Assembly (NCBI GenBank): GCA_903813345.2
Contig: CAIIXF020000001.1
Location: 7,378,001 to 7,442,000 of the forward strand
Direction of reading: 5' to 3'
Origin: Owenia fusiformis
Lineage: Eukaryota
Length of the DNA stretch: 64,000 nucleotides
Part shown: positions 1 to 64,000 of the stretch, piece by piece
How the letters are laid out: each line of letters begins with the position of its first letter
Numbering within the stretch: position 1 is the first letter of the stretch
Notes under the pieces: generated by a model
What the model was told of the DNA's origin: nothing
Databases searched by the model: none
Seen by the model: the letters and a program-made list of their open reading frames with translations, nothing else
Made by a program: the position numbers and the translations under genes

Positions 1-1374
1 TTACGGAAAAATGATCACAAAATGATCCATATAAAAAGTTATGCCATATAAAAAGTTTTGTCTGGCGAATGTAAACAAAGGAGGTTACTTTGCTAAGGCT
101 AGCCACGCTATCCACAGGTATACATTATTGTTGTATGTAGAAAGTGAAATCAATTCCAGAGACTGGGCGCTGTTTTATCGCACGCAGAGCTGGTAAGGTC
201 ACCATTTTTACTGATATGATCAGTTATATTCCGTGGTAATGTTAACAAAGCTAGAGTTAACAAAGGTCGTGGTCATTTGATAGGGGTGTATAGGTCAAAC
301 GTCAAATAACTGTGCTCTGGGGAGTTGCTGTATTTCTAGCTTTTGTTTTTTTAAACCTTGAAATGAAATACTGAAATTAACAATAAACATGATGATACTC
401 TTGATTTAATATAAGTAAGAATATGTCCATTTACCAATACCTTTGATTCTGGTATATATAAGCAATGCTGTCAACTAATATCTTATATGATAATTACGAT
501 GAGACAACACATACAACAATACTGCTTCTACATATTAGGTGCGCTTATAGTGCAAATTACGGTAAGATTTTCTTTCAGTGTCTTTTAAATATATTATAAA
601 AGTCTCTTAAATTCAAAGCTTAAAAGATTTAAGTTTAAATGGCAATATTACTTTGGAAGCAGGCTTCCATGAGAACCATTGAAAATTTAGCAAAAATTAT
701 TATTATCTATTCAGTTATGTATTTAGGTACAGTCCTATGTTAATTGGAAACTTTGTTATTAGGTTTTGTAAAATTGTTAAATAGAAAAACCTGTTGAAGT
801 AATCAGGTACAAAAAAAGTATATAATCTAATTAATTTAAATTAATTTAATCTTACACTTACACTCTGTAACAAAATTTCTAGCTTTTGAACATTCATCAT
901 CTATTTTTGTTTTATTGTACAATTGGATTTTATATTCCACTGTGTACTGCTGTATAATAAATTATAAGATAGGTTTCACACAATGAATTTTTAGCTCAAC
1001 TTATCTAAAACCTGTAACCAAAGCAAAACTTATGTGCATGACATCTCTCCTTTATGTGCAGTCAGTCTAAGTGAAACTCCACCACAACAAATACGATAAA
1101 GGGGTTTTGTATGGTGGTCCAATGGTACTTAACAGAAATCATATGTACATTATGTAAACTCTCGGTACTTAGGCAATCAAATATGGACTGCAGTTAATTT
1201 TTTGTACTTGTAGGAGTACTTTGCCAATATTTAGGAAATATCTAGCTTTAACTTAATTTAAATATCATTTAGATCAGATTTCAGAAATTATAATTCCATT
1301 GATATGAAAAATTTATAATCCTTATTATGCAATCAACAAGGTATCTACATGTAAGTCTATAGACAGGGTGCAAT

Positions 1375-2407
1375 GGTAACCGGACAACTCATCCCCTAGA
1401 CAACTCATCCCTGGACAACTCATCCCCTAGACAACTCATCCCCTGGACAACTCATCCCCTAGACAACTCATCCCCTGGACAACTCATCCCCTAGACAACT
1501 CATCCCCTGGACAACTCATCCCATGGACAACTCATCCTTTGGCATGTTTGAGTAATTCAATGTAATATTATTAATTCGTATATTATACAAATGATTAACA
1601 AGATCCTCCATTTAATCACTTTTGTCACGTAAACAGAACTTCAAAAATGGTTAAGATCTGCACTTCTAACTCTTTCCATTTACATAACGATAGTAAGGTA
1701 TTAAAGCGATGATTCTGTTGTCCTCTGACTGACAAGTGAACAAAGACTTTCTTGAGGGGAAATCTGGAAAATTGTTTAAAAAACTATGATATACCATGGT
1801 ACTACAATGGTATTGTCAAGGAGATTATCAACCTATTAATCTGTAATTTGTTTTGTAAATATTTACCTTTGATTTTACTTTTAATATACAATTTCAATAT
1901 TATGTTAACATTGATTGAAGAAGCTCCTTTGATGTCATTATATGTGTGTTGTTCATATTAGTTCAAATATTCTTTAATCCAAAGATAATAATTCACAGAT
2001 GAAGTTACTGAAGTTCATGTTTCAAAATTATGCAGAGAGAAAACTTTATTTTTTGTCATGAAATATTAAGCCAGTTGTAATATAAGGACAAAATATGAGT
2101 TTTAATGGCACCGTTTGACCATTTTATTTGTATCAATAAAGTGAAAAATAATATTTAGAATGATTCAAGGTGTATTTAATAAATATTTATTTTCCCAAAA
2201 ACTTAACAATTTGGCTTCATGTGATAAAGGATGAGTTGTCTAGGGCATGAGTTGTCTTGGGGATGAGTTGTCCAGGGGATGAGTTGTCTAGGGGATGAGA
2301 TGTCCAGGGGATGAGTTGTCTAGGGGATGAGATGTCCCTGGGATGAGTTGTCCAGGGGATGAGTTGTCCAGGGATGAGTTGTCTAGGGGATGAGTTGTCC
2401 GTAAGCC
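1375..2407. mobile_element. Non-autonomous TIR DNA transposon (Merlin-like) whose arms are arrays of a ~17-bp repeat
   Basis: (GACAACTCATCCCCTR)n at 1381-1540 and its reverse complement at 2228-2400; GG termini; 8-bp TSD GGTGCAAT at 1367-1374 and 2408-2415. Confidence 0.75.
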
Positions 2408-3544
2408 GGTGCAATCAGAGTGGCAGTTTATTTAAGAGTTGTTTTGATTAATGATCATTATAGTTTGTGTAGATTCATGGAAAAAATAGTATACATAATG
2501 TTGTGGTCATTCATTTTATGTTTTTGGTTTTGGTTTCTATATTGTACCTTTATCTCATATTGATATAATATATCATTTTAATAAATCAAGGTATTGCATA
2601 TGATATACTGTACTGGCATAACCAGGACTTTTGAAGTGGGTTCTTCTTTTTGAAAATTTTTGAGCATATTTTTGTGAGCATGCGTAATGTGCACTTCTCG
2701 TTGCTTCAAATATATCATTCTTTGATTTCACCTGTAAAAGTGAATGAAATTCCATAAAATAGCTTAGTTTGTTCTAAAATCTATTCAACCTATATTCAAA
2801 TATAACTGAAAATTATAAGGGATTCATGCATCATTACTTGACCGGGGGTTTGCACGAACCCCTTGAACCCCTGATAGCTACAGGCGTAGGCCAGTGCCAG
2901 CAAAGATATGCTATCTTTTGTCCAGGGTACATGTACTTACTAACTAACTACATACTAACTGACCATTTGATATTGATTCATTAATAATATTCTGAAAATG
3001 TGATTTACTCTTCAATTGGCCAACTCAACAGATTGTTGATTATATTTCTTCAAGACTTAAAAACGATGTCAAAAATACCTCAATGGAAAGAAATATTAAA
3101 AATGTTGAACATTTAGGAATAATTTGTTCATGCAAGTTGCACTGAGAACTTTGCCTTCATTTAAACCCTAAGCCAAAATTAAACATTCACCATACTGATA
3201 TTTTTACATTTTTGTCATGCAATATTTTTCAGCGATTGAATATAGTATTTTACAACAGTTGATTTGTATTATTTTTATTTAGTGTATAGTAGTCTAATTT
3301 TAGCTTATTTTACAATATATTATAATACAAGACACAAAAATGAGACAAAACTATGTTTCAATATCAAGCCCATGGTTACAAGTGACATACATTATGATGC
3401 ACCATTTGAACAAATAATTCAGAAAACTAGTTCAAGTCGGATTTTAATAAAATTTGCGCTTATTGTAAAAAATTTAAGATGCCATGCATTACAGATTGTC
3501 CCAATGTCCTTTTTTGGTGTATGGGGTATTGTTAACTGTGTCTT

Positions 3545-3665
3545 GAGATAATTGGCTTTGCCGTGGGATAATTAGTTAAACCGGGAGATAATCAGCTGAA
3601 CCGGGGGATAATAGGCTGAACCCGGGGATAATTGGCTGAACTGGGGGATAATTGCCTCAACCAGG
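3545..3665. repeat. Short ~20-bp minisatellite
   Basis: About 6 degenerate copies of GGGATAATTGGCTGAACC. Confidence 0.7.
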
Positions 3666-4844
3666 TTTAATATCATGTATGAAAGTTACAAATTTAAAGC
3701 AAATTCAATAAAAGTTTATAAATGGAAACATTGAACCATAAATAACCAAACTGGACTTCTTTACATTAAACCTACATGTACCTTTCTATCAAAGGTACAA
3801 GAGCCTTGCGAAAATATTTTACATAAAAAACCTGAGTAGGTTAACAGATATATAATAATAATTACAATATTGAGATACATTTTCCATCTTCATCAAAATT
3901 ATCAGCAAAGAAATATATTTTAGGTGACAATTTTAGCTTGACAATTTATCATTTATTCATACATACGCTTATTCATTGTTCTAGAATAACTAATTTCAAA
4001 AAGTTTATTTGCAAACTAAATGTAATGTCTCATGTAATGGTACATATACTTATATATATATGTCTCAAACTTAATGCTAAAAGAGCAGAATTTCATGAAC
4101 AAGGAACTGACAAGTTCATATAATTTGAAGATGGTTCCATAAAATCTTGGGGTAGGAGAAATCTTAGTTGGTATATGTTATGATAATAATTATATATAAT
4201 ATAATTCATAGTGAGATCAATAGTGCAAAAATAGTTCATTCATGGAACGAAGCGTGAAACTTTCCACATATCATCAGGATACCATTCCCTTTGATTTAAG
4301 AGCCAGAGCCATTTTTGTAGTTCACTAGAATGACCGAAAAATTGCAAATACCCCCTCCCATCAAATCCTGGGGGGAGGGGGAGGGAAGAATTATTTTTTT
4401 GTTGATTTTTTTTTCAATATGATCTATATTCATTTTTAGTATGTTATTTTCAGTGTTGAAAAACAATTTTCAAGATTGCATCAGTATTTCTCATTGATTT
4501 TCATTGTTAAAGCCTGACCAAGGGCGACGCCCACTTTATCAACATGTTAAATATACAAGTTAATGAGTCTTCTATTATGAATAGGAAAATTACCTAATAT
4601 GGCTGAATAAAATTGACAAGATTAAGTCAGTTATTTATGTTAAGATGATAGATGCTGTAAGTCAATTTCACTATTAAAGGCTTGTGAAAGGCCACACCCC
4701 TTTGAGATATAAAGATATAATAATATATAATTCACATTAATGATACATAATTTTTAATGAGAGCACTTTGACTAATTGATACAAGTTACCTCATTAAGTA
4801 TCTTAACTGCAGTTCAAATATCCTATTTTGTGCATTTAAGCACT

Positions 4845-6800
4845 TCAACACTCTATTATCATTATCACTGACTTAGGTGCCATGTCCATTACAATCCCTG
4901 TCACACAAATACAGGGCAGTACATGCATAATATTGGCTTTAAAGCACTTGCATCTTTTTGTTGAGCACTGTTGTTTGCAGCTACATTTTACTAGCATTTG
5001 GCATGCATCTGAAGCTTGGGGCAATGTTTTCCATACTGACACATAAATCATTTTTCCAGCCTTTGTGGTAATGGATTCCCAACTCAATTGTGAGAGTGAA
5101 GCGAGGACTGACATTGGTATAATTGTCTGGATCGAACTTATGCAACTTATGGTGGGATGTTCTCAATTTGAGCTGTTTTCTTTGTGAACATTTCTTGTCT
5201 TGCAGCATTTACAGTTGTTTCATTGTTGTCTCTATTGTATAAAATCACAACAAAACGTTCAATGATTGGCATAACTTTGGCTTACTTATTGGGATCTTCA
5301 GCCAAAGTTTTAAGTGCATTTGTCAACTCGGATAAGTAATCCAATGTTTCTACGCTGTTGTTTTTAATTTACCATGGAATCCGGATATAGTGTCTGAACC
5401 TGTGGGGGCATGAAATAAGGGGAGACTCATAGTCCTACCATGTCAAAGAGCAGCTGCCATTTCATTTGAGATATCTTTTTTACTTTTCCCAAAGCTATCC
5501 ATTTTTGAACTTTGAGTTCTGATGATATACTGACTGTGAGACAGACAATATCAGTCTACTGTTCTAATCATCAATGTGTTCTGCCCAGACTTTACTGCAC
5601 GGTGGATGTGCTTATTCATGTGTTGATGGGGAAATGTCTTGAATGGGGATCGGGGGATATGATAATACATCTTACAATACATTGTTTACATCATCTCTAA
5701 TGAATTCCAATTTGATGGTAACATTGCATCTACCTTTTGGAACTGAATTAGTTGTTTTTATTGTTCCATTTTGAGATAAAGAGGGTGGGAAGGATTGGTT
5801 TTCATGTTTGAAAAACTCCTCAAGATGACTGTCTCTATTCTGACATGCAATGAACAGTCTTCAGAAGAGAGCAAAATCATTTTTTTTCAATGCTGTTTTC
5901 TTGGTAACATTCACTTTTGTTTTCTGTTCCTTAATTATTAGAAAATTGTTTCTTTTTATATACATGTAGATAGTGTCTGTTATTTGTTTAGATTTGTCAT
6001 CCAGTTTTTCTTTAGTGTACAATTTGTACTGATCCTGGCCACTTTGCTCCATTTCCCAAAGATGACCCAGGTTCACAAGCAGAATGTTGTTTTATGATTA
6101 TTCTCTACAAGTTTGGATCGATTAACTTAAATAGTGTTACCTTCATTTAGAAATAATGATGTTGAACTGATGTTAAACTGAAATACACGTCATCTCCACA
6201 ATTTCACATTTTACTTTGCTCATGTGCTGCCCTGAAAGACCTCATGCTCATGATTGTGCACGTAATCATGTCCTGCAATTTGATTTTACATTGTATACTG
6301 ATGGGCGTGATTTAAATAAATTATGTTCATGAGTACGAAAGAATATGATAGTATTATGGGAACTACTCACTTCTTCTGGACTGATATTGAGGATACAATA
6401 TCTTTGTTGTCTAATGAGTACAAGTCATTTGAAGTCTCCAGAAAGGATTTCCCATCTATTCTATGGTTTCTGATAATAGTTTCACATTATCTTTGAATCT
6501 TTGTTGTATGCTTATACTTTGTTCATGATTAGATAGGTCTTCATCTTGATCATTATTTATATTGTTCTCAAATTCATGATCAGTCTGACAACCATCCAAT
6601 AGAGTTGTCTGGTTGTCAAAGAGCCCCACTGCTCCACCGTTTGATTTATCTAGACTGATATTCTGCTTGTGAACCTGGTCAGTAGCACTAGCAATGGCTG
6701 AAAAGCTCCATCTTGGTAACAGTGAAGTGGCCTTTTGTGAAGGCTTCGTAGACTTCTGGATGTATTTGTTATAGTTTTAGCATATTCCTTATTTGAACTG
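4845..6800 (-). pseudogene. Decayed Academ transposase
   Basis: Fragments ATDQVHKQN (~6660-6690), LFHAPTGSDTISGF (XPG GxDT, ~5380-5420) and WKTLPQASDACQMLVKCSCKQQCSTKRCKC (Cys cluster); many stops and frameshifts. Confidence 0.75.
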
Positions 6801-7474
6801 CTACTCAGCAAGCATATTAACAAGGTCAAAAAATGAAAAACCAGGTGATAAGCTTGCTAATTGACTGGAGATAAAGAAGGAAATTGCCCTCTCTGATAGC
6901 TCACACTTAGTTAAGGCACAGTATTTCGATTCAAATAATCGGAAACCAAAACTTAAAGACTGGTACATTCTGTTGGTCAGCACACCATTCATCAAACTCT
7001 TTATCACTTCATCATCTAGATTCTGGACAGCTGTATATGTAGTATAGGCTCTCTTGAGAATTTAGAGACAGCAGGCTGTGACTGTGGCGGCCCTTCAGGT
7101 TTTGGTTCAAACCCATAAAAGAGGTTTAATAGCCTAAATGTTCAGCATATGAAAAGTGGGCGTCGCCCATGACTAGTCTTTAACAACTATGAAAATCAAA
7201 GAGAAACCATCTGGAAATAAAGAGGAAAATTCTCCTGTCCTATAGCCCTCACATAGTCTAGGCACAGTATTTCAATTTAAATAATCAGAAACCAAAGCCT
7301 GAAGACTGGTACATTCTGTTGGTCAGCACACCATTCATGAAACTGTTTAAGCACTTGGTCAGCACACCATTCATCAAACTGTTTAAGCACGTCATCATCT
7401 AGATTCTGGACAGTTGTATCTGTAGCATAGGTTTTCTTCAGGAGAATATAGAGACTCGACATACATGTACATAG

Positions 7475-7957
7475 CAGGGCTGTCAACTTGGGACCACCTA
7501 ATATGAGTGACTTCAAAATGTTGGACACCTAAGTCCAAATCTGAACACTTTTGTCCAAATTTTGAACACCTTTGGCCAACTTTTAAACACCTTTGGCCAA
7601 AGTTTGAGCACCTTTGCCAAACTTTGATCACCTCAAATTTTTCGCGCTCGCTAAGCTCGCCATGTCGTCAACGGGGGGGGGGTAGGTACGAAAATTTCCT
7701 ATGAACATGCGTGACATATACGGGATTCGCGTGACAAATCCGAACACATTGCGTTCGGTTTTTTCCGACGTTCGTATTTTTACCGTATCGTAAACATTTT
7801 TCGAAAAATTTCTACAGAAATATTTTTGCTTGACAATTACCAGGTAAATTGCGTATTTGCGTGACATTTTCTGTCACGCAAAAAAAACTGGCGTGACTTC
7901 AAATTCTTCAGCAAATGCGTGACAAATATGCAAATTGCGGGACAGTTGACAGGCCTG
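7475..7957. mobile_element. hAT-like MITE with 6-bp TSD nested in Academ 1
   Basis: TIR CAGG(G/C)CTGTCAACT at both ends; ACATAG duplicated at 7469-7474 and 7958-7963. Confidence 0.75.
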
Positions 7958-8638
7958 ACATAGAATAGTGGATACATGTTGTAGATCTGGGACATTTGTT
8001 GCTCGCTTTCTTCTTTCTTCTAAACAGGGGTGTGATATGTTATGAGCCTTTAAGAAGTCAAATTCTAAGATTAATTATAGCACCTAACATCAAAATGGTA
8101 TCTGGTCTTATCCAGAAGGCTGAATTACATTCATTTATTCAACGCATGATAGAGATTTAATAACCTAAATGTTCAAATTATGAAAAGTGGGCGTCGCCCA
8201 TGATTAGTCTTTAACAATGATGAAAATCGATGATAAATCATCTTGTTATGTTTGCAAAATTTCTTTACCATGAAAATAGCACACTAAAACTGTGGTATGA
8301 CCATATTCAAAGAAATTTTTTTATGAAAAAAATATTCCTATATCTCCCCACCCCCACGGGATTTGGTGGGAGGGGGTACTTACTATTTTTTTATCATTCT
8401 AGTGGACCACAAAAATGGCTCTGGCTCTTAAATCAAAGGGAAAGGTATTCTGATGATATGTGGAAAGTTTCATGCTTCGTTCCATGAACAAACTATTTGC
8501 CTGTTTTCTTGCACTATTGATCTCGCTATCAATGATTATATGATTTAGAATTTAATCTTGACATTTACCTTACAATTATGTTTCAGCATACGTTTTATTG
8601 TTGACTGTTGCTTTGTCATTTTCTAGCAACATGGAAAA

Positions 8639-10347
8639 TAGTACCGTGGGTACTGGGCTCACATGGTGTTGCTCAAAAGTGAATGATGGCTAAAATAAAA
8701 TGAAAGAAAAGAAAAAAAAAATGGATATAATTTTTTTCTGATTTTTTGTAATAAAATTATTTCCAGCCACTTGCCACTATTTTGGACTGACTGAGAGACA
8801 GATGGACAAATAGATGTTAAGTAAAATGGCAGAAAAAAATGGATATAATTTTTGGCCAATTATTTGTAACAAAATGATTTCATACAACTACTCTTTACAG
8901 TGACATGGCTTTTTGCAATGCAGGACACCTGAAATAATTTGTAAAGCTAGGAAATGGGCCAAAAGTGAATTTCGCGAGACAAGAATGGTGACCATTTTGA
9001 AAATAGATGAGCTTTTGAACCAAGAGTCATAGGAGAGTTTTTTGTATTGATGTAGAACAAAATTAACTTAAAACGGGAATCCTACCGACAGAGGTTTTAA
9101 GGCAAATGGTCCAAAAGTGGATTTCGCGAGACAGATGGACAAATCAATGTTAACTAAAAAGGCTGAAAATAAAAAAAATGGATATAATATTTTGCTGATT
9201 TTTAAAAAATGGATATAATTTTTTGCTGATTTTTTGTAACAAAATTATTTCAAGCCACTTGCCGCTATTTTGGACTAACTGAGAGAAATCGATGTTAAGT
9301 AAAATGGCTGAAAAAATGGATATAATTTTTTGCCAATTATTTGTAACAAAATTATTTCATACAACTACTCTTTACAGTGACATGGCTTTTTGCAATGCAG
9401 GACACCTGAAATAATTTGTAAAGCTAGGAAATGGGCCAAAAGTGAATTTCGCGAGACAAGAATGGTGACCATTTTGAAAATAGATGAGCTTTTGAACCAA
9501 GAGTCATAGGAGAGTTTTTTGTATTGATGTTGAACAAAATTAATTTAAAACAAGAATCCTATCGACAGACGTTTTAAGGCAAATGGTCCAAAAGTGGATT
9601 TCGCGAGACAGATTGACAAATCAATGTTAACTAAAATGGCTGAAAATAAAAAAAAATGGATATAATATTTTGCTGATTTTTTGTAACAAAATTATTTCAT
9701 ATATCTACTCTTTACATTGACAAGGATTTTTACAATGTAGGACACCTGAAATTAGCTAGAAAATGGGTCAAAAGTGAATTTCGCGAGACAAAATTGGCGG
9801 CCATTTTGAAAATAGGTGAGCTTTTGAACCAGGAGTCATAAGGGAGTTTTCTGTATTGATATTGAACAGAAATAACTTAAAACAGGAATCCTATCGACAG
9901 AGAGGTTTTAAAATGTGCCACTGTTGTTGACGGAAAAGTGGATTTCGTGAGTCAGATGGACAAATCAATGTTAACTAAAATGGCTGAAAATAAAAAAAAT
10001 GGATATAATTTTTTGCAACAAAATTATTCCATATATCTACTCTTTACATTGCCATGGATTTTTACAATGTAGGATACCTGAAATCATTTGTAAAGCTAGG
10101 AAATAGGTCAAAAGTGAATTTCGCGAGACAAAAATGGTGGCCATTTTGAAAATAGGCGAGCTTTTGAACCAGGAGTCATAGGGGAGTTTTCTGTATTTAT
10201 GTTGAACAGAAATAACTTAAAACAGAAATCCTATCGACAGAGGTTTTAAAACGTGCCACTATTGTTGACAGAGGGCGGACGCACGCACAGACAGATAGAC
10301 AGACAGACAAGTGAGTGATTGCAAAAGCTCACCATGTGAGCTAAAAA
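8639..10347 (-). mobile_element. Helentron-associated non-autonomous element (HINE) family A, copy 1, with ~330-bp array
   Basis: Hairpin AGTACCGTGGGTACT plus subTIR GCTCACATGG at one end; (GACA)n microsatellite and inverted subTIR CCATGTGAGCTAAAAA at the other; internal tandem units. Confidence 0.75.
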
Positions 10348-11549
10348 GGTTAATACTTCTAACTACAAGAACACAAATGTGTACAAAATGTCCCCACCTA
10401 TGGGTGATCCCGTCAAATGGTTATCCTAAAAATGAATAGACAAGACTTTACCGACACAATTTGAGGATGGAAAATCCAAAATGGCCACCTTAAAATTTAC
10501 CCAGAATGCCAAAAAATTAGTCAGTTCTAGATTTTCATACTAAGAACCACCCCTGAAAATTTGAAATTGATCCGTCACACAGTTAACCAGAAAACATGTA
10601 AAAAAGACTTTACAGACAAGATTTCAGGATGGAAAATCCAAAATAGCTGCCTTGACATTTATCCAGAATGCCAAAAAACTAATCTGTTCTAGATTTTCAT
10701 ACGAAGAATCATCCGTGAAAATTTGAAATTGATCTACCAAACGGTTCACCTGGAAATGCATAGACAAGACTACAGACAAGATTTTAGGAAAGAAAATCCA
10801 AAATGGCTGCCTTGACATTTATCCAGAATGCCAAAAAACCAATCAGATCTAGATTTTCATACTAAGAATCATCCCTGAAAATTTGAAATTGATCTACCAA
10901 ACGGTTCACCTGGAAATGCGTAGACAAGACTTTACAAACAAGATTTTAGGACAGAAAATCCAAAATGGCTGCCTTGACATTTACCCAGAATGCCAAAAAA
11001 CTAATCAGATCTAGATTTTCATACTAAGAATCATCCCTGAAAATTTGAAATTGATCTACAAACGGTTCACCTAAAAACGCGTAGACAAGACTTTACGGGC
11101 AAGATTTTAAGACGGAAAATCCAAAATGGCTGCCTTGACATTTATCCAGAATGCCAAAAAACTTATCAGATCTAGATTTTTATACTAAGAATCATCCCTG
11201 AAAATTAGAAATTGATCTACCAAACGGTTCACCTGGAAATGCGTAGACAATACTCTACAGACAAGATTTTAGGATGGAAAATCTGAAATGGCTGCCTTGA
11301 CATTTACCCAGAAAGCCTAAAAACTAATCAGATATAGATTTTCATACTAAGAATCATCCCTGGAAATTTGAAATTGATCTACCAAACGGTTCACCTAGAA
11401 ATGTGTAGACAAGACATTACAGACAAGATTTTAGGACGGAAAATCCAAAATAGCTGCCTTGACATTTACCCAGAATGCCCAAAAACTAATCAGATCTAGA
11501 TTTTCATACTAAGAATCATCCCTGAAAATTTGAAATTGATCTACGAAAC

Positions 11550-13945
11550 CATGACCAAAATCTAATCAAATCTATTGATAATATGACCAAGAATGATAAG
11601 AATTACTGGAAAATTATTAGATCTTTCCTTGGAAACAATTTTAAGAAATCAGAAATAGCATGCATTATAGATGACAGAACTGGTATCCCAATTAATAAAA
11701 ACCTGGACATAGCCAATTCTTTTATGAAATATTTTTCTGGTAAAAATCACATGGAGATCAACAACAACGACACACTACCAAACTTTCCATCGAGAACAAA
11801 TTCCTTCATTATATCTGCAATTACCAACCAACATGAGATAATGAAACTTATACTTAACCTAGATACTTCAAAAACATGCGGTCCTGATAACATAACCAAT
11901 AAAATGTTAAACTTAACAGCCCATACACTTTCAAAACCACTCTCTAAATTATTCAATAAGCTTTTGACAAAAAATATTTTCCCGGAAACATGGAAAATTG
12001 GTAGTGTCTGTCCAATTTTTAAAAAAGATGACAAGACAAATATAAAAAAAAATTATAGACCAATTATGCTCCTAAATACCCTATCAAAGCTCTTTGAAAA
12101 AGTTCTTGCTGATCGAATTAAAAAACATCTTATACAAAATGATTTACTTTTTAAACATCAATCTGGTTTCCTGCCTGGCCACAGTACACACTCTCAACTT
12201 TTAGCTATTGAGCACTACCTGCAATGCACTTTCGAGGAAGGCAAAGCCTCTAAATCAATATTCCTTGATATTTCGGCCGCTTTTGATTGCGTACCACATA
12301 ATCTTCTATTGCTTAAACTTAAATCTTACGGTATCCAAGGCCAACTGCTCAATGTACTCAAATCCTATCTGAATGACAGAAAATTCTTTGTTAATGTAGG
12401 TGGCGAATCTTCAAAACTTTCTGATACTAATTTTATTAACTGTGGCGTCCCACAGGGGTCTATTCTAGGGCCTATTCTATTTATCTTGTACATTAATGAT
12501 ATTCCTGACAACCTGGGTGGCCAGTGCTACATCTATGCTGATGATACCTCTTTACATTTTAAACTTGATCCAAAAGACCCCACTAATGTTGATGATTCTG
12601 TTAAGTCAAGCCTAGAAAGCATTGAACAATGGTCAACTACTTGGAAACTACAGTTTAAACCAGAAAAAAGTCATGAACTGATATTTCATAAACCTAGAAC
12701 ACGTATTAATGATATCAGTCCATCTAATCTTAATAATATGGAAATAGTTAGAGCTGATTCCCATAAACACCTTGGTTTCACGTTTGATCCCTGCTTAACA
12801 CACAAGCACCATATAAGTAACATCTATGATAACGTAACAAAAATGTTGAATCCATTTAAAAAACTCAAAAACAAAATAGGATCTAGTCATTTGGAGACAA
12901 TCTTCAACTCCTTCATATTGCCCCATTTTGATTATGGTACCATCATTTACAATAGTTCTTCCAAATATCTACTTCAAAGGCTCGATAGATTATATTATAA
13001 AGCTGCTATCTACTGCTCAGGTTGTATTCACGGGAGCAGCACAGATAAAGTACTAACGCTACTTCAATGGCCATCTCTTGACACTAGAAGAAAAATGTTT
13101 ATAAACAACTTTATGTACAAAATAGTCCATGGTCCTAACCCTAAATTTCTTGATGACATATTTGATAAGTTCAAAAAACCAGAAACTCGAAACTTGCGTA
13201 ACACTGATGAGTTCATTATACCAAAATGCTCTGAACGGTACAGAAATTCAGCGGTACCCTCTGCAATCTCCAACTGGTTAGCCCTGCCAAATACATTAAA
13301 GAGTAAAGCTACTATCCAGAATTTCAAGAAACATCAAAAACTGCTTTTCAAAAATCCAATAAATGTCATCACAACCAGCAAACTGAACCTCACAAGGAGC
13401 CATGAGATAATAGTAAATAAATTCAGGGCCGACTTTTTATTTAAGGCCCAACTATATGCTCATAACTTTAGCAATATTGACAACCCAAACTGTTCATGTG
13501 GACATCCACAAACAGTTAAACACTTCTTTTTCCACTGTGCTCATTTGACACATGCCAGGGATGAATTTAATCAATACCTGAAAAACCTGATCCCTGAAAT
13601 TTTTGACAGGCAAATCTCTCAGCATAAATATCTTGAAGTTCTGAAATATGGCTCAACTGAAATCTCTATCGAACTTAATTCGAAAATGATGACCAGGCTA
13701 GCTTCCTTTATAAAAGCCAATATATGATTTTCCCTCCTTAAACATCTTTTATCTCCATTAACTGTTTCCCACGCCAAGCACCCCCCCCACAACCCCAAAA
13801 CTACTGTTAACATTGCTCCTTATATTATATTTCATTAAGTTCCATCAATTCTTCTATAATGCCATGCATGTATTTGGCGATTGAAGATTTTGTAAATGTT
13901 ATGTAATGAATGAGGATAATTAATAAATAAATAAAAAAAAAAAAA
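11550..13945 (+). mobile_element. 5'-truncated non-LTR retrotransposon (CR1/L2 group)
   Basis: RT ORF, (AATA)n plus poly-A tail, and 11-bp TSD ATCTACGAAAC at 11539-11549 and 13946-13956. Confidence 0.92.
11583..13727 (+). CDS. LINE ORF2 reverse transcriptase (endonuclease lost by 5' truncation)
   Basis: 714-aa uninterrupted ORF with NYRPI, QSGF, FLDISAAFD, GVPQGSILGP, YADD, HLG and a C-terminal CSCG..H...C knuckle. Confidence 0.92.
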   Translation: MTKNDKNYWKIIRSFLGNNFKKSEIACIIDDRTGIPINKNLDIANSFMKYFSGKNHMEINNNDTLPNFPSRTNSFIISAITNQHEIMKLILNLDTSKTCGPDNITNKMLNLTAHTLSKPLSKLFNKLLTKNIFPETWKIGSVCPIFKKDDKTNIKKNYRPIMLLNTLSKLFEKVLADRIKKHLIQNDLLFKHQSGFLPGHSTHSQLLAIEHYLQCTFEEGKASKSIFLDISAAFDCVPHNLLLLKLKSYGIQGQLLNVLKSYLNDRKFFVNVGGESSKLSDTNFINCGVPQGSILGPILFILYINDIPDNLGGQCYIYADDTSLHFKLDPKDPTNVDDSVKSSLESIEQWSTTWKLQFKPEKSHELIFHKPRTRINDISPSNLNNMEIVRADSHKHLGFTFDPCLTHKHHISNIYDNVTKMLNPFKKLKNKIGSSHLETIFNSFILPHFDYGTIIYNSSSKYLLQRLDRLYYKAAIYCSGCIHGSSTDKVLTLLQWPSLDTRRKMFINNFMYKIVHGPNPKFLDDIFDKFKKPETRNLRNTDEFIIPKCSERYRNSAVPSAISNWLALPNTLKSKATIQNFKKHQKLLFKNPINVITTSKLNLTRSHEIIVNKFRADFLFKAQLYAHNFSNIDNPNCSCGHPQTVKHFFFHCAHLTHARDEFNQYLKNLIPEIFDRQISQHKYLEVLKYGSTEISIELNSKMMTRLASFIKANI

Positions 13946-14668
13946 ATCTACGAAACGGTTCAAAAAGCTACTAAATAGTTAAAGTATGAAAACTGAAAAA
14001 CACCATTCGATATGATACAAAGTATTATCGCGAGCTAACTTTTCTTAAAACATTCAAAATGGCTGACATAACTGAGCTAACAGGTCCAAACCTAATCAGA
14101 TGTAGAATGAAGTGAGCTGAACAAGATTTTAAAGTTTTAAAAGCAACTGTAAAGCCATTTTTTTAAAGTTTGCAGACAAGGATTTTAGCATTTGACTTCA
14201 AAATGGCCGACAGGAAGTAGGTATCGAGTTAAATTTTTTCATCCACATCCCTGAAAATTTGAAGGTGATATCTGTAGCGGTTTTTGGAGAAAACTGCCGG
14301 ACGTATGGACGGACAGACAGACGGACGCGCCTAGGCCGACAATATGGCCCCACACTATGTAGTGGGGACATAATAAGTAGTATTTTAAGAATGAATACCT
14401 GAAAAGTGAGTTATAAAACTATATAATTTGGCAATGCATTTCATCCTACCTAAATGGGCAAAGAAAGAAATGCATTCTCGTCTAGACCCAGACTAAAACT
14501 GTAGAAATACAGCCACTCTACAAAGTAGTAAATCCCACTGATCAAATCACTCATTTCGAAATTTCACGACAGTAGTGTCCAGGCAGTAGCAGTGTCTCCT
14601 TTTAGCAAAAACTATTTCGTGACATATATAAATTCATTTTGAATAACCATTTCCCTCAAAATGGAAAA

Positions 14669-15599
14669 TAGGACCCACGGTCCTGTGCTCACACAGTTTG
14701 GAACCTTCAGAGGAATGTATATCCTGACTTTCCAACAAAGATATTGATTTGGATTTGTAGTCTCGAACTTTGAGAAACTTGTACAGTTGTGTGACCTAGT
14801 TTGATGACCTTTGACCTTGAAAATTTTACTTATTTAGAGCTCAGTAAGGTCTTTTGTGATTAAGCTGACCAAAATTTACATCCAAAAATCAATTTGAAAA
14901 ATCAACTTTTTTGACCTTTCAAAGGTCACTGAAGGTCAAGTAAATCCTAAAACTAATGTCAGATTTGAACTCCTGGTAACTTGTAGATGCTTTTCATAAA
15001 AAAAATGGTCAAATTGAAGCAAGTTGAAAAATAACTTATTTTTACTGTTTTTTTTACGTCAAATATCTCAAAAACTGTAAAAATTTGATGCTGGCATGTA
15101 TTGAGCAATATTTAGGGAATGCTTAAATCTATTTATGATGTAATTCATTGCAAGAAATGATCAAGTATAAGGCAAACTTTGAGAAACTTGTCAATCACAA
15201 AACCTGCCATTGACTTTTAAATAAGTTTCCTACTTTTTGTCAAATTTTATAGAGTAAACACCAAAAACTGTAATTCCAAGAACTTTGAAATCTTCAGAGG
15301 ACATAAGTTGCATATACAGCAACTACTACAAGTTATTTGAAAGTTCTACTTCAACAAAGTGTCTAGTATTTACAGAAAATTTGACTTTTTGACGTCAAAA
15401 TCAGCAATTTCTCGGAAACCGGGCGAACTTGGGAAATGGCGATGATAGGTCAAATAGGCATTATGGATATGCATAAAATGACTGTGGATATGACTCAATC
15501 CGAATAGCAGTTTAAATTTGTGCAGCCAATGTTGACGGACGGACCAATGAACGGACGGACGCCTGGTCGATCCCATAGGCTCACTGTGTGAGCCAAAAA
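14669..15599 (-). mobile_element. HINE family C
   Basis: Hairpin AGGACCCACGGTCCT plus GCTCACACAGT; opposite end has (GGAC)n and ACTGTGTGAGCCAAAAA. Confidence 0.65.
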
Positions 15600-16633
15600 T
15601 GTATACCATTATGAATTCTGAGACCATTTTTGGAAATACCTTCTTGATTAGAGATTGTGACACTATTCAACATTTTCTTTTTAAATATAGCCAAAGTTGA
15701 TAAAGAGGCTTTCAGGTTTGAGCCAAAAATGTTACTTTTGTAGAAAATGTCGTCCTTGATGAATTGAGCAGCTATTTTATATAATCCATTCAAAGTATCT
15801 GTTTAATTGCCCTTCCTTGAGGTTTACAAATGTTTGTAGGAACTGAAAATATTCTCTCGATAGACATTATAGATTGGTATATGGTTTTCAACTCTCGAAT
15901 CAAGTTGATAGCAATGAAGTATGAATTGTCTAGACTGTTTACGAAGCATGATGCACAGAGATGACCTTTTCCAGCTATTGTCTATAATATTGTTTATAAT
16001 TTTCAAAATGAGTATGACCAGACATATTACTTGTTGAAGTTGAAAATAAGTTCAACAAAATAAAAGAAACTTGAGTTTAAAGCTAGGAAATAATGCTTTA
16101 AAATAGACTGTTGACATCTTGCTCAGTGCCGCAAGATGACAACTGATACTCAATTCAATTAGTCAAAAAGGAACGAGGGCATATTCGTGATTTTACCTTT
16201 GTAACCCTCCTTAGGCAACTTTTTACATAAGTTAAAGACATGCGCTGGGATTGGTAAGGAAATGAGATTTTATAATAGTTCACCTTTCCACCCTTCTTTA
16301 ATAAAATAAAGGAAGAGGACTGTCATGCACGTAACCAGGCTCATGCACGTAACCATGCACGTAACCAAGGGTTTTAACAAATTTGCCAAATCTTTTTCAA
16401 CTAAAATTGTAAATGCAATTCAAAACACCTTCGTTGTTTTTTTGCCACTGACCAGTCTTTTAATGTCTCATGTGTTTCATAGTGTACACTTCTTATAATA
16501 TTTCACAAATCATTGTAAATACCATTATGTGGCACCTAATACTCCCTCTTGGGGGTCATAGCCACAACAAACTGTAAATATGTAACATTGATTTTAATAA
16601 AAAAGATTTAAATTAAAAAAAAGTGAAAAAATT

Positions 16634-19600
16634 AATACTGTGGGTACTGGGCTCACATGGTGTTGCTCAAAAGTGAATGATGGCTAAAATGACAGAAAAC
16701 GGATATAATTTTTTGCCGATGTTTTGAAACAAAATTATTTCATACAACTACACTTTACAAAGACATGGCTTTTTACAATGCAGGACACCTGGAATTATTC
16801 ATGAAGCTAGGAAATGGGCTAAAAGTGAATTTTACAAAACAAAATGGTGGCCGTTTTAAAAATAGGCGAGCTTTTGAAGCAGGAGTCACAGGGGTTTCTT
16901 TCTTTATTGATGCTGAACAAAAATATTCTAAAACAGGAATCCTATCTACAGAGGATTTAAAAAGAGCCAAGTGTTGACAGACATTGGTTTTTTTTTTAAC
17001 TTGCCACTATCTTGGACTGACTGAGAGACAGATGGACAAATCAATGTTAACTAAAATGGCTGAAAATTAAAAAAAATACACACGGTGAACAATATCGCAC
17101 CCTTGAACAGAAGTAGCCGTCTCAACATTTATCCAGAATGTCAAAAACTAATCAGTTCTAAACTTTTATAGGTAGAAACATCCCTGAGAATTTCAAATGA
17201 ATCCCTCAAAAGGTTTGGCTGGAAACCTGTTGACAAGCCTTGACAGACAAGATTTTAGGACGGAAAATCCAAAATGGCCGCCTTAATATTTACCCAGAAT
17301 GCCAAAAAACTAGTCAGTTCTAAACTTTCATAGATAGAAACATCCCTGAGAATTTCAAATGAATCACTCATACGGTTTGGCTGGAAACCTGTAGACAAGC
17401 CTTGACAGACAAGATTTTAGGACGGAAAATCCAAAATGGCCGCCTTAACATTTACCCAGAATGCCGAAAAACTAATCAGTTCTAAACTTTCATAGGTAGA
17501 AACATCCCTGAGAATTTCAAATGAATCCCTCAAACGGTTTGGCTGGAAACCTGTAGACAAGCCTTGACAGACAAGATTTTAGGACGGAAAATCCAAAATG
17601 GCCGCCTCAACATTTACCCAGAATGCCGAAAAACTAATCAGTTCTAAACTTTCATAGGAAGAAACATCCCTGAGAATTTCAAATGAATCCCTCAAACGGT
17701 TTGGCTGGAAACCTGTAGACAAGCCTTGACAGACAAGATTTTAGGACGGAAAATCCAAAATGGCCGCCTTAACATTTACGCAGAATGTCGAAAAACTAAT
17801 CAGTTCTAAACATGCATAGGTAGAAACATCCCTGAGAATTTCAAATGAATCCCTCAAACGGTTTGGCTGGAAACCTGTAGACAAGCCTTGAAAGACAAGA
17901 TTTTAGGACGGAAAATCCAAAATGGCCGCCTTAACATTTACCCAGAATGCCGAAAAACTAATCAGTTCTAAACTTTCATAGGTAGAAACATCCCTGAGAA
18001 TTTCAAATGAATCCCTCAAACAGTTTGGCTGGAAACCTGTAGACAAGCCTTGACAGACAAGATTTTAGGACGGAAAATCCAAAATGGCCGCCTTAACATT
18101 TACCCAGAATGCCCGAAAAACTAATCAGTTCTATAGGTAGAAACATCCCTGAGAATTTCAAATGAATCCCTCAAACAGTTTAGCTGGAAACCTGTAGACA
18201 AACCTTGACAGACAAGATTTTAGGACGGAAAATCCAAAATGGCCGCCTTAACATTTACCCAGAATGCCGAAAAACTAATCAGTTCTAAACATTCATAGGT
18301 AGAAACATCCCTGAGAATTTCAAATGAATCCTCCAAACGGTTTGGCTGGAAACCTGTAGACAAGATTATTCGGGACGCCCGCCCGCCCGGCAAACTGATT
18401 ACAATATAGCACCTTGGGGTGCGATAAAAACAGATATGATTTTTTGCTTTTGAACCAGGAGTCATAGGGGAGTTTTCTGTATTGATGTTGAACAGAAATA
18501 ACTTAAAACAGGAATCTTATCGACAGAGGTTTTAAAATGTGCCACTATTGTTGACGGAAAAGTGTTTTCTTGAGTCAGATGGACAAATCAATGTTAACTA
18601 AAATGGCTGAAAATAAAAAAAATGGATATGATTTTTAGCCGATTTTTTGTTACAAAATTATTTCATAGAACTACTCTTTACAGTGACATTGCTTTTTACA
18701 AAGCAGGACACCTGAAATAATTTGTAAAGCTAGGAAATGGGCCAAAAGTGAATTTCGCGAAACAAAAATGGCGGCCATTTTGAAAATAGGCGAGCTTTTG
18801 AACCAGGAGTCATAGGGGAGTTTTTAGTATTGATGTTGAACAAAAATAACTTAAAACGGGAATCCTATTGACAGAGGTTTTAACACAAATGGTCCAAAAG
18901 TAGATTTCGCGAGACATATGAACAAATCAATGTTAACTAAAATGGCTGAAAATAAAAAAACTGATATAATTCTTTGCCGATTTTTTGTAACAAAATTATT
19001 TCTTACAACTACTCTTTACATTGACATGAATTTTTACAATGCAGGACACCTGAAATTATTTGTAAAGCTAGGAAATGGGTCAAAAGTGAATTTCACGAGA
19101 CAAAATTGGCGGCCATTTTAAAAATAGGCCAGCATTTGAACCAGGAGTCATAGGGGCGTTTTCTGTATTGATATTGAACAGAAATAACTTAAAACAGGAA
19201 TCCTATTGACAGAGGTATTAAAACGTGCCACTGTTATTGACGGAAAGTGGATTTCGTGATTCAGATAGACAAATCAATGTTAACTAAAATGGCTGAAAAT
19301 AAAAAAATGGATATAATTTTTCGCTGATTTTTTGTAACAAAATTATTTCATATATCTACCCTTTACATTGACATATATGGATTTTTACAATATGCAGGAC
19401 ACCTGAATTTATTTGTAAAGCTAGGAAATGGGTCAAAAGTGAATTTCGTGAGACAAAAGTGGCGGCCATTTTGAAAATAGGCGAGCTTTTGAACCAGGAG
19501 TCATAGGGGAGTTTTCTGTATTGATGTTGAACAGAAATAACTTAAAACAGGAATCCTATCGACAGAGGTTTTAAAATGTGCCACTATTGTTGAGGGACGG

Positions 19601-19665
19601 ACGGACGGACAGACAGACAGACGGACAAGTGAGTGATTGCAAAAGCTCACCATGTGAGCTAAAAA
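16634..19665 (-). mobile_element. HINE family A, copy 2 (contains a nested family B element)
   Basis: Same termini and ~330-bp units as 8639-10347. Confidence 0.75.
17077..18430 (-). mobile_element. HINE family B-related element with ~8 near-identical 162-bp units
   Basis: subTIR ATCGCACCC / GGGTGCGAT; 162-bp period (e.g. 17241, 17403, 17565); sits in an A-tract of the host element with no TSD. Confidence 0.75.
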
Positions 19666-20047
19666 GGTGTCACAATTTATGGCCAGCATATATTCATGAT
19701 ATTTAGGAAAGGGAGAAATATGAAGAAACCTTTAGTAACAACAATTCCAAATAGGTTTGTATAGAATAAAGATTTATATGTCAGAGTCCTATACCCCAAC
19801 AATTATAATAAGTTTTATTATACATCGTATCTATACCCAAGAGTAAAGTCCTAGTACTCATGTTAAAGAGGTTGCTTAATAAATGAATAAGATTAGTTTT
19901 TTGTTTAAATATTGGAAAGGAAAAAATTGACACCATCTCTATTGAAAGCCAATGTTTGATATAAAAACTATAATTCTAAGTCCTGTAGATTTGCTGATTA
20001 TAGGCTTTGCTTTTTGTTTTATCCTTCACAGAGATATATATAATATA

Positions 20048-20650
20048 CTGGGTGTTTCATAATGAATGTCCCCCCATCTATCACCATTCCTAGATGACAA
20101 ACATCCATGCGTTATATATCATATGAAAGCATGTTCAATTCTTGACTTATTGAAACAACTTTGATTAAGCTCAGTAGCGTTTACCACTTGCTAAATATCA
20201 CTACAAAAGGTGTCTATTTGATCTTTGGCATATAATCAAATAGTCATATTTTCTGTAGCTGTGTGTTCTGTTAAAAGCAATGATAACCAAGGTTCAGAAC
20301 AGCATTATCTCCAGGAATGTACCAATTGTATCACTTGATAGATCCTGAGGATAAATCTTAATATTTAAAAGAAAAATTTATTATCATTTTAAAGCTCTTA
20401 ATGATACAATGGATTATATTACTATCTGCTCCTTTCTTTCAACCCTTCGTGAATGTAGGCCATTAATCTAGCAAATTAGGGTGATGATTACTACCAAACA
20501 TAAGTTCAAAGACTATGTTCCCAAAAATCAATTATGCCAATATTTAGTTCATAAGTCAAGAACTGAAGGAGCTTTACAGTAATATACAGACTAAGGGGTC
20601 ATGCGATTTAGGATTGACTGTAGATAGGACAGTCAGTATGAAACATCCTG
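20048..20650. mobile_element. Degenerate Tc1/mariner MITE
   Basis: CTGGGTGTTTCATA...TATGAAACATCCTG imperfect TIRs, TA on the left flank. Confidence 0.5.
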
Positions 20651-22499
20651 TGCAGTGTATATAGCAATGTGTGAAATCAAAAATCAAAGTACAGAAAAGT
20701 AAGTACAAGCATGACAGTATGGGGTAGTTTTTGTTCTTTTTCTTTTGATTATACAGTTGATGGAAGCTTGATGATCTGATGAGCAGTGATTTATGAATTT
20801 AAAACATTACGATTATTTGGGATATGACCACAATATGTCATAGCTGTGGTGAGATATTGATAATAAAATTATGGGCAGATATTTTCTTTTTAAGAAAACT
20901 GTTAACAAGATGTCAAAATTCTCATAATAGGAATAGAATAATTGTAACTGTATTTCCAAACCTTAACTAGCATTGCCCTCTATACACAAGCAAAAGCATT
21001 ATTCAGTGACAAGGGCTTGCCGAGGGGAAGCCGGGGGCATCAACTTTGGAAGAAGAAATTCGGGGTGTGCCGGGGGAGCGGGGGCAACCAACCCCGGCAA
21101 TCTAAAATTCAATGAGAGTTTAACATGTCTCCCAAACCGGGGCCCCGGCCAACCCCTGTCACATCTGACGGGGCAAATGACCCCGGTAATCTTTTGTTCT
21201 CTACTAAATTGACATGGGTGTTTACTGGTGACTGCCCCCAAATGCCCCCGGGACTTTTCATAAGGGCAGTTATCATGTACAATTCAAAAAGTATTTCGAG
21301 TTAAAACAGTTAATCGGGAGATTAAAATGAAATAAAGCACAAACCACATGCCTATTTTAGCCAGAAATTACAAACTGCGCATATACACTATCTAAACTAC
21401 ATATACGTAATTATCATTGGAATTTCTAAAGAGGCATATGTAGGTGCTTTAGAATTCCTGCTATATCGTCAGACTTTATTAGATTTGCATATTGAAAGTC
21501 AAAGTTTATAATAGAAGTGACAATTAAGTTGGAAAAGAAAAAACGTTTACTTCCAGATTGAAATAAGAGTAAGGAGATTCATGAATGGATGGCTCAATAA
21601 ACTTTTTCTCTTGAGACTTGAGAGGACATCTGATCGAAAGGATATTTTCACAGTATTTTATATTTAGTGTATTCTCGAACGAGTCTCTTGTATCTTTTAA
21701 TAGCTTCCCTTTTGGTCTTTTTCAATTGTCTTTCTTTTTTAAGAACGCATTTATTAAATTTCTTTTGTCAAAATCTGGAGGTGGTGTCATTATTTGAGGA
21801 GCTTAAAGAGAATCACTGGGCATATTGTCTTTGTATCTGGCTAGTTTTGCAGACTTCTTCTTGTTGCTTATATTTTCTGAAAACACAAGCTTGGATAGAC
21901 ACACAGTTTGGAGATATTAGGCGCGCAGTTTGGGAAATACATGTGAATGTAGGCGCGCAGTTTGACAGGAAAAATGTTTCAATCACGTTTATGGCATATT
22001 TTCGTTTTGAACACAAACTTTGCTGCTTAAATCGGATGGAGTAATCCTATATATTCTAGCATACACAGATACTGAATGAATGCCAAATGACGATAAAAAG
22101 ACAAATGTAACCTAAAAATGTAAATTTTGAACGAAGAAGCTACTTAACGCCCTTATATTGAGATAACTAGGTTTACATTAGGAACAACATTGAGTACTAT
22201 GAGTATATTAAGTTCATATTCACAGAATGATACTATCTTAAGAACGAGACCAACCTTGTATTTTTCATGTTTTGGCTCTTTTTGGGAGTCGTGTCCTCCC
22301 CGTCTTCCATTTTGAAATATGCGCGCAGTTTGTCAGAGTTACAAACTGCGTGCTTAGTAGGCGCGCAGATTGACATGGGCACCGTGATAGTTATACAAGG
22401 AAAGTTGATTCAAAAGATATGTATGGGCAAGTGCCAACGGGAAAGTATCAACAGTAAGAAAAAGAAAACATGTAGGCTAGGCGTACAATGATAAGGAAA

Positions 22500-23000
22500 A
22501 CAAACACCTATCACAAATCATAATCCAACATGAAAATTGTCTGATAGCCCTCTCCAACCATTCAAGTACCAATATCACAATGCGAGACAATAATACCAAG
22601 GACCATTTCTTCATACTGAAGTCATTACAATACATCCTGAAGAATAAATTAAAAATTGATAGCCAACATAACATTAATAAAAATAGCTGTAGATACTAGT
22701 ATCCATACAAGAGAGAGCATTCAGTCTCAAATGATGTGGGACTGACAAAATCCAATCTTTAAGTCCATAAGCATTAATCAAAGGGTCAACATCCATCTCT
22801 GCAAAGCTGATGCCATTATCCATAAAACACAATATTTCAAAATGGTCATCAGGAGAAAACTATGATGGTTACCATCCCTATTTCTCAACAATTAATCCCA
22901 GAGCCTGAATCAACCTAAAAGGGTATCAAGAGAAAAAATTGTAAGTCCGTTGCCAATCTTTAACAATTCTTACATCCCTTAGCATTTCAAGTGGCAAAAC
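22500..23000 (+). pseudogene. Possible old LINE RT C-terminal remnant
   Basis: Degenerate SIQERAF and FNNSYIP motifs resemble the CR1/L2 ORF2 C-terminus; heavily decayed. Confidence 0.3.
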
Positions 23001-23147
23001 TTGAAACTTTACAACTAATTAGTTTTTTGGCAATTTCTAGATGAATGTTAAATTGGCCATTTTGGATTTTCCATCCTGAAATCTTCTCTTCAGCTGATTA
23101 TTGGTGGGCATTTAGGTTACAAAATCTATATAGGATCAACCATTGAC

Positions 23148-25589
23148 ATGCATGTTGCACATGTTTGTTTAATTGTGTTGAAAAAGTACACATTTCTAAC
23201 AAAGGCATCTTTTTTCCAGTCAGATGAGGTTGTTCAACGCTCTTTCAATGAAACGATAAAAAATAACAGCACTAGATGTCCACATTGCAATGCAACTTGG
23301 CTACAATCAAACAACAGGGCTTCATTTAATAACACCAGCTTAGCTTCTAAATCAACAGCCACAATAGAATGCATGGAATCCCCTGGATGTAACAGATTGA
23401 CCCAATGGCTTTCTGCAACGACCGAGTCATCTTATGAGAACTTTACCTCTGACAAAAATGTCAATGCAGACCTACCTTCAGGTGTTTCAGGCCACAAGAC
23501 ATTCATCGTGCAAGACTTTTTTCGGGATCTTGAAGTATCAAGAGCTGAACTTATCATTGAGGTTACCATATTGGTTGTGTTAATGATTACTGGTGCCCCA
23601 AGTAATGCATTAATCATTTTTGTGCTGATTATATCAAAAAACTTGCGCAAATCAAAGGATTTTATGATTTTTAGCCTAGCTTTATCTGGTCTAATAATTA
23701 CCATAGTCACTCATCCAATATCCATTTACACTACTTATTTTGGAAATGGAAACTCTGAAGCAGTCGAAGGTCTTCTGTGTGATGTTGTCAGCCACTGTTT
23801 AGTAATAAGCATCGGCGCAACTTGGTATAGTTCTTCTCTTATGGCTCTAAATTGTTTCTATTCAACTCGGCCTCATTCAAAAATGCGAATAATATTACAA
23901 AGCAGACTGTGTATTATATTTTTGTTGGTTCTTGCCTGGCTCATTCCCACTGTGATCACGGTCATACCTCACATTGCAGGGTACGCATTACCAGCTTATG
24001 CTCCCGTATGGGGTGTCTGCCAAACTCTTATGCGTGCCCCTCGAAAAGAAAATATCACAAATAGTGCCATCATTGTAGTGGTATTTTTAATGGCTTTCAA
24101 CATGATTGTATGCTCATTTTTCTATGCCAAATTGTTAGTATTCTTGTACAGGCGAACTGTTATATTTTCTAATAGTGCAGTACAGGGTCAGTTTGAAAGA
24201 ACGTGTAAACAAATGATTCTCATGTTTTTCTTAATGGTAGTTTGTTTATTGCCATTGACCATTGTAGGATTTGTTGACCCGTTAATGATAAAGTTGAGCT
24301 CGATGCCTACTGTGTTTAACCGTCTGATTTTCTATATCTGCTTGGCAAATAGTTCAATCAACCCTTTTATCTATTTATTCAAACATAAAGATATTAGACA
24401 GGCTGCCCTAAAATTTTGTTGCAACACTGCATCTGTGGCTATGCATTCACCTGCTATAGGTAATATGCTTCCCCTTGGATCTGTTGCCATGCCACAGTAT
24501 GGATCTGTTGGTGAGCCACGAGAAGCAACTATCGGTGTGCTCAACCATGGATCTGTTGGTGAGCCACGAGAAGCAACTATCTGTGTGCTCAACCATGGAT
24601 CTGTTGGTGAGCCACAAGAAGCAACTATTAGTGTGCTCAACCATGGATCTGTTGGTGAGCCACGAGAAGCAACTATCAGTGTGCTCAACCATGGATCTGT
24701 TGGTGAGCCACAAGAAGCAACTATTAGTGTGCTCAACCATGAATCTGTTAGTGAGCCACGAGAAGCAACTATTAGTGTGCTCAACCATGAATCTGTTAGT
24801 GAGCCACGAGAAGCAACTATCTGTGTGCTCAACCATGGATCTGTTGGTGAGCCACAAGAAGCAACTATTAGTGTGCTCAACCATGGATCTGTTGGTGAGC
24901 CACAAGAAGCAACTATTAGTGTGCTCAACCATGGATCTGTTGGTGAGCCACGAGAAGCAACTATTAGTGTGCTCAACTATGGATCTGTTGGTGAGCCACA
25001 AGAAGCAACTAATAGTGTGCTCAACCATGGATCTGTTGGTGAGCCACGAGAAGCAACTATCGGTGTGCTCAACCATGGATCTGTTGGTGAGCCACAAGAA
25101 GCAACTATTAGTGTGCTCAACCATGGATCTGTTGGTGAGCCACAAGAAGCAACTATTAGTGTGCTGAACCATGGATCTGTTAGTGAGCCACGAGAAGCAA
25201 CTATCGGTGTGCTCAACCATGGATCTGTTGGTGAGCCACGAGACGCAACTATTAGTGTGCTCAACCATGGACCTGTTAGTGAGCCACGAGAAGCAACTAT
25301 CGGTGTGCTCAACCATGGATCTGTTGTCAAGCCACATGAAACAACTATCGGTGTGCTCAACCATGGATCTGTTGGTGAGCTACGAGAAGCAACTATTGGT
25401 GTGCTCAACCATGGATCTGATGGTGAGCCACGAGAAACAACTATTGGTATGCTCAACCATGGATCTGTTGGTGAGCCACGAGAAACAACTATTGGTGTGC
25501 TCAACCATGGATCTGGTGGTGAGCCACATGAAACAACTATTGGTGTACCAACATACACTAATGTTGGTATGCCCCCATGTTATATATAA
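23148..25589 (+). CDS. Orphan class A (rhodopsin-like) GPCR with tandem-repeat C-terminal tail
   Basis: Seven hydrophobic segments, N-glycosylation sequons in the N-terminus, TM1 SNALII, TM3 Cys, TM4 AW, TM6 CLLP, TM7 NSSINPFIY, helix 8 plus CC. True start uncertain: acceptor TTTTTCCAG at 23219, later in-frame Met at MESPG. Confidence 0.88.
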   Translation: MHVAHVCLIVLKKYTFLTKASFFQSDEVVQRSFNETIKNNSTRCPHCNATWLQSNNRASFNNTSLASKSTATIECMESPGCNRLTQWLSATTESSYENFTSDKNVNADLPSGVSGHKTFIVQDFFRDLEVSRAELIIEVTILVVLMITGAPSNALIIFVLIISKNLRKSKDFMIFSLALSGLIITIVTHPISIYTTYFGNGNSEAVEGLLCDVVSHCLVISIGATWYSSSLMALNCFYSTRPHSKMRIILQSRLCIIFLLVLAWLIPTVITVIPHIAGYALPAYAPVWGVCQTLMRAPRKENITNSAIIVVVFLMAFNMIVCSFFYAKLLVFLYRRTVIFSNSAVQGQFERTCKQMILMFFLMVVCLLPLTIVGFVDPLMIKLSSMPTVFNRLIFYICLANSSINPFIYLFKHKDIRQAALKFCCNTASVAMHSPAIGNMLPLGSVAMPQYGSVGEPREATIGVLNHGSVGEPREATICVLNHGSVGEPQEATISVLNHGSVGEPREATISVLNHGSVGEPQEATISVLNHESVSEPREATISVLNHESVSEPREATICVLNHGSVGEPQEATISVLNHGSVGEPQEATISVLNHGSVGEPREATISVLNYGSVGEPQEATNSVLNHGSVGEPREATIGVLNHGSVGEPQEATISVLNHGSVGEPQEATISVLNHGSVSEPREATIGVLNHGSVGEPRDATISVLNHGPVSEPREATIGVLNHGSVVKPHETTIGVLNHGSVGELREATIGVLNHGSDGEPRETTIGMLNHGSVGEPRETTIGVLNHGSGGEPHETTIGVPTYTNVGMPPCYI
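24498..25553 (+). repeat. Coding minisatellite, 22 x 48 bp (HGSVGEPREATISVLN)
   Basis: Units counted from the translation; frame stays open to the stop at 25589. Confidence 0.95.
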
Positions 25590-25876
25590 ATAATTGTCTT
25601 TTCTTCCTTGTTGGTGTACCCCAATATGCTATACAGCTTTTGTACATTATCGCTTCGTGGTGTGCAGTGTGCTCCCATGTGCTATATAAAATAATGGTCA
25701 TATTATTCTGCTATATTCTTGTTTATTGGTGTGGCCCAATCTGCTATACATATATAGGCCAATAGTCATATTACTGTGCTATATAATTAATGATCGTTGG
25801 TGTGGCCCAATTAGCTATAGGCCAATGGCCATATAACTTTGTGATGTGCTCCCATCAGCTATACATATCTCGTATA

Positions 25877-26402
25877 TAGTAGCCCGGACAGAATTGTTCA
25901 ATGGTCACTTTTTTTTTAATAACTTTTTTTCAGTATTATCAAAATCTGATTACATATTTGAAAATAACTAGAGTAAAATTCTGACATACAACAAAAATAT
26001 TTAAGGAACATCTCTCAATTTAATGATATTATAGGCGTTAATAGTATGAGTGACGTAAATACATAATTCACCATTTTGTCTCATTTTTGTTCAAAATGGC
26101 GGCATATTTTGTGGTTTGGATGATCAGTTGAAAGTTAATAGTAGCCTGGACAGAATTGTTCAATGGTCACTTTTTCTTTAATAACTTTTTTAATTTTCAG
26201 TATTATCAAAATCTGATTACATATTTGAAAACTAGACTAAAATTCATCTTACTCCATAAAAAAAATATTTAAGGAACACCTCTTAACTTATTGATATTAT
26301 AGGCGTTCATAGTGTGAATGAAGCAAATACATAATTCACCATTTTGTCTCATATTTGTTCAAAAATGGTGGCATGTTTTTGGGTTTGAATGTTCTGTTGA
26401 AA
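25877..26402. repeat. Tandem duplication of a ~260-bp segment
   Basis: TAGTAGCC(C/T)GGACAGAATTGTTCAATGG...GTTGAAA occurs twice (25877, 26138). Confidence 0.85.
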
Positions 26403-26648
26403 TCATTCCAATTGTCATTTCTCCAAGAGAATATTTCTGTAAAATTGTCAATAAATCGTATAACTGTTATCAACAACATTGATTATATCAATTTGACTTA
26501 AACCTCTAGGGAAACTAGTGAATTACCTTTAATAAATATGATTCATATTTGTATACATAAGGTTTTTGATCTCCAGTCCGAGAAAATATATATGCATATT
26601 GTTCTTTCTCCATTTTTATCTTATTAGTTCTTTTTTAGCTCATGCATA

Positions 26649-27362
26649 TGAGGGGTGATCAGAAAGTAATGAACCGTTGGATCTAATTTCAACAACATTA
26701 AGCCTTTCTACGCAATTTTTTCACACAATATAGCTTGTACATTAAAGGCAGAATCAGATCTATAGGGGGTGACAAAATTACAAGCAACTTGTATAATTGA
26801 CCTACCAATCTATTCCTTACAATATCTAAAACAATCTCTCCCAAAAGATTCACAATATGTTATAAATTGGTGAAGTTATTAATGATTCAAGGTGCAAAAA
26901 TGAGTGAAAAATGTTTAAATTCCCCCAAATAATATAAGAATGGTAACCATTCTTATAGAAAAATAATATATTATTGTAAAAATCTTAAGTTTTCCTTGAA
27001 TAAAGTATGCACTTTTGTGATTTTTAGAAAATAGACATGACAAGGAATGACATGAGCCAAAAATATTCTAAAATTGAAACAATTTTTTGTTTAGCCTGCT
27101 GGCTATATCTGATTCTCTCTTTAAATAAAACACTGACAGTTTTCAGTTTTATTGCTCTATGACATTACAATTTTATTTTATTGGTTGCCTTGGTTTCTAA
27201 GGTAGTGTCAGGGTAGATGTTACATTTTATTGTATTTTTTCCAAATTTTGTTGACGATCAAAATCCATTCAGTCAAGTCTACATATTGTCAAACACCTAT
27301 TCTTTAACACTACGTTATCTTCATCTTACTCCAATATTCCATTACTTTCTGATCGACCCTCG
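26649..27362. mobile_element. Mariner-type MITE
   Basis: TIR GAGGGGTGATCAGAAAGTAATG / CATTACTTTCTGATCGACCCTCG. Confidence 0.7.
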
Positions 27363-27400
27363 TTTATATACAGTATAAAAATGTATTTTGTATAACATAC

Positions 27401-27507
27401 CTGGGGGTTTTGAAGGTGAAGAGCTTTCTCTACAAAGAAATGTACATCTCCTACTGGGGGGTATCGCATCAAGGTGGTCATACATGTAGGGTAGTCACTC
27501 TCTAGCA
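27401..27507 (-). CDS. TBC1D5: TBC1D5 coding exon 13
   Basis: LESDYPTCMTTLMRYPPVGDVHFFVEKALHLQNPQ; AG/GT ends. Confidence 0.88.
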
Positions 27508-30500
27508 CTGTAATATACAGAAACATATGTAAGATCTAAGTGCCAACCGAACTGCAATATATATATATATATTGGGCATTTGTGCCCACCGAACAAAACA
27601 TTTTATTCATTTCTTCATCATTTTGGACATTTCACAAAAGAAACTAGACAACAGCAATGCCAAAGCGTAGCAAATCCCATCGAACAGCCATGGCTGGTAT
27701 TTTTCCAAACAAAATATATAGCAAAAATGGCAGCCACTTTCTACCAAAGTGTCATTAGACAGTGTGACATGCTTATAGTATTCACATACCAAATATGAAC
27801 AAATTCGCTCCACTACTTTTCCAGTTATAGTAAAATACATTAAAATGGTGGCCATTTTTCAAAAAAAATAGTATTCACATTATAGTATTCACATGCCAAA
27901 TATGAACAAAATCGCTCCACTACTTTTCGAGTTACAGCAAAAATCGCAAAATAACGAGTAAAGGCCTCCATTTTTCAAGATGGCTGCCATGTGCTTCTTT
28001 AATATCTACATTTCTAGCTTTATTAATCGTCCTATATCATTTTTTTACATTTAAAACATATTGCTATTACAGTTTTACATATTGCACCTAAATTACTGTA
28101 AAATCAACACTAAAATGGACGCCATTTTTAAATGAGCTGCCATTTTGAAAATCGCCTTTCGAGCAGAACTTCTATCCCATATGTATACAAAATATGAACA
28201 AAATCGGGCCAACAGTATTTGAGTTATTGCCCAGACGGACGTAGGGACAGACGTATGGACGGACAGACGGACGGAGGCGTTCCCTATATCCCTCCGAACT
28301 TCTTTCGGTGGGATAATAAATTTGCACCAAACCCTTCCATAATAAATAGTACCGTGGGTACTGGGCTCACATGGTGTTGCTCAAAAGGGAAAGATGGCTA
28401 AAAGGACAAAAAATAAAAAAACAGATTTTTTGCCGATTTTTTGTAACAAAATTATTCCATACAACTACTCTACAAAATCATGGATTTTTACAATGCAGGA
28501 CACCTGAAACTATTTGTAAAGCTAGGAAATTGGCCAAAAGTGAATTTCGCGAGACAAAAATGGCAGCCATTTTGAAAATAGGTAAGCTTTTGAAGCAGGA
28601 GTCACGTTTTTTTTTTCTTTATTGATGTTAAACAAAAATATTTTAAAACGGGAATCTTATCTAAAGAGGATTTAAAAAGAGCCAAGTGTTGAAAGAGGTT
28701 TTAAAACTTGCCACTATTTTGGACTGACTGAGATACAGATGGACAAATCAATGTTAATAGCTGGATGACAAATTGAGGTTTTTTTTCATAATGCTACCCA
28801 CCTGGTATAACAAGTCGTGTGTGGTATCATATTGAAGCTAAGAATATGGGCAATACAGAAATGTATGTTGTGAAATTTGGTTCCGCGACCGGAGGTGATT
28901 AATTTCACTAATTAATTAGTGAACAATAATATTGAAAAATAATTTTGATTTTCAATGTTAATGGTAAAGTACTTTAAATAACATGTTCAAGTCCTTCATC
29001 TTTGTAAATTATGATGATATACTATAGTGAGGTTAAACAGTGCTTATTATGATCAATAATATGTAAATTAGATAAACATGTTATGTAATACAAGTTGGAA
29101 AATGCTTTTTTATGTATCATTTTATTTGATACTAAAATTAGTCTATACAAAATGAACAACAGTCAAAAATCCTCATTTAGCATTCAAATAAAAGAGAAGT
29201 GCTCACAAGACCTTTTTATGAAAGTTTGAATTAATTAAAGGTTACTAATTAATTGGCTGAACCCTTACAAATATATAAATTAATTAAATATTTCATTTGA
29301 TATCATAAACTGTTCTTATACAAAATGAACAAGACAGTTGGAAATTCTCAATTAGCATTCAAATTAAAGAAGTACTCTCAGAGCCCCTTTTTCAAAGTTT
29401 GAAATAAATAAAGGAAATTAATTAATTGGTGTAACCCTTACAAATATACTAAACAACTTATTTTTAACTCTGTTAATTTATTTATATAAAAAGAACACGA
29501 TTTTTCAAAATATTCATTTAACATTCAAATAAAAGTATCACAAAGTAATTTTTATAAAAGTTTGACACAAATAATATTAACTAATTAGTGTAACCCTTAC
29601 AAATGAACTTAATAACTTCTTTATGGATTTGCTTCAGAATCAGTTGAAGTAGCCATCACAATTTGTTACCTCTATTTTACTGGTCAGTAGTCAATCAAGA
29701 GTTTATAGGGGTAACTCCAGGTACTAACATAGGTCGATATAAAACCCTTATCATCAACCCCTGTGTGAAGGAAGCATAATAAGTACAGCCCTTACAAAAT
29801 GTATCATATAAATTTATCGTATAAATAAGATTAACTAATTAGTGTAACCCTTACAAATGAACTTAATAACTTCTTTATGGATTTGCTTCAGAATCAGTTG
29901 AAGTAGCCATCATAATTTGTTACCTCTATTTTACTGGTCAGTAGTCAATCAAGAGTTTATAGGGGTAACTCCAGGTACTAACATAGGTCGATACAAAACC
30001 CTTATCATCAACCCTATGTGAAGGAAGCATAATAAGTACAGCCCTTACAAAATGTTTCATATAAATTTATCGTATAAATAAGATTAACTAATTAGTGTAA
30101 CCCTTACAAATGAACTTAATAACTTCTTTATGGATTTGCTTCAGAATCAGTTGAAGTAGCCATCATAATTTGTTACCTCTATTTTACTGGTCAGTAGTCA
30201 ATCAAGAGTTTATAGGGGTAACTCCAGGTACTAACATAGGTCGATACAAAACCCTTATCATCAACCCTATGTGAAGGAAGCATAATAAGTACAGCCCTTA
30301 CAAAATGTATCATATAAATTTATCGTATACACCCCTGTAACTCATGTGAAGGTTCACAAGACATCAACACTTGAATCATCTTCATCACAATTGCCTGGAT
30401 GTTGGAACAACCACCCTGATCATGACAGGCACATATTGGAATGCAAGTTAGTCCTGCAGCCAGACAATTTTGTGCAACATTACAGTTTGCGTCCTTGCAA

Positions 30501-33500
30501 TAAAGATGTGTAACATCCCTCAATTCAATTAGAGCTGGGTCTTTGGTGATCATTACAGGCATCATTTTCCCATTGACTATTTTCCATTCATTTCCAACTG
30601 GGTCTCACAAATCTAGTTCAGCAATATGACTGGAAAGCAAAATCTGAAGTTGAATCTGGCACATTTGTACATGTTGTTTGAATGCATCTTCTGTTGGTGG
30701 AAGACCTGATGCTGGTTTATCTGTTGTAGAAGCCAACACAAAACGGAGGTCGTCTAATGTCATAGCTGCACTTGTTTTCTTTCCTGTCACACAACATTGA
30801 CAGAATGAACTGCCTAGCGAAACTTTGGAGTTTAATTTGGTCTTCAAATGCAGAAAGGCAAACTATTTATGTATGATTTTTCTGCAGTTTGGCAAAGGCA
30901 GTTCTCTTGCCAATTCTATGCAATGCGTAGGTTGTGTCCGATCCCGTGAGCACGTGAACTGCAGGAAGTAATCGACAAATACCTTCACCAAGTCCATTTG
31001 CAATGGTATGAATTGGGATGTATCTCTCCTTGACTTCAAGTCTGTCTGTCAAATATTGAGTCTGAAAGTAATGAACTAGGAGGACAAATACATCTATGTC
31101 ATCACACTTGACAATGATACGCTGGTTCTGTTTTGCATTTTTAATAGTGTGTAGAATGAGCATTATATCAGCCTCTTCATGACTACATGCAAGATGGGAG
31201 AGATATTGATCACCTTTTGCTGTCAGCTTTGAAACTTTGTCATTGTTTTGGAATCCACCAGCAAGAACTACACTCTGTCCCTTTTTGAGGTATTGAGGAG
31301 CAATGACCACTAGCATTTGACAAATGAAATGAGCAAGATTTGCTTTATTTGCTGGATTCTTCAAGAATCTTCTAAAATTAGGCACATTCCTTCCAGCAGC
31401 AATTATATGGGTAGTTGAGTCATCATTGTTGCTGCGTCTCTCACGTTCAGCAAATTTGATAGCCTGATATTGGGATTATCATATCTAACAAATACTACTG
31501 TTAGTGCATCAGTGGTACCTTTCAGAAACTTTAGGATTCTCCCTAAAACTCCATCCACCAGTCGTTCATCGACTACAGCAGGGCCATCCCATAAAAGATA
31601 TAACTACTAGTTCCTTCTTTAAGGTCTTCCGAAACTTCTGTCACTCCGGCATATGATTCCAGTCTCTTTGCTAATTTACACTTAGCAGTTTTTCTTATTG
31701 TTCCATCATCATTGAACAATGAAGGTGGCACTGTAGTGAGCTCATGCTTCAGCACTTGTTGTAAATCTACATCACGATCCTTTGAAACCAAAAGCAACCT
31801 TCTAAATAAAACTTCAGATTCTATGGCAATCCTTTTTCAAGCTACAGTAATGGTAGTTTTCTTTGTGTCTGAAAAGGTTTTTATGCCAAGCCTTTTATCT
31901 GGATCCCAAAAGTGTGCTGTATCTTCCAAGAGCCGGTGTACTATGAACTTTTCTTGGTGTTCTTGGCCCTGTCAAGATATTCAGTTAGATCCTTTTCAAG
32001 GGGTGCTATTTGGCCCGTTCCTATGTTAATTAGATTTGGTGGAACAGTCTCCATGTCAAAGGGATTTTGAAAAATGTCATTGATGGTTGACTTCATTTTT
32101 AGTAGGTCACTTTCAACTTTGGCCATTCTACTTTTTCCAATGTCACTGTGAATAGCCGTCGTGCCGACTGGTACTGTAGGATTTTCACTCCCTCAAAATA
32201 TTCAGCAGTTATGTGCCTTGTCACAAGCCATCTGATAAGTGTACTCTTAGATCGTGTGAAACCTTTATTTCCTCCTGAGCTTTTTGCTTCCTTTTTAATT
32301 GTTTGCTCGAGTCCCTGATCTGTTGGGACACAATTGAAATGGGTCGAGTCTGATCGTCTAACAACAAATCCACCTTCCCTGCATAATTTATTTTTCCTGC
32401 TACAAAAAACCAGGGAATTGCTTCAGCAATCGAATCAAGATTGAAAATTTGCTGAATGGTCAGCTCTGAGGATTCTAAATAAGTCACACCCTTCTAGAAA
32501 AGTAGCCCAGTATTCAAATGTTTTTGATCTTTGTCTTCCTTCTCTTTTCAATATTTAGAGCTTCTCATCAGTTGCTTCAATTTCCTGTTCCATACTTTCA
32601 TTGAGCATATTGACTTTGTCCAGTTGACTCTCATGAAAAGCAATCTCTAGACGTCAAAGAAGATCTTTCAGTTTTTCAGATAACAGAGCTTCATTGTTTT
32701 CTGCATACCAGGCCTCTGCTGACTACAGGGTGTCCCGAAAGTATGGGCCCCCCCTAGGCAGACATATTCCAGTGTCCTCATAGTATGTGTCATATATCAT
32801 TTTAAAGCTTATCCAAAGTTACATTGATTTGCCAAGTATCATGGTTTAACTCCAAAATGGGAAAAAGTTACAGTCATTTTAAAAGTTAGTGTTTTGTCAA
32901 AATAAAGTTCAATTTTACGCCACATAACTAGTCAATGTGTCCCCCCTTGGCCATGTTAACAGCAGCAATTATTTTCAGATATGACCTTAAAAGCCCTTCA
33001 AATAGGGGTGGGGGATTTTATAACCCTCTTAAAACCTGTTAAGGGACTTTAGAAAAGTTTCCTTAGAGTTTCTACCCTCACCATTCTCTTTTTCCAACTC
33101 AATATCGCTCCAACCCGAAAAGAATTGCTGCTGTTAAGATGGCCCAGGAGGACACATTGACTAGTGATTTGGTGTAAAATTGAACTAAATTTTGACCAAA
33201 CACTAAATTTTGAAATGCCTGTAATTTTTTCACATTTGAGAGTTGAACCATGATACTTGGCGAATCAATGTAACTTTGGATAAGCTTTCAAATGAGATAT
33301 AACACATACTATGACGACACTGGTATATGTCTGCCTAGGGGGGGCCCCATACTTTCGGGACACCCTGTATATTTAGTCTAGAGAGTGCTTCGTAAGCTAG
33401 TTTGAGGCCCACTAATTCCCCTGTCTAAGTGTTTTTCTTGTAGCATTTGTTTGGCATTTGCTGGTGCAAAAACATCTGATTTCCCATAGCACAGTTATGC

Positions 33501-36500
33501 AGTCACCACAAAATAACAAAAGATTTGAATATCAAAGAGGTTCATCCTATTCAATATAGATAGTAATCAGATTCAAGCTTTCAAACAATAATAATGCTTT
33601 TGATCATTGAGTATGTATTACAATAATCATTGTTATGTCACATACCTATAAAAGATGAATGACACAAAAAAGTTATCTTAAATATATTTTATGAACATGT
33701 TAAAACATAGTTAATTGTTTCCAGATTGCTTCTATAAATAATCCGTATGACAACCTCAATTTAAACAGGTTCTAATAATTTGTGTATGACCAGGAATTAA
33801 ATTCTTAAACGTCCCAACAAAAATATGAATATTAATTATTAATTTATTGATCATCTTTATAGCCCTTGGCTACTTTCTAAATGGCAACTGAAACCAAGAA
33901 TCTTAATCATATTTTAATGCTGTGTCTTAACTGTCTTAACATACCTTATTATTAGCATTATCATTATTATTATATAATCGTCATTATTATTACATAATAT
34001 TTAATTGATATGCTGTAATTAGCATAGCTGGCATGTAAAAATGTTACTTAAAATCAAATCTGTTCTTCAGAATATGAACATTTGCTCTGTGTTGTATGTT
34101 ATTTTGTCAAATGCCGCATCAGAAACAAGATTTGCCATGCCCACTTTTATACTCTTATTTGGGGTAGGGCACTAATGAGTGATAAAAAAAATTATTTTAA
34201 GATGTTCAACAAGTAAAATAATCATATCAAATTGTCAAACAGTCCTGGTAGATGATTTTAAAATACTAATATGTGTTATATTATGGTGCAACTTATTTCT
34301 AATCCTAGCAATGAAAAAAAGCATGGTAGAAAAATATAATCTTTTTTCCGTCATTTAGTATTCAGATGCTAATTTCTTAAAAATACAAAGAGATTTTGTT
34401 CCCAGTTTGGTTTACAATTGTTAAACAAGCATTTCCTCATATAATATCCAAAGGGTAGGTGTAGTCATGCAATCCATTTAACCTTATTAAGCCTCTGGTA
34501 GTGCTACTTCAATTAAAAGATAATTAATCACATGCTAATTAATTCGTTAATTTATTCATGTTCGGTCGCGGAACCAAATTTCACAACATATATTTTCAGT
34601 TAGCTGACATATTTTCCTACAATATGGTACCAAACACCACTTGTTATACCAGGTGGGTAGCAAACTTTTTTTTTAACCCCCTTATATTCAATTTGTCATC
34701 CGGCTATAACTAAAATGGCTGAAAATAAAAGAAATGGACATAATTTTTTGCTGATCTTTTGTAACAAAATTATTATTCATACAACTACTCTTTACATTGA
34801 CATAGATTTTTACAATGCAGGACACCTGAAATTATTTGTAAAGCTAGGAAATGGGCCAAAATTAAATTTCACGATAAAAATGGCGACCATTTGAAAATAG
34901 GCAAGCTTTTGAACCAGGAGTCATAGGGGAAATTTTGTATTGATGTTGAACAAAAATAAATTAAAACTATCCACAGAGGTTTTAAGGCAAATGGTCCAAA
35001 AGAGGATTTTGCGAGACAGATGGACAAATCAATGTTAACTGAAATGGCTGAAAATAAAAAAACGGATATAATTTTTTGCCGATTTTTGTAACAAAATTAT
35101 TTCATACAACTACTCTTTACAGTGACATGACTTCTTACAATGCAGGACACCTGAAATTATTTGTAAAGCTAGGAAATGGGCCAAAAGAGAATTTCTCGAG
35201 ACAAGAATGGTGACCATTTTGAAAATAGGCGAGCTTTTGAACCAAGAGTCATAGTGGAGCTTTTTGTATCGATGTTGAACAAAAATAACTTAAAACAGGA
35301 ATCCTATCGACAGAGATTTTATGGCAAATGGTCCAAAAGTGGATTTCGCAAGACAGATGGACAAATCAATGTTAACTAAAATGGCTGAAAAAAAAATGGA
35401 AATAATTTTTTGCAGATTTTTTGTAACAAAATTATTTCATACAACTACTCTTTACATTGACATGGATTTTTACAATGCAGGACACCTGAAATTATTTGTA
35501 AAGCTAAGAAATGGGTCAGAAGTGAATTTCGCGAGACAAAAATGGCGACCATTTTGAAAATAAGTGAGCTTTTGAACCAGGAATCATAGTTTTCTGTATT
35601 GATGTTGAACAGAAATAGCTTAAAACAGGAATCCTATCGACATAGGTTTTAAAACGTGCCACTTTTCTTGAGCAGAGTCCTATGTCCCTAATAAGGACCA
35701 GCCTATAAAATTTGAACCAAATCCGGCAACTACTGTAGTATTTGAGATATCAAACATTCGTTAATTATGAAAAATGGTGGCCATTTTGAAAATGCCTCCT
35801 TGAGCAGATCTCCTTTGCCAACTATAAGATATTAGCCTATAAAATTTGGACAAAATTTCATTATTTGGTCCATAAATTGTATTTAAGTTATCATAAACTA
35901 CATATTTTATAAAAATGGTGGCCATTTTGAAATTCAGTTACTTACAGATATCTCTAATATAAAGCAGCATAGCAACAAACACATAGTCCACAAGGTCAAA
36001 GGTTGTACTCTCTGCAAACAAGGCATCCCACATGACTAGAAGATCCTGCATCGGAAACTCACGTCCAAACAACAGCCTGATCCAGCGTCTGAAACATAAT
36101 ATTTACGTGCTACTTGTAGAATATCTTAAACATATACAAAATGGACAATCTGGAGAATATCACAGGAGACATTAACATCATCACCTGCCATTTATTAAGA
36201 TGCCAAACACCAACTGCCAACCGCCAACCACAAAAAAGTTGGAGACTATAACAATGTAAAAAAACACTCATTAGCTATAGGCTCAAACTATTCATATAGC
36301 AAGGTTTTGGAGATACATTTTGAGGTACCTTTGCTTTTTAATTTTGGAAATTTTTTTATCACTACCTTTTTTAAAATAAAGTAAAAGTAAAGGCAAACTA
36401 CAGTGAAAAATAATTGATAAGTCATACATTTGGCATGTTCTCTTGAATTTTAACATCTTATGTCCCAAACTCTTCCAAAGTGCAGAAAAGTGTACGCCGT

Positions 36501-39500
36501 AAATTATATTTAACCAAAATGAGTGTCCCCAAGGCTTTATACCAGCGTATGTATGATGCATTTGTCACGAGTTTGAGCTCACATTTTGCTAAAATGAAGT
36601 AAGGGTAATCTCTGCCAGGTTTGTTTATTGTGGAGCTTTTAATGGTAAGTGCTCAGGAGCAAATAATTCATGTGCGCAAAATATTCAAATAATCTGATTG
36701 GTTTTAACTTATAGTGCGCATGCGCACGTACATGTGCCATGTTTTTTTCTAGTGATTTCGTTTCGTTCCATGGAGTTTGTGTTTTAGTGTAACTTCCCTA
36801 AAAATGGCCGACCGATGGCAGAATTAACTGGTATAATCACTTAAAATATAAATGATCTTTTTGCCTAAAATAGCAAATATTTTATCCTTGAGATTCTCAG
36901 GGTTATATAGGCAACTCCATTTTGGTAGAAGGACTCTGTTTATAGTTAAAACCCACAATTTATTTTTTAATGTTGGCACGGTAATGTTTTTGATTTCATG
37001 ATAATTGGAAATCTGTCATATGTTACTACCACTGAACATCAATTGCCAAATGCCAGCCATCTTCAAAAAAGTTGGAGACTATAAAAATATGTTAACACAA
37101 ATATATCTTACATGCCATAGACCTGTGGAGCAATCTCATATTTCTCTAAGTGATTGTACAACTCCATGTCATGTTCACTGAGTATCTCACTTTGTATGAT
37201 ATTAAGTTTGGTTACAATGACATTGGTAGGGTAGTCACATGATGGTTGGGTGAATGGAGTCTTAGTAAACTTCTCTGTTTTGCTGGGCTGCAATATACAA
37301 TAAATGAAGAATGTTAGTTATTGTACATGTATACAATCATACATATGTTACTAGTTTGTATCAGTACATTTTTCTTTACTCTTAAATCATTATGATTTGA
37401 TATGGATTTTGATACTGAGATTTAGAAATTGTACACAAATTATCCTCTCCTTAAAGGTACTGATGGACAAAAAAGTTTTTTTTTAAATTGTTATTCCTGC
37501 ACATGTTACTTTCTGGTACAAAATAAAGTAAAGTATGAAGGCATGTGAGAATTTCCTTGCTTTTTCAGGAAAGTATCATGACATTGTTTCCTTTTAGTAA
37601 ATTTGGCAGAGGTCAATAGCAATCCAGCATTAATGAGAAGGTTGGAGAAGAAATTAGAACAAGGCATTAACATGACAAAATGTCACCTAGTTGCTCAAAT
37701 CTGAAATCTAAAGTCAGATTTGAACTTCTGAGAACTTGTACATGATTGGTCAATTAGGAGCAAGTTGAAAAAAGACCGTTTTGACCTTGAGAAGGTCATT
37801 GAAGGTCAAATCTAAAATCAGATTTGAGCTTCTGAGAACTTGCAGATGATTTTTAAAAAAATTGGTCAATTTGAAGCAAGTTGAAAAAAGACCTTCTTGA
37901 CCCTTTTTGACCTTGAGAAGGTCATTGAAGGTCAAATCTCAAATCTAAAGTCAGATTTGAACTTCAGAGAACTTGTAAATGATTTTGAAAAAAAGTTTGT
38001 CAATTTGAAACAAGTTGAAAAATTCAAAAGACCTTTTTAACCTTGTCATTGAAGGTCAAATCTCAAATCTAAAGTCAGATTAGAACCTCTGAGAGCTTGT
38101 AGATGATTTAGAAAATAATTTAAGTCAGTATAAAACAGTATTTGTTAAGTCATTGGAAGGTGTAAGAATTTATTACAGGTGCCAACCACCAAACACCGAC
38201 CGCCGTCACAAAAAATTGAGACCATAACCATACCACTTTTGGTGGTGACATAAAAATTAATAATAAAAAGGCAGCCATTTTCTTGAAATATCAGCATTTC
38301 TTGGAGTTATTTTTATTCTTTACTAGAAAATAACATGTGAAGGTGTAGCAATTTTTCAAAACTGTTTTTGTTCATCCAGTACCTTAATGAAAATACTTCC
38401 CTGTTGATAATTTGACCTCTGCCTAAATAAAGGTGTTTTATATTACTAGTCCATACCTTGGCAGGATAGATGTCTCTAGAGACATACCATGGTTCCACTG
38501 TATCCATCACCTTACAGAACAAGGCACTACAAGACAAAACATGGCATTAAAGGCCCACTATACTTAATTTAGAAGAAAAAATAAAAAAAATAATCACTGA
38601 AACATGTTACTCAGACACTCACCCAAATATGACACAAAGTTTGATTTGCTTTAATATTGAACCAAGAAAAAAATAACTTGCATAGAAAAGAGCATTTGAA
38701 GTTCAGAGATCATTAGACATGCATGCACATGTTAAACAAAGTGCATGTTTTAAGTACCTGTTGATCTTAAAGATGGCATCACTTCTATAAAAATGAATGT
38801 ATCATGTAATACAAACAACTTCGCCATCTTTCAATGACATTGATAAAAACTTGATAAATAAAAAAAGGTCAAGGACAGCTGTAGTGGCGGGAAATCAGCA
38901 AACAGTAAGTCACTGACGAAGGATGTAGTCACATCCGAAAGCTATGAAAAAGTAAAGAAATTTCTCAGGTTAGTTAGAGGAACCTTAAATTATTATTATT
39001 AGAACTAACAGATGAACATCTTTGGCACTATTGATAAATAAAGGTTGACAGATCGAATATATTTTTTGATAATTTATTGTAAGCTTTGATGTGGTCCATT
39101 TTAGCTGTTGTTGGGGTCAAATGAAAGATAAGGTTCTTATCAATACATTGGACATACTATGAAATTCAAATTTAAGTCTTTATTTTGCCCAAAAACGTTG
39201 AAAATTCGCAAACTTGGGCCTTTAATAAGATAAAAGGTGACCACCTGATACATTGTTACAAATGTGTAACTATATGTTACAGATGGCACTGATAAATGAC
39301 ATTTTAGTCACAAAAAAATCTTCAATTAATATCTTGTATTCATAAAATATTTTAGATTTGAGAAACAATGTCTCCATTCATCAAAATAAAAATGTTATAT
39401 ACAGTGCTTCTTTTATAGAAAAATCATTAAGATATTTGTTGAATAAAGTATTGATATTTTGGAAAAGAAAAGAGTGAAAATGGTCGAAAAAGATTCACAA

Positions 39501-42500
39501 TTACGTAAAGAAATTGGGCTTTGATTTTCTTTGCAGTTCTACTTACTATGCATCATGTTCCAAATATTGTGGGTTGAGTACTTCTTTAACTAGTTCCCTA
39601 AAAATAATAAAAAGTAAAAACAATGTCATCGAATGTTACATACATGTACATGTTATATGTCATGAGGAAGTACATGGCCATGTATATATATAAGTTTGTG
39701 GTGTACATATTGAATACAAATATCAAGAATTTTAATAGTCTTGTTTCTTCTAAAGGCCATTTCTCAAAAAATTTGGAATATTGACTCATGAAATTAAATA
39801 GTATTTTACAATATTATAATAGTTACATCATGAAAGACATTAAAATTCAGTAAAAGGAGTCTGTGATATTTGAGAAATGGGCCCCTGGATATAAAACAAT
39901 CTCCAGCATCAGTGTTCATTCTTGGATTTCTTCTCAACTATTCATTTATACAATATACTAAACTACTATATATTTCTACTCCATTGATCAATATAGACTA
40001 ATAGTATCTTATCTGAAGGAAAATTAAACAATCGTTTTCATTTTAAAGATGATATAATCAATGAATATGTAATTTTAGAGGGTTATCTCACACATATTAT
40101 AATCAGGCATTATTTGAAATCACACTCGGGAAATGATATCTGACTGGGATATAAGGCTTCTCTAGACTTCAACTGACATGGTTGTCAGTTCCAACAGGCA
40201 TGTAGCCAGGGTGGTTCGAGCGAAACCCCCCCCCCCTGGCCAAAATTTCTTTCAAAATCATGCAGTTCTTCACCATTCTTAGTCTTACTATTTTTTTGTG
40301 ATTTTTGGCCAAATTTGCCCAAGTGAACCCCCCAGAATTTTTGGGAAAAGTGAACCCCCCCTTGGAAAATTCTGGCTATGGGCCTGTCCAACCTCATTGA
40401 CCTCGTTCCTTCCACCCAAGCCACATTATCACAACGCGCAAATATCGGCTTTTAGCCGCAAACCACCAACTCTTCTCTCCTGAACTTATTTCTCCACTCG
40501 CGTATTGAGACATTCGCGTTGTGAGAATGTGGTTCGGATGGAAGGAACGTGATCAACCATGTCAGAACTGATGATCGCGTGAGTCAAAGTCTACACAGCC
40601 AATATAATTCGCGCCGTTTTGGCATCGAAAAAATTCGGCGCTGTTCTGGCACCGTTCCGGCACCAAAACCTTTTGACACCAAAATTTGCCACCGGACTAG
40701 TCAGTCCATTTGGTTCCGTTTCGGCACCGAAATTTGGAACCGAAACGGTGTCGAAAATCAGATTGCATTTTGGGGGTGTAGGAGACCTGAATATTATGCA
40801 CACTAATGCACATGTTAGTTATGTTTTTAATTATTTCATTATGCAAATTACATGTTACTTCAGTCAAGTGCATAGCTTCATGAAAATTTAAGTAATTTTC
40901 AGGTTTTAATCTCTCAGCCAGAATCGCACGGACTTAAAATTCAATCATGCAATATGCGTAACAAAATATATATTAAATGCTTTCACCATCAGGTTGACCA
41001 AGACCCATTATTTAAACAAAAAAATGAATGGCTTAATTAAGTACATCTTATATCTTAATATGTGTAGGTTAATACTTTATTTAGCACACATCCAAAACTG
41101 TTCCATTTAATAACATGATGAAGGTTAGGAAACAAAAGCTGCAAAATTTAAGCTAGAAAATGGAAAGAAGGGGTTAACATTTCCATAAATCCTGTTAAAG
41201 TAAAACCCTAGGTCACCAGGTGAGAACAATTTTTTGGTACAGTATGTCTTAGAAAAAATAAAAATTATGAAATGTTCCAATTATATGGAGAGTACATGTA
41301 TTGTAAATAAGGTAGGGTTAATCAAGTCTGATCCCCAAATTAAAAGTGGTTTTTTTTCTTGAAAATTGCTCAGTGGACTCAAACATTTTGAAGAATCAGA
41401 AAATGTGAACTTTACAAGTAGTGATATACATAATATATAGTACTCATATTTAGAGGTTATGCCACCATGACGTGAAATATGCCTGGGTTCTCCCAATATA
41501 AGCCGACCTTGGTAGGCTCTATATTTGGGCAAGAACGAAGGCATATTTCACATCATAGTGACATAACTGATGTATTACATACCTTTATTCCCTTGGCAAC
41601 TTTGTATCAATGTGTCACACATTTGTGTGCTAGTAGAATTTGATGGAAATGAAGCATGACATCGTAATATTGTCATGGTTATTATAGAAATGGTTATTAT
41701 CTAATATCAAAATGAAGTAAGGGGGCTATAGCGAGGTAAACGGGCAATATCAGTGGATATAGCCCGCTAACTGTCCCATTCACTTCCATAAAAATGCTTC
41801 ACTAGGTATGTAATACAAACAAATATGGGACTGAAAGGTGTTGACATATAAATGGAATATTTCATGAAACACTTGACCTAAAAGCCTTATATAGTTTCAG
41901 TTTGGTCTCTTCCACATTCAAGAACAAACCAAAACCATCAGATACAATTAAATAGCCTAGGGGTATGGGAAGAATAACTAAAGTATAAAGTGGCTATATA
42001 TATATATTATTTAGCAGAAAATATAACTATATCAATTCAATATAGCCTCTTTAATCAAATAAAAAATAATTGTGTCTGGATCATATACCTTTGATGTTCA
42101 CTTAATCCACTTCATAAAAGAAAAATGAAATAGTCTTTAAAAACTGAAAATCTAAGTTGCTATGGTACAATATTCAATGAAGGTAGTGGATTTCTCAATG
42201 ATGTGATATACAAAATGTGCATTTGTGGCATTCAAAAATATTTAGATAATTCCAAGTAGTCATCGAACAAAATATTTACAAAAACGTAAAGTCAAATAAA
42301 CTGTTTGTCTTGGGCAATAGTATCATTTGTATGTCTGAATTTGTTTTATTTCAGATGTTCCAGAAGTTCATTCTTTGGAATAATGAAATTTTAACTGCAC
42401 ATTACGTAAAGCAAACATCTGTAAGATGTCCAACATCCAAATATATAACTGAAATCAGGCACTGAGCTAAGAGACAGTCAACTGGTCTTTCTTTTGAAAC

Positions 42501-45500
42501 TGACTAGCTGATATTTCATTACATGACACTGCAGCTGGTTTTTAAGACCACATTTACCAGCTGCTCTAAAATTCTTAGCAAAATCCCTGATTTATCTAAG
42601 TGTATACATATTTGTAATGAAAAGCAAACTGGTGTGTGAAAATAATCACATTATAACATATAAAAAGCATCATGTGAGATCAGTCACTGTTCAGTTCCTT
42701 TGTAGACATATTCAGTTCCTTTGTAGACATATTGATAGTTCGTAAAGAGAAATATAAATATGTACTGTACATGTAAACATATACATGTATTTTCTACGCA
42801 AATATATACATGTACTGTATTAAAATGGCAAAGGTTACTTACGAGACTTGCTCCAGCTCTGTGGCATGTTCAAATGCTTGGTGATCACAATGTAGTACAA
42901 ATATGAATGGGGCCAATAACTCATGCATTCCCTGCAAAACAAAATACACATACAAGTACAAGGGGTGATCAAAAAGTAATGAACAAAATTTCATACTCAT
43001 ATTATGCCTGTAGAACAGAAAAAACATACATGTAGAACAGAAAACACATACATGTATTATGCATGTAGAACAGAATACACATACATGTATTATGCATGTA
43101 GAACAGATTGTACTTCTGTTGATAACAAAGCATAGAGATCACAACTGACTTATGCAATCCAAATCAAAAACAGCTGATATGAAATATTACCATGTACGAG
43201 TATTTTGTTTTTGGCTTGCAAATTTTAAATTTTATTTAATTTCATGGAAATATTTAGATGGCAAAATGTCATTGAATGCAATTCGTAAATGTAAAGGGTG
43301 ACCCAAACAATGTATATAAAATAATTTCATCATTAGTCATTTTTCAATTGTATAATAATGGGCCCATGGTCATCAAATAAAAAATGGAAATAATGAAGCC
43401 TAGATCAAAAATAAAATAATGATCAGACACATGTGTAGTATCAAATAAATAATAAAATAAATAAACAAACAAAAAATATAAAACCACTAAAACCTTAAAT
43501 AATAGTTTCTAGCCAGTTACCAAGACAACCTTAAATCATAGATTCTAGCCAGTTACCTAGACAACCATATAATACCTTAACATGAAGCATAATTATGTGA
43601 GAATTATGTAAATGGCGATGTTTTTCATATATTATTAATCCATGAATGAATAAGAACAATAAATAAAAAAAAAATGTTTTGTAAAAATTGAAGATAACTA
43701 CATCATCAAAATGGCAATAATCACAGACACCAATAGACTGGATGAGAGTAGAATACATATAATCTTGATTTATGTCATCAAATTCAGTCTAAGTGATGTC
43801 ATATTTGAAATCTAGAAACATGGTTTTGAAAATTGTTTATCAACTTTGAAAATTCAATTTTCTTTGAAAATGTGACTCCTAGGTCGGGTTGATTCTCCAT
43901 TGACCCCATGTTGCAAAATCACATAAAGTGAAATATCCTTTCTTGTATTGGACAGATAACATTTTCTTTTACTGGACATACGAGTCACCTGGCAGTGAAA
44001 CTGCTAACTACCTACTCGCATCTGCGTTATTCAGACTGAAGAAGTTAGATGAAGATTCAGACCTGTTTATAAGAAAGCTTGTGATGTTTACGACAATGAC
44101 AGAATAGAATGTTAACCATCATCTCTTCAATCTTTTCCTCCTTAAAGAATTCTATCTCAGGAAAACTAGAAATATATAAAATAAAACAAAATCATAAAAC
44201 CACGCAATGATTAGGGGTGAGTTAGAAATGGCTCTTTGAGAATGTCAATGTAATAGTACAGTAAAACCTGTAAACGTTATTGCTCTATATTAAACACCTT
44301 CATCAAAGATTCTAGAATTATGCAGGCAAAAAATTGAAATTATGCAGCAAAATGCAAAATTATACGGGGAAATGCAAATTATGTAGCCCGGCCCCATTTT
44401 ACCATATGGACTGCCATTTCCGGTATAAATGATTTAAACTTTTAGAGTTTTTGTTAATTTACCTAATATAATAATTATGAGGAAAATGAGCATTGAAACA
44501 TCAGGCGAGGTATTCTTTGAGAAAAGGGTAAATTATGCGCTGATGACTGAATTATGTGGCATTTCTAGAAATTCAAAATTATGCAAAATTAAAATGTGTC
44601 GCGTAGAAATGTAATTCTAGAATCTGTGCTTCATGTGTAAAGTACTGGTCCTAGATGCAATCACATGGTAACAGGTTATACTGTGAATAAAAATACTGGA
44701 ATACAATGTATAAACAAGTAGATAGGGTCTCCAAACAAAAAGAACAGGTATTCCAATATTACTTATTTCTGATAGGACATCAATATGCTGCAACTTGTAT
44801 GAAAACAATAAGTGATCGGAAGATGCCAGAGTTTGGTATTAATGGTATAACATTAAAAAACTGCATACCCAATGTACACATGCATGCTGGATAATGTGAA
44901 TACACATAAGATTTGGAAATTAAAACCTGAAAAATCTAAAAAAAAATGATTATGACAATGTGATGATGCTTGCGACATGTACTACACTACAGCCGATCTA
45001 TGCTATAATCTACAATATAGCTAAAATCAAAATAAATAAAATCTACAAACTCAGATTTTGGGCTATCATCAAAACATATAATACAACATAATGTGATTTC
45101 TAAAGAGTCACAAACTAATACTTGATAATCATAATCATATTTATGCTACTGTCTTTTGAGTCTGTCTACAGTTGTGAAATAAAGAAGTTCATTATATTAT
45201 GGGTATGGTGCAAATGATGGTTTTTATTAATGTAGAATATTGACATCAACTGCAAATCAACATTTTCAAAATTTTGTAAAAGGGGTTAAGCCATAATGGA
45301 ATTAACTTCTATTTTCTACAAATGTTGACAATTAGACACAATACCTTAAGATGAAACAGAATGTGGATTGAACAACAATAAGAGGCTTGCCATTATATTG
45401 CTAGGACCTTAACCTTTTTCTGGGTTTGAATACAGAAGGAAAATGGCAACATTCAGTGGGCTCATATGTTGAAAAAGCTGAAGCAATAGCAACATCTGGG

Positions 45501-48500
45501 AAACATAGTGCAAATTACCAGCATGAAACCCATAAAATGGATATGAGCACTGGGTCACATAAATGGCAATTTTCATTGTCTGGATTAAAATAATATTCTG
45601 AGCCCAGGGTCAGTAAATTTTTACAAATTTATCATGGGATATATGTGAAGATTTATCAGGAAAAAATACTTTGAAAATAGGATCAAATTTTCCAAAAGTT
45701 TATGGAATTCTTTAAATTGTACAAATCACATTGATTGTGGTAAAAAGATAAGGTCCCCATAACATAATGATCCATCGCTAAATACAGAATAGTTAATACA
45801 CTCATCATGCTGGTTCATCAATATACCTGTCTGTATTGCACACCAGGGTTTAGTTTAGCATATATGAACAGTGAATCCACCATCATGGTCCTTATATGGT
45901 CCCCATGGAAGAACTCAATCTTAGGATACCTACATATACATTTACCATGAAACATATTGTAACACTAATCTATAGCTATTAGATAACATTTCTTCTTGGT
46001 GTCAAATTAATATAAAACATTTTGGGGCATTTTCAGCATTAAATGTTTCTAGGTATTGCCTCATATATAGTCTTTGGCAGTTGGTATGAATTTTAACTCA
46101 TGTACAAAAACATCTCATATTTAAAATAAAAAGATTATTTAGTAAAAATGCTCCACTTACGTTCGAACAACATCCTGTTTTATTGTGAGTCTCAATTCAT
46201 TGTCAAGGAAGAAACGATTCCAAGGACTCTGGGAAGAAATAATGATAACATCATCTCAAAATACAGTCACAGTCAAAATTGTGAATAAATTAAGTAGTGA
46301 AACAAAAGCCAATAACCCAGATGCGAGTAGAAATAATCTTGATTTACGTCATTAAAAATCATATTTGAAATCTACATGTAAAATTACATCTAGAAATGTG
46401 GTTTTAAAAAGTGTTTATCAACTTTGAAAAATTACTTTTCTTTGAAAATGTGACTTCTAGCTCGGGGAGATTCCCCACAGACCCCATGCTATAAAACCAC
46501 AAAAAATGAAATATCTTTTCTTCTAGTGGACAGATAATATTTTGCTTTACTGGACATATTTTCAGTAGTATAAGTATTAGACACATAAGGGTTATATGAA
46601 AATTGAGCCACTTAAATTGATAATATTCAAGTTTAAGGGAACTTTCTTATATACCTGCCATGTTAATTGACCCGAATCAGCCACCTGGTGGTGAAACTGG
46701 TAACTACCTACTCGCATTTGGGTAATTGATTTGAGTTGCTCAGTGCAAAAGGACCAAACACAAATTACATTTTTCATGCTTTTATAATAATTTCTGCACT
46801 CCTGACATTTCGCAACTAGATAAGAAGAGAAAATCCTATGATCTATAATTGATATGATTTTTATCCATGAATGTGTATGTTCTACAACTATAGGTTGAGA
46901 AGTTCAATGTTGATCTCATAAATATTGATAAAGAATCTATTTACCTCATCAATTTGAGAGAGAGGGTTGTTCACCACTAGATTCTCCTCAACGCTATCTG
47001 ACCTTGGATTAATTATGTACTGCAATTAAAAGTTTTGATAAATATAGACAAGGCATTAACATGCAAAATGTCACCACCAGATATTTATTACAGATGCTGA
47101 ACACAAGTAAAAGTGATATCGATATGATATCATTTTGAATACCTAATGATTAAAATAATGATTATTATTTACTTGTGATCTAGTTTATTATTACTGAAAA
47201 AGCGATAGCTGATCACTTTAAATGAATATCCTTAGTTTTATTATATTACACATGTATACTGGGTAAAAGTGGCAATATTGCTGAGATGAAAATTTACTGC
47301 TTTTGCTCGAAATTCAAATTAACAAAAATTCCTTCTTCCTAAAATCATAAAATTATAATCCTCTAATAAAACAAAACAAAAAATTCTGGAATGTTACAAC
47401 CAGTGACCATAAAATTATTTTAGGCTATATTTCTTCTCATACAATATATGAAATTAGAGAATACCTTTCTCCTCATATGGTCATAGTCAGCCCTTCTTTG
47501 GCGTGTCTCAGAGATCCAATCATCGATGTTCTCTGGTAGAGTCTCCAAGTATAACTGAAATATGTTGAAATATCCATTGCAACTTTTTTCAACTCAAAAT
47601 TCAGTTTCTGTATGAAATATTGTATGACTAGCACTACTTCCAAAAATGAAACTCAAAATGTTTATTTTTCTACTTTCACCTGTCAAAAAGGTTGGAAATG
47701 TTCACAGATAATTCAATAATTAATTCTAATTAAAATTCAACAATGGCAGAACACTCTCATAAAAACAAATTGTGTATCTTCTGTTCATATAGATCACTCA
47801 AAAGTGAATAGTTTTGGGTAAAAAAAACTGCAGTGTTAATATTTGTAATAGTTTTATGACTGGATCCAATGATCAATAGTGTTATGTCCTTCCCTTGTTA
47901 GGCTGAACTTCAGGTCATGAATTCAATGTACATTGTAGTCCCAATATGTAATTAACAACAATTCAGAATGAATCTCTGATATCCTCCAAAAAATGTCATT
48001 GAAGATTTATTGATCATTTTCAAATCAAACAACATCTCTTAAACAATGTGTACCTAACAAAACTTGACTATCATCCTCTCCCAAACCTAATTAATTATTT
48101 TGGCATATGTCAATATTTGACTATTTCCCCCAAGAAAGTTTCCTTTTTTATATGTACCTTCCAACAGACACTTCTGAATCTACTGCTACGTAAGTTGCCC
48201 TCCAGACCTTGTAGCTTCAGATCTTTCAAGTAGTTGGGACAATGGAACATCCTATCCCACTCAGCACTGAAACATTGGAAAGACATGTAGCCCTTGGGCA
48301 ACACTTTTTAAAGATTTGCATCTCCAAAAATAACCTGTCTATAATATTTTACTCTTAGTCTCTATGTTTCAGGGTAGTCTAATGTCAGGAAAAGATCCTT
48401 GTTTCTAGTCAGCCAAAGTTTAAGTTTAACACTTGTCCAATAGGTCTTCTATTTAGAAATTTTTGGATTTCTAGCACAAAGCTGGATCAATTGAAAAGTT

Positions 48501-50450
48501 AAGCTTTCACTTGTAGCTTGTCGCAAATGCAACTTTCAGCTATCAGTTACCAGATTAACCTAATATTTTATGATGACCATCTCATTTAATTAAATAGGAA
48601 TGGAATAGTGGCAGGTACTATTCATATTTAAATGAGTTGACCATAACAAAGTAGGATAATCCGGTAGCCTACAGCCGAAAGTTGCATTTGTGAATACAAG
48701 CTAAATCTTACCTATAAATATGTATATTTAGAGACAGTGTGAAAACAATTCATTTAAATACATGTTTTATATTTTAAGTTTGTATACTGTATTTTGTATA
48801 TTCATCATCATGATAACTTGATTTCTTCAATATATTGAAAAGCTAGTGTGAGCTGAAAACCCATGATTATACTACACAAAAGTAATATTTACCTATAGCT
48901 GTTAGAATGACTAGATCTTCTTGACGAGTTTTGAGAATTCAACATATCTGTTTTCTTCCCTGTTTCTATGGCAACTGTTGCATCCTCAACCAATACCATT
49001 CCATTTTCAGTTTGACTGGTTATCATAACATTGCGCTCTGAAACACACGATCATCTTGACAATGAATAACATCCTTTTTATATAAAAGCACTGAATCCCA
49101 CATTTCATTACATATTATTTTTTTCGTATTTCTCGCTTCGATGATGACTTTTGAGAGTCTCTCCGGTCTCCAGTTAAATCAAGATTAATGATTTTCTACT
49201 GAAGATAATTCCAATGAGCTACACATACAGTCTGCACCTGATTCTATAATGCCAATTGAGAGGATTTGTATGATGTAGTACTATCAATTCATACTGCTAT
49301 TACCAGTATATAGCTCTGAATGCAATAATATATAGTAATTCCTATTATTGATAGGAGATGCGGGCTTATTTGGAGGTCACCATAAACCCATATCATATTT
49401 TGCAATGAGGAAATTCAAAATAGCTGGCATTAACCTGGTATAGCCTTTTTATTTTTTCGTGAAGCCACTCAGTAAAATTTCTCTGCAACCTGATGTCCAA
49501 TCAAGATCATTCAAGTATCTATGTGTTCCTGATTCGTTTGGGCGTCCGAGAATAACAACGTCTACAAAAAGTTTGCACGCGAAATTGACGTAATTCATGA
49601 CTGAAATCGGGAAGACAAAATTTGAGATTCACAAACAAAATTGCTTGTGAAAATTATTTACAAAAGTGTTCCAGAGACTCTTATCTACTTGGCTAAGGTT
49701 TTATTTGAAGATACATTGCCGTATTAAGCAGGTAGAGGGGCATACAGGACACAGAAGCAAATGCTATGTTGAAAATGTGTCTTGGGAACATTTTTGTAGA
49801 TAGTTATTATAAACAATTCTGAAAGAATATCACATATTTTTGTCTTAACAATTTCAGTCATGAATTACGTCAATTTCGCGTGCAAACATTGGGTAGAAGT
49901 TGTCATTAAGGGATGCCCAAACGTGTCAGGAACACATTAATACTCGAATGATGTTGATTGGACTTCAGGGTGCAGAAAAATCGTAATTTTACTGAGTGGC
50001 TTCATGAAAAAATAAGCAGCACTTTAAGCCAAAAATTAATCAAGCTAAAAACCTTGGTCATGAATAAGAAAAAGAAAACTGATCACAATACTGTATAGCA
50101 CCCAAGGGTGTGATAAAATTGCCTAAATAAAGTACCTATTGTCCCTATACTCACACAGTTCTGTATTCCATACTATATGAGCCTATGGACACAAAATGTG
50201 ACTTTAGACATCAAAATTCCCATTAACATTTGACAGATTCTAAGGATTAAATTTTGAAGTTTAAAACACATAGTCAAACAAAAATTCATACCATGAAATA
50301 AAATTTATAATAAAGGCATTCAAAAGCAAACTTAACCATGTACAAACCTTGGACAGGTGAAGGTTCAAAGCTATCAATAGCCGAGAGGATGTCTTCATGT
50401 GAGGCTGGGTTTGGAAGAGCCTCATTTTGCCGCAGCTTGGACTTACTCAT
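27401..50450 (-). CDS. TBC1D5: TBC1 domain family member 5 (Rab7 GAP, retromer/LC3-associated); 13 coding exons in the window, 3' part not located
   Basis: GT-AG exons with consistent phases join to give SYSAEWDRMF..LRSSRFRSVCWK..NNPLSQ..IKQDVVRT (Arg finger)..YKQGMHELLAP (Gln finger)..LEHDAY..RWIRLLFGREF..LMRYP, matching the TBC1D5 architecture. Confidence 0.93.
27570..28316 (-). mobile_element. HINE-type element
   Basis: Hairpin TGGGCATTTGTGCCCA plus CCCACCGAA; opposite end has (GGAC)n and TTCGGTGGGA. Confidence 0.6.
29578..30328. repeat. Three near-identical ~254-bp tandem units inside Academ 2
   Basis: CTAATTAGTGTAACCCTTACAAATGAAC at 29581, 29835 and 30088. Confidence 0.9.
30320..33480 (-). 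pseudogene. Decayed Academ transposase with XPG-like nuclease and Cys cluster
   Basis: DQGLEQTI, HELTTVPPSLF, NPANK, HEEAD, CDDIDV, TGSDTT, LPPTEDAF and C-terminal Cys cluster; stops and frameshifts. Confidence 0.85.
32726..33367. mobile_element. Tc1/mariner MITE with long TIRs nested in the Academ 2 transposase
   Basis: TA-CAGGGTGTCCCGAAAGTATGGG...CCCATACTTTCGGGACACCCTG-TA; ~250-bp arms. Confidence 0.9.
35946..36088 (-). CDS. TBC1D5: TBC1D5 coding exon 12
   Basis: RWIRLLFGREFPMQDLLVMWDALFA...YVFVAMLLYIRDI; donor GTAAGT. Confidence 0.92.
37112..37287 (-). CDS. TBC1D5: TBC1D5 coding exon 11
   Basis: PSKTEK...IVTKLNIIQSEILSEHDMELYNHLEKYEIAPQVYG. Confidence 0.9.
37659..38255 (-). mobile_element. 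HINE family D with short internal tandem array; short relatives at ~47008 and 53429-53560
   Basis: ACAAGGCATTAACATG..AAAATGTCAC start; GGTGGTGACATAAAAA end; repeated AAATCTAAAGTCAGATT. Confidence 0.55.
38457..38526 (-). CDS. TBC1D5: TBC1D5 coding exon 10
   Basis: ALFCKVMDTVEPWYVSRDIYPAK. Confidence 0.87.
38863..39030 (+). mobile_element. 168-bp retroposed insertion (Penelope pLTR fragment or retrozyme-like)
   Basis: Absent from the second Kolobok copy; flanked by 12-bp TSD TTGATAAATAAA (38851-38862, 39031-39042). Confidence 0.7.
38909..38947 (+). ncRNA. Minimal type I hammerhead ribozyme motif
   Basis: TCA-CTGACGA-A-GGATGT-AGTC-ACATCC-GAAA-GC-TA-TGA: core boxes, perfect 6-bp stem II, palindromic AGCT in place of stem III. 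Confidence 0.6.
39547..39597 (-). CDS. TBC1D5: TBC1D5 coding exon 9
   Basis: ELVKEVLNPQYLEHDA; donor GTAAGT. Confidence 0.9.
40195..40386. mobile_element. hAT-like MITE with 5-bp TSD
   Basis: CAGGCATGTAGCCAG...CTGGCTATGGGCCTG; TSD TCCAA. Confidence 0.7.
42843..42931 (-). CDS. TBC1D5: TBC1D5 coding exon 8
   Basis: GMHELLAPFIFVLHCDHQAFEHATELEQV. Confidence 0.92.
44063..44165 (-). CDS. TBC1D5: TBC1D5 coding exon 7
   Basis: FPEIEFFKEEKIEEMMVNILFCHCRKHHKLSYKQ. Confidence 0.9.
46161..46228 (-). CDS. TBC1D5: TBC1D5 coding exon 6
   Basis: SPWNRFFLDNELRLTIKQDVVR(T). Confidence 0.92.
46315..46724. mobile_element. MITE; related copy at ~43735-44026
   Basis: ACCCAGATGCGAGTAG...CTACTCGCATTTGGGT inverted ends; shared internal sequence with 43745-44020. 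Confidence 0.6.
46945..47019 (-). CDS. TBC1D5: TBC1D5 coding exon 5
   Basis: YIINPRSDSVEENLVVNNPLSQIDE. Confidence 0.9.
47465..47554 (-). CDS. TBC1D5: TBC1D5 coding exon 4
   Basis: LYLETLPENIDDWISETRQRRADYDHMRRK. Confidence 0.87.
48158..48266 (-). CDS. TBC1D5: TBC1D5 coding exon 3
   Basis: AEWDRMFHCPNYLKDLKLQGLEGNLRSSRFRSVCWK. Confidence 0.92.
48514..48703. mobile_element. Small foldback MITE with TAG termini
   Basis: TAGCTTGT..CAAATGCAACTTTC versus GAAAGTTGCATTTG..ACAAGCTA. Confidence 0.6.
48893..49037 (-). CDS. TBC1D5: TBC1D5 coding exon 2
   Basis: Open 145-nt exon ending ...SHSNSY-S; phases match both neighbours. Confidence 0.75.
49448..50016. mobile_element. MITE with ~170-bp TIRs
   Basis: GAAGCCACTCAGTAAAATT...GCACGCGAAATTGACGTAATTCATGACTGAAAT mirrored at 49850-50015. 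Confidence 0.7.
50348..50450 (-). CDS. TBC1D5: TBC1D5 first coding exon (exon extends as 5'UTR to the acceptor at 50556)
   Basis: MSKSKLRQNEALPNPASHEDILSAIDSFEPSPVQ; phase-1 donor matches the next exon; TTTTTTCAG acceptor upstream. Confidence 0.65.
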
Positions 50451-51716
50451 CTTGTGTGCTTGTTACTTCTCTTAGTACAATGTAGATCTCTATCAAAGAA
50501 ACCAATGTATATCCTTACTGGACATTTCTGCTTTCTTGATTACTTTTATGACCATTCTGAAAAAATAAATAGATTAGATTAAGATATTTCTGAGTTCTAA
50601 TATCAAGCCTCTCCTATGCAACCTGCCTCAAAGGTCCATGTGCAGTATGGCAAGTGATTTGAGATGGCCATATCTTTCACAATGAGTACTTTCTGGGCAA
50701 AAATACAGTGGTTTTTATTAAAACAATATGTTTTCTTTACAGTGAAGTTCACATGATGATAAAAATATCAATCGAACAATTCGAAAAATTATAAATAGGG
50801 ACCCAAGTCAACGATTTTTTCAAAATGTTGAACTTATTTGCTCAAAAGAGGATCCTCTTTTTCTGATTTTTATTGCATGAAAACAATATTCAACAAGGGG
50901 TCTAAAACATTGGCAAATTACCACTTTGTGTAAAACTATCATAAAGTAAAAAAATGAATATTTTGCATGAGGCTTAGATAGTCTTCAATTCTTTGTTTCC
51001 CATCAGGTGAAAAAACATTATTTTCTTGTTCTTGTACTATCTGTATTGCTATTGAGATTGTCCCCGTTGATCATCTCCGTCGCAATACAGAAAATATTGG
51101 TACGGAGGGGACAATCTCAGTAGCAATACAGAGGATCACACAATAAAAACGTTATTGAATGAGACGAAGTCTAGTGCCAATACAGAATATCGAGACAGAA
51201 TATATGCTGTATTGCACTTCAAATCATTCAATAACTTAAAGTATAGAAATCCTATCATTCATAAATCTTAGAATATTCTCTATTAACATTTATTTTCAGA
51301 TACCTCATTCATTGTGCTACATCATTGGTAGCGAGAAACACCCTCTAATAAATTAATTTTGCAGAGCAATGTTTCAATAATACTCAATACATACTCTTCT
51401 ATTGTGAATACCAAGTAAATTTAACCTGTGCAAGTGGAACACCTTTGGTTCTTCAGAACAGTATTCCACTTGAGGATTTGAACTATGTATTGTTGAATAT
51501 AAAACACTGATAACGAAAGCAAACCCCTTTAACAGCAACAGAAAATTTGTAAATCAATATTGAATTCTAATGTCATTATGACCTGCCATTTTGATCACGG
51601 TACGGCTAATTTTAAACAGTAAGAACAACATTAGGAGGGCAAGTATACAGCAAAAGCAGTGTAGCAGTAATGAGGAATCAATATTTTATGTTCTCTGAAA
51701 CAGCTCAAAAACTTTG

Positions 51717-53129
51717 ATGCCAAAGAGAACTCTGCCTCAGAAAGCCCAGCAATTATCAAAGAGAATAACAAGATCACAGAGCCGTACCCTAGCATTTGAA
51801 AGAAGGCTGACTAATTTTATTACAACTTTACATAACAGGATCAAACTTCAGGACAATGCTAAAGACCTTGATAATCATCAGAGATACGTCCATGATACTG
51901 TCCAAACTATTTGTAATAAACTAGGAGAGCAATTCCCAACATTCAAAATTCAGGATTGTGGTATTCTACCAAATGGAAGCTATTACCACAAGACAAAGAT
52001 ACTGAAAGCTGATGAGTTTGATTACCTGATCCCTCTTGCTCTTGCATTAGACAAAGATGTTGCCATTCAACACAAGTCCATCACAAAGCTTGAAGTAGAC
52101 ATCCTAAGTGACACCCTAATTGATGTCATGAATGCAACATGCAGTGAACTTAAGACAGTCAAGATAAATGCTGTAAAGGATGGCAAACTACCAGTTGGTA
52201 TCACTAAATATCTCCGTAAAGCTATTGCTAAATGCTTAACTATACTGCACCATGAAGGCAAGCTTGACTATAAAGGTGAGACAGATATGCGAGATGATTC
52301 TTCAGGCAAATCTGAGATGTTATTGGACAAACAGATTGAACTGGACACAGGTCTCCATGGCCCATGTGTAAGATTAAGGCTCAGTGGCCCATTGTGTGTG
52401 GCCGATGTCGACTTAGGATTCTGTATGATTATACCCAAATCTAACACAAATGGTGGTTGCTACGTCGCTTTACCAATCCAACCTAACTGGGTGAAGTCCT
52501 TTTATGAATACCCAGAGAATTGTAGAGTCGATCAGCATCATTGTATGATTGTTATGACATTGAAATACATGATACATGTATGTAATAAAGATCTTCCAAC
52601 ATGTTACAGCTCTTTTGCAATAACTACGATTGTCCATAACCACCAGAGAAAATGTAACATGGAAGACCATGCAGGTAAAGAAAGAACATTAGGGAATTGC
52701 TTGCGTGATATAGCAAACTTTATGTTCAAAATTAGTGGCTTAAAAGAACATGGCAATACAGTAACAGTTGGCAGGAAATGGGAAAATGATCTGCCAAATA
52801 TTGACATCAAAAGGGTAAATCTGTTTGAATCGTTTTGGGTAATGGATCAATTATTTACACTGTTTCTCTATACATGGCTTGAATTCCTGAAATCTTCTGA
52901 TGAAAAAAAATATTCAAGTGAAAGCTATTGTCAACAACTTAAAACACTTTGTCAAAATATCACACTTGAGTTTATTAAGGAGAATAAGCTCCAATATCCA
53001 GAAAAGTGTGAAAAAATTTCTATGGAAGATCCGTATGAAATTCTCAATCACCTTTCCTCTCATCTGTCAATTTTATCACAAAAAGAGATCACATTATATA
53101 TAGGCAATTTAATAAAATACTGTACATGA
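51717..53129 (+). CDS. cGAS-like receptor (cGLR; Mab-21/MB21D nucleotidyltransferase), single coding exon
   Basis: 470-aa intact ORF: NGSYYHKTKILKADEFD (hGSx11EhD), third acid in DVDL, WVKSF, LKY, SSF, LGNCL, NLF motifs of the cGAS/Mab21 fold; acceptor ..AAACAG at ~51703; AATAAA at ~53349. Confidence 0.88.
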   Translation: MPKRTLPQKAQQLSKRITRSQSRTLAFERRLTNFITTLHNRIKLQDNAKDLDNHQRYVHDTVQTICNKLGEQFPTFKIQDCGILPNGSYYHKTKILKADEFDYLIPLALALDKDVAIQHKSITKLEVDILSDTLIDVMNATCSELKTVKINAVKDGKLPVGITKYLRKAIAKCLTILHHEGKLDYKGETDMRDDSSGKSEMLLDKQIELDTGLHGPCVRLRLSGPLCVADVDLGFCMIIPKSNTNGGCYVALPIQPNWVKSFYEYPENCRVDQHHCMIVMTLKYMIHVCNKDLPTCYSSFAITTIVHNHQRKCNMEDHAGKERTLGNCLRDIANFMFKISGLKEHGNTVTVGRKWENDLPNIDIKRVNLFESFWVMDQLFTLFLYTWLEFLKSSDEKKYSSESYCQQLKTLCQNITLEFIKENKLQYPEKCEKISMEDPYEILNHLSSHLSILSQKEITLYIGNLIKYCT

Positions 53130-54598
53130 TTCCAAATGTAAACTGTGTGTTCCTTTAATTTAATGAATATATATTAGCAATAACAATCACTTTGTGCCAT
53201 ATATATAAACTATAATACAACATAACCATAACTTGTAATGTTAAGACACGTAAATGTTGCAATGACACATAATGATCTGTCACTTACCAGAACAGCATCC
53301 ATATATAATGATAGTATACTCCCTGCCACAAAACACAAGTACACTGCAAATAAAGGCAAGACTTTTTTGAGCTTTGATATTTTCAGAAAAGATCTACCTA
53401 AGACTATTGATGATGCAACTTATAAAATACAAGGCATTAACATGCAAAATGTCACTACCTACCAATTGTTACAGACACAAACCACTAAATACCAACAACC
53501 GACTGCCGAAAACCATCCATAAAAAGAGACATTATGTCACCACTTCTGGTGGTAGCATAATAAATCAAATACATTAAATACATTTTGGATTTATTTAGGA
53601 TTAGAGTGTGCTCTAGATCCTTTTAAGGATGACTTAAGTGACACTTCACATCCATGGATGTATCAATGTATAGATCACTGCCAATGACGTAAATAGAGCA
53701 CTTTGACCTTCTAATCTGCCATTACTTCCTCTCAATGGCAGGAATATTGGATCTGCAGCAGAGCATCATTTATCAGAGAGTGGATAGATGTGTAGGAGTA
53801 ATAATTGACAAGGCTCTAGAGATATGTTTTATCTACACCTTTTTAGCTCATTGCGATTGGACTTCCAATACAAATTCCATTGTAAGCTGTGTTGTGCATT
53901 GCGATAACCGGGGCCCCGTTTGTCTTGATCTTTCTAAACGACAGATAAGAAGGGGTCTGCTAAACCAGGATGTGTGTAGTGCATTCCAATAAACAGTTCC
54001 TAAATTTATCCCAAATGTTGTCTTATAACTTAACTATAAGTAATACAGAACCCAGACAGTTATTTGAGTGTTATATTTCTGAATATCCTTTCTCAAATGT
54101 GACATGTGACCAAGCCCATAGCAGGAGGGAGGTTTGGGGAGTGTGGGTGAACCCACTTGAATTTTGGGAGAAAATTGTCAAATGTGACCCCCCTGAAATT
54201 TTCCAGAAAATGAATGGTTATGGTCCTGGCGACTGTCCGGGGTACTAAATAATACAGCTGCTTCACCAGATTAGACCTAATTACTCTCTCTACCATTACA
54301 GAATCATTGATATTCATAATTTTAAGAATCAGTATAAGATAATTGATCATTACTGATTCTAATTTGATATTTCCCATAATTGAATTATGAAGAACTGGTA
54401 CAAGACCTGAACATTATAAGATATTGATTTGATTCCGGTTGAAGGATGTGAAGTAATATATTGATATCTGGTCTATATTAGGTGCCAGAATATCAGGCAT
54501 CATGTAACATTTTACAATAAATCCTGCATATTGAAACACCTCTTACAATAAATCCTGTATATCAAAACACCTCTCTAATCTGAATACCACTCAATGCA

Positions 54599-54859
54599 CA
54601 CTGGCGGATCTGAAAAAAAATTTGGCCCAAACAAAATTTAGGGCAAAAAAAGGCCTTAAGGTCCCAAAAAGTGGGCCTTTTGTCATTAGTAGGCCTTGTA
54701 AGGCGTTATTTTTTAATTTCAGGCCAAATTTTGAAGAAAATGGGCCTCAAAATTTGGGCCCACTTTTTGGTTTTGGGGCCCAAAATTTTTTTCCGCGGAA
54801 GATTTGTTCTCTGACTGGAAATTTGGGCCCCCCCTTGTTGGTTCCCAGATCCGCCCCTG
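54599..54859. mobile_element. hAT-like MITE
   Basis: CACTGGCGGATCTG...CAGATCCGCCCCTG; flanks ATGCA / ATGTA. Confidence 0.6.
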
Positions 54860-55490
54860 ATGTAAATGCTTTTTGCTTACATTTTTTAATCTGCATTAGG
54901 CCTATACAGTACTTCTATGTTAAAAAACCCCAAAGGGATAACCTCAAGGTGAACAAAACCTGCCAATCTAAACACTTTTGACCAATCTCAATGCAGTTCC
55001 AATTAGACAAGGATTAACTGTGCTTTATTTGATAGACAATGATTTGCTAAATGATAATCTAGATGGGGATTTAATCAAATAAAACAGTCTCATGTAGATT
55101 ACTCTTAAGCCAAAGGCTAGTTGTAATAAGATAAGTGAAATCTCTTCAAAAACAGTCTATAAAAATACCATGAAAATCATTAAAATATAGGTTAGCCAGC
55201 AGTCAGTTTGACTCTATGGAATATTGTCATTTTAATTATTAAAGTTGGAATCAGATCTAGCAAAGAGTAGTTAGTATATAGAGTAGTATAATGACAATTA
55301 TTGTTTCAATTTTAGAATATTTTGGGCTCATATCATTCCTAATTGTTATGTCTATTTTCTAAAAATACCTAAAGTGTTATACTGCATTTGAGGAAAACTA
55401 AAGATTTTTAGAAGAATACACTCACTTTTCTATTCTATGGTTTCCATTTTTATTGGAGAATTTGAACATTTTTGCACTTTGAATCCTTAA

Positions 55491-55973
55491 AGGCCCACTT
55501 TACGTATTTTCAACGTTTTTGGACAAAATAAAGATGTACATTTGAATTTCATATTATGTCAAATGTATTAATTAGAACCTTATCTTTCATTTGACACCAA
55601 CAACAGCTCAAACTGACCACATCAAAGCTTACAATAAATTATCAAAAAATATTTTCGATCTGTCAAGCTTTATATATCAAGTTTTTATCAATGTCATTGA
55701 AAGATGGCAAAGTTGTTTGTATTACATGATACATTCATTTTTATTGAAGTGCCTTTTAAATCAACAATAATTTAAACATGCACTTTGTTTACATGTGCAT
55801 GCATGTCTAATGATCTCTGAACTTCAAATGCTTTTTTCTATGTGAGTTATTTTTTCTTGGTTCAATACTTAAAAGCATATCAAACTTTGTGTCATATTTG
55901 AACGAGTGTGTGAGTAACATGTTTCAATGATTTTTTTTTTTTAATTTTCTACATTATCAAGTATAGTGGGCCT
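55491..55973. mobile_element. Kolobok-like MITE, copy 2 (lacks the 168-bp insert)
   Basis: TTAA TSD; AGGCCCACT TIRs. Confidence 0.8.
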
Positions 55974-57505
55974 TTAATAACTTCACCAATATTCATATCC
56001 CGGATCTTTTGGGAGATATTATATTTGAGATTGTAAGGAATATATTGGTAGGTCAACTGTACATCTTGCTTACACTTTTGTCATGCCCTATAGATCTGAC
56101 TATGCCTTTAAGGATTGAGTGTTTTCACATTAAAATAAACAATCACCATTCCTGTAATAATATTCATATGCACTCTCGATCGATTTCATATGTTCAATAC
56201 TGATAATGTGTATGATGGAAAGATAAGTTTTAACTGAGAAAATGCTTTAGTCCATGTCGGAAAAACATTGTGGGTATTTGTCACATTATAATACTTGAGA
56301 TACAAAAACAAATAGTAGGAGCATTAATTTACTGTCTGACAAGTGAACATTATATTTCAATATATCATTACAACCAATTTGAACAATCAATGATATCTTC
56401 TGTGAATTGCCTGCTGGAACTGAAGCAAGAAGATGTATAAAAGAACCCTCTAATTAAGTTATTTTTCTATGACGTAAGCAATGTCAAACAAGTTATCTAT
56501 CACAGAATGACTTACAGTATAAAGAAAGGCTGCTACAAATTAATAACAAAAAGAAATCTGTTCAGCAAATTTAAATTTGGCAGTGTAACTCATTTTTATT
56601 CTATAGAGACCAAACACATGTATTTCTTATTCCAACTACAATTTCTAGTTGCTCACGTTTCTTAAACCCAAGCATGGGCTACGGGCCTGATAGGTTTACC
56701 TCTGAGTGGACATTTTCTCGTGAGAAAGCAAAATGGTGGCTAGGTCTGTCCCTCGTATGATCCAAACATTCGTGATGTAAACCAAAAGTTAAAATAAGTA
56801 CATCACATGTATGTTGTTTGTTTGTTATTTTATGATATATTATATATGTGTTATATATTTGTTCTTATTCGTTATTAGCTGAATGACAAACTTGAAAGAA
56901 ATTATATGGAAGCATAATAAGTTTATAACACTTTTAATTTGGAATGAAATATACATTATTGAATAACAAGATATTCACCAAATCTACCATTTCTCTTTTA
57001 TGTTACATTTTCAAACAGAACATTTCCTGGTGCATATACTTGGAAAATGTCTTAAAGACAGACAATTAGATTGTATGGGCCTAATGATAGCATGTATTGA
57101 AATGTTCAGAAGACTTACTATTGATTCCACCACCAATAAACTCACATAAGGCAATTACAAGTTCATACCATCAAAATATATTGCAGTCAAATGGAACTTA
57201 CCCAAGCTTGCATAAATTGATCAATAAGACATAAAAAAGGCTTCACAGGATAGGAGCCTTGCATGCATCTATGAATATTGATTCTAAAATACAAACTTAG
57301 AGGTATTGGATATCTTTTTTAAAATGGGTGTTGTTAGGGATAACATGCTCACGATATATATCACAATAAATTCAAAGATGTTTTATCTTAATTATAACTA
57401 TTGAAAACTGTTGAATCCCTGATAAGTAAACTGGAAAATTTGTAAACCTAACTGATTGTATTTTAAATCTGGAGGAAGTAGGCCAAGCAATTATTAATAC
57501 CAGGG

Positions 57506-57681
57506 CAGTCTCGCAGCCAGAATTTTCCAAGGAGTGTTCACTTTTTGAAAAATTCCAGAAGGTGTTCACTTTTGACAAAAATGGCCAAAATCACTTGAAA
57601 AGTGCTCAGAATGGTGAAAGCTGCATGGTTTTGAAAGAATTCCTCAACCCCCCCCCCCCCAACCCCCTGGCTACAAGCCTG
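57506..57681. mobile_element. hAT-like MITE with 5-bp TSD
   Basis: CAGTCTCGCAGCCAG...CTGGCTACAAGCCTG; TSD CAGGG. Confidence 0.65.
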
Positions 57682-58754
57682 CAGGGTATTTTACATGTTT
57701 GTCCCGATCATTGATAGAAGTAGGTAGATATCACTTATCTAATCCAATCCTGGGAATATAAAAAGATTTCTAATTTTAAGCTAATAAACTGTTGCAGAGT
57801 GGTACATTTTATAATAAATGTTCATGCAAAATGTTTAACATACAGTATACATATAACTATTGTGTCAAGGTACAGCTTCCAAAACATACTGTAGTATAGT
57901 TTTCTGAACATTACGAAATTAGTGTAAATTATCAGATCTGTACATTGACGCGTCAACTGAACGTTGATGATGTCATTGGAATTCGAGATGTAATATAAAG
58001 AACTTAGTATTTACTTCAAATACCATAAGTTTTTGGGTGGAAATTCAAATATTGTTCCAATCAAGTATCCAAAGTACAAATGTTGTTAATCATAAGGTAA
58101 ATGTGATTCTTTTTTTCCTCTTGTTTGACCAGTAAACTATAGTATCAAACACATTTTGAATACTTATTCCTTGTTATTCCGAAGTAAAAGCATATTACCA
58201 GGAGTGAATGGAAAAAATAAGAATTGATCATTATTAATCTTGAATGGGATACTGTTTCTTTTCACAAAATTATTTCAGAGACAGGTTGCTTGTATCAAAT
58301 ATGTTTGCTGCTGAAACAGAACAAGACAAAGAGTGAACAGGATCGCACCCTTGCATAGAATATGTAGTTTTCTGGACGGAAAATTCAAAATTGCCACCTT
58401 AACATTTACCCAGACTGCGCAAAAACGAATCAGTTCTAAACCTTCATATGTAGAAACCATGGGCTCTATCAGATGAATCCCTCTAACGGTTTGGTTGGAA
58501 ACTTGTAGACAAGCCTCGACAGATTTCAGGATGGAAAATCCAAAATCACACCCCATTCTCTTATACATCGTAGCACCGGAAGTTTAAGATGTTATACCCA
58601 GTATTTTACGCGTGAGTTTTGTAAGTACTCATTTTTTCGTCGTTTTGACAGAATATGGTCCTTTCCCTTTCATAGGATATATAATGCATTGACCTTACCA
58701 TGCAGATATACCTCTAGTATCACTACGTCTCGACATTTCACAGAACAGCATTTA

Positions 58755-59112
58755 GAAAGCTGGCACCTGTCATGTTGCATTCTGGGAGCCAATCCTCCTT
58801 GCGGCGTAATAGGGCTCATTAAGTTAGTCATTAAAGTGGTGAACATAAATAATTACTAACACTATGAAAAAGACATTCTGTCACATATGTCATAAATTTT
58901 TACTTCAGTGAATTGAGTGCTCTATTTTCTCCATCCCGGAACGTACAAATATAGTGGAAATTGTGTCCATAATGAAAAATAGGAACTTAAAAATTTGAAG
59001 CGATATTCACATGTAAATGCCGTCTCTTCAAATGTTGAGGTGATTTTGGAGCCCAATTACGCCGCAAGATGGATTGGCTCCCATAATGCAACATGACACG
59101 TGCCAGCTTTCA
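58755..59112. mobile_element. MITE with ~65-bp TIRs
   Basis: GAAAGCTGGCAC..GGGAGCCAATCC..TTGCGGCGTAAT mirrored at 59049-59112. Confidence 0.7.
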
Positions 59113-59180
59113 AAATTGGGGAACAGCGTCTATTGTGCTACTTAATGTGAACGAAAATTATTTTTCTACTGCTTGGGAGA

Positions 59181-59726
59181 TTATCGCATCCTACGACCCC
59201 TTTAGATTGTGGTCGTAGGCCCGTTTCATTCGTAAGCCTGTCTTTCTACAATGTCGGAGAATGAACTTCGCATTGCGCTATTAAATGACCTACCTCGATA
59301 CATTCCAGAGTATTTTAAAATTCTTTTTATGTTGTTAGATCGCCAATTGTATGGGTTTATCGTCAGAACGAAGAGATTTTAGTTTTTACATCGGAAATAT
59401 CTCAGCAATTTTCAAAATGTCGGAAGGGGAATTCCCCAGGGATTTCCCTTATGACTGGTGCATGCCGGGAACTGAATGGAGGAATTTGACGGTTGAACCT
59501 ACACGCAAATATTGCTATCAAAAACGAAAATATCTTCATTCTGCAGATAAACCCATACAATTTGAGATTCAACTATATGAAAAGAATTCTAAAATACTCA
59601 GGAATGTATCGAGGTAGGTCATTTATGTGTACAATGCATAGTTCATTCTCCGACATTGTAGAAACACAGGCTTACTAATGAATCGGGCCTACGACCACAA
59701 TCTAAAGGGGTCGTAGGATGCGATAA
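59181..59726. mobile_element. MULE-like foldback MITE
   Basis: Long TIRs TTATCGCATCCTACGACCCCTTTAGATTGTGG...; 9-bp TSD CTTGGGAGA (59172-59180, 59727-59735). Confidence 0.88.
59426..59448. promoter_or_regulatory. Two tandem NF-kB consensus sites
   Basis: GGGGAATTCCCC (59426-59437) and GGGATTTCCC (59439-59448) match GGGRNWYYCC; function unproven. Confidence 0.45.
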
Positions 59727-60510
59727 CTTGGGAGAGTTTGAGACATGAAACTTAGAATTTAGCTCATTGTGACAACTTTTGATGGTAATAATGTCTCCAA
59801 CTGTAAATTATTTTGACTCCTCTTTACACAGATGTTGGCCAGATTGTTTTGTAGTAGGATCATAGGCTCAAAGAATAATTCAGAAGATACGACACTAAAT
59901 TGGAAAATTTCAAAAAAAAATTGACCACCTTTCAAAATGTTCCTAATACAAAACGGTACCTGCTTCCCTGTGACAGAGTTTGCACTTATTTTATAGCTGA
60001 GATCTTCATCTTTCTATTTCTACTTGTTTGGTTCGAGTAAATAACCCATGGATGCAGTTATTTGACTTTTAATACAGCGAATATTTTTCACGAGATCCGG
60101 ACTCTTGTGTGTCCAAATATCATTGTACTGATGACGTCACATTTCTGGAACCACGGGAGCAACATTCAGATTTGGACAGACAAGAGTCCGGCGATAAAAT
60201 ATCACTATTTTGGCCTCTTATCAACGCAGTATTGCTTGAATAATGGTCATTGGTGATAAAAAAGTTAAAGAATAACAAGACGCTTCGAATGAGGTATGAT
60301 TTGTCACATATTTTTCAGAAATGGCTCCACAATCGTCATTTTAAAATTTGAAATTTTCCGAGGAGTCTCATCTTGAGGAATATTTATTGAGCTACTGATT
60401 CTACTACAAAATAATCTTGCCGGGATCTATGCCTCTTTACAAAGTTTTCTGTTTTGTGTTTGGACTGATTTAGATTATATAAACAAAAGCAGATTGAAAA
60501 ACTTATTAAT

Positions 60511-61050
60511 ACTTACGAATCTTAACGTTGACGTTGGAAACGGCTCAACTGCCTTTGTAAACTTGCTGAAATATTCCTGGAACAAAATATTGACAATTTT
60601 TTGTAGGTCATGTGAAACGACAGTCACATGATACCGCTACGAGATTTGTTTTCTAGGACATCCGTATACATTGTTTTTAGTGAATTTGTAGTATGGTAAA
60701 GTCTTTCACATAATCTTAGTACATTTTTGAGTCCATTTCACTCTTGCAAAGGTCTGATTTTTCTAAGAACATTGATTTCATATAAGTTAGAAACGAGATC
60801 TCGCAAGTATTTCAAAATGGTGAATGCGGTTTCAAAAATATTTTACTCCGATAACATCTATTATATATGCAAAAGTAAACAGATTCTGAACATGATCTGA
60901 ATCCTTAGATGATAAGTAAGGTACGTTCATGAGACTTACTCGAATATTTCTATTATTTCTGGTTATATTCATTTGAAAATTAGATATTACTTAAAAAATT
61001 CGTATCACTTCCGGGTTTGTAAAATAGATGTTAATGAGTGCATTTCAGTC
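60511..61050. promoter_or_regulatory. Putative bidirectional promoter (TBC1D5 / TMEM169) with candidate TBC1D5 non-coding first exon
   Basis: Minus-strand donor GTAAGT at 60511-60516; M-box/E-box GGTCATGTGA (60606) and GTCACATGA (60623); ETS-like CACTTCCGG (~61006). Confidence 0.4.
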
Positions 61051-61392
61051 TTATTATGATAATCGTCTTCAGTCACTTTGTCGGAGCATCTAGAAAGCTC
61101 ATGTTTGGAGCAATCACAGTGGCATATAATCGATTTATGTCCTGATTCTTGTTTGATTTTGCATCACCTGATCTGAGTGAATCAAGTATATCAAACTTAC
61201 CCGTATAAATGTACAGTGTATATTACCCCCATATTTTTCTCAAAATAGTCGAACCGCACACTGATTAGTCTATTTTAAAGTTGGGGGACTTTTTCTTAAA
61301 AGCCAATGGTAGGGCACATGCAATACTCACCTTTTTACGATTTTCGTATCGACAAGACATAAAGGTGCAACAAGGTCTGCAAAGTTTGAGAC

Positions 61393-62173
61393 CCTATCTG
61401 GCACAACCATCACTGTGTTATGAAGTCTTTTTAGTTTCGCAAGGATCCTGCCATGACCTGGTTGTGTTATTGTGATAGCCTTATATAACCGTGACAATGC
61501 TTTATAATATTGCATGGCCTGTCATGACCATGGTAAAGTTAAAGCCTGATATGCCCGTAACAATGCTATACTATATTGCAAGGCCTGACATGACCGTGGT
61601 AATGTTAAAGCCTGATATGACCGTGACAAGGATTGCAAGGCCTGTCATGACCATGGTAATGTTAAAGCCTGATATGACCGTGACAATGGTTGCAAGGCCT
61701 GTCATGACCGTGGTAATGTTAAAGCCTGATATGACCGTGACAAGGATTGCAAGGCCTGTCATGACCATGGTAATGTTAAAGCCTGATATGACCGTGACAA
61801 TGGTTGCAAGGCCTGTCATGACCGTGGTAATGTTAAAGCCTGATATGACCGTGACAAGGATTGCAAGGCCTGGCATGACCGTGGTAATGTTAAAGCCTGA
61901 TATGACAGTGACAATGGTTGCAAGGCCTGTCATGACCGTGGTAATGTTAAAGCCTGATATGACAGTGACAATGGTTGCAAGGCCTGTCATGACATTACAC
62001 ATATAGCATTGTCACGGTCATATCAGGCTTTAACATTACCACGGTCATGACAGGCCTTGCAATATAATATAGCATTGTCACGGTTATACCAAGCTTTCAC
62101 GATACCACGGTCATGGCAGGATCCTTGCGAAACTTAAAAACACTTAATAACATGGTGACGGTTGTGTTAGGCA
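61393..62173. mobile_element. Foldback element with asymmetric 57-bp tandem array
   Basis: About 8-9 copies of the 57-bp unit on the left arm, ~2 inverted copies on the right; outer inverted repeat TTTCGCAAGGATCCTGCCATGACC. Confidence 0.75.
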
Positions 62174-63135
62174 TAAGTCTTGCAATAGATAGCATGTGCA
62201 AAGTTTTACCTCTTCTGAGATTCGGCATGATGTTTAGTTTAACATCTTCTTCTTCCTACCTATTTTCTTGAAGTGTATTGATAATTATACATCAGAAGTA
62301 ACAAACTAATATATCAGAAATAACGAACTGGAAAAGCGGATTTCCTCTTTTTCATTTTTCTGAATTATGGAGGTGATAATTCCTGGTGGATATAATAGGG
62401 ACTACACATTTATTTCGTTCAGAGTGCCATAACTGAGGAACGATTGCACTGAACGAACTATAATGCTTCCCAGGGTTCAATTGTTGCACATGCATAGTGA
62501 GAATAAAAAGTGAAATGTCATTCATGAAGAAGAAAATGAATTTGGTCAATTTCCTCTCCTTTTGTTATCCATCAAAAGAATGTACGTGGAAAAGTTTTTC
62601 TTGCAAAAACATGCTGATATCGTTCAATATGCACATTGTTCTCACTTTAATCATCAATTTTTCCCCCACAACTACCTGTGTTGGGGTTTAAAACATTTCC
62701 ATTTTAGGACTTGTATTTTATACCTCGTCACTGAATTATCCATTGAGTGTTTTTTTCATTTTGCCTCAAGCTTCAATTTTTTCTTTATATGAGGTAAGTT
62801 TGGCCAATTCAGGCCAATTCATTGTCATATCTCATCTACCTTTCTTCAAATCAAACTTTGAATGAATTTTGAAATTCAGGAGGTATTTAGACATTTTCTA
62901 CAAAATCTGTTAGATCTCATATTCAACTTTATGACAGAAACATAGATTTTTATTATTGTGCCAAATGTGGATGAAGAGTATAGCAGGCTATATGTATCTT
63001 GCCTCTTTTTTGAACAGGTTTGGGAATATTTTTGCCTTGTCGCTTATTTCTTCCTGGCTATGCCACTGTGCAGTACTAGTAAATGTACTTTTTAGTATGT
63101 TTATTTTGTATTTTTCAGACAAACAAGGGATAATT

Positions 63136-64000
63136 ATGGCATCAAATACACAGGAAACTCAAGAGTCAAAGTCAGGGGAAAATGACAATGTGTCTAATAA
63201 ATCTAACAACTTTGACTCCATCGCCATTAGTGTAGATGACACAAAAGACAGTAGCGATGATGTCACTGATACATCAAGTATGTTGCGGAAGAAAAAACAG
63301 CGTCCAAAATCTGAGAGTGTTTTAGGTGATAACCGTGTCAATAAACAGTCAACTCTTAAACGTGCATCAGATGGAAACTGCGATGAAGATGCCCTTAACG
63401 AGAGTTTAGATTCAGCACGACGTAGGATTGTAACTATGACAGGGACCATTACAAGAGGGAACCAGATAGGACAGACAGTGGACGTTGAGCTGAAACTATC
63501 ACAAGATGAGCTCAGGAAATTAAACCAAAGTTTTGACAGTGAGGATGATGATCCAAATCCTGATTGCGTTTGGGGGCCAAAAAAGGGACTTCATATTTTT
63601 CTATTCACGTTATTGGTCATCCCTGTAGCACTTGTGTTATCATTTTGTGTGGCTTTCTATATGGGGATCATGATGTGGTATAACATGTTCATATACTTCA
63701 GTGAAGAAAGAACAATCTGGCATAAGATATTCATATGTCCTTTACTTATATTATTCTTGCCATTTCTTATTGTTCTAGTCTCACTTGGGATAGGCTTATA
63801 TGCCTGCATTATACAAATCTCATGGTGGTTCCGCAGCTGGAAGCGGGAAATTCGTGACTACGAAAAGGGATTTTATGGTTGGATCTGTAACAAGCTAGAC
63901 ATTGCAGAATGTTCGCCATATGAAGTTGTAATCCTGGATGAATCTCAACTTGATTTACAGACTCCTCTACAGCAAACTGAAGCTACTGCTCAATCTGCAG
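63136..64000 (+). CDS. TMEM169: Transmembrane protein 169 (runs off the window end)
   Basis: Acceptor TTTTTCAG at 63118; open frame MASNTQ...VTMTGTITRG...WYNMFIYFSEERTIWHKI..CP...DYEKGFYGWICNKL..ECSPY, the TMEM169 signature. Missing from the ORF track because there is no stop in the window. Confidence 0.92.
   Translation, partial: MASNTQETQESKSGENDNVSNKSNNFDSIAISVDDTKDSSDDVTDTSSMLRKKKQRPKSESVLGDNRVNKQSTLKRASDGNCDEDALNESLDSARRRIVTMTGTITRGNQIGQTVDVELKLSQDELRKLNQSFDSEDDDPNPDCVWGPKKGLHIFLFTLLVIPVALVLSFCVAFYMGIMMWYNMFIYFSEERTIWHKIFICPLLILFLPFLIVLVSLGIGLYACIIQISWWFRSWKREIRDYEKGFYGWICNKLDIAECSPYEVVILDESQLDLQTPLQQTEATAQSA

Follow-up and report, generated by a model that had tools for sequence, protein, structure and literature searches.

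Among the pattern-recognition receptors of animals, the cGLRs are now counted as a major family, whose large radiations have so far been described in bivalves and corals. Two other groups bear on what follows: the MAB21L proteins, which are encoded by highly conserved single-copy genes, and the MiD proteins, which are membrane-anchored Drp1 receptors with no known nucleotidyltransferase activity. Among the invertebrate cGLRs described by Li et al. (2023; PMC9980059), Cv-cGLR1 from Crassostrea virginica and Sp-cGLR1 from Stylophora pistillata have known ligands and products, 2'3'-cUA being made in response to dsDNA and 3'3'-cUA in response to dsRNA; the same paper gives a pI above 8.5 for cGLRs that sense nucleic acids. 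Its Table S1 lists five cGLRs from the annelid Owenia fusiformis (CAH1786902.1, CAH1779884.1, CAH1791828.1, CAH1788517.1, and CAH1774968.1). In Table S5 the species appears with 5 cGLRs and 9 STINGs, and the other species with at least five STINGs, among the Table S5 rows examined, all have at least 20 cGLRs.

Here we describe an O. fusiformis gene whose 470-aa product is probably a new cGLR-type nucleotidyltransferase from a lineage-specific radiation, predicted from its sequence to be catalytically competent. We refer to the whole 64-kb stretch of DNA that was analyzed as the window.

Results

An intact reading frame in a gene-poor stretch

The gene consists of one feature on the forward strand:

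51717..53129, + strand: single-exon coding sequence, 470 aa plus stop (open reading frame, family profile matches to cGAS/cGLR chains, and predicted fold)

The frame runs from ATG to TGA, with an in-frame stop six codons upstream of the ATG, and so is intact and uninterrupted, as the initial annotation had read it. Only two stop-to-stop frames in the window are longer, one a GPCR ORF and the other a reverse-transcriptase ORF. At the window's GC content of ~35%, about 7% of random codons would be stops, and by arithmetic from this figure an open frame of 476 codons is expected by chance at ~5e-16 per position. We observed zero differences over 51214-53332 between the window and an assembled contig of a DNA-like sequencing run, which had a flat depth of 11.8. 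The public protein model of this ORF has only 370 aa; it ends at F370 and leaves out residues 371-470. When the single protein was used in a word-index protein search, only this public model was matched; with the family alignment, the search returned the model and one relative and did not reach other taxa.

We did not find a second copy of the protein in the window by tblastn, nor a STING or other pathway gene in its 64 kb. The gene is solitary in a gene-poor, repeat-dotted stretch, and a paralogue is absent from the window. When its surroundings were searched for repeats, no long terminal or inverted repeats flanked the gene, so a reading of it as mobile-element cargo is without support. The sole yield of that search was a small hairpin repeat at 51040-51132.

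Family profile and fold connect the protein to cGAS and cGLRs

Homology to cGAS and the cGLRs is detectable only via the family profile and the fold. The initial annotation had proposed HMM searches with PF03281 and PF20266, and these failed: the 470-aa protein scored 13.3 bits (E 0.087) with PF03281 (Mab-21), below the gathering cutoff of 24.1, and gave no match to PF20266 (Mab-21_C) at E<=1. A phmmer search with the single protein against PDB sequences did not find cGAS; its two matches to a thioredoxin-reductase-like protein (E 0.64) were rejected as chance.

We recovered 46 relatives at E<=1e-3 by phmmer among 1.84 billion representatives (best 5.4e-57, identity at most 40%). Five of these 46 pass the Mab-21 cutoff, and none matches PF20266. 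A family profile built from 47 sequences, i.e., the 470-aa protein and the 46 relatives, was run against PDB sequences. The 41 distinct sequences that it matched at E<=1 comprise nothing but cGAS, cGLR1, and a Mab-21 cGLR, with mouse cGAS as the best match (E 5.5e-15). The alignment to human cGAS constructs runs from profile position 38 to 358 (chain residues 11-334 or equivalent), and that to mouse cGAS from 38 to 335; the span takes in the KY and S-Y..K of the C-lobe. The homology in these alignments covers both lobes, the NTase core as well as the helix bundle at the C terminus, as the operational definition of an animal cGLR by Li et al. (2023) asks.

The AlphaFold model of the protein has a pLDDT of 89.0 and a pTM of 0.89. 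With this model, every match listed by Foldseek was cGAS (best E 6.2e-12, TM 0.65, probability 1.00), and in a language-model comparison 28 of 30 ESM-Atlas neighbors were Mab-21 clusters, at a score of 0.95. An exhaustive VIA fold search, in which ranks are among the families listed in the VIA table, gave Z scores of 22.3 for Cv-cGLR1, 20.7 for Sp-cGLR1, 19.5 for mouse cGAS, 19.4 for Tc-cGLR, and 15-18.5 for bacterial CD-NTases. A predicted structural resemblance to known cGLR/CD-NTase enzymes is likewise part of the definition of Li et al. (2023). The profile and fold matches bear out the earlier proposal of a very divergent cGAS/Mab21-fold protein.

The catalytic set is complete, and the flanking motifs diverge from cGAS

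All of the motifs that had been listed by eye (GS, EFD, D, WVKSF, KY, SSFAITT, NLF, and KRITRSQSR) lie where they had been placed. The features of the protein are as follows:

51738..51842, + strand: residues 8-42, long, strongly basic N-terminal helix, counterpart of the cGAS 'spine' helix (DSSP on the model, pI, start of the profile alignment)
51975..51980, + strand: G87-S88, activation-loop G[S/G] motif (alignment to GS of mouse cGAS)
52014..52022, + strand: E100-F101-D102, first two metal-binding acidic residues, [DE]h[DE] (alignment to EFD of mouse cGAS)
52410..52412, + strand: D232, third catalytic acidic residue, the hDh of V231-D232-L233 (alignment to the D of SVDII in mouse cGAS)
52488..52502, + strand: W258-V-K-S-F262, counterpart of cGAS WRLSF, with V at the Arg position (profile alignment)
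52563..52568, + strand: K283-Y284, counterpart of cGAS KY (alignment to MKY of mouse cGAS)
52608..52628, + strand: S298-S-F-A-I-T-T304, counterpart of cGAS CSYHVKT, with Thr for Lys (profile alignment)
52827..53126, + strand: residues 371-470, last C-lobe helices and a poorly conserved helical tail (model helices, column occupancy)

Counting filled rows of the family alignment, we found G87 in 42/42, S88 in 40/42, E100 in 42/42, D102 in 40/42, and D232 in 45/46; in the model, the acidic residues fall on strands 100-107 and 228-238. N86 occupies the position at which the strict motif has Q/T, and the relaxed motif in the methods of Li et al. (2023) is G[S/G] (PMC9980059). D102 and D232 are separated by 129 residues, and by 104-175 in full-length relatives. 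This gap exceeds the nominal X50-90 between [DE]h[DE]h and h[DE]h in the published cGLR motif (PMC9980059); however, the spacing is evidently not enforced in the catalogue, since the catalogued Owenia cGLR CAH1779884.1 spans ~165 residues by our count on the printed sequence.

The Lys of the cGAS KY motif contacts the triphosphate. Its counterpart K283 is present in 43/43 filled rows, S299 in 38/41, and position 300 is Y in 20, H in 15, and F in 3. Conservation on the family alignment thus extends to the Lys, Ser, and aromatic residues whose cGAS counterparts contact the nucleotide. N368-L-F370 is present as well. Two substitutions had been put forward as marks of this protein, and they fared differently. 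V is indeed found at position 259, in place of the Arg of WRLSF, but the loss is a family trait: W258 is kept in 45/45 rows and the Ser in 36/45, while position 259 is T in 20 and R in only 2 of 45, and it therefore says little about the 470-aa protein alone. T303 likewise replaces the Lys of SSYHVKT, and this change is specific to a minority, with K kept in 25/42 filled rows and T in 6.

The predicted lack of a Zn thumb held up. A motif search did not find H-x5-CC-x6-C in the protein, the linker between model strand 257-264 and helix 273-290 has only 8 residues, and in the profile alignment cGAS carries an insertion relative to the family at this point. The set H275/H309/C313/C328 is invariant across the family.

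At the N terminus, the spine helix of cGAS marks the start of the catalytic domain, and the profile alignment to cGAS begins in the same region. The basic segment KRITRSQSR occupies residues 15-23, and residues 1-45 have a pI of 12.0, with 11 K/R against 1 D/E. The whole protein has a pI of 8.4 and residues 1-370 one of 8.87, near the value above 8.5 given for nucleic-acid-sensing cGLRs (PMC9980059), and we counted this in favor of a cGLR. At the other end, helices 375-393 and 401-422 were modeled with a pLDDT of 83-95 and the C-terminal tail with 65-78; column occupancy after residue 430 drops to 4-22 of 46, with relatives aligning to about residue 444.

A radiation of relatives in Owenia fusiformis

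The relatives form at least 46 clusters at 50% identity, and 29 of the 30 named ones come from O. fusiformis, spread over 12 contigs. The G-S, E-x-D, and D set is kept in 39 of the 41 relatives that have residues at all five columns. Most relatives are not basic (median pI 6.39). In a quick tree, the terminal branch leading to the 470-aa protein measures 0.98 changes per site, and an open frame with complete motifs despite such a branch argues for long-term constraint. None of the five catalogued Owenia cGLRs (Table S1, PMC9980059) was retrieved by phmmer with the 470-aa protein at E<=1e-3, and none is among 50 relatives. Literature searches on Owenia and on annelid cGAS-like receptors gave, among the papers listed, none on these genes. 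We conclude that the gene belongs to a large, fast-evolving radiation that is, as far as seen, confined to O. fusiformis.

A protein of this family could instead be a non-enzymatic Mab21-fold adaptor or scaffold that signals through protein contacts, as MiD49/51 and MAB21L do, possibly with nucleotide binding kept. MiD49 (Z 19.9), MB21D2 (Z 18.8), and MAB21L1 (Z 18.6) came within ~3.5 Z of the best cGLR match in the fold search, and the family's median pI does not suggest nucleic-acid binding. Furthermore, Li et al. point out that no product is known for MAB21L1/2 although their putative active sites are complete (PMC9980059), and crustacean Mab21 proteins are reported to activate IKK-epsilon outside nucleic-acid sensing (shrimp; PMC12928593). 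However, the family profile did not match MAB21L1, MB21D2, or MiD sequences at E<=1, and retention of the catalytic set in 39/41 complete relatives, together with the invariant K283 and S299 (38/41), would be difficult to account for without catalysis or, at a minimum, nucleotide or metal binding. We therefore consider an adaptor role unlikely. Membership of MiD49/51 itself was rejected: the match is one of fold only, and the catalytic set is intact in the 470-aa protein.

Expression

The initial annotation had named a lack of expression as a finding that would count against it, and this is what the data used here gave. We observed zero reads on 51670-53339 in three RNA-seq runs from one study (~35 million records in all, with each run sampled at 6-12%, its RNA label a guess, and its sample type unstated), whereas the repeats flanking the ORF were covered. 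The gene might accordingly be a silent or dying copy, that is, a radiation member whose transcription has ceased and which has not yet acquired a disabling mutation. The 370-aa public model, the solitary position in repeat-dotted, gene-poor DNA, and T303 in place of the family's majority Lys would all fit such a copy. Nevertheless, the ORF is intact and every catalytic residue is kept despite the long terminal branch, the reads represent a small fraction of three runs from a single study, and immune genes that are inducible can lack expression in the resting state. We regard a silent copy as rather improbable.

An active nucleotidyltransferase of another kind, making OAS-like linear 2'-5' oligonucleotides or adding nucleotides to RNA or protein, is highly improbable. 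In its favor, the fold is shared with OAS1 (Z 16.3), OAS2 (Z 15.0), and terminal uridylyltransferases (Z 13-15), and the sequence and fold data here do not allow the residues that determine product chemistry to be predicted. Against it, OAS and terminal uridylyltransferases score lower by fold than any of cGLRs, cGAS, and bacterial CD-NTases, and the profile matches no OAS or terminal uridylyltransferase sequence at E<=1.

Discussion

The best explanation of these data, to which we give a probability of roughly 0.6, is that the gene encodes a cGLR-type nucleotidyltransferase of an Owenia radiation that would make a cyclic dinucleotide for STING. In its favor we count the profile and fold homology, the catalytic set, the constraint argued from branch length, the basic charge, and the STING count. 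Against it we count the sub-threshold Pfam scores, the lack of a cGAS match when the single protein was run against PDB sequences, the zero RNA-seq reads, the lack of a pathway gene in the window, the acidic relatives, the near-equal fold scores of MiD49 and MAB21L1, and the 129-residue gap from E-x-D to D.

By analogy with characterized cGLRs, the putative enzyme would be inactive at rest until a ligand binds the face that the basic N-terminal spine helix forms. E100, D102, and D232 would then hold two metal ions with which two NTPs are joined into a cyclic dinucleotide, and one or more of the nine STINGs listed for the worm may read it. With no Zn thumb, V for Arg, and T for Lys, the ligand and product need not be dsDNA and 2'3'-cGAMP.

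A more far-reaching proposal is possible but doubtful: that Owenia carries a second, uncatalogued radiation of cGLR-type enzymes and that the window gene is active and inducible, with a novel ligand or nucleotide signal. The putative new ligand or signal would be tied to the missing Zn thumb, the missing base-contacting Arg, and the invariant H275/H309/C313/C328. Under this proposal, given that most relatives are acidic, many of them might sense something other than nucleic acid. A second radiation would explain why Owenia has nine STINGs and only five cGLRs in Table S5 (PMC9980059), an odd ratio that an active family would account for.

The gene points to a cGLR radiation in an early-branching annelid comparable to those of bivalves and corals, divergent enough to fall below Pfam thresholds and with none of the relatives examined among the five Owenia entries of Table S1. 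Should the family be active, cGLR diversity in fast-evolving lineages would be greater than published counts indicate, and the family would offer dozens of natural active-site variants for studying nucleotide and ligand choice by cGLRs. A silent or non-catalytic gene would be just another divergent Mab21-fold paralogue.

Comparison with known systems

MiD49/MiD51 (4woy) have the same fold as the 470-aa protein but no profile match at E<=1, and these non-enzymatic proteins contrast with its full catalytic set. MAB21L1/MAB21L2 (5eog) also share the fold, with 296 residues aligned. Even so, neither the protein (E<=10) nor the profile (E<=1) matched the MAB21L1 sequence, and by fold MAB21L1 ranks below the cGLRs and cGAS. 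Unlike MAB21L, the 470-aa protein belongs to a species-restricted radiation at no more than 40% identity. It is not of the MAB21L developmental clade, a placement that the initial annotation had named as refuting its reading.

The five catalogued Owenia cGLRs come from the same species and superfamily and carry GS...EFD...D motifs in their printed sequences; they match the NCBI Mab-21 superfamily at E 1e-15 to 1e-35 in Table S2, whereas the 470-aa protein falls below the Pfam threshold.

Vertebrate cGAS (mouse and human; 4o6a, 8g2p, 7bum) gave the best profile and top Foldseek matches. Its GS, EFD, hDh, W..S, KY, and S-aromatic motifs all align with the 470-aa protein at an identity of 14-16%. 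In addition to the Zn thumb, Arg, and Lys that are missing, the protein differs by a ~20-residue insertion before the third acidic strand and by an N-terminal extension of ~25 residues, compared with the long disordered one of cGAS.

The closest structures are those of Cv-cGLR1 (8gjw; 301 residues aligned, rmsd 3.3), the top fold match, and Sp-cGLR1 (8gjy; 305 aligned, rmsd 3.9), which the family profile matches at 3.7e-7 and 7.1e-13, respectively. Relative to both, the 470-aa protein has an extra, weakly conserved C-terminal helical tail (~420-470) and a longer spacing of the acidic motifs, and identity is only 15-16%; like it, both are invertebrate proteins with the G-S / E-x-D / D set.

The reading frame is intact and the public gene model looks truncated

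We found that the frame from the ATG at 51717 to the TGA at 53129 (+) is open throughout and encodes P0001, the 470-aa cGAS-like candidate; the uninterrupted ORF and every motif named in the initial annotation are present. An in-frame stop lies 6 codons 5′ of the ATG. By our own arithmetic, the chance of a random 476-codon frame staying open is ~5e-16, and the GC content of the window is ~30–42% (2-kb bins). A contig from a DNA-like run spans 51214–53332 with 0 differences from the window.

P0002, the public protein of the same locus, is 370 aa long and ends at F370 (window 51717–52826). The P0001 ORF continues for 100 residues beyond this end. The deposited model looks truncated because the extra part aligns with paralogues, with relatives' alignments reaching ~residue 444, and forms confident helices at 375–393 and 401–422 in the P0001 model.

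A family profile and the predicted fold place P0001 with cGAS

Run directly, the Pfam comparison proposed in the initial annotation failed: PF03281 (Mab-21) scored 13.3 bits (E 0.087), below its cutoff of 24.1, PF20266 (Mab-21_C) matched neither P0001 nor any of its 46 relatives (0/46), and SMODS matched P0001 at E 0.08. No cGAS was among the PDB sequences matched by P0001 alone (phmmer), and a word-index protein search with P0001 returned only the window's own public model. Of its ESM-Atlas neighbour clusters, 28/30 were Mab-21 sets (score 0.95). An exhaustive phmmer search of 1.84 billion representatives yielded the 46 relatives at E ≤ 1e-3 (best 5.4e-57), none above 40% identity; 18 of the 46 matched Mab-21 at E ≤ 0.01, and 5 exceeded the cutoff. 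We then aligned these with P0001 (alignment A1). At E ≤ 1, the resulting 47-sequence profile matched 41 distinct PDB sequences, each of which was cGAS, "cGAS-like receptor 1" or a Tribolium Mab-21 cGLR (cGAS-like receptor). The best match was mouse cGAS (5.5e-15), and the alignments span the N-terminal helix to the C-lobe, giving homology over both lobes.

An AlphaFold2 model of P0001 built on A1 had a mean pLDDT of 89.0 and a pTM of 0.89. All Foldseek matches listed were cGAS (best E 6.2e-12, target TM 0.65). We also compared the model exhaustively with 48,161 PDB representatives by VIA-align (matches below); the predicted fold assignment is secure.

VIA-align matches to the predicted P0001 fold. 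Scores inside the Mab21/CD-NTase group are close, and their ranking in this model is not to be over-read.
Cv-cGLR1 (oyster), Z 22.3
Sp-cGLR1 (coral), Z 20.7
MiD49, Z 19.9
Mouse cGAS, Z 19.5
Tc-cGLR, Z 19.4
MB21D2, Z 18.8
MAB21L1, Z 18.6
Bacterial CD-NTases, Z 15–18.5
OAS1, Z 16.3
TUTases, Z 13–15

Language-model neighbours, family profile and fold therefore agree on homology to cGAS/Mab21. The family assignment made initially was correct, by way of profile and fold instead of Pfam, and P0001 falls outside the MAB21L clade. Li et al. (2023; PMC9980059) define a cGLR by its active-site motif, by homology that spans both lobes and by homology of the AlphaFold model. Judged on its sequence and predicted structure, P0001 qualifies as a cGLR by these three criteria.

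The catalytic set is conserved across the family

P0001 carries G87-S88, E100-F101-D102, D232 (in VDL), W258-VKSF, K283-Y284 and S298-SFAITT, together with a basic KRITRSQSR at residues 15–23 (pI 12.0 for residues 1–45). All five catalytic positions (G, S/G, E/D, E/D, D/E) are kept in 39 of the 41 A1 rows filled at all five, the exceptions being P0018 and P0048; the 6 fragment rows lie outside this count. In the model, E100/D102 sit on strand 100–107, D232 on strand 228–238 and G87-S88 just before a short helix, a predicted placement that is as expected for the fold. Near-invariant columns are W258 (45/45), S261 (36/45), K283 (43/43) and S299 (38/41). In the profile alignment to mouse cGAS, W258 and S261 fall on the Trp and Ser of WRLSF, K283 on the Lys of MKY and S299 on the Ser of CSYHVKT, positions that we take to be nucleotide contacts in cGAS. 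NLF, also singled out initially, is present in P0001 (N368-LF) but is poorly kept among the family members (N in 8 rows, F in 3).

The distance from E-x-D to the third acid is 129 residues in P0001 and 104–175 in full-length relatives. The published cGLR motif nominally has X50-90 (PMC9980059, available part); since we counted ~165 residues between the acidic motifs in the printed sequence of one catalogued Owenia cGLR, the P0001 spacing need not be disqualifying.

We also observed invariant His/Cys residues on three helices of the C-lobe, which may be a structural metal site:
52539–52541 (+), H275 (44/44)
52641–52643 (+), H309 (41/41)
52653–52655 (+), C313 (39/40)
52698–52700 (+), C328 (39/40)

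We favor, at a probability of roughly 60%, the reading that P0001 would be a ligand-gated, two-metal nucleotidyltransferase whose cyclic-dinucleotide product one of the worm's STINGs would read and whose basic spine helix would contribute to the ligand face. A non-enzymatic adaptor, for which MiD49 is among the close structural matches and against which stands the intact catalytic set, is unlikely.

P0001 belongs to a dispersed Owenia radiation

Among the relatives, 29 of the 30 with names are "unnamed protein product [Owenia fusiformis]", and the weakest match, P0048 (E 3.4e-4), belongs to an oyster, Saccostrea cucullata. The Owenia relatives are scattered over contigs with 12 distinct lengths, 11 of which are 31–62 Mb; P0037, P0042, P0046 and the window's own protein each lie on a 62,201,769-bp contig. 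Within the reach of a search with one sequence, the gene is one member of a dispersed, species-restricted radiation. We built a quick maximum-likelihood tree from 42 of the 51 collected proteins, taking those of at least 320 aa and leaving P0002 out as a query duplicate. P0001 grouped with P0003/P0049/P0050 and P0004/P0005 (SH-aLRT 98), and its terminal branch measured 0.98 changes per site. That the frame is open and all its motifs are in place after ~1 change per site points to purifying selection over a long period. Several relatives are far longer than the core domain (P0027, 628 aa, with C2H2 zinc fingers at its C-terminus; P0011, 1003; P0036, 746; P0038, 684; P0004, 662) and are either real fusions or merged gene models.

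The available part of the Li et al. catalogue (PMC9980059) has five Owenia entries in Table S1 (CAH1786902.1, CAH1779884.1, CAH1791828.1, CAH1788517.1 and CAH1774968.1). The P0001 relatives include none of these accessions, and the N-termini of the five entries occur in 0 of the 51 collected proteins. Table S5 of the same source gives Owenia 5 cGLRs and 9 STINGs. Among species with at least 5 cGLRs in part 1/9 of that table, nine STINGs are otherwise found only in bivalves with 218–247 cGLRs, and every other species with at least 5 STINGs has at least 20 cGLRs; Owenia is an outlier within that part. The P0001 family would remove this anomaly. Nothing relevant on cGLRs of Owenia or of annelids emerged from literature searches. 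The wider interest of P0001 is the uncatalogued radiation that it reveals.

The gene is solitary and without reads in three RNA-seq runs

We compared three RNA-seq runs of one study, bearing the same species label, with 50000–55000, using 6–12% of each (11.0–12.7 million records per run). No reads fell in any bin of 51670–53339, so the sole expression data examined were negative, and in these samples the gene has little or no transcription. An inducible gene could give the same picture. A silent relic, which these zero reads would fit, is improbable beside a frame that has stayed open and motif-complete, and a receptor enzyme remains our preferred reading.

RNA-seq depth was seen at 51002–51335, 53340–53506 and 54676–55000. 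As 93–94% of those reads continue into unlike sequence, they come from repeats elsewhere in the genome. All three intervals are short, high-copy repeats near the gene that are also deeply covered by the DNA-like run; a 26-nt hairpin (51040–51065/51107–51132) lies in the first. A repeat search around the gene found no repeats bracketing it. There is no paralogue elsewhere in the 64-kb window and no other ORF of at least 130 aa between 32029 and 51699; the gene is solitary in its surroundings, which include:
11526–13727 (+), reverse-transcriptase ORF, 733 codons (RVT_1 E 6.6e-36), probably a LINE-type retroelement
23052–25589 (+), rhodopsin-type GPCR ORF, 845 codons (7tm_1 E 1.1e-18); after 7tm_1, a long tandem array of ~16-residue NHGSVGEPREATISVL-like units, open in several frames
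61479–62011, tandem repeat open on both strands, PDMTVTM/ARPVMTVVMLK-like units
62935–63999 and beyond the window end (+), open frame of a TMEM169 homologue (domain E 1.5e-53)

Comparison with known receptors

Some other nucleotidyltransferase chemistry is very improbable: OAS1 and the TUTases share the fold at lower Z, and all 41 profile matches lie with cGAS and its relatives. Activity, an altered specificity and an immune role are putative features of the favored cyclic-dinucleotide enzyme. Unlike vertebrate cGAS, P0001 has no Zn thumb (H-x5-CC-x6-C is absent), as noted initially. The Arg position of cGAS WRLSF is V259 in P0001; with T in 20/45, I in 7/45 and R in only 2/45 rows at this column, absence of the Arg is a whole-family trait. 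The Lys position of SSYHVKT is T303 in P0001, whereas K is kept in 25 of 42 filled rows, and F300 is the aromatic that follows the two Ser residues (family rows: Y 20, H 15, F 3). With a pI of 8.4 (8.87 for residues 1–370), P0001 comes close to the >8.5 that Li et al. (PMC9980059) give for cGLRs sensing nucleic acids. Most of its relatives are acidic (median pI 6.39), like the "auto-active" acidic cGLRs that the same study suspects of sensing non-nucleic-acid ligands.
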